Of a stretch of 49,739 bases of DNA, positions 1 to 49,739 are shown piece after piece. Each line of letters starts with the position of its first letter. Position 1 is the stretch's first letter. The notes under the pieces are model-generated. The model saw nothing but the letters and a program-made list of their open reading frames with translations, was not told the origin of the DNA and did not search any database. Position numbers and translations under genes: made by a program. Source of the stretch: an uncultured Burkholderiaceae bacterium (GTDB lineage Bacteria; Pseudomonadota; Gammaproteobacteria; Burkholderiales; Burkholderiaceae_C); contig CALIDR010000126.1 in the NCBI GenBank assembly GCA_938022295.1, forward strand, positions 1 through 49,739. The letters are read 5' to 3'.

Positions 1-2664
<2,664 letters not shown>

Positions 2665-2668
<4 letters not shown>

Positions 2669-4491
2669 GCGAGCCCGCGGCGCCGCCGGCCCCGCAAGCC
2701 CCGCACCGTCCGGGCTGGGCGTTCTGGGCCACCGGCGCGCTGCTGGTGCTCGTGCTCGCCGCGGTGGCGTTCGTGCAGTCGCGCCAGCACGCGCTGCTGG
2801 ACGCGACGACGCACTACCAGGACGACTACCTCAAGATCAGCCTCGGCCAGCTCGAGACCGAGTACCTGCGGCTGCGCGACGTCTGGCACGACGGCGCGAC
2901 GCGCGACACCGTCGACCGCGACGCGCTGCAGCTGCGCTACGACATTTTCGTCAGCCGCGTCGACCTGCTGAACAACCGCACCGCGGAGCGGCTGATCGCC
3001 GACCGGCGCGAGTTCGACGCCACCTGGGCGCAGCTGACGGCCTTCGTGCGCGACGCCGACGCGCTGCTCGGGCCGCAGCGGGGCGTGCCGGCCGACGCCG
3101 CCGCGCTGCGGGCGCTGCTGCCGGCGCTCGACGCGCTCGAGAAGCCGATCCACGCCCTCACGCTCGAGGCGTCGCACGTCGCCACGGCGCAGGTCGCACT
3201 GCGCAACGAGGCGGTGCGCCAGCACAACCGCGTCGCCCTCGCGCTGACGGCGCTGCTGTCGGTGACGACGCTGGTGTTCGGCGTGATCGCGATGGGGCAG
3301 ATGCGCCAGCTCGAGCGCCGCCGCCGCGAACAGGAGGCGCTGGCGGCCGAGCTGCGCGACGCGCGCCGCGCCGCCGAGGCGGCGAGCGATGCGAAGAGCG
3401 CCTTCCTCGCCAACATGAGCCACGAGATCCGCACCCCGTTCCACGGGCTGCTGGGCATGCTCTCGCTGCTGCGCGACACGCCGCTGGACGAGCGGCAGCG
3501 GACGCACCTGAAGACGGCCACCGAGTCGGCCGACCACCTGCTCGCGATCCTCAACGACGTGCTGGACCTGTCCAAGCTCGAGGCGGGCACGCTGCGCCTG
3601 GAGCCCGAGCCGGTGGAGCTGCGGCGCCTGGTCGACGACGTCGAGGCGCTGATGCGGCCCCAGGTCATCGGCAAGGGGCTCGCGCTGCACGTGGCGGTGG
3701 ACGACGCGCTGCCGCCGCACGTGGTCGCCGACCCCACGCGCGTCAGGCAGGTGCTGTTCAACCTGCTGTCCAATGCGATCAAGTTCTCCGACCGCGGCGC
3801 GATCATGCTCGAGGTGCAGCGCGGCGACGGGCGCATCGAGTTCGTCGTCACCGACACCGGCATCGGGATCGACGAGGCGACGCTCGCCCGCCTGTTCGAG
3901 CGCTTCTCGCAGGGCGACGCGAGCCGCTCGCGCCGCCACGGCGGCGCGGGGCTGGGCCTGGAGATCTCGCGCAACCTGGCGCGCCTGATGGGCGGCGACC
4001 TCACGGTGCGCAGCAACCCCGGGCGCGGCAGCCGGTTCCAGTTCGACCTGCCGCTCGTCGAGGCCGGCGCGCCCGCGCCGGCGCCCGCGCCGGACGCGGC
4101 GCCGGCGCCCGCGCGGCCGCTGCGCGTGCTCGCCGCCGAGGACCACCCGGTCAACCGGCTCTACCTCGGGGCGCTGCTCGAGCGCCTGGGCCACCAGGCG
4201 ACGTTCGTCGAGAACGGCGTGCAGGCGGTCGAGGCGGCGCGCGAGCTGGCCGCGCGCGGCGACTGCGTCGACCTCGTCCTGATGGACCTGCACATGCCCA
4301 CGCTGGACGGCGTCGGCGCCGCGCGAGGCATCCGCGCGCTCGGCGGCCCGATGTCGGCGGTGCCGATCCTCGCGCTGACGGCCGACGTGTTCCCCGAGAC
4401 GCGCGAACGGTGCCTGGCCGCCGGCATGAACGGCTTCATCGCCAAGCCGGTGGACCTCGGCGCGCTGTCGGCCGCGATCTCGCGGGTCTGA
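2665..4491 (+). CDS. Hybrid sensor histidine kinase/response regulator with a periplasmic sensor domain between two TM helices
   Basis: [13 protein letters not shown]-box, [24 protein letters not shown] domain ([22 protein letters not shown]); ATGA overlap with the upstream gene. Confidence 0.93.
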
Positions 4492-4503
4492 CGCGCGAGG
4501 CCG

Positions 4504-5556
4504 TCAGACGACGACCGGCTCGGGCTCGAGCCGGATGCCGAAGCGCCCGTAGACGCTTTCCTGGATCGCGCGCGCGAGCGTCAGCACCTCGGCGCCGCTC
4601 GCCCCCCCGCGGTTGACGAGCACGAGCGCCTGCTTGTCGTACACCCCGGCGCGGCCGATCGACTTGCCCTTCCAGCCGCAGGCGTCGATCAGCCAGCCGG
4701 CGGCGAGCTTGTAGCGGCCGTCGGGCAGCGCGTAGTGCACGAGGTGCGGGTCGCGGCCGATGATGTCGCGGCACTGCTCGGCGGTGACGACCGGGTTCTT
4801 GAAGAAGCTGCCGGCGTTGCCGATCGTCGCCGGGTCGGGCAGCTTGGCGCGGCGGATCGCGCACACCCAGTCGAAGATCGTGCGCGCGTCGGGCGCCGTG
4901 AGGCCGGTCTCGTGCACCTTGCGCTCGAGGTCGAGATAGCCGAGCACCGGCCGCCAGGGCCTGGGCAGGCGCAGCCGCACGCGCGTGATCAGGCTCTTGC
5001 CCGCGAGGCCGCCGAAGCCGCCGTGCTTGAAGACGCTGTCGCGGTAGCCGAAGCGGCAGGCGGCGGCGTCGAGCGTGACGCTGCGCCCGGTGACGAGGTC
5101 CACCGCGTCGAGCGACTCGAAGCGATCGGCGAGCTCGAGCCCGTAGGCGCCGATGTTCTGCACCGGCGCCGCACCGACGGTGCCGGGGATCAGCGCCAGG
5201 TTCTCCAGCCCCGCATACCCCTGCCCGAGCGTCCACGCGACGAGTTCGTGCCACGACTCGCCGGCGCCGGCCTCGACGACGAAGGCGTCGTCGCGCGCCT
5301 CGAGCAGGCGCATGCCGCGCACCTCGACCTTCAGCACCACCTGCGCGACGTCGCGCGTGAGCACCAGGTTGCTGCCGCCGCCGAGCACGAGCTTCGGCGC
5401 GCGGCCGAGCTGCGGATCGGCGAGCACGCGGCGCACGTCGGCGTCGCTGCGCACGCGCACCATCGTCTGCGCGATCGCGGGCAGCCCGAACGTGTTGTAG
5501 GCACGAAGGCTGACCTGGCGTTCGACCGCGAAACCGTTTTCGACGACGGGGTGCAT
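4504..5556 (-). CDS. murB: UDP-N-acetylmuramate dehydrogenase
   Basis: [52 protein letters not shown]. Confidence 0.97.
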
Positions 5557-5606
5557 GGCAGAATTTTCGCCGATCGGTGCCGCCTGCGCGCCTTCGACCC
5601 CACGCC

Positions 5607-6101
5607 ATGCCCAGCTTCGACACCGTGCTCGAGCCCGACCTCGTCGAGGTGCGCAACGCCGTCGACCAGTGCGCCAAGGAGATCGGCACCCGCTTCGACT
5701 TCAAGGGCACGAGCGCGCGCGTCGAGCTCGGCGACAAGGGCAAGGAGCTCACGCTGTACGGCGACAGCGACTTCCAGCTCGGCCAGGTCAAGGACGTGCT
5801 GCTGGCCAAGCTCGCCAAGCGCGGCGTCGACGTGCGCTTCCTCGACGACAGTGCGAAGGTCGAGAAGATCGGCGGCGACAAGGTCAGGCAGGTGCTGCGC
5901 GTCAAGGCGGGCATCGACGGCGAGCACGCGAAGAAGATCCAGGCCCTGGTCAAGGCCAGCAAGCTGAAGGTGCAGGCGGCGATCCAGGGCGACACGGTGC
6001 GCGTGACCGGCGGCAAGCGCGACGACCTGCAGGCGGCGATCGCGCTGCTGCGCAAGGAAGTGGCCGACCTGCCGCTGTCGTTCACCAACTTCCGCGACTG
6101 A
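5607..6101 (+). CDS. yajQ: YajQ family nucleotide/c-di-GMP-binding protein
   Basis: [39 protein letters not shown]. Confidence 0.96.
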
Positions 6102-6105
6102 CGCG

Positions 6106-6756
6106 ATGCGCCGGCCGCGGACGCTGTGGGTGATCGTCGCCGGCATGGCCGCCGCCGGCGCGGCTGCCGCCCAGCACGTGACGCTCAACGGCAGCATCGG
6201 CACCCGCGCCGCGCTGCTCGTGATCGACGGCCAGCCGCGCACCGTCGCGGTGGGCAGCAGCGTGGGCGGCGTGCGCGTGCTGTCGGTCAGCGAAGGCGCG
6301 GTCGAGGTCGAGGTGGAAGGCCGCCGCCAGGTGCTGCGCATCGGCGAGGCGCCGGCCGCCGTCGCCGGCGCGCCTCGCCCCGCGACGGCGGGCGAGATCG
6401 TGCTCACCGCCGGGCCCGGCGGGCACTTCACGACGCTGGGCAGCGTCAACGGGCGGCCGGTGTCGTTCATCGTCGACACCGGGGCCACCGTCGTCGCGCT
6501 CGGCCAGGCCCAGGCCGAGGGCGCGGGCCTGAACTGGCGTACCGGCCAGCCGGTCGTCACGCAGACCGCCAACGGCCCGGTGACGGCCTACGCCGTCACG
6601 CTCGACCGCGTGCGCGTCGGCGAGGTCGAGGTGCGGCAGGTGCCGGCGATCGTGCTGCCGGTCGTGCTGCCTCACGCGCTGCTGGGCAACAGCTTCCTGC
6701 AGCGGTTCCAGCTCACGCGCACGAACGACGTGATGCGGCTGGAGCGCAAGCCGTAG
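6106..6756 (+). CDS. Retropepsin-like (clan AA) aspartic protease
   Basis: Signal peptide; FIVDTGAT, TANG, LLGNSFL. Confidence 0.88.
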   Translation: MRRPRTLWVIVAGMAAAGAAAAQHVTLNGSIGTRAALLVIDGQPRTVAVGSSVGGVRVLSVSEGAVEVEVEGRRQVLRIGEAPAAVAGAPRPATAGEIVLTAGPGGHFTTLGSVNGRPVSFIVDTGATVVALGQAQAEGAGLNWRTGQPVVTQTANGPVTAYAVTLDRVRVGEVEVRQVPAIVLPVVLPHALLGNSFLQRFQLTRTNDVMRLERKP

Positions 6757-6760
6757 CGGA

Positions 6761-6778
6761 GGCCGGAGGCATCCGGCC
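6761..6778. terminator. Hairpin between convergent genes (possible terminator)
   Basis: GGCCGGA-ggca-TCCGGCC between the protease and folE2 stop codons; no U-tract. Confidence 0.35.
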
Positions 6779-6810
6779 CTCGCCAGCCGCGCGCTCGCCC
6801 GCAGCGCGCC

Positions 6811-7611
6811 CTACGAGCGCTCGATGCGCGCGTAGGCGCTGTGGTTGTGGATCGACTCGAAGTTCTCGACGTCGACGGCGTAGCGGCCGATGCGCGGGTC
6901 GGCGTTCAGGCGCAGCGCGACGTCGCGCACCAGGTCCTCGACGAACTTCGGGTTCTCGTAGGCGCGCTCGGTGATCCACTTCTCGTCGGGGCGCTTGAGC
7001 AGCGGCCAGACCTCGCTGGAAGCGCTGTCCTCGGCGAAGCGCACGAGTTCGTGCCAGTCCAAGGGCGCCAGCAGCTCGGCGCGGATCGTCACCTTCGAGC
7101 GCTGGTTGTGCGCGCCGTAGTCGGAGATCTCCTTCGAGCACGGGCACAGGCTCTTGACCGGCACCGCCACCTCGGCCCAGACCGCCGTGCGGCCGTCGCG
7201 CGTCTCGGCGATCCAGCGGCCCTCGTAGTCGAGCAGGCTCGCCACGCCCGACACCGGCGCGCGCTTCTTCAGGAAGAAGCCGAACCGCGCCTCGATGCGG
7301 CCCTCGCCGGCGTGCAGCCGGTCCAGCATCGCCGCGAGCTGGCCGCGCAGCACCGGCGCGTCGACGACGGCGTCGCCGGCGGCGAGCTCGTCGAGCCAGG
7401 CGACGAAGCGCGACATGTGGGTGCCCTTGCGCTCGGCCGGCAGCGCGACGTCGAGGTCCCACGCTGCCGTCGTCGCCTGCACGGCGCCCGCCACGCGCAG
7501 CCGCAGCGGGTAGCGCACGTCCTTGATGCCCACCCGCTGGATCGGCAGGCGCCGCTCGTCGCGCGCGCTTTGCGTGTCGGGGATGTGCAGGCTGTCGGTG
7601 GGGTGGCTCAT
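6811..7611 (-). CDS. folE2: GTP cyclohydrolase IB
   Basis: [57 protein letters not shown]. Confidence 0.96.
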
Positions 7612-7730
7612 CGTCGCTCGTGCCCCGGTCGGGGGGCCGGGGTTCTCGGCGGGGTTCTCGGGGACGACCCGGAGCTTGTCATCAATCGGGCATCCTTGCC
7701 GCGGCGGGCCCATTCGGCGCCGCCGCAACC

Positions 7731-9635
7731 TCACCCGCCGGCCGCCGCCACCGGCGCCAGCCGGGCGGCTCCGCGCCCGAAGCGCTCGACGATGGAGCGC
7801 TCGATGCCGGCGGCGTCGAGCCCGAGCATCGCCAGCAGGCGCGCTGGGTCGCCGTGCTCGACGAACGCGTCGGGCAGCCCGAGCGCCAGCACCGGGTGGC
7901 CGAGGCCGGCGGCCTGCAGCGCCTCCATCACCGCCGCGCCGGCGCCGCCGGGCAGGCACCCTTCCTCGACGGTGACGAACGCCTCGTGGGTGCGGGCCAG
8001 CGCCTCGACGAGCTGCGTGTCCAGCGGCTTGACGAAGCGCATGTCGGCCACCGTCGCGCCGAGCCGCTCGGCGGCGGCGAGCGCCGGATGCAGCAGCGTG
8101 CCGAAGGCGAGGATGGCGATGCGCTCGCCCTCGCGCCGCACGAGGCCGCGGCCCCATTCCCACGTCTCGAAGCCGGGGCGCACGGCAGCCCCGACGCCCG
8201 CGCCGCGGGGGTAGCGCACCGCCACCGGCTGGTCGCGGCCGAACGCGGTGCTGAGCGCGCTGCGGCACTCGTCCTCGTCCGACGGCGCGAGCAGCGCCAT
8301 GTTCGGGATGCAGCGCACGTAGGCGATGTCGTAGGCGCCGCAGTGCGTCGGCCCGTCGGCGCCGACGATGCCGGCGCGGTCGAGCGCGAACACGACCGGC
8401 AGGTTCTGCAGCGCGATGTCGTGGATCATCTGGTCGTAGCCGCGCTGCAGGAACGTGCTGTAGATCGCGACCACCGGCTTCAGCCCCTCGCAGGCCAGGC
8501 CGCCGGCGAACGTCACCGCGTGCTGCTCGGCGATGCCGACGTCGAAACAGCGGCGCGGGAAGCGGCGCTGGAACTCGACCATGCCCGAGCCCTCGAGCAT
8601 CGCCGGCGTGATGCCCACCAGCCGCTCGTCGGCGGCGGCCATGTCGCACAGCCACTGGCCGAATACCTGGGTGAACGTCGGCTTGGGCGGCGTGGCCGGC
8701 TTCTGCAGGCCCTGCGCGGGGTCGAACTTGCCCGGGCCGTGGTAGGCGATCGGGTCGGCCTCGGCGAGCTTGTAGCCGTAGCCCTTCTTCGTGATCACGT
8801 GCAGGAACTGCGGGCCGGGCTTGCCGCGCAGGTTCTCCAGCGTCGGGATCAGCGCGTCGAGGTCGTGGCCGTCGATCGGGCCGACGTAGTTGAAGCCGAA
8901 CTCCTCGAAGATCGTGCCCGGCACGACCATGCCCTTGGCGTGCTCCTCGAGCCGGCGCGCGAGCTCGAGCAGCGGCGGCGCGTTCTTCAGCACCTGCTTG
9001 GCGCCCTCGCGCGCGGCGCTGTAGAACTTGCCGCTGATCAGGCGCGCCAGGTACTTGTTCAGCGCCCCCACCGGCGGGCTGATCGACATGTCGTTGTCGT
9101 TGAGCACGACGAGCAGGTTCGCCGGCGCGCCGGCGTGCGGCACGCCGGCGTTGTTCAGCGCCTCGAACGCCATGCCGGCGCTCATCGCGCCGTCGCCGAT
9201 CACGGCGACGACCTTGCGCGCCTCGCCCTTGAGCTGCGAGGCGATCGCCATGCCGAGCGCGGCCGAGATCGACGTCGAGCTGTGCGCGGTGCCGAAAGTG
9301 TCGTACTCGCTCTCGTCGCGACGCGGGAAGCCGCTCAGCCCGCCGAGCTGGCGCAGCGTGGCCATGCGGTCGCGCCGGCCGGTGAGGATCTTGTGCGGGT
9401 ACGTCTGGTGTCCGACGTCCCACACGATGCGGTCGTGGGGCGTGTGGTAGACGGTGTGCAGCGCGATCGTGAGCTCCACCGTCCCGAGGTTGCTCGACAG
9501 GTGGCCGCCGGTCTTGCTGACGCTGTGCAGCAGGAAGCTGCGCAGCTCGTTGGCGAGCGTGGCGAGCTGGTCGCGCGACAGCCGCCGCAGGTCGGCCGGG
9601 CTGTCGATGGCGTTGAGCAGCGGGTAGGCGGTCAT
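7731..9635 (-). CDS. dxs: 1-deoxy-D-xylulose-5-phosphate synthase
   Basis: [53 protein letters not shown]; start placed at MTAYPLL (an alternative ATG lies at 9737). Confidence 0.97.
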
Positions 9636-9738
9636 GGCAGGCAGATCCGGGGAAGAGGCCTCGCCGCGCCGCGGCGGCGAGCCGGTGGACAGGGCCGCGA
9701 CACCGCCCGTGGTGGCGATCGAGAAGGCATCGGTCATC

Positions 9739-10644
9739 TCAATGGTGCCGCGCGACGATCAGGCCGGCGAGGTCGTGCAGCCGCCCGGTGTGCGCGAGGC
9801 CGCTGCGCCCGAGCGCGGCGAGCGCCTCGGCGTGCAGCGCCTGCGCGCGCTCGCGTGCGGCCGCCAGCCCGAGCACGGTGACGTAGGTCGGCTTGTGGGC
9901 GTCGGCGTCCTTGCCCGCCGTCTTGCCGAGCGCCTGCGACGGCTGCGTCGCGTCGAGCACGTCGTCGACGACCTGGAACGCGAGCCCGATCGCCTCGCCG
10001 TAGGCGGCCAGCGCCTGCCACGCCGCGGCGTCGACGGCGCCGCACGCCGCGCCCATCAGCACGCTCGCCTGCAGCAGGGCGCCGGTCTTGCGGCGGTGCA
10101 TCTCGCGCAGCGCGCCCTCGTCGAGCGCGTGGCCGACGTGCGCGAGGTCGATCGCCTGGCCGCCGGCCATGCCGGCGTGGCCGGCCGCGCGGGCGAGCAG
10201 GCCGCACAGCCGCGCCTGCAGCGGCGGCGGCAGCGCCGGGTCATCGTCGGGCGTCAGCACCTCGAACGCCAGCGCCTGCATCGCGTCGCCGGCGAGCATC
10301 GCCTGCGCCTGGCCGAAGCGCACGTGCACCGTCGGCTTGCCGCGGCGCAGCACGTCGTTGTCCATGCACGGCATGTCATCGTGCACCAGCGAGTAGGCGT
10401 GGATCAGCTCGACGGCCACCGCCGCGCGCAGCGCCGCCGCGCGGGCGCCCGCCACCGCCTCGGCGGCGGCGAGCACGAGCAGCGGCCGCACGCGCTTGCC
10501 GCCGTCGAGCACGGCGTAGCGCATCGCCTCGCCGAGCCCGGCCGGCGCGTCGGCCGGCACCCAGCGCCCGAGCGCGGCCTCGACCTCGCCGAGCGCGCGG
10601 TGCATCCAGCCGGCGAACGCGTCGCCCGTCAGTTCGGCGCCCAT
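9739..10644 (-). CDS. ispA: Farnesyl diphosphate synthase (geranyltranstransferase)
   Basis: [52 protein letters not shown]. Confidence 0.95.
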
Positions 10645-10871
10645 GGCTTGAGCTGCCCGTCCTCGAGCACCTTGACCTGCGCCTCGACGGCCTGCAGCCG
10701 CTCGCGGCAGAACGTCAGCAGCTCGGCACCGCGGCGGTAGCTCTCGAGCAGGCGGTCCAGGGGCATCTGGCCGCCCTCCATCGCCTGCACGAGCTGTTCG
10801 AGCTCGGCCAGCGCCTGCTCGTAGGTCGCCGGTGCAGCGGCAGCAGGTGCGGGGGCGGGAGCGCGCGGCAT
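10629..10871 (-). CDS. xseB: Exodeoxyribonuclease VII small subunit
   Basis: [33 protein letters not shown]; canonical xseB-ispA-dxs order. Confidence 0.94.
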
Positions 10872-10897
10872 TTCGGGTTGTGAAATGTGACCGTCCG

Positions 10898-11036
10898 ATT
10901 GTAGACACCGCCCCCGTGTCGGCGGCCAGCCCCCGCCCGCGGCGGCCCGGGGTCACGCCGCCCGTGACGGGGGTCGCGCCCGGCAATGAGCCGCCATCGC
11001 CGGGCGCGCCCGCCGGTCACCCCCGCTGGCTACAAT
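10898..11036. promoter_or_regulatory. Divergent sigma-70 -10 elements for xseB and the Rieske oxygenase gene
   Basis: TACAAT on - at 10898-10903 and TACAAT on + at 11031-11036 within very GC-rich DNA. Confidence 0.5.
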
Positions 11037-11147
11037 CCCGCGCCCCGCGATGCCGTGCGTCCCGGGATCGGTACCGCCGCCCGGGTCGAGCTCTCGGGTT
11101 CGCGCCGGCGGCCGGGTTGACATCGGTTTTTGGAGATCCTGGGGATC

Positions 11148-12269
11148 ATGTCCAACCTGAGCATTGCGCGCGGGGCGCTCGAACGCAGCCGCTCGCAGCT
11201 TTCCGTCTCGACCTACTTCGACGAGGATCTGTACCGCCGCGAGCAGGCGCTGATCTTCGCGCGCGCGCCGCGCTACGTCGGCCACGAGCTGTCGGTGCCC
11301 GAGGTCGGCGACTACCACGCGCTGGCGCACGAGGGCGAGGGGCGCGCGCTGGTGCGCACCGCCGCCGGCGTGGAGCTGATCTCCAACGTCTGCCGCCACC
11401 GCCAGGCGGTGATGCTGCGCGGGCGCGGCCACACGCAGACGAACATCGTCTGCCCGCTGCACCGCTGGACGTACGACCTGCAGGGCCGGCTCGTCGGCGC
11501 GCCGCACTTCGACCACGACCCCTGCCTGGACCTGCGCCGCTACCCGACGCGGAGCTGGAACGGCCTCGTGTTCGAGGACAACGGGCGTGACGTCGCCGCC
11601 GAGCTCGCCCACCTGGGCCCGCGCGCCGAGCTCGACTTCACCGGCTACGTGCTCGACAAGGTGCACGTGCACGAGTGCGACTACAACTGGAAGACGTTCA
11701 TCGAGGTCTACCTCGAGGACTATCACGTCGGCCCGTTCCACCCCGGGCTCGGCCGCTTCGTGACCTGCGACGACCTGCGCTGGGAGTTCGGCCCCCACCA
11801 CAGCGTGCAGACGGTGGGCATCCACCAGGCGCTGGCGCGCCCCGGCTCCGACGTCTACCGCCGCTGGCACGACCAGGTGCTGCGCGTGGGCGACGGCACG
11901 CTGCCGCCGCACGGCGCGATCTGGCTGACCTACTACCCGACGCTGATGGTCGAGTGGTACCCGCACGTGCTCGTCGTCTCGACGCTGCACCCGAAGGGCC
12001 CGCGCAAGACGGTCAACCTCGTCGAGTTCTACTACCCCGAGGAGATCGCCGCCTTCGAGCGCGAGTTCGTCGAGGCCGAGCAGGCGGCCTACATGGAGAC
12101 CTGCGTCGAGGACGACGAGATCGCGCTGCGCATGGACGCCGGGCGGCTGGCGCTGTACGAGCGCGGCGACGACGAGTTCGGCCCCTACCAGAGCCCGATG
12201 GAAGACGGCATGCAGCACTTCCACGAGTGGTACCGGGCGCAGATGGGCATGGACCGGGTGCGCGCCTGA
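11148..12269 (+). CDS. Rieske non-heme iron oxygenase alpha subunit, probable putrescine 2-hydroxylase
   Basis: Rieske motif CRHR...CPLH; NWKTFIEVYLEDYHVGPFH mononuclear-iron motif; divergent from xseB. Confidence 0.85.
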   Translation: MSNLSIARGALERSRSQLSVSTYFDEDLYRREQALIFARAPRYVGHELSVPEVGDYHALAHEGEGRALVRTAAGVELISNVCRHRQAVMLRGRGHTQTNIVCPLHRWTYDLQGRLVGAPHFDHDPCLDLRRYPTRSWNGLVFEDNGRDVAAELAHLGPRAELDFTGYVLDKVHVHECDYNWKTFIEVYLEDYHVGPFHPGLGRFVTCDDLRWEFGPHHSVQTVGIHQALARPGSDVYRRWHDQVLRVGDGTLPPHGAIWLTYYPTLMVEWYPHVLVVSTLHPKGPRKTVNLVEFYYPEEIAAFEREFVEAEQAAYMETCVEDDEIALRMDAGRLALYERGDDEFGPYQSPMEDGMQHFHEWYRAQMGMDRVRA

Positions 12270-12328
12270 GCGCGCTGCCGCCGCTGCCCACGGCGGCGAG
12301 GCTGCGCGCCGTCGGCGCGCCGTGGCTG

Positions 12329-13201
12329 ATGGTCGCGTCGTCGCTGCTGTTCGCGACGATGGGCGTGTGCGTCAAGCTCGCCTCGGCGCACTACCACGCC
12401 GGCGAGATCGTGTTCTACCGCGGCATCGTCGGCGCCGTCTTCGTCGCCACCCTCGTGCACCTGCGCGGCGGCACGCTGCGCACCGCGGTGCCGGCGATGC
12501 ACTTCTGGCGCAGCGCGGTGGGCGTCGCCTCGCTGGTGCTGTGGTTCTACGCGATCGGCGGCCTTCCGCTGGCCACCGCGATGACGCTGAACTACATGTC
12601 GTCGGTGTGGATGGCGCTGTTCCTGATCGGCGGTGCGGTGATGCTCGGCTCGGCGCGGGTCGACGGCCGGCTGGTGGCCGCCGTGCTGATGGGCTTCGCC
12701 GGGGTCGCGCTCGTGCTGCGGCCGACGATCGACGACCGCCAGCTCTGGCACGGCCTGGCCGGGCTGGTGTCGGGCATGTTCGCCGCGCTGGCGTACCTGC
12801 AGGTCACCGCGCTCGGCCGCGCCGGCGAGCCCGAGACGCGCATCGTCTTCTACTTCTCGCTCGGCGGCGTCGTCGCCGGCGCGGCGACGATGGGCTGGAC
12901 CGGCGCCAGCGGCCACGCGCCGGCGGGGCTGGCGCTGCTGCTGGCGATCGGCCTGCTCGCCACCGTGGCGCAGATGCTGATGACGCGCGCCTACGCGATC
13001 GGGCGCACGCTGCCCAACGCCTCGCTGCAGTACCTCGGCATCGCGTTCGCGTTCGTCTACGGTGTGCTGCTGTTCGGCGACCCGGTCACGCTGTCGGCGA
13101 TCGGGGGCATGATCCTGATCGTCGCCGCCGGGCTCGCCGCCACGCTGTTGCGGGTGCGCAGCACGCCGGCCGATGCGCAACGCCCCGCCGCCGAGTCCTG
13201 A
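12329..13201 (+). CDS. DMT/EamA family transporter
   Basis: About 10 TM helices, EIVFYRG, PLATAMTLNY, RIVFYFS; start may lie slightly upstream (about 12266). Confidence 0.88.
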   Translation: MVASSLLFATMGVCVKLASAHYHAGEIVFYRGIVGAVFVATLVHLRGGTLRTAVPAMHFWRSAVGVASLVLWFYAIGGLPLATAMTLNYMSSVWMALFLIGGAVMLGSARVDGRLVAAVLMGFAGVALVLRPTIDDRQLWHGLAGLVSGMFAALAYLQVTALGRAGEPETRIVFYFSLGGVVAGAATMGWTGASGHAPAGLALLLAIGLLATVAQMLMTRAYAIGRTLPNASLQYLGIAFAFVYGVLLFGDPVTLSAIGGMILIVAAGLAATLLRVRSTPADAQRPAAES

Positions 13202-13226
13202 CCCTCGCCCCGCCTCCCATCCCGCC

Positions 13227-14084
13227 ATGGTCCTGCGCACGCTGATCTCCGCCGCCGCCCTCGCCGAGCTGCTGCGCGGCCCCGAGCCCCCCGTGCTGCT
13301 CGACTGCCGGTTCGACCTCTTCGACCCCGCCGCCGGCGAGCGCGCGTACGCCGCCGGCCACCTGCCGGGCGCACGCTACCTGCACCTCGATCGCGATCTG
13401 TCGGGGCCGCGCCACGGCGCCGACGGCCGGTTCCGCGGCCGCCACCCGCTGCCCGAGCGCGCCGCATGGGCCGCCGCCGCGGGGCGGCTCGGCATCGCGC
13501 CGGGGGTGCCCGTCGTCGCCTACGACGCCCAGGGCGGCCCGTACGCGGCACGGGCGTGGTGGCTGCTGCGCTGGCTCGGCCACGCCGAGGTGGCCGTGCT
13601 CGACGGCGGCGTCGACGCCTGGCTCGCCGCGGGCGGCACGCTCGTCGCCGAAGCGCCGGCGCCGGCGGCCCGCGGCCCCTACCCGGCGGGCGAGGCGGCG
13701 ATGCCGACGATCGATGCCGACGCGCTGCTCGCAGCGCTGGGCCGCGTGCGCGTGCTCGACGCTCGCGCGGCGCCGCGGTTTCGCGGCGAGGTCGAGCCGC
13801 TGGACGCCGCCGCCGGCCACGTCCCCGGGGCGCTGAACCGCTGCTTCCAGGACAACCTGCAGCCCGACGGCCGCTTCAAGAGCGCGGCGCAGCTGCACGC
13901 CGAACTGGCGCCGCTCGTGGCCGGCGTCGACCCGGCCGACGTCGTGCAGCAGTGCGGATCGGGCGTCACCGCGTGCCACAACCTGCTCGCGCTCGAGCAC
14001 GCCGGGCTCGGCACCACGGTGCTGTACCCCGGCTCGTGGAGCGAGTGGTCGGCCGACCCGTCGCGGCCGGTGGCGGTGGGCTGA
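13227..14084 (+). CDS. Two-domain rhodanese/3-mercaptopyruvate sulfurtransferase
   Basis: GHLPGA, GRHPLP, LDGG, GHVPGALN, CGSGVTAC, LYPGSWSEW. Confidence 0.93.
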   Translation: MVLRTLISAAALAELLRGPEPPVLLDCRFDLFDPAAGERAYAAGHLPGARYLHLDRDLSGPRHGADGRFRGRHPLPERAAWAAAAGRLGIAPGVPVVAYDAQGGPYAARAWWLLRWLGHAEVAVLDGGVDAWLAAGGTLVAEAPAPAARGPYPAGEAAMPTIDADALLAALGRVRVLDARAAPRFRGEVEPLDAAAGHVPGALNRCFQDNLQPDGRFKSAAQLHAELAPLVAGVDPADVVQQCGSGVTACHNLLALEHAGLGTTVLYPGSWSEWSADPSRPVAVG

Positions 14085-14105
14085 GCGCCGGCGCCCGCCG
14101 CCGCC

Positions 14106-14146
14106 TTGACCTGCCTCAAGACGGCGCCCGCCGCCGGTGCAACACT
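14106..14146 (+). promoter_or_regulatory. FNR/ANR-type box with class II promoter geometry upstream of the usp gene
   Basis: TTGAC-ctgc-CTCAA at 14106-14119 (consensus TTGAT-N4-ATCAA) and a -10-like AACACT at 14141-14146, which places the box at about -41.5. Confidence 0.6.
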
Positions 14147-14184
14147 AGCCGCGTCGATTGCGACGGCCTCCCGAGGAGCACCAC

Positions 14185-14619
14185 ATGTTCAAGCACATCC
14201 TGGTTCCCACCGACGGTTCCGACATCTCGGCCAAGGCCGTCGAGCGGGCGATCGCGCTGGCCAAGCTGTCGGGCGCGACGCTGAGCGCGCTCGCGGTCAA
14301 GGAGCCGTTCCCGTACAGCGCGATCTCCGAGATGCAGCCGACACCGCCGCAGGAGTTCTTCGACGCCCAGGAGCGCATCGCCTCGGCGCGCGTGAAGGCC
14401 GTCGAGCAGGCCGCGAGCGAGGCCGGCGTCACGTGCAAGGGCTACACGGTCGAGGCCACCCACCCGTGGGAGGCGATCTGCGACCACGCGAAGAACCAGA
14501 ACTGCGACCTCATCGTGATGGCCTCGCACGGCCGCCGCGGCGTCGCGGCGCTGCTGCTCGGCAGCGAGACGCAGAAGGTGCTGACGCACACTGCCACCGC
14601 GGTGCTCGTCGTGAAGTGA
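14185..14619 (+). CDS. Universal stress protein
   Basis: MFKHILVPTDGS...DLIVMASHGRRGVAALLLGSETQKVLTH; GAGGAG RBS. Confidence 0.95.
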   Translation: MFKHILVPTDGSDISAKAVERAIALAKLSGATLSALAVKEPFPYSAISEMQPTPPQEFFDAQERIASARVKAVEQAASEAGVTCKGYTVEATHPWEAICDHAKNQNCDLIVMASHGRRGVAALLLGSETQKVLTHTATAVLVVK

Positions 14620-14620
14620 C

Positions 14621-14644
14621 GCCCCGCCGGGGTGAAGGCGGGGC
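14621..14644. terminator. Hairpin between convergent usp and ZIP genes
   Basis: GCCCCGCC-N8-GGCGGGGC immediately after the usp stop. Confidence 0.35.
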
Positions 14645-14689
14645 CACGACGCAGGCCGCAGCGGGCGGCGCCCGCCTGCGGTGCGCCGT

Positions 14690-15472
14690 TCAGTGCGCGT
14701 GCAGCGCCGCGGTGGCGCCGTAGACGACGAGCAGCCCGGCCCCGATCCACGCCACCTGCGCGACGAGGTCGCGCGGCGGCAGCCGGCGCTGCATCTGCGG
14801 CATCAGGTCGCCGACGGCGACGTAGACGAAGCTGCTCGACGCGACGACGAGCAGGTACGGGAACAGGTCCTCCCACGGCCCGACGACGAAGTAGCCGACG
14901 ACGCCGCCGGCGACCGCCGCCAGCCCCGACAGCGCGTTGAACAGCAGCGCCTTGGCGCGCGAGAAGCCGGCGTTGAGCAGCACGATGTAGTCGCCCACCT
15001 CCTGCGGGATCTCGTGGGCGACCACCGCCAGCGTCGTCACGACGCCCAGCCGCGCGTCGGTCAGGAACGCGGCGGCGATGATGATGCCGTCGCAGAAGTT
15101 GTGCACGCCGTCGCCGAACAGCACCGCCCAGCCGCCGCGGCCGGCCTGCTCGGCGTCGAAGCCGTGGTGGTGGTGGTGGTGCGGGTCGTCGCCCTCGTGA
15201 TGGTGGCCGTGGCGGTAGACCTCGGCCTTCTCGAGCAGGAAGAAGAACAGCAGCCCGCCGAGCAGGGTCGCGAACAGCGCGTGCGCGCCGGCGTCGCTCT
15301 CGAACGCCTCGGGTAGCAGGTGCAGCATCGCGGTGCCGAGCAGCACGCCGGCCGACAGGCTGACCAGGCTTCGCACGACGCGCGACAGCATCGTCACCGT
15401 CAGCGCGGCGGCGATGGCGACCGAAAGGATGCCGCCCACCAGCGTGGCGGCGACGATGTAGCCGAGCGTCAT
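14690..15472 (-). CDS. ZIP family divalent metal transporter
   Basis: HLLPEA, His-rich loop HGHHHEGDDPHHHHHH, HNFCDG, AHEIPQEVGD. Confidence 0.93.
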   Translation of the reverse strand: MTLGYIVAATLVGGILSVAIAAALTVTMLSRVVRSLVSLSAGVLLGTAMLHLLPEAFESDAGAHALFATLLGGLLFFFLLEKAEVYRHGHHHEGDDPHHHHHHGFDAEQAGRGGWAVLFGDGVHNFCDGIIIAAAFLTDARLGVVTTLAVVAHEIPQEVGDYIVLLNAGFSRAKALLFNALSGLAAVAGGVVGYFVVGPWEDLFPYLLVVASSSFVYVAVGDLMPQMQRRLPPRDLVAQVAWIGAGLLVVYGATAALHAH

Positions 15473-15557
15473 ACGTGTCCTTCGAGGCGAAGCGCCGCCG
15501 CCGGCGCCGGGCCGGGCGCGGGCGGCGGAGTGCGGGCGTCGCGCGGCCGCGCGTCGG

Positions 15558-16427
15558 TCAGCCGACGCCGTGCGACCGGAACCACTCCAGGCAGCGCTTC
15601 CAGCCGTCCTCGGCGGAATCCTTGCGGTAGCTCGGCCGGTAGTCGGCGTGGAAGGCATGCGGCGCGTCGGGGTAGACGACGAACGTCGACGCGCGCGCCG
15701 CCGCGCTGCCCCGCGCCAGCGCCGATTTCATCTTATCGACCGTGTCAAGCGGGATGCCGGCGTCGGCGCCGCCGTACAGGCCGAGCACCGGCGCGCGCAG
15801 GTTCGCCGCCACGTCGACCGGGTGCGCCGGCTGCAGCGGCGTCGAGTCGCCGACCAGGCGCCCGTACCACGCCACGCCCGCCTGCACCGGCGCGTGGGCG
15901 GCGTACAGCCACGTGATGCGCCCGCCCCAGCAGAAGCCGGTGACGCCGACGCGGTTCGCGTCGGCGCCCTCGCCGCGCGCCCAGGCGACCGCCGCGTCGA
16001 GGTCGCCCATCACCTGGCGGTCGGGCACCTTGCTGACGACCTCGGCGATCAGGCGCGCGATTTCGCCGTACATCATCGGGTCGCCCTGGCGCGCGAACAG
16101 CTCGGGGGCGATCGCGAAGTAGCCCTGGTGCGCGAAGCGGCGCGCGATGTCGGCGATGTGCTGGTGCACGCCGAAGATCTCGCTGACGACGAGCACCACC
16201 GGCGCGCCGCGGCGCCCCGCCGGGCGGGCGACGTAGGCCGGCATCGCGAAGTCGCCGACCGGTATCGTGACCTCGCCGGCCGTCAGGCCGGCGGCGTCGG
16301 TCGTGATCGCGGTCTGCGCGAGCGTGGGCAGCACGGCGGCGGCGAAACCGCCGCCGAGGCCGCCGGCGAACGCACGCCGGCGCAGCGGCCGGGACGGAAC
16401 GAGGCTGTCGAAGTCGTCGCGCAGCAT
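15558..16427 (-). CDS. Dienelactone hydrolase family protein (YghX-like, Tat-like signal)
   Basis: [22 protein letters not shown]; RRRAFAGG near the N-terminus; AAAGG RBS. Confidence 0.92.
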
Positions 16428-16520
16428 GGGATCGCCTTTCGTGGAGGGGAGCCCGCGAGCATCGGCGAACTGCGGCGGCGGCGCAACGGTGGTGTCGCGC
16501 GCTGACCCCACAATGCCTGC

Positions 16521-18047
16521 ATGGTCGCTGCCGTCTCGTCCACCGTCGCCGGTCTGCTGGCCGCCGTCGACATCGGCTCGAACAGCTTCCGTCTCGAGAT
16601 CGGGCAGCTCGCGCACGGGCGCTACCGGCGCATCGACTACCTGAAGGAGACGGTGCGCCTGGGCGGTGGCCTGGACGCCCACGGCCTGCTCACCGACGCC
16701 GCCGCGCGGCGCGGCCTGGACTGCCTGGCCCGCTTCGCGAGCCGGCTGGCCGGCTTCCGGCCGGCCCAGGTGCGCGCGGTGGCCACGCAGACGCTGCGCG
16801 AGGCGCGCAACCGCGACGCCTTCCTGCTGCGCGCGCAGGAGGTGCTCGGCTATCCGATCGAGGTCATCTCCGGCCGCGAGGAGGCGCGCCTGATCTACAC
16901 CGGCGTGGCGCACCTGCAGCCCTCGGAAGGGCGGCGGCTGGTGGTCGACATCGGCGGCCGCTCGACCGAGATGATCGTCGGCGAGGGCCGCACGCCGCTG
17001 GAAGCGGAGTCGTTCCGCGTCGGCAGCGTGAGCCTGTCGCAGCGCTTCTTCGGCGACGGGCGACTGAGCGACGCGGCGTTCCGCGCCGCCCAGGTCGCCG
17101 CCGGCGCCGAGCTCGAGGAGGCGCTGACGACGTTCACGCGCCAGCGCTGGAGCGAGGCGCTGGGCTCGTCGGGCACCGTCAGTGCGGTGTCGCAGCTGCT
17201 CGTGGCGAGCCACGTCACCGACGGCGAGATCACGCCGGCCGGGCTGCGCTGGCTGATCGCGCGCTGCATCGACGCCGGCCACGTCGAGCGCCTGAAGCTG
17301 CCGGGCCTGCGCGACGACCGGCGCCCGGTGCTCGCCGGCGGGTTGTCCATCCTCTACACGCTGGCGACGCACTTCGGCATCGAGTCGCTGCAGCCGGCCA
17401 AGGGCGCGCTGCGCCAGGGCGTGATCGTCGACCTGCACGACCGCCTGACCGCGCGCCGGCGCGCCCGCGGCGGCGACATGCGCGACCGCGCCGTCGTCGA
17501 ACTGCAGCGGCGCTTCCGCGTCGACACCGCGCAGGCGCGCCGCGTGCGCTCGGTGGCGCTGGCGCTGTACGACGGCGTCGCCGCGGCGATGCCCGAGCGC
17601 AACGGCTCCGAGGCACGGCTCGAGCTCGGCTGGGCCTGCGACCTGCACGAGATCGGCATGATGGTCTCGCACCACGACCACCACCGCCACAGCGCCTACC
17701 TGCTCGCCCACGTCGACGCGCCCGGCTTCTCGCAGAGCCAGCAGCGGCGCGTCGGCGAGCTCGTGCTCGGCCAGCGCGGGGGCTTGCGCAAGATCGAGGC
17801 GGCGTTCGTCAACGACACCTACAACTGGCAGGTGCTGTGCCTGCGGCTGGCGGTGATCAAGTGCCACGCCCGTGGCGGCGTCGACCCCGCCGCGCTGCGG
17901 CTGCAGCGCCAGGGCGCGCGCGCGACGCTGTCGTTCGGCGAAGCCTGGGCGCGCAGCCACCCGCGCACGCTGTTCCTGCTCGAGGAGGAGGCGGAGACGT
18001 GGAACCGCGGCGGGCCGCTGCAGCTCGTGCTCGTCGAAAGCGGCTGA
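16521..18047 (+). CDS. ppx: Exopolyphosphatase (Ppx/GppA)
   Basis: [48 protein letters not shown]. Confidence 0.95.
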
Positions 18048-18335
18048 GCCGAGATCCGACAGACGGCCGCTCGACTCCGCATGCAAGCTGCTCTCATGCT
18101 TGGTGTTCTCGCGCACGCGGGCGGTCACCTCTCGGGCGACGACGCTGCGCACCCGATCGAGCCGCCCTCGGACACGCTGGCGGCGTTGCGAGCCCTGCGG
18201 GCCGCCGCGGGCGGGGACGCCCCGGCTCCTCGCCAGGCGCGCACCGTCCGCAGGGACGGTGCGCGTGCGGGCTCGGCCTTGCCAGCGCGCCCGATGACGG
18301 CCCGCTCGGGCGCGCCCGACTGCCGGATCTAGGCT
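18047..18335 (+). mobile_element. ~290-bp MITE-like structured repeat, copy 1
   Basis: Imperfect ~24-bp terminal inverted repeats (AGCCGAGATCCGACAG...CTGCCGGATCTAGGCT), internal hairpins, and a second copy at 38731-39020. Confidence 0.8.
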
Positions 18336-18345
18336 CGGCCGTCCG

Positions 18346-18810
18346 TCAGACGTTGTCCGGCCCGCGCACGGTGACGATCACGACCTCGCCGTCGCCGAGC
18401 AGCCGCTGGCGCGAGCGCAGCCACCAGATCGCGCCCTTCTTGACGCTCCACGGCGTCGTGATGCCGGCCATCAGGTAGGCCGCGGTCAGCCCGAGCGTGG
18501 GCTGATGGCCGACGACGAGCACCGGCTCGCGCGCGTCGGGCCAGCGCACGGCGGCCAGCAGCGCCTCGACGCCGGCGTCAGGGGCGAGCGCGCCCACCGT
18601 CTTGAACTTGCGGTCCAGCGCCTGCGCCGTCTGCTGCGCGCGCCGCGCCGGGCTCACGAGCACCTTGGTGCTCGACGGCAGGTGCTGGTTGAGCCAGGCG
18701 GCCATCTTCTTCGCCTGCCGCTCGCCCTTGGGCGTGAGCGCGCGGTCCAGGTCCTCGCCGCTGTCGCTCGTCTCGTCGGCATCGGCGTGGCGCCACAGGA
18801 TCAGGTCCAT
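18346..18810 (-). CDS. sixA: Phosphohistidine phosphatase
   Basis: [36 protein letters not shown]. Confidence 0.92.
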
Positions 18811-18831
18811 CGCGGTTCCTCGTGCGCCGTC

Positions 18832-20940
18832 TCAGCGGCTGTACAGCGCCATCAGAGCCTGCTGCGCCGAGACGCCCTCGCCGGCGGCCGGCCGCACGCG
18901 CTCGTAGTGGCCGTCGGGCGCCAGCGTCCAGGCGTCGCGCGTGTCGTGCAGGTACGGCACCAGGCATTCGTCGATCACGCGCTGGCGCAGCGCGGGGTCG
19001 CGCACCGGCCACGCGACCTCGATGCGGCGGTACATGTTGCGGCTCATCCAGTCGGCGCTGCTGAGGTACAGCACTTCCTCGTCGTCGCCGTCGCCCCACG
19101 CGAAGTACAGCACGCGCGTGTGCTCGAGGAAGCGGCCGACGATCGAGCGCACGCGGATGCGCTCGGTCTGCCCCGGCACCCCGGGCGGCAGCATGCACGC
19201 GCCGCGCACGACGAGGTCGATCTGCGCGCCGGCCTGGCCGGCGGCCACCAGCGCTTCGATCAGCGCGACGTCGGTCAGCGCGTTGATCTTGACGACCACG
19301 CGCGCGCGGCGGCCGGCGCGCGCGGCGTCGGCGACCTGCTGCAGGTGGCGCAGCAGCCGCCGGTGCAGCCCGAAGGGCGCCGTCAGCAGCTGCCGCGGCG
19401 GGCGCAGCTTGACCAGGCTCGCGAGCTGCTGGAACACGGCGTCGGCGTCGGCCGTGAGATCCGGGTCGGCGGTGAGGCAGCCGACGTCGGTGTACAGCCG
19501 CGCGGTGCGCGGGTTGTAGTTGCCGGTGGACAGGTGCGCGTAGCGGCGCAGCCGCCCGCCCTCGCGGCGCGTGATCACCATCATCTTGGCGTGCGTCTTC
19601 AGGCCCACGATGCCGTAGACGACCTGCGCGCCCACCGCCTCGAGCCGCTCGGCCCAGTTGATGTTGGCCTCCTCGTCGAAGCGCGCCTTCAGCTCGACGA
19701 CGGCCATCACCTCCTTGCCGCGGCGCGCCGCCTCGAGCAGCAGGTCCATCAGCACGCTCTGCGCGCCGGTGCGGTAGATCGTCTGCTTGATCGCGAGCAC
19801 GTCCGGGTCGTCGACGGCCTGGCGCAGGAACTGCACGACCGGCTCGAAGCTCTCGAACGGGTGGTGCAGCAGCACGTCGCCCTCGCGCAGGCGCTCGAAC
19901 ATCGGCCGCTCGCGCGGCAGCCGGCGCTCGGGCCACGCCGGCTCGAACGGCGGGAAGCGCAGGTGGTCGGCGTCGGCCTGGTCGATCAGCTGGTTCAGCC
20001 GCACGAGGTTGACCGGGCCGTTGACGCGGTACAGCGCCTCCTCGGGCAGCTGGAACTGCTGCAGCAGGAAGCCCGACAGCTCGTCGGGGCAGGTGCTGAC
20101 GACCTCGAGGCGGATCGCCTGCCCGAAGTGGCGCGTCGTCAGCCCGGTGCGCAGCGCCTGGCGCAGGTTCTTGACCTCGTCCTCGTCGACGTCGAGGTCG
20201 CTGTCGCGGGTGACGCGGAACTGCGAGAAGTACGTCACCTCGCGCCCCGGGAACAGCTCGCCGAGGTGGGCGCGGATGACGCTCGTCAGCAGCACGAACG
20301 CCTGGCGGCCGCCGCTGACGTCGTCGGGCAGGCGGATCACGCGCGGCAGCACGCGCGGCACCTTGACGATCGCGATGCGGTTCTCGCGCCCGAAGGCGTC
20401 GCGCCCGCCGAGCAGGGCGATGAAGTTCAGGCTCTTGTTGGCCACCTGCGGGAACGGGTGCGCCGGGTCGAGGCCCACGGGCACCAGCAGCGGGCGCACC
20501 TGCTGCTCGAAGAAGCGTGCCACCCACGCGCGCTGCGCGGCGTCGCGCTCGGCGTGGTTGACGATCACGATGCCCTCGCGCTGCAGCGCCGGCATCACCT
20601 CGTCGTTGAAGAGGGCGTACTGCTCGTCGATCAGCGCGTGGGCGTCGGCGGCGACCTGCTTCAGGTCGCGCGGCGACACCCCGGTGCCGGGCTGGCGGCC
20701 GAGCTCGAGGTAGTCGGCGAAGCGCACCTCGAAGAACTCGTCGAGGTTGGACGAGACGATCGTGATGTAGCGCAGCCGCTCGAGCAGCGGCACGTCGTCG
20801 CGCCGCGCCTGCGCGAGCACGCGGCGGTTGAACTGCAGCGTCGAGATCTCGCGGTTCAGCCAGGCCAGCGACGACGTCGCCGCGGCCTGCACCTTGCCCG
20901 GCGTCGCGACGGGGCGGGTTTCGGCGAGGAAGTCGGTCAT
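18832..20940 (-). CDS. ppk1: Polyphosphate kinase 1
   Basis: NREIS, SSNLDEFFEVR, HPFPQV, LHHPFESF, KQTIYR, ELKARFDEEANI, KTHAK, STGNYN, FLEH, SADWMSRN. Confidence 0.97.
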   Translation of the reverse strand: MTDFLAETRPVATPGKVQAAATSSLAWLNREISTLQFNRRVLAQARRDDVPLLERLRYITIVSSNLDEFFEVRFADYLELGRQPGTGVSPRDLKQVAADAHALIDEQYALFNDEVMPALQREGIVIVNHAERDAAQRAWVARFFEQQVRPLLVPVGLDPAHPFPQVANKSLNFIALLGGRDAFGRENRIAIVKVPRVLPRVIRLPDDVSGGRQAFVLLTSVIRAHLGELFPGREVTYFSQFRVTRDSDLDVDEDEVKNLRQALRTGLTTRHFGQAIRLEVVSTCPDELSGFLLQQFQLPEEALYRVNGPVNLVRLNQLIDQADADHLRFPPFEPAWPERRLPRERPMFERLREGDVLLHHPFESFEPVVQFLRQAVDDPDVLAIKQTIYRTGAQSVLMDLLLEAARRGKEVMAVVELKARFDEEANINWAERLEAVGAQVVYGIVGLKTHAKMMVITRREGGRLRRYAHLSTGNYNPRTARLYTDVGCLTADPDLTADADAVFQQLASLVKLRPPRQLLTAPFGLHRRLLRHLQQVADAARAGRRARVVVKINALTDVALIEALVAAGQAGAQIDLVVRGACMLPPGVPGQTERIRVRSIVGRFLEHTRVLYFAWGDGDDEEVLYLSSADWMSRNMYRRIEVAWPVRDPALRQRVIDECLVPYLHDTRDAWTLAPDGHYERVRPAAGEGVSAQQALMALYSR

Positions 20941-20986
20941 CGGCGGGAGTGTAGGCACGATCGGACCGGCGCCGGGTTCGCCGTGC

Positions 20987-21018
20987 ATCGTCGCGCCAGC
21001 TCATGACGTGGCGGCGAC
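20987..21018 (-). promoter_or_regulatory. Putative PHO box promoter of ppk1-sixA
   Basis: Minus strand reads GTCGC-cgccac-GTCAT-(10 bp)-GACGAT; the -10 element is weak. Confidence 0.5.
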
Positions 21019-21039
21019 GGCGGCATTCGGGTGCGCGTC

Positions 21040-21498
21040 ATGTCATCAAGCTTCGATCCGTCGTGCCTGCGCGGTGGCCACGCAGGGTCCGGTGACCCTG
21101 CTTCCACCGGCGCAGGCGGCCAAGGCCACCGTCGCAGCGCGGTGCGGCGGTGCGCGCATGGCCAACCGCTGCTTCGGTGCGGCTTCGACCTCGACCGTGG
21201 CAACGGCTTCCAACCCCGGTTTGTCGCCGGCGGCAAACGGCCTCGTGGCGGTCGGACGTCGGGGGCACGGGCCGCACCCTGGGGCTCATCCTGGCTGCGG
21301 GACGACCGCCGCGAACGCTCCGCCGTGCCGGAGGCGAGCGACGGCCACGCGGGGCCCGACGTCGCGCCTGACCCGCGACTGCGGCTCGACGCGCCGATCC
21401 CTTTCGAAGCCAGCGAAAGCGAGACGAGGTGCTTCCGCGTGTCGCGCCTGCCCGGCGAGCCTCGATGCTTGCGAGTGTCGCTGCGCTTGCGCTTCTGA
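21040..21498 (+). pseudogene. Degenerate C-terminal fragment of a TonB-dependent outer-membrane receptor
   Basis: The frame ends RLRLD...SRLPGEPRCLRVSLRLRF-stop, resembling TBDR C-termini (PR-x-R-V-S-L-x-x-x-F); atypical codon usage; no N-terminal part. Confidence 0.5.
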
Positions 21499-21568
21499 TC
21501 CTGCCAGCTGCCGCGGGCCGCGGGCTCGCGCCGCGCGGCGACCCGAGGCGTCGCGCCCGCCCCGCTGC

Positions 21569-21600
21569 GACACCGAACTGTCACGTTCGCCACGTACCTT
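21569..21600 (+). promoter_or_regulatory. PHO box promoter of the phytase-like gene
   Basis: GACAC-cgaact-GTCAC-(10 bp)-TACCTT. Confidence 0.7.
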
Positions 21601-21630
21601 CCGTCGCTTCTCGTGAGGAGGAATCGAGTC

Positions 21631-23034
21631 ATGCAACGGATCGCACGCGCGCTCGCCGCCGCCCTCGCCGCGGCCGCCTTCGGTGCCGCAGCACAGGAGA
21701 TCGTCGCGACCTACGAACCGGTCGAAGGCGACCCGAAGCTCGACCTCGGCACTTACCGACATCCGGCCGGAGGCAAGACGCTGCGACTGTTCGGCGGCGC
21801 CGGCAGCGGCAGCTACCGCGGCCCGGGCGATCCGCCCGACGTGCTGTGGACCGTCGGCGACCGCGGGCCGAACTTCACCTGCGCCGATGCGCGAACGGTG
21901 CTCGAACTCGCGCCTGCGCTGGCCTGCCCGGCCGATCCGAGCCGGGGCGTCGCCGCCGGCGTCGGGCGCCTGTATCCGCGGCCGGACTACGCGCCGAGCA
22001 TCTACAGGCTTCGGCTCGCGCCCGGCGGCACGCTCGAGGTGCTCGACGTGATCCCCCTCAGGCGCCTGGACGGCACGCCGATCAGCGGCCTGTTGAATCC
22101 GCAGGTCACCGGCACGACGGAGATCCCGCGCGACGGCCAAGGGCGCGTCCTCGACCAGGACGCGAGCGCGATCGACGCCGAGGGCATCGTGCGCCTGCCG
22201 CACTTCGGCGGGCGGTTCTTCATCGGCGAGGAGAACGCCACCGGCCTCGTCGAAGTCGCGGCCGACGGCCGCATCCTGCAGCGCTTCGTCCCCGCCGGCA
22301 CGGCGCAGGAGTACACCCACCCGCGCGTCGGCGCGAGCGCCGGCTACCGCGTCGAAGGCATCCTGCCCGAGCTGCTCGCGAAGCGGCGCATCAACCGCGG
22401 CATCGAGTCGATGGCCGTGTCGCGCGACTTCCGCTTCCTCACCTTCATCGTGCAGAGCCCGCTCGACCACCCGGACACGAGCGTGCGCGACAGCAGGAAC
22501 ATCCGCATCTACCGCGCCGCGCTCGACCCGCACCCGAACGGCTCGACGCTGCGCCTCGTCGGCGAATGGGTCTACACGCTCGACGACGTCGACGTGCTGC
22601 GCAACGCCGGCGCGACCGACGTCCAGCGCGTGGCCGACCTGCGCGTCAGCGAGATGACGACGCTCGACGACGACCGTCTGCTCGTCATCGAGCGCACGGA
22701 CCAGGCGACCGCGCTGTACGAGATCGACCTGCGCGGGGCGACGAACCTGCTCGGCAGCGTCTGGGACGCGCCGGCCACCCGGCCCACGCTCGAGCAGCTC
22801 GGCCTGCCCGGCTTTCCGGCGCTGGCCGACGCCGGCATCGTGCCGGTGCGCAAGACGCTGCGCTTCATCGCGTCGTCGGTGCCGGGCGCGCTACCGCCGT
22901 TCGCCCGCAAGCTCGAGGGGCTCGCGCTGACGCAGCAGGGACGCCTGATCATCGTCAACGACGACGACTTCGGCATCACCGGCGAGCGCGTGCGCGTCGA
23001 CGTCGTGCGCGGTGCCGGCTTCGGCCGGCGCTGA
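21631..23034 (+). CDS. Secreted phytase-like (esterase-like activity of phytase family) beta-propeller protein
   Basis: Signal peptide; GDRGPN, IDAEGIV, NRGIESMAVS, IVQSPL, LVIER, KLEGLA, NDDDFGI; GAGGAGG RBS. Confidence 0.85.
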   Translation: MQRIARALAAALAAAAFGAAAQEIVATYEPVEGDPKLDLGTYRHPAGGKTLRLFGGAGSGSYRGPGDPPDVLWTVGDRGPNFTCADARTVLELAPALACPADPSRGVAAGVGRLYPRPDYAPSIYRLRLAPGGTLEVLDVIPLRRLDGTPISGLLNPQVTGTTEIPRDGQGRVLDQDASAIDAEGIVRLPHFGGRFFIGEENATGLVEVAADGRILQRFVPAGTAQEYTHPRVGASAGYRVEGILPELLAKRRINRGIESMAVSRDFRFLTFIVQSPLDHPDTSVRDSRNIRIYRAALDPHPNGSTLRLVGEWVYTLDDVDVLRNAGATDVQRVADLRVSEMTTLDDDRLLVIERTDQATALYEIDLRGATNLLGSVWDAPATRPTLEQLGLPGFPALADAGIVPVRKTLRFIASSVPGALPPFARKLEGLALTQQGRLIIVNDDDFGITGERVRVDVVRGAGFGRR

Positions 23035-23076
23035 ACCTTCGCGCGCCGCGGCCGACGCCCCGGGCGTGTCCCTTCG

Positions 23077-23119
23077 GTCGGGGCGCTGTCGCCACGCTGT
23101 CACCCCGGGGCGATAGCGT
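23077..23119 (+). promoter_or_regulatory. PHO box promoter of phoD
   Basis: GTCGG, GTCGC and GTCAC at an 11-bp period (23077, 23088, 23099), then 10 bp, then TAGCGT. Confidence 0.75.
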
Positions 23120-23147
23120 TTCGGCGTTGCTCCATTGCGAGGCCCCG

Positions 23148-24827
23148 ATGCACCACCGTTCCCCGTTCGATCGCCGCGCCTTCCTGCGCGGCCTTTCCGC
23201 GGCCGCCGTGCTGGCGCCGGCCGCCGTCCGCGCCGCGGCCCATGCGCCGCGCGACCCGGTGTTCACGCACGGCGTGGCCAGCGGCGATCCGCTGGCCGAT
23301 CGCGTGATCCTGTGGACGCGCATCGCGCCGCGGCCCGCCCCGCAGCACCCGGTGCAGTGGGAAGTCGCGCTCGACCCCGGCTTCCGCCGCGTCGTGCGCC
23401 GCGGCACCGCGTTCGCCCGCGCCGCGGCCGACTGGACGGTCAAGGTCGACGCCACCGGCCTGCCGCCCGGCGCGGTGCTGCACTACCGCTTTCACGCGCT
23501 GGGCCGCATGTCGCCGACCGGGCGCACGAAGACGCTGCCGACGCACCCCGTGCACCAGGTGCGGCTGGCGGTGTTCTCGTGCTCGAACCATCCGGCCGGC
23601 TTCTTCCACGCCTACGCCGAAGCGGCGCGCGTCGCCGACCTCGACGCCGCGGTTCATCTCGGCGACTACATCTACGAATACGGCCGCGGCGGCTACGCGT
23701 CGGAGGACGCCGCCGCGCTCGGCCGGCTGTCGGATCCGCCGACCGAGGTCGTCGCCCTGGCCGACTACCGGCGCCGCTACGCGCAGTACCGCAGCGACCC
23801 CGACCTGCAGGCGCTGCACGCCGCGGTGCCGATGATCGCGGTGTGGGACGACCACGAGATCGCCAACGACGCCTGGCGCGAAGGCGCCGAGAACCACCAG
23901 CCGGCCACCGAAGGCCCGTTCGAAGCGCGCAAGGCCGCGGCGCTGCAGGCCTACCACGAGTGGATGCCCACGCGCCTGGCCGAGCCCGCGCGGCCGGAGC
24001 GCCTGTGGCGCTCGTTTACCTTCGCCCAGCTCGTCGACCTGCACATGCTCGACACGCGGCTCGTCGGCCGCGACCTGCAGCTCGACTACCGAGACTACGT
24101 CGGCCCGGCGGGCTTCGACGCCGCGCGCTTCGCGGCCGACGTCGCGAACCCCGCGCGCCAGCTGCTCGGCGCCGAGCAGGCGGCGTGGCTCACGCAGCGC
24201 ATGGCGGCCACCCGCGCGCGGTGGACGGTGCTCGGCCAGCAGGTGCTGATGGGACGCATGAACGTGCCGGCGCCGCTCGTCTTCTTCCAGATCGGCTTCT
24301 CCGACTACGCCGCGCTGCTGTTCAAGGCGCAGACGGCGCCGCAGACGCTGACGCCGCAGGAGCGCGCGATCCTCGCCCAGCCGGCGATCCCGTACAACCT
24401 CGACGCCTGGGACGGTTACGCGGCGGCGCGCGAGGCGGTGCTGGGCGCCGCGCGCACGCTCGACAAGAACCTCGTCGTGCTCGCCGGCGACACCCACAAC
24501 GCATGGGCCAACGACCTGCAGGACGCGGCCGGCCGCCAGGTCGGCGTCGAGTTCGCCGCGCCGTCGGTCAGCTCGCCGGGCCTCGAGGCGTTCTTCCCGA
24601 ACGAGAACCCGGCCGCGTTCGCCGCCGGGCTCGAGCAGCTGATCGGCCCGCTGCGCTACGCGAACACGAAGGACCGCGGCTTCCTCCTCGTCACGGCGAC
24701 GCCCGACGAATGCCGTGCCGAGTGGCGGTTCGTCAGCACCGTCAAGCAGGCGGCGTACGCGGCGTTCACCGGCCGCACGCTGCGCGTGCTGCCCGGTGCC
24801 GGGCAACGGCGCATCGTCGAGGCCTGA
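23148..24827 (+). CDS. phoD: Alkaline phosphatase D, Tat-exported
   Basis: FDRRAFL Tat motif, FTHGVASGDP, HLGDYIYEY, WDDHE, LDTR, DAWDGY, LAGDTH. Confidence 0.95.
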   Translation: MHHRSPFDRRAFLRGLSAAAVLAPAAVRAAAHAPRDPVFTHGVASGDPLADRVILWTRIAPRPAPQHPVQWEVALDPGFRRVVRRGTAFARAAADWTVKVDATGLPPGAVLHYRFHALGRMSPTGRTKTLPTHPVHQVRLAVFSCSNHPAGFFHAYAEAARVADLDAAVHLGDYIYEYGRGGYASEDAAALGRLSDPPTEVVALADYRRRYAQYRSDPDLQALHAAVPMIAVWDDHEIANDAWREGAENHQPATEGPFEARKAAALQAYHEWMPTRLAEPARPERLWRSFTFAQLVDLHMLDTRLVGRDLQLDYRDYVGPAGFDAARFAADVANPARQLLGAEQAAWLTQRMAATRARWTVLGQQVLMGRMNVPAPLVFFQIGFSDYAALLFKAQTAPQTLTPQERAILAQPAIPYNLDAWDGYAAAREAVLGAARTLDKNLVVLAGDTHNAWANDLQDAAGRQVGVEFAAPSVSSPGLEAFFPNENPAAFAAGLEQLIGPLRYANTKDRGFLLVTATPDECRAEWRFVSTVKQAAYAAFTGRTLRVLPGAGQRRIVEA

Positions 24828-24943
24828 TCGCGCGGATCCGACGGCAGACCTCGTCCGGCGTCGCCACGGCTGCCGCCGGGGCGGCGGGCGGTCGGCGTCG
24901 ACCGCGCGGGTAGCGCCGCGGCCTGCCCCCGCGGCCGTCACCG

Positions 24944-26074
24944 ATGCAGGCGTTCAGCGATTTCCTGGGCCGCCACCTCGGCGTCGTGCCGTGGGTGGCG
25001 ACGCTGATCGCCATCGCGCTGCTGACCGTCGCCGTCAACCAGGTCGCGCAGTTCGGGCTGCGCCGCATCGGCCGTGCGGCAGCGGCCTCGCCCGGCCTGT
25101 GGGCCGGGCCGCTCGTGCGCAGCGCCGCGCGCCCGCTGCTGGCCGCGCTGTGGGCGATCGGCCTGGGCTGGATGGCGCGCGTGGCGCAGCGCGAAAGCGA
25201 GTTCGCGTTCGTCGAACAGGCACTCGCGCTGCGCGACGTCGTGCTCGTCGCCTGCGCGGCGTGGTTCCTCGTCGAGCTCGCCGGCGAGGTCGGCGAGCGG
25301 GTCGTCGCACGGCGTCGGGCCCAGGGCGAGGAAGTCGACGTCACCACCGTCGACGCGCTGGTCAAGCTCGCCCGGCTGATCGCCGTCGTCGCAGCGGTGC
25401 TCGTCGCCGCGCAGACGCTGGGCTTCCAGATCGCGGGGCTGCTCGCGCTCGGCGGCGTCGGCGGGCTGGCGGTGGGACTGGCCGCGCGCGACCTGCTGGC
25501 CAACTTCTTCGGCGGGTTCACGATCTACCTCGACCGCCCGTTCAGCGTCGGCGAGTGGATCCGCAGCCCCGACAAGAGCCTCGAAGGCGTCGTCGAGCAC
25601 ATCAGCTGGCGCCACACGCGCATCCGCGCCTTCAACAAGAACCCGATCTACGTGCCCAACGCCGTGTTCACGAGCATCGTCGTCGAGAACCCGTCGCGGA
25701 TGAGCCACCGCCGCATCCGCGAGACGATCGGCGTGCGCTACCGCGACTTCGACGCCGTGCCGGCGATCGTCGACGACATCCGCCGGATGCTGCGCGAACA
25801 CCCGGCGATCGACGGCACGCAGACGCTGATCGTCAGCTTCACGCAGTTCGGCGCGTCGTCGCTCGACATCCTCGTCTACGCCTTCACGACGACGACCGGG
25901 TGGGTCGACTACCAGGCGCTGAAGCAGGACCTGCTGCTGCGCATTGGCCGCATCGTGGCCGCCCGCGGCGCCGAGATCGCGTTCCCGACCCGCACGCTGC
26001 ACGTCGCGGCGGACGCGGCCGCGGCGCCGTCGCCGCAGCACGCGGACCCGGCCGCGACACGCGCGGGCCGGTGA
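24944..26074 (+). CDS. MscS family mechanosensitive channel (YnaI-like)
   Basis: GGVGGLAVGLAARDLLANFFGG, DRPFSVGEWI, YVPN, IAFPTRTL. Confidence 0.93.
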   Translation: MQAFSDFLGRHLGVVPWVATLIAIALLTVAVNQVAQFGLRRIGRAAAASPGLWAGPLVRSAARPLLAALWAIGLGWMARVAQRESEFAFVEQALALRDVVLVACAAWFLVELAGEVGERVVARRRAQGEEVDVTTVDALVKLARLIAVVAAVLVAAQTLGFQIAGLLALGGVGGLAVGLAARDLLANFFGGFTIYLDRPFSVGEWIRSPDKSLEGVVEHISWRHTRIRAFNKNPIYVPNAVFTSIVVENPSRMSHRRIRETIGVRYRDFDAVPAIVDDIRRMLREHPAIDGTQTLIVSFTQFGASSLDILVYAFTTTTGWVDYQALKQDLLLRIGRIVAARGAEIAFPTRTLHVAADAAAAPSPQHADPAATRAGR

Positions 26075-26198
26075 TCGGCGCGGCGCGCGCTGCACCGGTC
26101 GCGCTGCGCCAGCGGCCGCGCTTCGCACCGACATCGAAACGTCACGCCGCTGGCGGAGCATGAACCCTCCGTACCCTTGGCCCGCGAAGGAGCACGAC

Positions 26199-27725
26199 AT
26201 GTGGGACGCCATCGTCATCGGCTCGGGAATCGGCGGGCTCGCCGCCGCGGCGGCGCTGGGCAAGCGCGGCAAGCGGGTGCTGGTGCTCGAGCAGCACCAC
26301 ACGCCGGGCGGGCAGACGCAGACGTTCCGCCGCCACGACTGGGTGTTCCCCACCGGCGTGCACTACCTGGGGGGCGCGGGGCCTCATCCGGGCCCCGAAG
26401 GCTGGTTCGGCCGCCTGCTGGGCTGGCTCACCGACGGCGAGCTGCGGTTCGCGCCGCTGGCCAACCCGTACGACATCGTGCGGCTGCCGGACTTCGAGTT
26501 CGGCATCGAACACCCCGAAGCGGCGTTCCGCGACGCGCTGCTGCGCGCCTTCCCGCACGAGCGCGGCGCGATCGTCGGCTGGTTCGAGGCCAGCGCCGAC
26601 GCGCGGCGCGCCGCGATGACGCTGATGCAGCTGCACAGCGTGCCGTCGTGGCTGGCCGCGGGGCTGCGGCTGCTGCGCGGTGCACAGGCCCGGCGCTGGG
26701 CCGAACGCACGCTGGCCGACGAGCTGGCCCGCATCGCCGACCCGCGGCTGCGCGCGGTGCTCGGCGCGCGCTGGGGCGACCACGGCGCGCCGCCGGCCGG
26801 GGCGCCGTTCGCCGAGCACGCGCTCGTGATGCACGCCTACGACGCCGGCGCGTACTACCCGGTGGGCGGCCCGGCGCGTTTCGCCGAGACGCTGCGCCGC
26901 CCGGTCGAGGCCGCCGGCGGCGAGCTGCGCGTGGGCGCCGACGTGCAGCACATCGTCGTGCGCGACGGCCGCGCCGCCGGCGTCGGCGTCGAGCACGGCG
27001 GCCAGCGGCGCGAGGAGAGCGGACGCTGGGTGATCTCGGCGGCCGGGGTGCCGAACACGGTGGCCCTGCTCGACGACGAGGTCGCCGCCGCCTGGCAGGA
27101 CACGCTGGCGGCCTTGAGGCCCGGTCACGCCCACCTGGCCCTGTTCATCGGGTTCGAAGGCGACGTCGCCGCTGCCGGCGCGAGCACGGCCAACCGCTGG
27201 GTGATGGAAAGCGAAGACGTCGGCCGCGTCTGGGGCGATCCGGCGGACGAGGACGCACCGGGATTCTTCGTCAGCTTCTCGTCGCTGAAGGATCCGGCCT
27301 GGAGCGGACCGCCTTCGGCCGAGGTCGTGGCGATCGTCGACCACGCGGTCTTCGCACGCTTCCTCGCCGAGCCCGACGCCACGCGCAGCGACGAGTACCT
27401 GGCCTACAAGGACTGGGTGGCCGAGCGGCTGCTCGCGCAGTGGAAGCGCCACTTTCCGGCGCTGGCGCCGATGGTGCGCTTCCACGAGCTGGCCACCCCG
27501 CTGACGCACCGCCGCTACGTGCGCACGCCGCAGGGCTCGATGTACGGCCTCGAGCTGTCGGCCGAGCGCCTGGCGTCGCCCGCGCTGCACATCCACACGC
27601 CGCTGCCGGGGCTGCTGCTGGCGGGGCAGGACGTCTTCGGCCCCGGCGTGCCGGCGGCGTTCACGAGCGGCCTGCTCGCCGCCGCGCACGCGGAGCCGGC
27701 GCTGTTCGCGCAGCTGCGCGGCTGA
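26199..27725 (+). CDS. FAD-dependent oxidoreductase of the phytoene desaturase/retinol saturase family
   Basis: DAIVIGSGIGG, LEQH..PGG, GVHYLG, GAYYPVGG, ATPLT, GSMYGL, LAGQDV; AAGGAG RBS. Confidence 0.85.
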   Translation: MWDAIVIGSGIGGLAAAAALGKRGKRVLVLEQHHTPGGQTQTFRRHDWVFPTGVHYLGGAGPHPGPEGWFGRLLGWLTDGELRFAPLANPYDIVRLPDFEFGIEHPEAAFRDALLRAFPHERGAIVGWFEASADARRAAMTLMQLHSVPSWLAAGLRLLRGAQARRWAERTLADELARIADPRLRAVLGARWGDHGAPPAGAPFAEHALVMHAYDAGAYYPVGGPARFAETLRRPVEAAGGELRVGADVQHIVVRDGRAAGVGVEHGGQRREESGRWVISAAGVPNTVALLDDEVAAAWQDTLAALRPGHAHLALFIGFEGDVAAAGASTANRWVMESEDVGRVWGDPADEDAPGFFVSFSSLKDPAWSGPPSAEVVAIVDHAVFARFLAEPDATRSDEYLAYKDWVAERLLAQWKRHFPALAPMVRFHELATPLTHRRYVRTPQGSMYGLELSAERLASPALHIHTPLPGLLLAGQDVFGPGVPAAFTSGLLAAAHAEPALFAQLRG

Positions 27726-27818
27726 GCGCCGCTGCACCGGCGGCGGATCGACGACGACGCGCGTCGCGCGGCGGCACGCGCCGAGCCGCGCCGCGCCCGC
27801 GCACGCCGCCGCCGGCGG

Positions 27819-27850
27819 CCCATCAAATCTTCACAAGACCTCGATAACGT
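27819..27850 (+). promoter_or_regulatory. Putative PHO box promoter of the glycosyltransferase-radical SAM-MFS operon
   Basis: CCCAT-caaatc-TTCAC-(10 bp)-TAACGT, same geometry as the phoX and phoD promoters. Confidence 0.62.
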
Positions 27851-27888
27851 TCGAAGGGTTCGGGATCGGCGCCGGAAGGAGTGATGCG

Positions 27889-29064
27889 ATGGCGACGCAA
27901 GCAAGCCCGCGGCCGCGAAATCGGCGAGGCGCCCGCATCCTCTACGCCGTACACGGCTACGGGCGCGGCCACGCGACGCGCTCGCTGGCGCTGCTCGCGG
28001 AACTGCGCCCGCGTCACGAACTGCTCGTGCTCGCCGGCGGCGACGCCTACCAGACGATGGCGTCCGAATGGCCCGTCGTGCGCATCCCCACGCTCGGCTT
28101 CGCCTACGGCGCGCGCAGCGGCCGGCGCAGCAACTGGCACACGCTGCGCTACAACCTGCCAGCGGCGCTGGATGCCTGGTGGCGCGGCCCGGTGTTCGCG
28201 ATGGTCGCCGACGCGATGCGCGCCTTCGCGCCCGACGTCGTGATCTCCGACGCCGAGACCTGGTCGCACCGGGTGGCCGCCAGGCTCGGCGTGCCGCGCA
28301 TCGGCTTCGACCACATCGGCATCCTCGCCCACTGCCGCCCCGACGTCGACCCGCGCGACCGCGTCGAGGCCGCGCTCGACGTCTTCGTCTACCGCGCGCT
28401 GATGGGGCGTCCCGAGCGGGTCCTCGTCTCCAGCTTCTACGACGCGCCGCCGCGCCACGCCGGCGTGCGCGTCGTGCCGACGCTGCCGCGGCGCGAGGTG
28501 CGCGACGCCGTCGCCTGCGACGGCGAGCACCTGCTCGTGTACCTGAACCAGGGCCATCACCAGTTCGACGACCGGCTGCGCGCCGTGCTGGGCCAGCTCG
28601 GGCTGCCGGTGCACGTGTACGGCACGCCGTGGCGCGGCCAGCAGGGGCGGCTGCACTTCATGCCGCCGGGCAACCGCAGCTTCGTCGACGACCTCGCCGC
28701 CTGCCGCGCGGTGCTCAGCACCGCGGGCAACCAGCTCGTCGGCGAGGCGATGCACCTGGGCAAGCCGCTGCTCGTGATGCCGGAGGACTGCGTCGAGCAG
28801 CGGCTCAACGCCCGCGCGGTCGAGCGCCTGGGCATCGGCATGCGCGTCGAGCCGCGCGCGCTCACGGCGGCGCACCTGCAACGGCTGCTGCAGCAGCGCG
28901 ACGCGTTCGCGGCGCGCATGCGCGAGCTGCGCCGCGACGGCCTGGCCGAAGCGGTCGCGGCGATCGAGGGTTTCGTCGCCGAGCTCGCCGGCTCGACGCC
29001 GGGATCGCGGCTGACGCAGCCGCCCCTGCTGCCGGCCTTCGCACCGCAGCGGGCGCCGACGTGA
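27889..29064 (+). CDS. GT-B glycosyltransferase, MJ1255/VC2487 (Glyco_trans_1_3)-like
   Basis: ILYAVHGYGRGHATRS, PDVVISDAE, LLVYL, TAGNQLVGEAMHLGKPLLVMP, EQRLNA; AAGGAG RBS. Confidence 0.85.
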   Translation: MATQASPRPRNRRGARILYAVHGYGRGHATRSLALLAELRPRHELLVLAGGDAYQTMASEWPVVRIPTLGFAYGARSGRRSNWHTLRYNLPAALDAWWRGPVFAMVADAMRAFAPDVVISDAETWSHRVAARLGVPRIGFDHIGILAHCRPDVDPRDRVEAALDVFVYRALMGRPERVLVSSFYDAPPRHAGVRVVPTLPRREVRDAVACDGEHLLVYLNQGHHQFDDRLRAVLGQLGLPVHVYGTPWRGQQGRLHFMPPGNRSFVDDLAACRAVLSTAGNQLVGEAMHLGKPLLVMPEDCVEQRLNARAVERLGIGMRVEPRALTAAHLQRLLQQRDAFAARMRELRRDGLAEAVAAIEGFVAELAGSTPGSRLTQPPLLPAFAPQRAPT

Positions 29065-30143
29065 ACCCGGCCCGCCTCGCGCTCGACGTCGTGCGCAACC
29101 GCGCCGGCGCGGTGCCGCGGCCACGCTGGTGCACCTACCTCGTGTGCTTCCGCTGCAACGCGCGCTGCGGCATGTGCGACTCGTGGAAGATGAAGCGCGG
29201 CGCCGAGATGACGCCGGCGCAGGTGCGCGACGTCTTCGGCCGCATCGGCAGGCTCGACGTCGTGCGGCTGACCGGCGGCGAGCCGTTCCTGCGCGACGAC
29301 TTCGCCGACGTCGCGCAGGCGGTGTTCGAGGCATCGCGGCCGGCCGTCGTCCACGTCACGACCAACGGCTCGTTCCCGGACCGCGTGGCCGAGTTCGCGC
29401 GCCGGTTCACCGCCCCGCGGCGGCTGCGCTTCATGGTCTCGCTCGACGGCCTCGAGGCCACCCACGACGCCAACCGCGGCGCCGACGTGCGCTTCGCCAC
29501 CGCGCTGGACACCGTGCGCCGGCTGGCCGGCGAGCGCGCGCGCGGCGTGCGGGTCAGCGTCAACCACACCGTGATCTCGCGCGCCTCGCTGGCCGACCAC
29601 GACGAGCTGGCGCGGCAGTGCGGCGCGCTCGGCGTCGAGGTGCAGGCGGTGCTGGCCTACGAGGAGTCGTCGATGTACGGCCGGCGGCGGCACGGCGGGC
29701 GCAGCGACGACCTGATCCCGATCCGCGGCTACCCGCTGCATCCGGCGCTGCCGGCCGACGAGGCGCTTCGGTTCGCGCGCCGCCAGCTCGACGGCGTGGC
29801 CGCGCTGCGCGACCCGGCGCTGCGCATCGGCAAGCGCTACTACCTGCGCGGCCTCGTGCAGCGCCTCGAAGGTGCGGCGCAGCCCCGGCCACGGCCGCGT
29901 TGCGTCGCCCTGCGCAGCCACCTGCGCCTGCTGCCCGACGGCAGCGTGCCGGTGTGCCAGTTCAACACCGAGAAGGTCGGGCACCTGCCCACGCAGGCGT
30001 TCGACGAAGTCTGGCGCGGCGCGGCTGCGCGCGAGCAGCGCGCCTGGGTCGACGCCTGCACCGGCTGCTGGGCCGAGTGCGAAGTGGTCCCGAACGCGGT
30101 CTATTCGGGCGACATCGTGCGCGAGGTGTTCCGCGGACGCTGA
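29061..30143 (+). CDS. Radical SAM protein with a C-terminal SPASM/twitch domain
   Basis: CNARCGMC (CX3CX2C), LTGGEPFLR, TTNG, VSLDG, C...PDGSVPVC...CTGCWAEC; GTGA overlap with the GT gene. Confidence 0.92.
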   Translation: MNPARLALDVVRNRAGAVPRPRWCTYLVCFRCNARCGMCDSWKMKRGAEMTPAQVRDVFGRIGRLDVVRLTGGEPFLRDDFADVAQAVFEASRPAVVHVTTNGSFPDRVAEFARRFTAPRRLRFMVSLDGLEATHDANRGADVRFATALDTVRRLAGERARGVRVSVNHTVISRASLADHDELARQCGALGVEVQAVLAYEESSMYGRRRHGGRSDDLIPIRGYPLHPALPADEALRFARRQLDGVAALRDPALRIGKRYYLRGLVQRLEGAAQPRPRPRCVALRSHLRLLPDGSVPVCQFNTEKVGHLPTQAFDEVWRGAAAREQRAWVDACTGCWAECEVVPNAVYSGDIVREVFRGR

Positions 30144-30156
30144 AGCGACGCCGACG

Positions 30157-31401
30157 ATCGCGACCGCGCACCGGCGCGCGCGGTGGCGCGTCGGCGCGCT
30201 GTTCGTCGCGTCGTGCGCGCGTGCCGCGGCCGACGCCGGGCTGCGGCTGTTCGTCGTGCTGCTGGCCGCCGCGGGCTCGCCGGCCGAACGCGAGTCGGCG
30301 TGGCACCTGGTGATGGCGCTGTTCATGCTGCCGGCGGTGCTGATGGCGCCGCTCGCCGGCGCGGTCGGCAACAGCCTGCCCCGGCGCGCGGTGCTCGCCG
30401 GGTCGGCCGCGTTCGCGCTGGCCGCGATGCTCGCATTCGGGCTTCACGGCGGCGCGTGGCACCTGGCGGTCGTGCTCGTCGCGCTCGGCAGCGCGGTGTT
30501 CGTCCCCGCGCGCTTCGCGCTGCTGCCCGCGGCCGCGACCGACGCCGGCTGGCCGCTGATGAGGGTGGCAGCCTGGATCGAGGGCGGCGCGGTGCTGGCG
30601 ATGGCCTCGGGCATGGTGCTCGCCGGCGTGCTGGCGACGGTCGGGCCGTGGGGCGGCGTGCCGGCGACGCTGTGGGCGCTGTGGCTGCTGGGCCTGCTGT
30701 GCCTGGTGGCGTCGTGGCCGGCACGGTTCGCCGCCGACCGGCCGCGCCCCCAGGCACCGGGTGCCGCGCTGCGCGGCTTCTTCACCGACCTGCGCCGCAT
30801 CGCGGCCGACCGCGGCGCCCTCGTGCCGCTGCTCGCGCTGGCCGCACTGCGCGGCCTGGCGGCCGCGGCGGTCGGCGCGTTGATCGCCGCGGTGCTCGAC
30901 CGCGAGGGCGGCGGGCCTCAGGCGGCGTACGCGGCGCTGCTGTCGGTGGCGCTGCTGTCGATGGCCGGCGCCGGCGCCGGGTCGGCGCTCGCCGGGCTGC
31001 TGCGCGACCGCGGCCGCGCGCTGGCGCTGGTGCCGTTCGGCGCCAGCGGCATCGCGGCCGCGCTGCTCGCCGTCGCCCAGGCGCCAACGGTCCCGCCGTC
31101 GGCCTGCCTCGTCGTCGGGCTGCTCGGAGGTCTCGTCAACGTGCCGCTGCTGGTCGCCTACCAGAGCGCCGTGCCGGCCGACGCGCGCGGCAACGGCATG
31201 GCGATCCTGAACGCCGCTGGCTACCTGGGCATCGGCATGCTCGCGCTCGCGATGGCGGCGCTGAGCGCGTCGGCGACGCTATCGGCCACCGGCCAGCTCG
31301 TCGTGCTCGCCGCGCTCGCCGGCGCCGGCGCCGCAGTGGCGTGGTGGCGGCTGCTGCCGCGCGTGCGCGACCTGCTGCGCGGCCGTCGCGCATGGTCGTA
31401 G
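30157..31401 (+). CDS. MFS transporter, LplT/Aas-MFS-like (start codon uncertain)
   Basis: About 12 hydrophobic segments; LFMLPAVLMAPLAGAVGNSLPRR, FVPARFALLP, NVPLLVAYQSAVPADARGNGMAILN. Confidence 0.75.
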   Translation: MATAHRRARWRVGALFVASCARAAADAGLRLFVVLLAAAGSPAERESAWHLVMALFMLPAVLMAPLAGAVGNSLPRRAVLAGSAAFALAAMLAFGLHGGAWHLAVVLVALGSAVFVPARFALLPAAATDAGWPLMRVAAWIEGGAVLAMASGMVLAGVLATVGPWGGVPATLWALWLLGLLCLVASWPARFAADRPRPQAPGAALRGFFTDLRRIAADRGALVPLLALAALRGLAAAAVGALIAAVLDREGGGPQAAYAALLSVALLSMAGAGAGSALAGLLRDRGRALALVPFGASGIAAALLAVAQAPTVPPSACLVVGLLGGLVNVPLLVAYQSAVPADARGNGMAILNAAGYLGIGMLALAMAALSASATLSATGQLVVLAALAGAGAAVAWWRLLPRVRDLLRGRRAWS

Positions 31402-31424
31402 GACTGCCGCCACCAGGCCGGCGG

Positions 31425-34151
31425 TCAGTGCGCCTGGTCCCAGTTCGCGCCGACGCCGACTTCGGCCACCAGCGGCACCGACAGCTCGGCCACGCCCGCC
31501 ATCAGGCGCGGCACTTCGGCGCGCGCCCAGTCGAGTTCGGCGTCGGGCACCTCGAACACGAGTTCGTCGTGCACCTGCATGATCATCCGCATGGCCTTGC
31601 TTTCGCGGTCGATCGCGCCCTGCACCGCGATCATCGCGAGCTTGATCAGGTCGGCCGCGGTGCCCTGCATCGGCGCGTTGATCGCCTGCCGCTCGGCGGC
31701 CGAGCGGCGCGGGCCGCTGCCGCCCTTGATCTCGGGCAGCCACACGCGCCGCCCGAACAGCGTCTCGACGTAGCCCTGCTCGGCCGCGCGCTGGCGCGTC
31801 TCGTCCATGTAGCGCTTGACGCCGGCGAAGCGCTGGAAGTAGCGGTCGATGTAGTCCTTCGCGGCCTTGGTCTCGATGCCGAGGTTGCTCGCCAGGCCGA
31901 AGGCGCCCATGCCGTAGATGAGGCCGAAGTTGATCACCTTCGCGTAGCGGCGCTGCTCGCTGCTGACCGCCTCGAGCGGCACGCCGAAGACTTCAGCCGC
32001 GGTGGCGCGGTGCACGTCCAGCCCCTGCTCGAAGGCGTGCCGCAGGCCGGGGTCGCCGCTGATGTGGGCCATGATGCGCAGCTCGATCTGCGAGTAGTCC
32101 GCCGACACGATCGCGTGCCCCGGCGGGGCGACGAAGGCCTCGCGGATGCGCCGCCCCTCGGGAGTGCGGATCGGGATGTTCTGCAGGTTCGGGTCGTTGC
32201 TCGCCAGCCGCCCCGTCACCGCCACCGCCTGCGCGTAGATCGTGTGCACGCGGCCGGTGGCCGGGTTGACCATCTGCGGCAGCTTGTCGGTGTAGGTGCC
32301 CTTGAGCTTGGCGAGGCTGCGGTGCTCGAGGATGCGCGCCGGCAGCGGGTAGTCGGCGGCCAGCTCGGTCAGCACGTCCTCGTCGGTGGAGGGCGCGCCG
32401 CTGGCGGTGCGCTTCTTCACCGGCAGGCCGAGCTTGCCGAACAGGATCTCGCCGATCTGCTTCGGGCTGCCGAGGTTGAACGGCTGCCCGGCCAGGTCGT
32501 GCACCTCGCGCTCGAGTGCGGCGAGCCGCTCGGCGAGTTCGCGGCTCTGGCGCGCGAGCAGCTCGGCGTCGATCAGCACGCCGTGGCGCTCGACGCGGGC
32601 GAGGATCGCGCTCACCGGCAGCTCGATGTCCTGGTAGACGCGCCGCAGCCCCGGCTCGGCGGCGATACGCGGCCACAGCACGTGGTGCAGCTGCAGCGCC
32701 ATCTCGCTGTCCTCGCCGGCGTAGGTCGTCGCGCGCTGCACGTCGACCTGCGCGAACGGGATCTGGCTGGCGCCCTTGCCGCACAGGTCCTCGTAGCTCA
32801 GGCCACGGCGGTGCAGGTGCCGCTCGGCGAGCTTTTCGAGGCTGTGCGCGAGGTGCGCCTCGAGCACGTAGCTCTCGAGCAGCGTGTCGTGCGCGACGCC
32901 GGCGAGCGCGACGCCGTGGTTGGCGAACACGTGGGTGTCGTACTTCAGGTGCTGGCCGACCTTGGCCGCGCGCGGGTCCTCGAGCCAGGGTTTCAGCGCC
33001 GCCAGCACGTCGGCCAGCGGCAGCTGCGCCGGCGCGCCGGCGTAGTCGTGGGCGAGCGGCACGTAGGCCGCCTCGAGCGGCTGCACGGCCAAGCTCAGGC
33101 CCACCAGCCGGGCGTGCATCGGGTCGAGCGAGTCGGTCTCGGTGTCGAGGGCGACGAGATCGGCGCTGCGGATGCGGTCGAGCCAGTGCCGCAGGCGCTC
33201 CATCGTCAGCACCGTCTCGTAGCGGCCCTCGGCCGGCGGGTCGCCGGCGTGCGCCGGGGCGGCAGCCGCGGGGGCCGGGGCGCTGCCCTCGAGCTCGCGC
33301 TTCCAGGTGCGAAAGCCGTAGCGCTCGTAGAAGCCGAGCAGCCCGGCGCGGTCGACGTCGCGCAGCGCCAGCGCGTCGAGCGAGGGCCAGCCGGGCACCG
33401 CGCCCGACAGGTCGCAGTCGGTGGCCACCGTGACCAGGCGCCTGGCCAGCGGCAGCCAGTCGAGGGCCTTCTTCAGGTTCTCGCCGGCGGCGCCCTTGAT
33501 CGTGTCGGCGGCGGCGATCACGCCGTCGAGCGAGCCGTGCTCGGCGATCCACTTGGCGGCCGTCTTCGGCCCGACCTTGTCCACCCCGGGCACGTTGTCG
33601 ACCGCGTCGCCCACCAGCGTCAGGTAGTCGACGATGCGCTCGGGCGGCACGCCGAACTTGGCCTTCACGCCCTCGACGTCGAGCGTCTCGTTGCTCATCG
33701 TGTTGACGAGCGTGACCCGCGGCGTCACGAGCTGGGCGAGATCCTTGTCGCCGGTGGAGATCACGACGCGGCGCCCCGTCTGCTCGGCGCGCCGGGCGAG
33801 CGTGCCGATCGTGTCGTCGGCCTCGATGCCGGGCACCTCGAGCACCGGCCAGCCGAGCAGGCGCACCACTTCGTGGATCGGCTCGATCTGCTGCGCCAGC
33901 GGCTCGGGCATCGGCGCGCGGTGCGCCTTGTAGGCGGGATACCAGGCGTCGCGGAACGTCGGCCCCTTGGCGTCGAACACGCACGCCGCGTGCGCGGCCG
34001 GCACCTGCTCGCGCAGGCGCTTGAGCATGGCGATGAAGCCGTGGATCGCCCCGGTCGGGAAGCCGTCCGGGCTCGTCAGGTTGGGCAGCGCGTGGTAGGC
34101 GCGATAGAGGTAGCTCGAACCGTCGACGAGCAGCAGGTTGTCGGCTGGCAT
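31425..34151 (-). CDS. polA: DNA polymerase I
   Basis: LVDGSSYLYRAYHA, EADDTIG, DTETD, TGRLASNDPNLQNIP, DYSQIELR, KVINFGLIYG, QVHDEL. Confidence 0.98.
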   Translation of the reverse strand: MPADNLLLVDGSSYLYRAYHALPNLTSPDGFPTGAIHGFIAMLKRLREQVPAAHAACVFDAKGPTFRDAWYPAYKAHRAPMPEPLAQQIEPIHEVVRLLGWPVLEVPGIEADDTIGTLARRAEQTGRRVVISTGDKDLAQLVTPRVTLVNTMSNETLDVEGVKAKFGVPPERIVDYLTLVGDAVDNVPGVDKVGPKTAAKWIAEHGSLDGVIAAADTIKGAAGENLKKALDWLPLARRLVTVATDCDLSGAVPGWPSLDALALRDVDRAGLLGFYERYGFRTWKRELEGSAPAPAAAAPAHAGDPPAEGRYETVLTMERLRHWLDRIRSADLVALDTETDSLDPMHARLVGLSLAVQPLEAAYVPLAHDYAGAPAQLPLADVLAALKPWLEDPRAAKVGQHLKYDTHVFANHGVALAGVAHDTLLESYVLEAHLAHSLEKLAERHLHRRGLSYEDLCGKGASQIPFAQVDVQRATTYAGEDSEMALQLHHVLWPRIAAEPGLRRVYQDIELPVSAILARVERHGVLIDAELLARQSRELAERLAALEREVHDLAGQPFNLGSPKQIGEILFGKLGLPVKKRTASGAPSTDEDVLTELAADYPLPARILEHRSLAKLKGTYTDKLPQMVNPATGRVHTIYAQAVAVTGRLASNDPNLQNIPIRTPEGRRIREAFVAPPGHAIVSADYSQIELRIMAHISGDPGLRHAFEQGLDVHRATAAEVFGVPLEAVSSEQRRYAKVINFGLIYGMGAFGLASNLGIETKAAKDYIDRYFQRFAGVKRYMDETRQRAAEQGYVETLFGRRVWLPEIKGGSGPRRSAAERQAINAPMQGTAADLIKLAMIAVQGAIDRESKAMRMIMQVHDELVFEVPDAELDWARAEVPRLMAGVAELSVPLVAEVGVGANWDQAH

Positions 34152-34191
34152 GGCGCGATGGTACGGCGGGGCGCCGATAGAATCGGCAGCC

Positions 34192-34521
34192 ATGACGCCG
34201 CGCCTGGCCGCCCTCCTCGTCTGCTGCGGCCTCGTCGGTGCCGCGGCGGCGCAGGCGCTGTCGCCCGACGCCGCGCCGCCGCCGGTGTCGCGCACCCCCG
34301 AGCCGCACGTGCGCCAGACCGTGGTCGAGGACGACCACGTGCGCGTCGAGGAGCTGCGCGTGCGCGGCGAGCTGACGCGGGTCGTCGTGCGCACGCAGGG
34401 GCGCCAGCCGGCGAGCACGTACGAGATCGCACCGGCCAGCGGCGCGCGCGACCTGTCGCAGGGGCCGTCGTCGGCGCGCGGGGTGGCCGGCCGCAGCCTG
34501 TGGACCGTGCTGTCGTTCTAG
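34192..34521 (+). CDS. Small exported protein, DUF2782-like
   Basis: Signal peptide; VEDDHVRVEELRVRG, YEI, WTVLSF; located between polA and thrB. Confidence 0.7.
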   Translation: MTPRLAALLVCCGLVGAAAAQALSPDAAPPPVSRTPEPHVRQTVVEDDHVRVEELRVRGELTRVVVRTQGRQPASTYEIAPASGARDLSQGPSSARGVAGRSLWTVLSF

Positions 34522-34531
34522 GGCGCTTCGC

Positions 34532-35506
34532 GTGGCGGTCTTCACCGAGGTGCCGCTCGAGGTCGCGCGCGCGTTCGTCGCCCGCCTCGACATCGGCACG
34601 CTGACGGCGCTGCGCGGCATCCGCGGCGGCATCGAGAACACCAACTACTTCGTCAGCACCGACCGTGGCGAGTGGGTGCTGACGCTGTTCGAGCGGCTGA
34701 CCGCTGCCGAGCTGCCGTTCTACCTGCACCTGATGCGGCACCTCGCGCGCAAGGGCCTGCCGGTGCCCGAGCCGCGCGCGGACGCCGGCGGCGAGATCCT
34801 GCACACGCTGCTCGGCAAGCCCGCGGCGCTGGTCGACCGCCTGCCCGGCGCGCACCAGCTCGCGCCCGACCAGCACCACTGCGCGCAGGTCGGCGAGGTG
34901 CTCGCGCGGCTGCACCTGGCCGCACTCGACTACCCGCGCTCGCAGCCGAACCCGCGCGGCCTCGCGTGGTGGACGGCCACCGCGCCGCTCGTGCGGCCGT
35001 TCGTCGACGAGGCAGCGCGCGCGCTGCTCGACCACGAGCTCGCCTTCCAGCAGGCGCTGGCCGCGTCGCCCGCGTTCGCGGCGCTGCCGCGCGGGCCGAT
35101 CCACGCCGACCTGTTCCGCGACAACGTGATGTTCGAGGGGCTGCCCGGGCGCGAGCGGCTGACAGGGCTGCTCGACTTCTTCTTCGCCGGCCTCGACACG
35201 TTCGCGTTCGACATCGCGGTGTGCCTGAACGACTGGTGCGTCGACCCGGCGAGCGGCCGCGGCGTCGACGAGCGCGCCGTGGCCTTCGTCGCCGCCTACG
35301 AGGGCGTGCGCCCGCTCACGGGCGGCGAGCGCCGGCTGCTGCCCGCGCTGCTGCGCGCGGCGGCGCTGCGCTTCTGGCTGTCGCGGCTCGACGACCTGCA
35401 CCGTCCGCGCGACGCGCGGCTGCTCGAGCCGCACGACCCGGCGCACTTCGAGCGCGTGCTGCGCGCGCGCATCGCCGAACCCTGGCACCCGCCGCTGCCC
35501 GACTGA
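34532..35506 (+). CDS. thrB: Homoserine kinase (type II)
   Basis: MAVFTEV, GIENTNYF, LTLFE, IHADLFRDNV, ALRFWLSRL. Confidence 0.95.
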   Translation: MAVFTEVPLEVARAFVARLDIGTLTALRGIRGGIENTNYFVSTDRGEWVLTLFERLTAAELPFYLHLMRHLARKGLPVPEPRADAGGEILHTLLGKPAALVDRLPGAHQLAPDQHHCAQVGEVLARLHLAALDYPRSQPNPRGLAWWTATAPLVRPFVDEAARALLDHELAFQQALAASPAFAALPRGPIHADLFRDNVMFEGLPGRERLTGLLDFFFAGLDTFAFDIAVCLNDWCVDPASGRGVDERAVAFVAAYEGVRPLTGGERRLLPALLRAAALRFWLSRLDDLHRPRDARLLEPHDPAHFERVLRARIAEPWHPPLPD

Positions 35507-36321
35507 TGGCCCTGCACCTGCGCACCGTCGAGCCGCGCCGGGGCCTGGTGTGGCTGCGCCGCGGCTTCCAGACCTTCTGGCGCCGACCGCTCGGCTTCAC
35601 GCTGCTGTTCGTCGTCTTCCTGTTCGGCGCGCTGGTGCTGCTCGCGCTGCCGTACCTCGGCGCGATCGCGGTGATGATGGCGCTGCCGCTGCTGACGCTC
35701 GGCTTCATGGTCGCCACGCGCTCGCTGCTCGAAGGCGGCGCCGTGCACCCGGGCCAGTTCGTCGAACCGCTGCGCGGCGACGACCGCCGCCGGCGCGCGC
35801 TGGTCCAGCTGTGCGCGTTCTACGCGCTGACGACGCTGCTGATCGTCGCCCTCGCCGAAGCGGTCGACGGCGGGCGCTTCGAGCGGCTGCAGATGCTGAT
35901 GGCCTCGAGCGACGACAGCGCCGCCCACCGCGCCGAGATCGAGGCCCTGCTCGCCGACGGCCGCCTGCGCTGGGGCATGGTCGTGCGCTTCGGCCTGACG
36001 GCGCTGCTCGCGGTGCCGTTCTGGCACGCGCCGGCGCTCGTCCACTGGGGAGGGCAGGGCGCGCTGCAGGCGCTGTTCTCGAGCACGCTGGCGGTGTGGC
36101 GCAACCGCGGCGCGATGGTCGTCTACGTGATCGGCTGGGTCGCGATGATCGCCGCCTTCAGCGTCACCGTTGGCCTGCTGTTCGGCCTGCTCGGCGCGCG
36201 CCAGCTCGCCGGCCTGCTCGCGCTGCCAGCGGGGCTGATGTTCACCTGCGTGTTCTACGTGACGCTGTACTTCACGTTCGACGACGTCTTCGGCAAGGCC
36301 GAAGGGTCACCCGTGGACTGA
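35506..36321 (+). CDS. BPSS1780 family inner membrane protein
   Basis: GLVWLRRGF, FWHAPALVHW, ALFSS; TGATG overlap with thrB. Confidence 0.85.
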   Translation: MALHLRTVEPRRGLVWLRRGFQTFWRRPLGFTLLFVVFLFGALVLLALPYLGAIAVMMALPLLTLGFMVATRSLLEGGAVHPGQFVEPLRGDDRRRRALVQLCAFYALTTLLIVALAEAVDGGRFERLQMLMASSDDSAAHRAEIEALLADGRLRWGMVVRFGLTALLAVPFWHAPALVHWGGQGALQALFSSTLAVWRNRGAMVVYVIGWVAMIAAFSVTVGLLFGLLGARQLAGLLALPAGLMFTCVFYVTLYFTFDDVFGKAEGSPVD

Positions 36322-36327
36322 ACGACA

Positions 36328-36349
36328 AGGGCCCGCCGAAGCGGGCCCT
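36328..36349 (-). terminator. Intrinsic (possibly bidirectional) terminator downstream of phoX
   Basis: AGGGCCCGC-TTCG-GCGGGCCCT followed by TGTCGTT on the minus strand, between convergent genes. Confidence 0.65.
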
Positions 36350-36381
36350 CGCGCAGCGCCAGCGGCGCGGGAGAGTTCAGG

Positions 36382-38583
36382 TCAGGTGCCGACGCGGCCG
36401 CCGTCGATCTTGTAGATCATCACGGTGGCCGAGCGCGGACGCGCGTTGGCGCCGCCCGCGCCATAGCCCGCATTGCCCGGCCAATGGCTCGTGTACCGGC
36501 TCGGGTTGCCGATGTCGCCCACCGGCGTGTCCTCGCCAGGATGCTGCACGTTGACGAAGATGACCTTGCCGTCCGGCGTCTCGGCCAGGCCAGTAATTTC
36601 CTGATCCTTCGGCCCGACGAGGAAGCGCTTGAGCGTCGTCGCGGTCGCCTTCTTGCCCATCCGCGTCGTCACGGTCGTGCCGTCGTAGTTGAGCGTGACC
36701 TGCCCGCCATCGCCCACGGCACCGGGCACCGACGCCAGCATCATGCAGTTGGACTCGTCGACCAGCGCGCCGTCGTCGGTCTGGATCCAGCACAGGCCGG
36801 TGCTCTTCGTGAACACCAGGCCGTCCGGGCTCGAGAAATCCTGGTCGTCGGTCAGACCCGAGAGGTTGACCAGCGCGGGCGACGCATCGGACTCGGCACC
36901 AAACAGGAAGATGTCCCAGGTGAACGTGGTGTCGGCCGGGTCGGCATCCTTGATGCGCAGGATGTGACCGTTGACGTTGCCGCTGAGCACCGTCGTGCCA
37001 TCGCGCACGTCGCTGTAGGTGCGCGGGTTGGCCGCGTCCGGCGCGACCTGCGAGCCGGTGGGGTTCAGGCGCCGGTTGCTGTTGTTCGTCAGCGTGATGT
37101 AGAGCTCGCCGTTGACCGGGTTCAGGTTGCCCCACTCCGGGCGGTCCATCTTGGTCGCGCCGGCGGCGTCGGCGGCGAGACGCGCGTGGATCAGCACGTC
37201 GCCCTCGTTGGCAAACGTGTAGGTGGCATAACCGGCGACGGCCGGGTTCGCCAGGCTCAGCTCGACCCACGTGCCGGTGCCGTCGTCGTTGAACTTCGCC
37301 GCATACAGCTTGCCGCTGTCGAGGTACTTGTCACCGACAGCCATGCGGTCGGCGGCGTTCGCGTCCGCCGGGTTCCAGGTCTGCGCCGAGACGAACTTGT
37401 AGATGTACTCGTTGCGCGCGTCGTCGCCCATGTAGACCGCGACCTTCTTGCCCGCCTCGGCGCGCACCGCAGCGCTCTCGTGCGCCATGCGGCCCAGCGT
37501 CGTACGCTTCTTGATCGTCGCAGTGGCGGAGTACGGATCGATCTCGGTCACGTAGCCCTGGCAGTAGAACTCGTTGCGGTAGTCCTCGGTGGCCGAGGCG
37601 CCGGTCACGCTGGCGTTCCAGCGCGTGAAGCGCTCATCGCCGCTTTGCGCCGTATTCCAGCGATAGACGTGGTTCGAGCCGGTCGACGTCGTGACGCTCT
37701 TGCCGTAGCGCGCGAACGCGACATTTTCGTTCGCGCTGCGCAGGTTGTTGTCGCCGGCGTTGCGGGCGAAGAAAGCCGCCCAGTTTTCTTCGCCGGTGAG
37801 CAGCGTGCCCCACGGCGTCTTGCCGGTGCCGCAGTTGTTGACCGTGCCGCGCGTCTTCGTGCCGTCGGTCGAGAACTTGGTCTTGAGCAGGTCATTGCCG
37901 CGTGCTGGACCGGCGAATTCGATCTCGGTCTCGGTCGTGATGCGGCGGTTAAAGGGCGACCCCTGCACGTAGGCGAGCTTGCCGTTCGCGCCTTTGGCGA
38001 TCTCGACGATCGTCACGCCCATCGCCTGCATTTCCTTGATCACCTCGGCGTCGGGACGCGGTGCGGCTGTCGGGCCGTTCAGATGCAGGAACGTCTGCGT
38101 GACCCACTCGTGATTGATGCCCAGCAGTGCGCGGCTGCTGCTCGCGTCGTCACGTGCGCCGGTCGCCGACAGGCCGAAGTACTCCATGCCATCGTGCCAC
38201 TCGCCACAGCGCTTGTCGTAGTCCGCGTCGCTGCCGTCGTTCTTGAAGGCGGCCACGCCGCTGAACAGTGGATCTCCGAGCGCGATCAGGACTTGCGCCG
38301 TGTAGCCGGACGGCACGGTGACCGAGTCGGCCACGCTCTTCGCGACGGCAGTGAAGCCGAGCAGCGTCTCAGTCGGCCTCGTGCCGCCGGCGTCGTCGCC
38401 GCCGCCGCAACCGGCCAGTCCCAGGCCGCCCAGCGAGACGCCGAGCGCGGCGCCAACGCCGCCTCGCAGGATCCCGCGGCGGCTCAGGCGAGCGGCGAGC
38501 ACGGTGTCGAAGGTGGGGTTCGGCGAGACGTTCGAATCCTCATCGTGCCGGTGATCGATTGGCAAGTCCGTCGGCTTGTTCAT
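36382..38583 (-). CDS. phoX: PhoX family alkaline phosphatase (Tat lipoprotein)
   Basis: SRRGIL Tat motif and LAGC lipobox; HDGM, INHE, NNCGTGKTPWGTLLTGEEN, GRMAHE, MDRPEW, SPDGL, WIQTD, EITG, NVQHPGE. Confidence 0.95.
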   Translation of the reverse strand: MNKPTDLPIDHRHDEDSNVSPNPTFDTVLAARLSRRGILRGGVGAALGVSLGGLGLAGCGGGDDAGGTRPTETLLGFTAVAKSVADSVTVPSGYTAQVLIALGDPLFSGVAAFKNDGSDADYDKRCGEWHDGMEYFGLSATGARDDASSSRALLGINHEWVTQTFLHLNGPTAAPRPDAEVIKEMQAMGVTIVEIAKGANGKLAYVQGSPFNRRITTETEIEFAGPARGNDLLKTKFSTDGTKTRGTVNNCGTGKTPWGTLLTGEENWAAFFARNAGDNNLRSANENVAFARYGKSVTTSTGSNHVYRWNTAQSGDERFTRWNASVTGASATEDYRNEFYCQGYVTEIDPYSATATIKKRTTLGRMAHESAAVRAEAGKKVAVYMGDDARNEYIYKFVSAQTWNPADANAADRMAVGDKYLDSGKLYAAKFNDDGTGTWVELSLANPAVAGYATYTFANEGDVLIHARLAADAAGATKMDRPEWGNLNPVNGELYITLTNNSNRRLNPTGSQVAPDAANPRTYSDVRDGTTVLSGNVNGHILRIKDADPADTTFTWDIFLFGAESDASPALVNLSGLTDDQDFSSPDGLVFTKSTGLCWIQTDDGALVDESNCMMLASVPGAVGDGGQVTLNYDGTTVTTRMGKKATATTLKRFLVGPKDQEITGLAETPDGKVIFVNVQHPGEDTPVGDIGNPSRYTSHWPGNAGYGAGGANARPRSATVMIYKIDGGRVGT

Positions 38584-38619
38584 GCGCTTCCTTCGGGTGG
38601 GTGGGACAACGAACGACGG

Positions 38620-38673
38620 ATGCTAGAAAGCACGTGTGAACGAACCATGTCACAGGGGTGTCGGTGTCATGAC
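38620..38673 (-). promoter_or_regulatory. PHO box promoter of phoX (four half-sites)
   Basis: Minus strand reads GTCAT-N6-GACAC-N6-GACAT-N6-TTCAC-(10 bp)-TAGCAT. Confidence 0.82.
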
Positions 38674-38730
38674 GGGCCGAGACGCGCCTTGGGTGACTCG
38701 CCCCGTGGCCGGGGCGGCGTGGCATCAGTC

Positions 38731-39020
38731 AGCCCAGATCCGGCAGTTGGGCGCGCCCGAGCGGGCCGTCATCGGGCGCGCTGGCCACGCCGAGCCCGGA
38801 TGCGCACCGTCCCTGCGGACGGTGCGCGCCCGGCGAGGGGCCGGGGCGTCTACGCCCCGCCGCAGCCCGCAGGGCTCGTAACGCCGCCAGCGTGGCCGAG
38901 GGCGGCTCGATCGGGTGCGCAGCGTCCTCACCCAAGAGGTGAGCGTCCGCGTGGGCGAAAACACCCAGCGCGAGGGCAGGTCGCAGGCGGAATCGAGCGG
39001 CCGACTGCCGGATCCAGGGT
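38731..39020 (-). mobile_element. ~290-bp MITE-like structured repeat, copy 2 (inverted relative to copy 1)
   Basis: The reverse complement aligns end to end with 18047-18335 (roughly 85-90% identity by eye); TIRs AGCCCAGATCCGGCAG...CTGCCGGATCCAGGGT. Confidence 0.8.
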
Positions 39021-39023
39021 CAC

Positions 39024-41375
39024 TCAGTCGACCGGCGTCAGCTTCGCCACCGCCAGCGCCAGCCATTTCGCACCGTGGCGGCCGAAGTTGATCTGCGCCC
39101 GCGCGTCGGCACCACGCCCTTCGAGGGTGACGACGACGCCCTCGCCGAACTTGGCGTGGAACACGCTCTGGCCGACGCGCAGCGCCGTGCCGTCGGCCGT
39201 CGTCGCGCTGCGCGTGGCGACCGCCGGGGGCGGCTCGACGCGGCCAGCGCCGACGATCGAGCCCAGGCCCGAACCGCGCTGCCAGGCCTGCTGGTAGTCG
39301 CGCGCGAAGCCCGAGCCGAAGCCGGCCACGCGCGGCGTCAGCCACTTGAGCGAGCCTTCGGGCAGCTCATCGAAGAAGCGGCTCTTGACGTGATACCGCG
39401 TCTGGCCGTGCAGCAGCCGCGTCTGGCTGAAGCTCAGGTACAGGCGCTTCCTCGCGCGCGTGATCGCGACGTACATCAGCCGCCGCTCCTCCTCGAGCCC
39501 GTCGGCGTCGGAGAGCGCGTTTTCGTGCGGGAACAGCCCCTCCTCGAGGCCGGTGATGAAGACGGCGTCGAACTCGAGTCCCTTGGCCGAGTGCACCGTC
39601 ATCAGCTGGATCGCGTCCTGCCCGGCCTGCGCCTGGTTGTCGCCGGCCTCGAGCGCGGCGTGGGTCAGGAACGCCGCCAGCGGGCTCACGATCTCGCCGG
39701 TCTCGGCGTCGGGCGCGAGCGCGACGGACGCCGGCGCCGCTGGCGCGCCGCCGGCGATCGCCCCCGGCGACTGCTCGTCGACCGGCAGCGCGACGGCGTC
39801 CTTGCCGAAACCTTCCTGGGTCACGAAGGCCTCGGCGGCGTTGACGAGTTCGTCGAGGTTCTCGAGCCGGTCCTGGCCTTCCTTCTCGGTGCGGTAGAAG
39901 TCGCGCAGTCCGCTGGCGTCGAGCACGTGCTCGATGATCTCGCGCAGCGTCAGGCCCTTCGTCGCGTCGCGCATCGCGTCGACCAGCGCGACGAACGCCG
40001 CGAGGTTCGCGCCGGCCTTGCCGGCGACGGCGCCCACGCTCTGGTGCAGGCTGCGGCCGCTCGCGCGCGCGGCGTCCTGCAGCTGCTCGACGGTGCGTGC
40101 GCCGATGCCGCGCGCCGGGAAGTTGACGACACGCAGGAAGCTCGTGTCGTCGTTCGGGTTCTCGAGCAGGCGCAGGTACGCCAGCGCGTGCTTGACCTCG
40201 GCGCGCTCGAAGAAGCGCAGCCCCCCGTAGACGCGGTACGGCACGCCGGCGTTGAAGAGGGCGCTTTCGATCACCCGGCTCTGCGCGTTGCTGCGGTACA
40301 GCACCGCGATCTCGCTGCGCGGCATGCCGGCGCGGTGCAGCTGCTGCGCCTCGTCGAGCAGCCACTGCGCCTCGGCGTAGTCGCTCGTGGCCTCGAACAC
40401 GCGCACCGGCTCGCCGGGGCCGGCGTCGGTGCGCAGGTTCTTGCCCAGGCGCCGGCGGTTGTGGCTGATCAGCGCGTTCGCGGCGTCGAGGATGTGGCTG
40501 AACGAGCGGTAGTTGCGCTCGAGCTTGATCACGCGCTCGACGCCGTACTCGCGCTCGAAGTCGGCCATGTTGCCGACCTGCGCGCCGCGGAACGCGTAGA
40601 TGCTCTGGTCGTCGTCGCCGACGGCGAACACGCCCTGGCCGCCGCCGCCCTGCGATGGCGGTGGCGCGAACATCTTCAGCCAGGCGTACTGCAGCCGGTT
40701 CGTGTCCTGGAACTCGTCGACGAGCACGTGGCGGAAGCGCCGGCGGTAGTGCTCGCGCAGCGGGTCGTGGTCGCGCAGCAGCTCGTAGGTGCGCAGCAGC
40801 AGCTCGGCGAAGTCGACGACGCCCTCGCGCTGGCACTGGTCTTCGTAGGCCTGGTAGGTCTCGACGAGCTTGCGCGTGTGCGCGTCGCGCACGTCGACGT
40901 CGCGCGGGCGCAGGCCGTCTTCCTTGCAGCCGGCGATGAACCACGCGACCTGCTTGGGCACGTAGCGCTCCTCGTCGAGGTTCATCGCCTTGATCACGCG
41001 CTTGACGGCGGCCACGCTGTCGGCCGCGTCGAGGATCTGGAACGTCTGCGGCAGCCCGGCCGCCTTCCAGTGCGCGCGCAGGAAGCGGTTGCACAGGCCG
41101 TGGAAGGTGCCGATCCACATGCCGCGCACGCTCACCGGCAGCATGGCTTGCAGCCGCGTCAGCATCTCCTTGGCCGCCTTGTTGGTGAACGTGACCGCCA
41201 GCACGCCGCCAGGCGAGACCTGGCCGGTGGCGATCAGCCACGCGATGCGCGTCGTCAGCACGCGCGTCTTGCCCGAGCCGGCGCCGGCGAGGATCAGCGC
41301 CGGCTGTGCCGGCAGCGTGACCGCCGCCAGCTGTTCGGGGTTCAGGTGGCGCAGCAGCGGGTCGTCGGCGGGCAT
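39024..41375 (-). CDS. uvrD: DNA helicase II
   Basis: AGAGSGKT, TFTNKAA, LVDEFQDTN, VGDDDQSIY, NYRS, TVHSAKGLEF, EEERRLMYVAITRA, C-terminal Tudor-like domain. Confidence 0.97.
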   Translation of the reverse strand: MPADDPLLRHLNPEQLAAVTLPAQPALILAGAGSGKTRVLTTRIAWLIATGQVSPGGVLAVTFTNKAAKEMLTRLQAMLPVSVRGMWIGTFHGLCNRFLRAHWKAAGLPQTFQILDAADSVAAVKRVIKAMNLDEERYVPKQVAWFIAGCKEDGLRPRDVDVRDAHTRKLVETYQAYEDQCQREGVVDFAELLLRTYELLRDHDPLREHYRRRFRHVLVDEFQDTNRLQYAWLKMFAPPPSQGGGGQGVFAVGDDDQSIYAFRGAQVGNMADFEREYGVERVIKLERNYRSFSHILDAANALISHNRRRLGKNLRTDAGPGEPVRVFEATSDYAEAQWLLDEAQQLHRAGMPRSEIAVLYRSNAQSRVIESALFNAGVPYRVYGGLRFFERAEVKHALAYLRLLENPNDDTSFLRVVNFPARGIGARTVEQLQDAARASGRSLHQSVGAVAGKAGANLAAFVALVDAMRDATKGLTLREIIEHVLDASGLRDFYRTEKEGQDRLENLDELVNAAEAFVTQEGFGKDAVALPVDEQSPGAIAGGAPAAPASVALAPDAETGEIVSPLAAFLTHAALEAGDNQAQAGQDAIQLMTVHSAKGLEFDAVFITGLEEGLFPHENALSDADGLEEERRLMYVAITRARKRLYLSFSQTRLLHGQTRYHVKSRFFDELPEGSLKWLTPRVAGFGSGFARDYQQAWQRGSGLGSIVGAGRVEPPPAVATRSATTADGTALRVGQSVFHAKFGEGVVVTLEGRGADARAQINFGRHGAKWLALAVAKLTPVD

Positions 41376-41432
41376 GCGCCGATTCTAGGAACCGGCCCGC
41401 CGCGGCCCGCCGCGGCCGAGGGCGCCGGGCCC

Positions 41433-43358
41433 TCAGGCCGGCGTCTTGTCGCTGCTGGGCACGCCGAGCACGGCGTAGTCCGGCGGCAGTTCCTCTTTCT
41501 CGTCGATCGGCGGCAGGTCCAGCGTCAGGTACGACGTGATCGCGAAGCCGTCGCCGCCGAACGGCCGCCGCGCGCGCTCGCGCAGGCGGTTGCGCAGCCA
41601 CTCGGTGAACTCGGCGGGCGGCATCGGCCGGCTGACGAGGTAGCCCTGGATCTCGTCGCAGCCGATCGTGCGCAGGAAGTCGGCCTGGGCGTCGGTCTCC
41701 ACGCCTTCGGCGACGACGCGCATCTGCAGGCTGTGGCCGAGCGCGACGACGGCGGTGGCGATCGCCATGTCTTCGGCGTCGTCGGGGATGTCGCGCACGA
41801 ACGAGCGGTCGATCTTCAGCGTGTCGATGCTGAAGCGCTTGAGGTAGCTCAGCGACGAGTGGCCGGTGCCGAAGTCGTCGATCGCGAGCTTGACGCCGAT
41901 GCGGTCGAAGCGCTCAAGCATCGTGCGGCTGACCTCGTTGTCCTCCATCACCAGGCTCTCGGTCAGCTCGAGCTCGAGGCGCGACGGCTCGATGTGCGTC
42001 TCGCGCAGCGTGTCCTCGACCAGCGCCGGCAGCGCCTGGTGGCGGAACTGGCGCGCCGAGAGGTTGACCGCCAGCCGCAGCGGCGGCAGGCCGGCGGCGT
42101 CCCACGCCGCGAGCTGCGCGCACGCGGTGCGCACCACCCACGCCCCCACCGGCAGCACGAGGCCGGTGTCCTCGAGCACGGCGATAAAGCGGTCGGGCGA
42201 GATCGTGCCGCGGCCCGGGCACTTCCAGCGCAGCAGCGCCTCGACGCCGGTGATGTCGCCGGTGGCCAGGTCGGCCTTGGGCTGGTAGACGAGCGAGAAC
42301 TCGTCGCGCTCGATCGCGCGGCGCAGGCTGCCCTCGAGCGACAGGCGGGTCCGCACCGCCTCGTTGAGGTCGTCGCTGAAGAAGCTGTAGGTGTTGCGGC
42401 CCATCGCCTTCGAGCGGTACATCGCCATGTCGGCGTGGCGGATCAGGCCGTCAAGGTCGACGTCGTCGGTCGGGTACATCGAGATGCCGATGCTCGCCGA
42501 CGGATAGATCTCCTCGCCGCCGGCGACGAACGGCGCCACCAGCGCCTCGAGCATGCGGCGGGCGATGATCGCGGCGTCCTCGGCGCCGCGGATGTTCTCG
42601 GCGATCACGGTGAACTCGTCGCCGCCGAGCCGCGAAACGGTGAACGGATCGGTGTCGTTGTTGCCGCGCGTGAGCGAGTCGGTGCTGCGCAGGCAGTGCG
42701 ACAGCGTGCGCGCGACGTGGCGCAGCAGCTCGTCGCCGACCTCGTGGCCGAGGCTGTCGTTGACGACCTTGAAGCGGTCGAGGTCGAGCAGCATCAGCGT
42801 CATCGGGCGGCCGGTGCGCCGCGAGCGCTCCATCGCCCGAGCCAGGCGGTCGCGGAACAGCACGCGGTTGGGCAGTCCGGTGAGGCTGTCGTAGTTGGCC
42901 AGCATCGTCAGCTGCGTGAGCTGCGCCGCCGTCTGCTGGGGGTTCGCCGGGGGGCGGAAGCTGACGACGCGCACCGTGCGGCTGCCCGCCCGGTGCTCGC
43001 TGACCTTGGCCTCGACGTCGATCGGCGCGCCGCCGCGCCGGCGCAGCGAGGCCTGCTGGTCGCCGAGCAGCAGGGCGCCGCCGGCAGGCGTCGTCAGCCA
43101 TCGACCGAGCGGCGAGCCGACGATGGCCGACGGCTCCTCGTCGGCGAGCTGGCCGGCCACCGGGTTGCACTTCAGCACGCGGCCGTCGCCGTCGCAGGCA
43201 AGCACGCCGTCGCCGCTGTGCTCGAGCAGCAGCTGCAGCGACTGCACGAAGCCGTCGTCGGCCGGGCGCTCCGCCTTCGGCTTCGGCGCCGGGCTCGCGC
43301 GCTGCGGCTCGGGTTCGGACGCCGCCGGCCGCAGCCCCCGCACCAGCCAGCGCATCAT
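41433..43358 (-). CDS. PAS-GGDEF-EAL diguanylate cyclase/phosphodiesterase
   Basis: DSLTGLPNR, DLDRFK, RLGGDEF, YQPK, EALLRW, IDDFGTGHSSL, LKIDRSF, AEGVET, QGY. Confidence 0.93.
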   Translation of the reverse strand: MMRWLVRGLRPAASEPEPQRASPAPKPKAERPADDGFVQSLQLLLEHSGDGVLACDGDGRVLKCNPVAGQLADEEPSAIVGSPLGRWLTTPAGGALLLGDQQASLRRRGGAPIDVEAKVSEHRAGSRTVRVVSFRPPANPQQTAAQLTQLTMLANYDSLTGLPNRVLFRDRLARAMERSRRTGRPMTLMLLDLDRFKVVNDSLGHEVGDELLRHVARTLSHCLRSTDSLTRGNNDTDPFTVSRLGGDEFTVIAENIRGAEDAAIIARRMLEALVAPFVAGGEEIYPSASIGISMYPTDDVDLDGLIRHADMAMYRSKAMGRNTYSFFSDDLNEAVRTRLSLEGSLRRAIERDEFSLVYQPKADLATGDITGVEALLRWKCPGRGTISPDRFIAVLEDTGLVLPVGAWVVRTACAQLAAWDAAGLPPLRLAVNLSARQFRHQALPALVEDTLRETHIEPSRLELELTESLVMEDNEVSRTMLERFDRIGVKLAIDDFGTGHSSLSYLKRFSIDTLKIDRSFVRDIPDDAEDMAIATAVVALGHSLQMRVVAEGVETDAQADFLRTIGCDEIQGYLVSRPMPPAEFTEWLRNRLRERARRPFGGDGFAITSYLTLDLPPIDEKEELPPDYAVLGVPSSDKTPA

Positions 43359-43453
43359 CGCCGAGCCCCCCCGCCGGCCAGCGGCGGCGTGCGGCCGGAC
43401 CGGATCGACTGTCGGTGGTCCATGGCGTTCGTTGTTGCAGACACGTTCTGCCA

Positions 43454-43480
43454 TCTTCGGCCCGTCGCGCCCCGGCTTGA
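43454..43480 (-). promoter_or_regulatory. Sigma-28 (FliA)-type promoter of the GGDEF-EAL gene
   Basis: Minus strand reads TCAAG-N14-GCCGAAGA (consensus TCAAG-N14-GCCGATAA). Confidence 0.65.
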
Positions 43481-43596
43481 GGGGAGAATCTCACGCGAGC
43501 GCGGGCGTACACTCATCCATCGCGGCCGAACGCCGGCGACCGACGAGGATGCATGCCCCGCCCGCCGGGCGGTCGGCCCGTGACGCCGAGGGCGGC

Positions 43597-43638
43597 CGGG
43601 CTCCCAGGTCGAGCGCTCGACGACCTCCCAGGAGCCCG
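43597..43638 (+). promoter_or_regulatory. Hairpin sequestering the guaC Shine-Dalgarno sequence
   Basis: CGGGCTCC (43597-43604) pairs with GGAGCCCG (43631-43638); inner stem AGGTCG/CGACCT. Confidence 0.55.
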
Positions 43639-43640
43639 CG

Positions 43641-44618
43641 ATGGACATCTTCGACTACGACAACATCCTGCTGCTGCCGCGGCGCTGCCGCGTCGAGAGC
43701 CGCAGCGAGTGCGACCCCTCCGTCGAGTTCGGCGGCCGCCGCTTCCGGCTGCCGGTGGTGCCGGCCAACATGCGCACCGTGATCGACGAGCGCATCGCGC
43801 AGTACCTCGCGGCGCACGGCTACTTCTACGTGATGCACCGCTTCGACCTCGACAGCGTCGCCTTCGCCACCGCGATGCGCGAACGCAAGCTGCTGGTGTC
43901 GATCAGCTCGGGCGTGAAGCCCGCGGACCACGAGGTGATCGACCGCCTGGCGGCGTCGGGCGTCGGCGCCGACTACGTCACGATCGACATCGCCCACGGC
44001 CACGCCGACAGCGTGCGGCGCACGATCGAGCACATCAAGACGAGGCTGCCGGGCGCGTTCGTGATCGCCGGCAACGTCGGCACGCCCGAGGCGGTGATCG
44101 ACCTCGAGAACTGGGGTGCCGACGCGACGAAGGTCGGCATCGGCCCGGGCAAGGTCTGCATCACGCGGCTGAAGACGGGCTTCGGCACCGGCGGCTGGCA
44201 GCTCTCGGCGCTGAAGTGGTGCGCGCGGGTGGCGACCAAGCCGATCATCGCCGACGGCGGCATCCGCCACCACGGCGACATCGCCAAGAGCGTGCGCTTC
44301 GGCGCCTCGATGGTGATGATCGGCTCGCTGTTCGCCGGCCACGAGGAGAGCCCGGGGCAAACGGTGGAGGTCGACGGGCGGCTGTACAAGGAGTACTACG
44401 GTAGCGCGTCGGACTTCAACAAGGGCGAGTACAAGCACGTCGAGGGCAAGCGCATCCTGGAACCCATCAAGGGCCGCCTCGAGGACACGCTGCGCGAGAT
44501 GCGCGAGGACCTGCAGAGCAGCATCAGCTACGCCGGCGGGCGGGTGCTCGCCGACCTGAAGAAGGTCAACTACGTGATCCTCGGCGGCGAGAACGCGGGC
44601 GAGCACCTGTTCATGTAG
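43641..44618 (+). CDS. guaC: GMP reductase (type 2)
   Basis: [58 protein letters not shown]. Confidence 0.96.
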
Positions 44619-44676
44619 CGCTGCCGGGAACCGGCCCGCCCCGCCGCGATCGCACGCGTCCACGGAGGCGACGACG

Positions 44677-46314
44677 ATGAGCCACTGGGACGACGCGGGC
44701 CTGTTCGAGCGCTACCCCGCCGCGCACGCGCTGCCGCCCGGCGTGCGCGTCGACCCGTCGAAGCACCCGGCGCGCTGGCTCGTCGACGGGGAGATCCGCG
44801 AGGTCGGGCACGCCGCGGCGCGCGAGGTCACGAGCCGCGTCGCGCTGCGCGACGGCGACACGCTGGTCGAGCCGCTGCTCGGCCACGAGGCGCAGCTCAC
44901 GCCCGACGACGCCCGCGAGGCGCTCGCCGCCGCACGCCGCGCGTGGGCCGGCGGCGAAGGGGCGTGGCCCGCGGCCCGTTCGGCGCAGCGCGTGGCCGCC
45001 GTCGCGCGCTTCGCCGACGCCGTCGCGGCGCGCACCGACGAGATCGCGACCCTGCTGATGTGGGAGGTCGGCAAGCCGCTCGCGGCCGCGCGGGCCGAGG
45101 TCACGCGCAGCGTCGAGTACATCCGCGACACGCTCGCCGAGTTCGAGCGCCTGCGCGCCGAGGACCGCGTGCCGCAGACCGGCACCGCCGGCGGGCGCAC
45201 GCACCACGCCGTCACCGAGCGGCGGCCGCTCGGCAAGGTGCTGTGCGTGGCACCGTTCAACTACCCGGTCAACGAGTTCCTGACCACCGTCGTGCCGGCG
45301 CTGCTGATGGGCAACGTCGTGCTCGCGAAGACGCCGCGCTTCGGCGTGCTCGCCAACGGCGTGCTGCTCGACGCCTTCCGCGCCTGCTTCTTGCCCGGCG
45401 TCGTCGCCGTGCTGCCCGGCGACGGCCGGCACGTGATCCCGGCGCTGATGGGCGCCGCCTCGGCCGACGTCCACTGCCGGCCGGCGGCCGAGATCGACGT
45501 GCTGGCGTTCATCGGCAGCGAGGCGGCGGCCGATGCGATCGTGCGCAGCCACGCGGTGCCGATCACGCTGCACAAGGTGCTCGGCCTCGGCGCCAAGAAC
45601 GCCGCCGTCGTGCTGCCCGGCGCCGACGTCGAGGCGGCGAGCAGCGCCCTCGTCAAGGGCGCGCTCGGCTTCAACGGCCAGCGCTGCACGGCCGAGAAGA
45701 TCGTCTTCGTCCACCGCGCGCTGGCCGACGATTTCGTCGCGCGGCTGGCGGCGAAGGTCGACGCGCTGAAGGTCGGCATGCCGTGGGACGACGGCGTCGC
45801 GATCACGCCGCTGCCCGAGCCGGACAAGCTCGCCGCGATGCGCGCGCTGCTCGACGACGCGCTCGCCCACGGCGCGCGCGTCGTCAACGCCGGCGGCGGG
45901 CGCGGCCTGTATTCGCTGATGCGCCCGGCGGTCGTCTACCCGGTGCGCGAGGGCATGCGGCTTCACCACGAGGAGCAGTTCGGCCCCCTCGTCGCGGTGT
46001 CGGCATTCGACGACGTCGACGAGGTACTGGCCTGGCAGCGCCGCTCGCCCTACGGCCAGCAGGCTGCGGTGTGGGGGCCGCCCGCGACGGCCGGGCCGCT
46101 GGCGCGCGCGCTGGCGCGCTTCGTCGCCCGCGTCAACGTCGACGACGTCTGCCAGCGCGGGCCCGATGCGTTCGGCTTCACCGCGACCGACAAGTCGGGC
46201 TTCGGCACGCTGTCGCTGCGCGAGGCGCTGCTGACGTTCAGCCGCCCGGTGCTGCTGCAGTCGCCCGACGCGGCGACGCTCGCCGCGGTGGTGCCGCACC
46301 ACCCGCCGGCGTGA
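44677..46314 (+). CDS. Aldehyde dehydrogenase, GapN-like (non-phosphorylating NADP-dependent glyceraldehyde-3-phosphate dehydrogenase subfamily)
   Basis: PFNYPVNE, LAFIGS, LGLGAKN, FNGQRCTA, ITPLPEP, EEQFGP, CQRGPD; GGAGG RBS. Confidence 0.78.
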   Translation: MSHWDDAGLFERYPAAHALPPGVRVDPSKHPARWLVDGEIREVGHAAAREVTSRVALRDGDTLVEPLLGHEAQLTPDDAREALAAARRAWAGGEGAWPAARSAQRVAAVARFADAVAARTDEIATLLMWEVGKPLAAARAEVTRSVEYIRDTLAEFERLRAEDRVPQTGTAGGRTHHAVTERRPLGKVLCVAPFNYPVNEFLTTVVPALLMGNVVLAKTPRFGVLANGVLLDAFRACFLPGVVAVLPGDGRHVIPALMGAASADVHCRPAAEIDVLAFIGSEAAADAIVRSHAVPITLHKVLGLGAKNAAVVLPGADVEAASSALVKGALGFNGQRCTAEKIVFVHRALADDFVARLAAKVDALKVGMPWDDGVAITPLPEPDKLAAMRALLDDALAHGARVVNAGGGRGLYSLMRPAVVYPVREGMRLHHEEQFGPLVAVSAFDDVDEVLAWQRRSPYGQQAAVWGPPATAGPLARALARFVARVNVDDVCQRGPDAFGFTATDKSGFGTLSLREALLTFSRPVLLQSPDAATLAAVVPHHPPA

Positions 46315-46320
46315 CGCGTC

Positions 46321-47436
46321 TCACGCCAGCCGAGCGACGACTTCGTCGGCGATCGCCAGGCTCGCCGTGAGCCCGGGCGACTCGATGCCGAACAGGTGCA
46401 CCAGGCCCGGCACGCCGTGGTCGGCCGGGCCGGCGATCACGAAGTCGCGCGCCGGCTCGCCCGGGCCGGCGATCTTGGCCCGGACGCCGCTGTACGCCGG
46501 GGCGAGCGCGCCTTCGGGCAGGCCGGGCCAGTAGCGGCGGATGGCGGCGGCGAACGCCCCGCCGCGCGCCGGGTCGACGGCGTAGTCGAGCGGCGCGTCG
46601 TCGGCGAGCCACTCGGTGTCGGGGCCGAAGCGCGCCTGGCCGCCGAGGTCGAGCGTCAGGTGCACGCCCAGGCCCGCGGCGTCGTGCAGCGGGTAGATCA
46701 GGCGCGAGAACGGCGCGCGGCCCGCGAGCGCGAAGTAGCTGCCCTTGCAGCGGTACGCTCGCGGCACGCGGGTGCGGTCGACGCCGTCGATCGCCGCCGC
46801 GAGCGCCGGCGCGTGCATCCCGGCGGCGTTGACGACGGTGCGCGCGCGCAGCGTCGTCGCGACGTCGCCGCCGACGTCGAGCTCGACGCCGTGGCCGCGC
46901 ACACGCCCCGCGCGCACCGGGCTCGCGAACGCGAGCATCGCGCCGTGCGCCTCGGCGTCGCCCTGCAGCGCGAGCATCAGCCCGTGGCTGTCGACGATGC
47001 CGGTCGAAGGCGACCAGAGCGCCGCCACCGCGTGCAGCGCCGGCTCCATCGCGCGTGCGTCGTCGCCGTCGAGCCACTGCACGTCGGCGACACCGTTGGC
47101 GTGCGCCTGCGCCTGCAGCGCGCGCAGCGCGCCCAGCTGCGCGGCGTCGGTGGCCACGACGAGCTTGCCGCAGCGCCGGTGCGCGATGCCGCGTTCGGCG
47201 CAGTAGGCGTAGAGCAGGTCGCGCCCGCGCACGGCGAGCCGCGCCTTCAGCGAGCCGCTCGGGTAGTACAGGCCGGCGTGGATCACCTCGCTGTTGCGCG
47301 AGCTGGCGCCGGTGCCGATCGCGGTGGCGGCCTCGACGACGACGACCTCGCGCCCGGCCAGCGCCAGCGCGCGTGCGACGGCGAGGCCGACGACGCCGGC
47401 GCCGACCACGACCGCGTCGACGGTGTCGACCGCCAT
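46321..47436 (-). CDS. FAD-dependent oxidoreductase, L-2-hydroxyglutarate oxidase-like
   Basis: [54 protein letters not shown]. Confidence 0.88.
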
Positions 47437-47438
47437 CG

Positions 47439-48224
47439 TCAGCGGTCGCCGAACGTCGGCTTGCGCTTCTCGAGGAACGCCGCGACGCCCTCGCGGTAGT
47501 CGTGCGCGCGGCCGAGTTCGCGCTGCAGGTCCGCCTCGATGCGCAGCGCGTCGGCGTAGCTCGACATCGCCGAGGCGTCGATCGCGTGCCGCGTCTGCGC
47601 GAGCGCCTTCGTCGGCATCGCCGCGAGCCGCTGCGCCAGCGCGCGCACCGCGCCAGCGAACGCATCGTCGTCGACGCACTGCCAGATCAGGCCCATCGCC
47701 TGCGCGTCGGCGGCGCTGAGCTTGTCGCCCGTCATCGCCAGCGCCAGCGCACGCGCGCGGCCGACGAGGTGCGGCAGCAGCCAGGTGCCGCCGCAGTCGG
47801 GGATCAGGCCGATCTTCGAGAACGCCTGGATGAAGCTCGCCGAGCGCGCGGCGACGACGATGTCGCAGCCGAGCGCGAAGTTGGCCCCCGCCCCGGCGGC
47901 CACCCCGTTGACGGCGGCGATCACCGGCACCGGCATCGAGCGCACGCGCAGCGCCAGCGGCCGGTACAGCCGCTCGATGACCTCGCCGACGTCGACGTCG
48001 TCGCCGGCCATCCCGGCGTCGTTGAGGTCCTGCCCGGCGCAGAAGCCGCGCCCGGCGCCGGTGACGACGACGCAGCGCACCGCCGCGTCAGCGGCGGCGG
48101 CGTCGAGCGCGGCGCGCAGCTCGGCGTGCATCGCGGCGGTGAAGCTGTTCAGCGCCTGCGGTCGGTTCAGCGTCAGCGTGCGCACGGCGCCATCGTCGGC
48201 GGTCAGCACCAGCGGTTCGGCCAT
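47439..48224 (-). CDS. Enoyl-CoA hydratase/isomerase, PaaG-like
   Basis: [53 protein letters not shown]. Confidence 0.88.
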
Positions 48225-48313
48225 CGCCTCGTCTCCTCGTCGGTCGAATCGTCGATGGCGGCATCGTACCCGCGCACCGGCGCGGCAACGGCTGCGCGTG
48301 CGACGATCGCCGC

Positions 48314-49426
48314 ATGATTCGCGCTTTCGGCAGCCGCGCCGCCGGCGCGCGGCTCGAGCGCATTGCCGCCTCGCCGCGCTGGGTGAACGGCGCGTTCGGC
48401 AACCTGCACCCGATCGCGCCCGGGCTGCGCGACCCGGCGGTGCCGATGCCGACGCTGACGGAATTCCTCGTCGGCGGCGAGCGCCGCGTGCCGCGCCGCC
48501 CGCTGCCGGCCGTGCACCCCGGCGAGGCCTGGCGCCGCGCACCCGCCAGCGGCCTGCGCGCGACCTGGCTCGGCCACTCGACGGTGCTGCTCGAGATCGA
48601 CGGCCACCGCGTGCTCACCGACCCGGTGTGGGGCGCGCGTGCGTCGCCGTCGCGGCTGCTGGGCCCGAAGCGCTTCCAGCCGGTGCCGGTGCGGCTGGCC
48701 GCGCTGCCGCCGCTGGACGCGGTGCTGATCTCGCACGACCACTACGACCACCTGTGCCACGCCACGGTGCGCGAGCTCGCCAGGCGCGACGTGCCGTTCG
48801 TGACGTCGCTCGGCGTCGGCGCGCACCTCGAAGGCTGGGGCGTGCGGCCCGAGCGCATCGTCGAACTCGACTGGTGGGAGTCGCACCTGCTGCCCGGCGG
48901 CGGGCTGCGCGTGACCGCGGCGCCGGCGCAGCACTTCTCGGGCCGCGGCCTGGCGGACCGCAACGCGACGCTGTGGTCGTCGCTGGTGATCGAGTCGGCG
49001 CGCCACCGCGTCTTCTTCAGCGGCGACACGGGCCTGACCGGGGAGTACGCGTCGATCCAGCGGCACTTCGGCCGCTTCGACCTCGTGATGCTCGAGGTCG
49101 GTGCGTTCTACCCCGGGTGGGGCGACATGCACCTCGGTCCGCACAACGCCCTGAAGGCGCTCGACGCGCTCGGCGACGCGCCGTTCCTGCCGATCCACTT
49201 GGGCACGTTCTGCCTCGCGATGCACCCCTGGGACGAGCCGGCCGAGGTGCTCTACGACGCTGCCGCGAAGCGCCGCCACCCGCTGCTGCTGCCGCGCCTG
49301 GGCGAAGCCGTGGAGCCCGTGCACGCGCCGAAGCCGCAGCCGTGGTGGCGAAGCGTCGACCGCGGCGCCGCGCTGGCCACCGAAGCGCCGACGCTGCCGA
49401 AGGCCGCCCCCTGGCCGATCGATTGA
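48314..49426 (+). CDS. MBL-fold metallohydrolase (NAPE-PLD/RomA-like)
   Basis: WLGHST, LTDPVW, SHDHYDHL, PAQHFSGR, FSGDTG. Confidence 0.88.
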   Translation: MIRAFGSRAAGARLERIAASPRWVNGAFGNLHPIAPGLRDPAVPMPTLTEFLVGGERRVPRRPLPAVHPGEAWRRAPASGLRATWLGHSTVLLEIDGHRVLTDPVWGARASPSRLLGPKRFQPVPVRLAALPPLDAVLISHDHYDHLCHATVRELARRDVPFVTSLGVGAHLEGWGVRPERIVELDWWESHLLPGGGLRVTAAPAQHFSGRGLADRNATLWSSLVIESARHRVFFSGDTGLTGEYASIQRHFGRFDLVMLEVGAFYPGWGDMHLGPHNALKALDALGDAPFLPIHLGTFCLAMHPWDEPAEVLYDAAAKRRHPLLLPRLGEAVEPVHAPKPQPWWRSVDRGAALATEAPTLPKAAPWPID

Positions 49427-49489
49427 TGCGGATTCGCAAGCGGTGCCTAGGAGCAGCGTCTGGTCACGGCCCATCTGCTTCTTCGGGTG

Positions 49490-49739
49490 TTCCCTTTGCG
49501 CCGCCTGCGTAGGTTAGCGCGGCAAAGCGCCGTGCGCGCGGGCGGCGGCGCTTCACCTCGGCGGCCAGCGCTGCGCGCTGGCTGCCCTGCGCTACTCACG
49601 CCCGTGGCCCGGCGCCGAACTCGCTGCGTTCGCCTTCGGCTCACTGCGCTCGGGCAACGGCGCCGAGTTCGATCACGAAGCGCGCTCGCGCGCGCGGCCA
49701 CGGGCGCTGCGGTGCTCGGCGCCTCCGAGGCGCGCCGCC
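49490..49739. repeat. Nested-palindrome intergenic repeat (second repeat family), cut by the window edge
   Basis: GCCCGTGGCC (49600) pairs with GGCCACGGGC (49696); GAACTCG/CGAGTTC; GCCAGCGC-tgc-GCGCTGGC; GGCGGCG..CGC pairs with GCGCGCCGCC. Confidence 0.6.

What the first reader, a model, noticed from the sequence alone, without database searches (positions are those of the whole stretch)
27819..31401. Candidate new PHO-regulated system: glycosyltransferase + radical SAM/SPASM + LplT-like transporter (phosphorus-free glycolipid remodelling?)
Seen: three tightly packed co-directional genes (GTGA overlap between the first two) with their own promoter, CCCAT-N6-TTCAC-N10-TAACGT. This geometry matches the promoters of phoX, phoD and the phytase-like gene in the same window. 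Known: PhoB binds GTCAT-like half-sites at an 11-bp period in place of the -35 element; phosphate-starved bacteria replace phospholipids with glycolipids using GT-B enzymes; SPASM/twitch radical SAM enzymes such as BtrN oxidise or epimerise sugar or cyclitol carbons; LplT flips lysolipids. Inference: the operon makes a modified phosphorus-free glycolipid or envelope glycoconjugate through glycosylation, radical tailoring and flipping. I know of no described pathway with this trio.
Basis: partly seen in the sequence, partly recalled or inferred. Interest (0 to 1): 0.85.

Follow-up and report, generated by a model that had tools for sequence, protein, structure and literature searches.

The report
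Phosphate-starvation glycolipid radical-tailoring cassette
A sugar-transferring enzyme and an iron-sulfur radical enzyme that sit side by side, and are sometimes fused, in several bacterial phyla likely switch on when phosphate is scarce to build and chemically alter a phosphorus-free sugar lipid, with a predicted lipid-flipping transporter added in one sub-lineage.

Summary
The three genes and the promoter string are real. The conserved core is the pair of glycosyltransferase (PF13528) and radical SAM enzyme. The two are adjacent in 15 of 16 GTDB loci and 5 of 5 metagenome loci, and are fused in three proteins. The LplT-like MFS is a third partner only in a sub-lineage.

PHO control is well supported but indirect. 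The box/-10 geometry occurs 7 times in the 3.3 Mb genome, mostly before phosphate-scavenging genes. A motif learned only from pstS promoters marks 9 of 21 orthologous upstream regions at an 11-bp period. The distal half-site here is weak (rank 257 of 1533 with a host matrix).

The radical enzyme is twitch-type (five C-terminal Cys, BtrN-like), not SPASM. The GT is GT1-like, with invariant His28, Asp121 and Arg31, and its subfamily also sits beside PlcP-like genes.

Best reading: it makes a beta-glucuronosyl (or hexosyl) diacylglycerol and rewrites the sugar, most likely by epimerisation. Acceptor, donor and reaction are untested. No description was found in ten literature searches.

The parts
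27819..27834 (+). PHO-box-like element: weak distal half-site (CCCAT) and good proximal half-site (TTCAC) at an 11-bp period, in place of -35
   Evidence: Sequence; strict pattern, 5 in the window and 7 in the genome; same position and spacing kept in L091, where the half-sites read TTCGT and TTCAC; weak by host matrix
27845..27850 (+). -10-like hexamer TAACGT, 10 bp after the proximal half-site
   Evidence: Same N10 spacing as phoX, phoD and the phytase-like gene; aligned with TAGCCT in L091
27889..29064 (+). GT-B glycosyltransferase, PF13528 (MJ1255/VC2487-like), GT1-like; invariant His28, Arg31, Asp121, Glu303-Gln304; predicted inverting UDP-sugar transferase
   Evidence: Pfam and NCBIfam; 72-sequence alignment (window numbering = alignment +10); model pLDDT 95.5; fold matches YojK Z 28.1, UGT51 Z 27.3
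29061..30143 (+). Radical SAM enzyme: CxxxCxMC (C32/C36/C39), GGEP, and a twitch-type C-terminal domain with five conserved Cys (C281, C299, C333, C336, C340); no N-terminal peptide-recognition domain
   Evidence: model pLDDT 93.1; folds SkfB Z 22.9 and BlsE Z 21.6; C-terminal profile best matches BtrN, E=9e-5
30169..31401 (+). LplT-like MFS transporter without the acyltransferase domain that most relatives carry; true start unresolved (first canonical GTG at 30256 lies after the predicted first helix)
   Evidence: 43-47% identical to Gemmataceae MFS and MFS-PlsC proteins

Best explanation
The glycosyltransferase and radical SAM genes form a conserved, sometimes fused pair that is likely induced by PhoB-type regulators in phosphate starvation and is predicted to make a phosphorus-free membrane glycolipid with a chemically altered sugar head. 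Step 1 (inferred): the inverting GT moves a sugar, most likely glucuronic acid from UDP-GlcA, onto diacylglycerol, giving a beta-glycoside. The known Agt is annotated as an alpha-transferase. Step 2 (inferred): the twitch radical SAM enzyme abstracts a ring hydrogen from that sugar. I commit to epimerisation: four Cys would hold the one auxiliary cluster and the spare Cys340 would return the hydrogen on the other face, as Cys249 does in NeoN. Step 3 (inferred, sub-lineage only): the LplT-like MFS flips the lyso-form or precursor across the inner membrane. Shown: gene pairing, fusions, folds, conserved residues, promoter motif statistics. Not shown: induction, donor, acceptor, reaction, transport. 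The confidence is for 'PHO-induced glycolipid synthesis plus radical head-group tailoring'. The specific epimerase version is about 0.2.
For: Pairing: GT adjacent in 15 of 16 GTDB loci with a full-length rSAM at 36% identity or more, and rSAM adjacent in 5 of 5 metagenome GT loci. All 7 rSAM hits in 401 Planctomycetota genomes follow a GT: 4 this family, 3 a GT2. Three in-frame GT-rSAM fusions of 684, 762 and 748 aa. PHO: strict geometry 7 times in the genome, before phoX, phoD, the phytase-like gene, a PAP2 phosphatase, the ATPase beside plcP, a Rieske gene and the trio. De novo motif CTTCAC at lag 11 scores 142 against 114-120 at other lags, and 0 of 40 control sets reach it. A motif learned only from pstS-family upstream regions marks 9 of 21 orthologue upstream regions at lag 11, against 2-4 of 21 at other lags and 8 of 104 controls. 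The trio lies downstream of the phytase-phoD-mscS-oxidoreductase run, in the polA-ppk slot where 2 of 5 congeners carry plcP next to polA. Lipid context: sister GTs sit next to PlcP-like genes in 5 of 28 Planctomycetota loci and share the AGNQ/VSSF signature; pair convergent with plcP in G365; OlsF-like gene with its own box directly after the rSAM in L027. The host has PhoB over cut-off, a PlcP-like gene and a boxed GT4. Chemistry: His28/Asp121/Arg31 mirrors His29/Asp131/Arg32 of UGT73P12, where the Arg sets UDP-GlcA specificity (PMC6851746, passages). The nearest small-molecule rSAM fold is BlsE, which acts on a glucuronide (PMC3715490, passages). C340 is conserved in the GT-linked rows but is Ser in the clade paired with a B12 rSAM.
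Against: With a host-type matrix the trio's promoter is unremarkable: 2.2 bits and p=0.385, rank 689 (box only) or 257 (box plus -10) of 1533. Orthologues were not clearly enriched with that matrix (p=0.056). 12 of 21 orthologue upstream regions show no significant box. PlcP-like genes were found in only 4 of 15 pair-carrying genomes (incomplete MAGs), and the host's GT4 had a relative in 1 of 4 others. The GT's best fold matches are small-molecule and sterol GT1 enzymes, while the galactolipid synthase MGD1 ranks lower (Z 19.5). SkfB, a peptide-modifying enzyme, scores slightly above BlsE. An Arg three residues after the His also occurs in GT-B proteins that do not use glucuronate (recalled). 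The position of C340 relative to the active site could not be measured. Most flanking genes of the pair are unrelated housekeeping genes. The MFS start is unresolved and the gene may be decaying.
Confidence: 0.55

Rival explanations
1. Same pathway, different radical chemistry: the enzyme oxidises a sugar hydroxyl to a ketone (BtrN-like), decarboxylates or dehydrates a uronate (BlsE-like), or contracts the ring (Cds/HpnJ-like), possibly on the UDP-sugar before transfer. The confidence given is the part of the 0.55 that does not go to epimerisation.
For: C-terminal profile best matches BtrN. The BlsE fold covers residues 19-354 and shares the CxxxCxMC motif. A tentatively assigned keto-glucuronosyl-DAG is reported in B. 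cenocepacia and was not made by Agt alone (PMC13691135, passages). Conserved R69, R78, K258, R268, H287, R289 and R327 suit an anionic substrate.
Against: A fifth conserved Cys is unexplained by these reactions, and decarboxylation would remove the negative charge that a phosphatidylglycerol substitute needs (inference).
Confidence: 0.35
2. The pair is PHO-regulated but glycosylates something other than a glycerolipid: a soluble small molecule (a BlsD/BlsE-like glucuronide), a sterol or hopanoid, an amino-lipid hydroxyl or a surface glycan.
For: GT fold closest to YojK/YjiC and sterol glucosyltransferase UGT51; PlcP-like gene missing from 11 of 15 genomes searched; weak similarity to cytosylglucuronate synthase TIGR04467 (16 bits); OlsF-like neighbour in L027.
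Against: No squalene-hopene cyclase found in 6 genomes of the host genus, 2 of them near-complete. No conserved biosynthetic cluster around the pair. PlcP linkage of sister GTs and an LplT-like partner point to glycerolipids.
Confidence: 0.25
3. In this genome the cassette is a horizontally acquired passenger with a decayed donor-type box. It is expressed only by read-through from the upstream PHO genes, under another OmpR-family regulator, or not at all.
For: Weak distal half-site. No terminator-like site between 27725 and 27889. GT not found in 300 family genomes and rSAM not found in 399 class genomes. MFS lacks a canonical start. TTCAC-N6-TTCAC also resembles the CreB site (recalled).
Against: Box and -10 bases are kept in L091 while the flanking DNA diverges. 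GT and rSAM frames are intact and codon use is close to the host's. The other strict-pattern sites are mostly phosphate genes. Read-through would still be PHO-dependent.
Confidence: 0.12
4. The rSAM is a peptide maturase or a heme/cofactor enzyme, as database labels say (SkfB/PqqE family, Fe-coproporphyrin or heme synthase), and the GT glycosylates its product.
For: SkfB is the top sequence and fold match; source labels.
Against: All NCBIfam equivalog scores are at most 55 bits against cut-offs of 170-725. There is no N-terminal recognition domain, since the cluster motif starts at residue 32. No recurring neighbour family besides the GT was found among ORFs of 90 aa or more; shorter peptides were not searched. 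Fusions are to the GT only.
Confidence: 0.06

Closest known systems
PlcP-Agt phosphate-starvation lipid remodelling (MGDG and GADG; PMC4796936, 10.1101/2021.04.14.439775, PMC13691135, passages read)
   Same: PHO-type boxes, a GT-B enzyme, and linkage of the GT subfamily (and of the pair in G365) to PlcP-like genes.
   Different: Agt is a group-1 (GT4-type) alpha-transferase. This GT is PF13528 and GT1-like with a His-Asp dyad, so predicted inverting. No radical SAM or MFS partner appears in the passages read; 'radical SAM' had 0 occurrences in these papers in the search listings.
BlsD/BlsE (MilC/MilG) of blasticidin S biosynthesis (PMC3715490, passages)
   Same: A UDP-glucuronate transferase paired with a radical SAM enzyme acting on the glucuronide; fold Z 21.6, rmsd 3.4 over 290 residues; CxxxCxMC motif.
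   Different: About 19% identity; TIGR04466 33 bits against 400 and TIGR04467 16 against 300; no antibiotic cluster; PHO-type promoter and lipid neighbours.
Twitch sugar enzymes BtrN (dehydrogenase) and NeoN (C5 epimerase with H-donor Cys249; PMC10991966, passages)
   Same: The C-X17-C hairpin and following segment align with BtrN; one spare Cys, as in the epimerases.
   Different: Longer core, a GT partner and fusions, and no aminoglycoside cluster. No direct comparison with NeoN was possible.
HpnJ (BHT cyclitol ether) and calditol synthase Cds (review PMC13459092: outline and passages)
   Same: A radical SAM enzyme remodels a sugar already attached to a membrane lipid.
   Different: Those act on hopanoid or archaeal tetraether lipids by proposed ring contraction. 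The review's section list has no diacylglycerol-glycolipid or phosphate-starvation example. No hopene cyclase was found in the host genus.
LplT/Aas lysophospholipid salvage (function recalled)
   Same: The MFS matches the N-terminal part of Aas-type NF006386, and 86 of 111 listed relatives are MFS-PlsC fusions.
   Different: The acyltransferase domain is absent. The stand-alone form is its own clade (100% local support) that tracks the GT-rSAM pair.

Membership tests
Radical SAM superfamily | CxxxCxxC motif, GGEP motif, partial TIM barrel | tested here: met
   C32/C36/C39 and G72-P75 conserved; PF04055 54 bits against cut-off 29.5; fold matches
SPASM domain (two auxiliary clusters) | Seven or eight conserved C-terminal Cys (PMC9477430, passage) | tested here: not met
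   Five conserved C-terminal Cys only, although PF13186 scores 29.8 against 21.5
Twitch domain (one auxiliary cluster) | Three or four C-terminal Cys ligands in a BtrN-like hairpin | tested here: met
   C281 and C299 align with the first two BtrN Cys, E=9e-5; C333/C336 conserved; C340 is additional
Twitch domain (one auxiliary cluster) | A second [4Fe-4S] cluster actually bound | not testable with these tools
   Needs iron quantitation or EPR
BlsE / cytosylglucuronate decarboxylase (TIGR04466) | Score over curated cut-off | tested here: not met
   32.6 bits against 400
NirJ/AhbC/AhbD, HpnH, MoaA, mycofactocin and RiPP maturase equivalogs | Score over curated cut-offs | tested here: not met
   At most 55 bits against 170-725
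NeoN-type radical epimerases | Non-ligand Cys placed to donate H to the substrate radical | tested here: inconclusive
PF13528 Glyco_trans_1_3 | Score over gathering threshold | tested here: met
   196 bits against 25
TIGR00661 MJ1255/VC2487 subfamily | Score over curated cut-off | tested here: not met
   101 bits against 195.9, though it is the best match over nearly the whole profile
GT1-type inverting UDP-glycosyltransferases | GT-B fold, His-Asp dyad, terminal acidic-Gln pair | tested here: met
   H28, D121, E303-Q304 invariant in 72 sequences; top folds are GT1; definition from PMC11096472, passages
Agt (GT4) DAG glycosyltransferases | Glycos_transf_1 / Glyco_transf_4 domains | tested here: not met
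   No such Pfam hit at E<=0.001
DAG glycosyltransferase (activity) | Forms glycosyl-DAG | not testable with these tools
   Context only
MurG | TIGR01133 over cut-off; sole lipid II GlcNAc transferase | tested here: not met
   18 bits against 250; full-length MurG-like genes elsewhere in 4 of 5 pair-carrying genomes
Aas-type acyl-ACP--phospholipid acyltransferase fusion (NF006386) | MFS plus acyltransferase and AMP-ligase domains | tested here: not met
   MFS part only, 86 bits against 1221
LplT-like lysolipid flippase | Transport of lysolipid | not testable with these tools
   Homology to MFS-PlsC fusions only
PHO regulon | 11-bp-period half-sites overlapping -35, shared with pho genes | tested here: inconclusive
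   Met by the strict pattern and the cross-phylum motif; weak by host matrix
PHO regulon | PhoB binding and induction at low phosphate | not testable with these tools
   Needs EMSA or transcript data

The most novel reading that the evidence does not exclude
A second, Agt-independent route to an anionic phosphorus-free membrane lipid: an inverting GT makes beta-glucuronosyl-diacylglycerol and a twitch radical SAM epimerase converts it to an epimer such as L-iduronosyl-diacylglycerol (the D-gluco to L-ido change that NeoN performs on neomycin). The lipid would have the same mass as GADG and would be hidden inside 'GADG' peaks in culture and environmental lipidomics.
Probability: 0.15. Interest if true: 0.87.

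Novelty: new variant of a known kind. Interest (0 to 1): 0.66.

Why it matters
Phosphate-starvation lipid remodelling is known mainly through PlcP, Agt, Bta and Ols enzymes, none of which uses radical chemistry on the head group in the papers read. This pair would give a function to two poorly characterised families at once: PF13528/MJ1255-like GTs, and a radical SAM family with at least 994 clusters at 90% identity. It would also add a glycerolipid head-group reaction to the short list of lipid-modifying radical SAM enzymes. It is directly testable with two genes, and natural single-chain fusions exist. The work also yields a candidate PHO-box consensus (CTT[AC]A[CT] at an 11-bp period) for Planctomycetota.

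Tried and rejected
GT-rSAM complex prediction gave no answer (score 0.00); not used as evidence. No RNA holder was listed for 26000-31500; not used as evidence. The ESM Atlas search with homologue P0120 returned only generically named radical SAM clusters. A host-type matrix built from three window promoters plus the printed consensus did not single out the trio or its orthologues. The sigma-70 scan found no promoter, and the GC-rich intergenic hairpin is no more stable than shuffles (z -0.37). P. aeruginosa PA3218 was checked as a possible family member; the paper describes it as an Agt homologue. MurG replacement, suggested by the pair following ftsW in L015 and L094, was rejected. A hopanoid acceptor in the host is unsupported. 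P0055, a 620-aa GT-rSAM protein, has a low-complexity middle segment that looks frameshifted and was not counted as a fusion. Trees are quick or FastTree runs without bootstrap, midpoint-rooted; the donor lineage was not tested with test_one_clade, and near-duplicate loci were left out. Earlier-finding look-ups by sequence, by place and by one word set returned nothing. The HygY paper is not held; only its title was seen, in a reference list. No supplements were read; supplementary tables of PMC4796936 (plcP neighbourhoods) and PMC5193443 could mention this GT family.


Full report
Observation. The three co-directional ORFs are present with coding-type base composition: GT 27889-29064, rSAM 29061-30143 (GTGA overlap) and an MFS ending at 31401, convergent with polA. 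Pfam gives PF13528 (E 1e-57), Radical_SAM plus SPASM, and MFS_1. No NCBIfam model passes its cut-off for any of the three. The window is rich in phosphate genes: ppx, ppk, a phytase-like gene, phoD and phoX. The host genome G000 is 79.5% complete and unnamed; I read it as a high-GC Burkholderiales-type bacterium (inference, not from a call).

Promoter in this genome. The string CCCAT-N6-TTCAC-N10-TAACGT lies at 27819-27850. The pattern CRY-N6-KTCAY-N10-TANNNT matches 5 times in the window (0.02 expected) and 7 times in 3.3 Mb, always intergenic, against a mean of 0.06 in shuffled upstream regions. The seven sites precede phoX, phoD, the phytase-like gene, the trio, a Rieske oxygenase, a PAP2 phosphatase and the P-type ATPase next to plcP. 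The pattern was written after seeing four of the sites, but all of it except the last Y follows from phoX, phoD and phytase alone. Against this, matrices that weigh the whole distal half-site rank the trio poorly: 2.2 bits and p=0.385, and rank 689 (box only) or 257 (box plus -10) of 1533 upstream regions. A pstS-derived matrix from other phyla ranks it 88 or 33. In L091 (GT 77%, rSAM 79%, MFS 74%, different flanking genes) the box and -10 keep their spacing while nearby DNA diverges. No terminator-like site separates the trio from the upstream gene, which has its own host-type box (rank 10), so read-through is also possible. The genome encodes PhoB over cut-off; its pstS promoter is off the contig end.

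What is conserved. The rSAM has at least 994 relatives at E<=1e-30 among 7998 scored candidates. In GTDB, 80 of 462 confirmed loci were returned. Of the 16 with a full-length match at 36% identity or more, 15 have the PF13528 GT adjacent (14 upstream, 1 divergent; two pairs are near-duplicates) and one (L023) does not. All 5 metagenome loci found with the GT carry the rSAM. In 401 Planctomycetota genomes the rSAM profile hit 7: 4 follow this GT and 3 follow a GT2. A search for longer forms found three in-frame GT-rSAM fusions. Other neighbours do not recur. The cassette is patchy: the GT was not found in 300 genomes of the host family, and the rSAM was not found in 399 of the class or as an orthologue in 40 relatives. 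Quick trees place the window proteins among Planctomycetota-dominated rows, nearest Gemmataceae for the GT. Codon use is close to the host's. Horizontal acquisition is likely; the donor was not tested.

The MFS. It was next to the pair in 1 of 16 GTDB loci (L021, convergent) and 1 of 5 metagenome loci (L091, co-directional). Of 111 proteins listed, 86 are MFS-PlsC fusions, 24 are stand-alone relatives and 1 is the window's own. The window protein falls in a stand-alone clade with 100% local support. Nine of 24 stand-alone records share their longest-contig length with a listed rSAM relative, against 0 of 86 fused ones. This is indirect evidence that the trio is a real unit in a sub-lineage. 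The window frame has no canonical start before the region homologous to the first helix; the first GTG is at 30256.

PHO-type boxes across phyla. In 21 orthologous upstream regions a de novo direct-repeat search peaks at lag 11 (CTTCAC; 142 against 114-120 at lags 9, 10, 12 and 13), and none of 40 equal-sized control sets reaches the observed score (138.6 against mean 115, sd 5.5). As an independent test, I took 16 PstS-family loci from 10 pair-carrying genomes. Their upstream regions give the same motif de novo, again only at lag 11 (96 against 61-73). That pstS-only motif puts 10 of 21 orthologue regions above the 90th percentile of 104 controls (p 7e-4; other lags p 0.003-0.05). It is significant against dinucleotide shuffles in 9 of 21 at lag 11, against 2-4 of 21 at other lags and 8 of 104 controls, five of which face the same intergenic region or lie in L027's phosphate island. 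The regions are not phylogenetically independent, and 12 of 21 show no significant box; two of these follow ftsW inside an operon. For the trio itself this motif gives p=0.035, but it pairs CTTCAC with the downstream half-site rather than CCCAT.

Lipid context. Related GTs without the rSAM sit beside a metallophosphoesterase in 5 of 28 Planctomycetota loci (L104-L131, 1.5-kb flanks; two near-identical) and in none of the Myxococcota loci as a PlcP-like gene. I call these PlcP-like from recalled motifs; no NCBIfam model names them. They fall on the same starred side of the GT tree as the rSAM-linked GTs and share the AGNQ and VSSF signatures. In G365 the pair is convergent with such a gene. In L027 an OlsF-like gene (374 bits, cut-off 620) follows the rSAM with its own box. 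L018 has PAP2, ArnT-like and GT2 genes divergent from the pair, and L011 has phoD nearby. G000 has a PlcP-like gene with four half-sites and a boxed GT4. In congeners G005 and G003 a PlcP-like gene follows polA, where G000 has the trio and its phosphate-gene run; the other three congeners have unrelated genes there. Against this, a PlcP-like gene was found in only 4 of 15 pair-carrying genomes.

Enzyme anatomy. The GT model (pLDDT 95.5) matches GT1 enzymes best: YojK Z 28.1 (rmsd 3.3, 327 aligned), sterol glucosyltransferase UGT51 27.3, MurG 25.0, MGD1 19.5. His28, Arg31, Asp121 and Glu303-Gln304 are invariant in 72 sequences. The His-Asp dyad implies inversion (PMC11096472, passages). In UGT73P12 His29/Asp131 are catalytic and Arg32 confers UDP-glucuronate specificity (PMC6851746, passages). 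The same His+3 spacing here is a lead, not proof, because these are remote homologues. The rSAM model (pLDDT 93.1) matches SkfB (Z 22.9, rmsd 3.6, 285 aligned) and BlsE (Z 21.6, rmsd 3.4, 290 aligned). It has five conserved C-terminal Cys; SPASM domains have seven or eight and twitch domains three or four (PMC9477430, passage). The C-terminal profile best matches BtrN (E 9e-5), aligning C281 and C299 with its first two Cys. C340 is kept in GT-linked rows and replaced by Ser in a distant clade paired with a B12 rSAM. NeoN uses a spare Cys249 as H donor for C5 epimerisation (PMC10991966, passage).

Mechanism. I propose PhoB-type induction, transfer of a sugar (most likely glucuronate) to diacylglycerol with inversion, radical alteration of the sugar (epimerisation via C340 as first choice; oxidation, decarboxylation/dehydration or ring contraction as alternatives), and flipping of a lyso-form by the MFS where present. 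Shown are the pairing, fusions, folds, residues and motif statistics. Every biochemical step is inferred. Confidence is 0.55 for the pathway class and about 0.2 for the epimerase version.

Literature and novelty. Ten full-text searches listed no paper describing this pair. Family identifiers (MJ1255, VC2487, TIGR00661, PF13528) occurred in 5 papers, 4 listed with one mention each, seen as listings only. The library lacks most subscription papers. Passages were read in 10.1101/2021.04.14.439775, PMC13691135, PMC13700237, PMC3715490, PMC4796936, PMC5193443, PMC10991966, PMC9477430, PMC11096472 and PMC6851746; outline and passages in PMC13459092; no supplements. Four earlier AI notes describe PHP-GT4 (Agt-like) genes paired with a radical SAM enzyme in other genomes. 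I did not test them; they suggest a parallel arrangement and are not counted as support. Verdict: a new variant of known phosphate-starvation glycolipid remodelling, built from two uncharacterised families; interest 0.66.

Noticed in passing
window 26160-27725: Carotenoid isomerase/desaturase-like FAD oxidoreductase directly upstream of the trio carries a host-type PHO box (rank 10 of 1533); found in only 1 of 5 congeners.
   Followed up: partly
window 11007-11036: The strict PHO-box/-10 pattern also precedes a Rieske ring-hydroxylating oxygenase gene (11130-12269); either a chance site or an unexpected PHO target.
   Followed up: no
G000:C47:1-7490 (L190): Cluster of class-III aminotransferase, phosphatidylserine decarboxylase, diglucosyl-DAG-synthase-like GT28, PlcP-like gene with four half-sites, and a P-type ATPase with a strong box.
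   Followed up: partly
L210:308-1327 and L212:7-1053: Congeners G005 and G003 have a PlcP-like gene right after polA (before ppk in G005), the slot that holds the phytase-phoD-mscS-oxidoreductase-trio run in G000.
   Followed up: partly
L015:2872-9071 and L094:1437-4911: The GT-rSAM pair follows ftsW (murF-mraY-ftsW in L015) in the position usually taken by murG; a full-length MurG-like gene lies elsewhere in the L015 genome.
   Followed up: yes
L199, L202, L203: Relatives of the rSAM (33-42%) that keep the five-Cys tail follow GT2 glycosyltransferases instead, and in L199 precede a second radical SAM gene.
   Followed up: partly
L026, L028-L031: A distant rSAM clade with Ser in place of C340 is paired with a B12-binding radical SAM gene rather than a GT.
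   Followed up: no
L043:2-2254; L032-L036, L039: A GT4-radical SAM/SPASM fusion (L043) and GT4-GT4-rSAM runs show further, more distant GT-rSAM pairings.
   Followed up: no
L027:3734-10882: Compact phosphate island: boxed DUF4388/TonB and PstS-like/OmpA genes, divergent GT and rSAM with boxes on both strands, and a boxed OlsF-like gene.
   Followed up: partly
L011 and P0116; L018 and L019: Taxon labels conflict: the L011 rSAM (labelled Alcaligenaceae) is identical to P0116 (labelled Gemmataceae), and L018 (Chitinophaga) is nearly identical to L019 (Planctomycetaceae), so the phylum range is less certain than record titles suggest.
   Followed up: no
L105:1504-2065: A close GT relative (65%) in G548 is split across two frames and has no rSAM beside it.
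   Followed up: no
G000:C15:1212-6659, C241:1964-3466, C328:12391-14025, C129:2149-3177, C24:8110-8760: Further high-ranking host PHO-box targets: a large exo/endo-phosphatase with RTX-type repeats, a second phoD, PhoH2, an ArnC-like GT2 and a DUF4254 gene.
   Followed up: no
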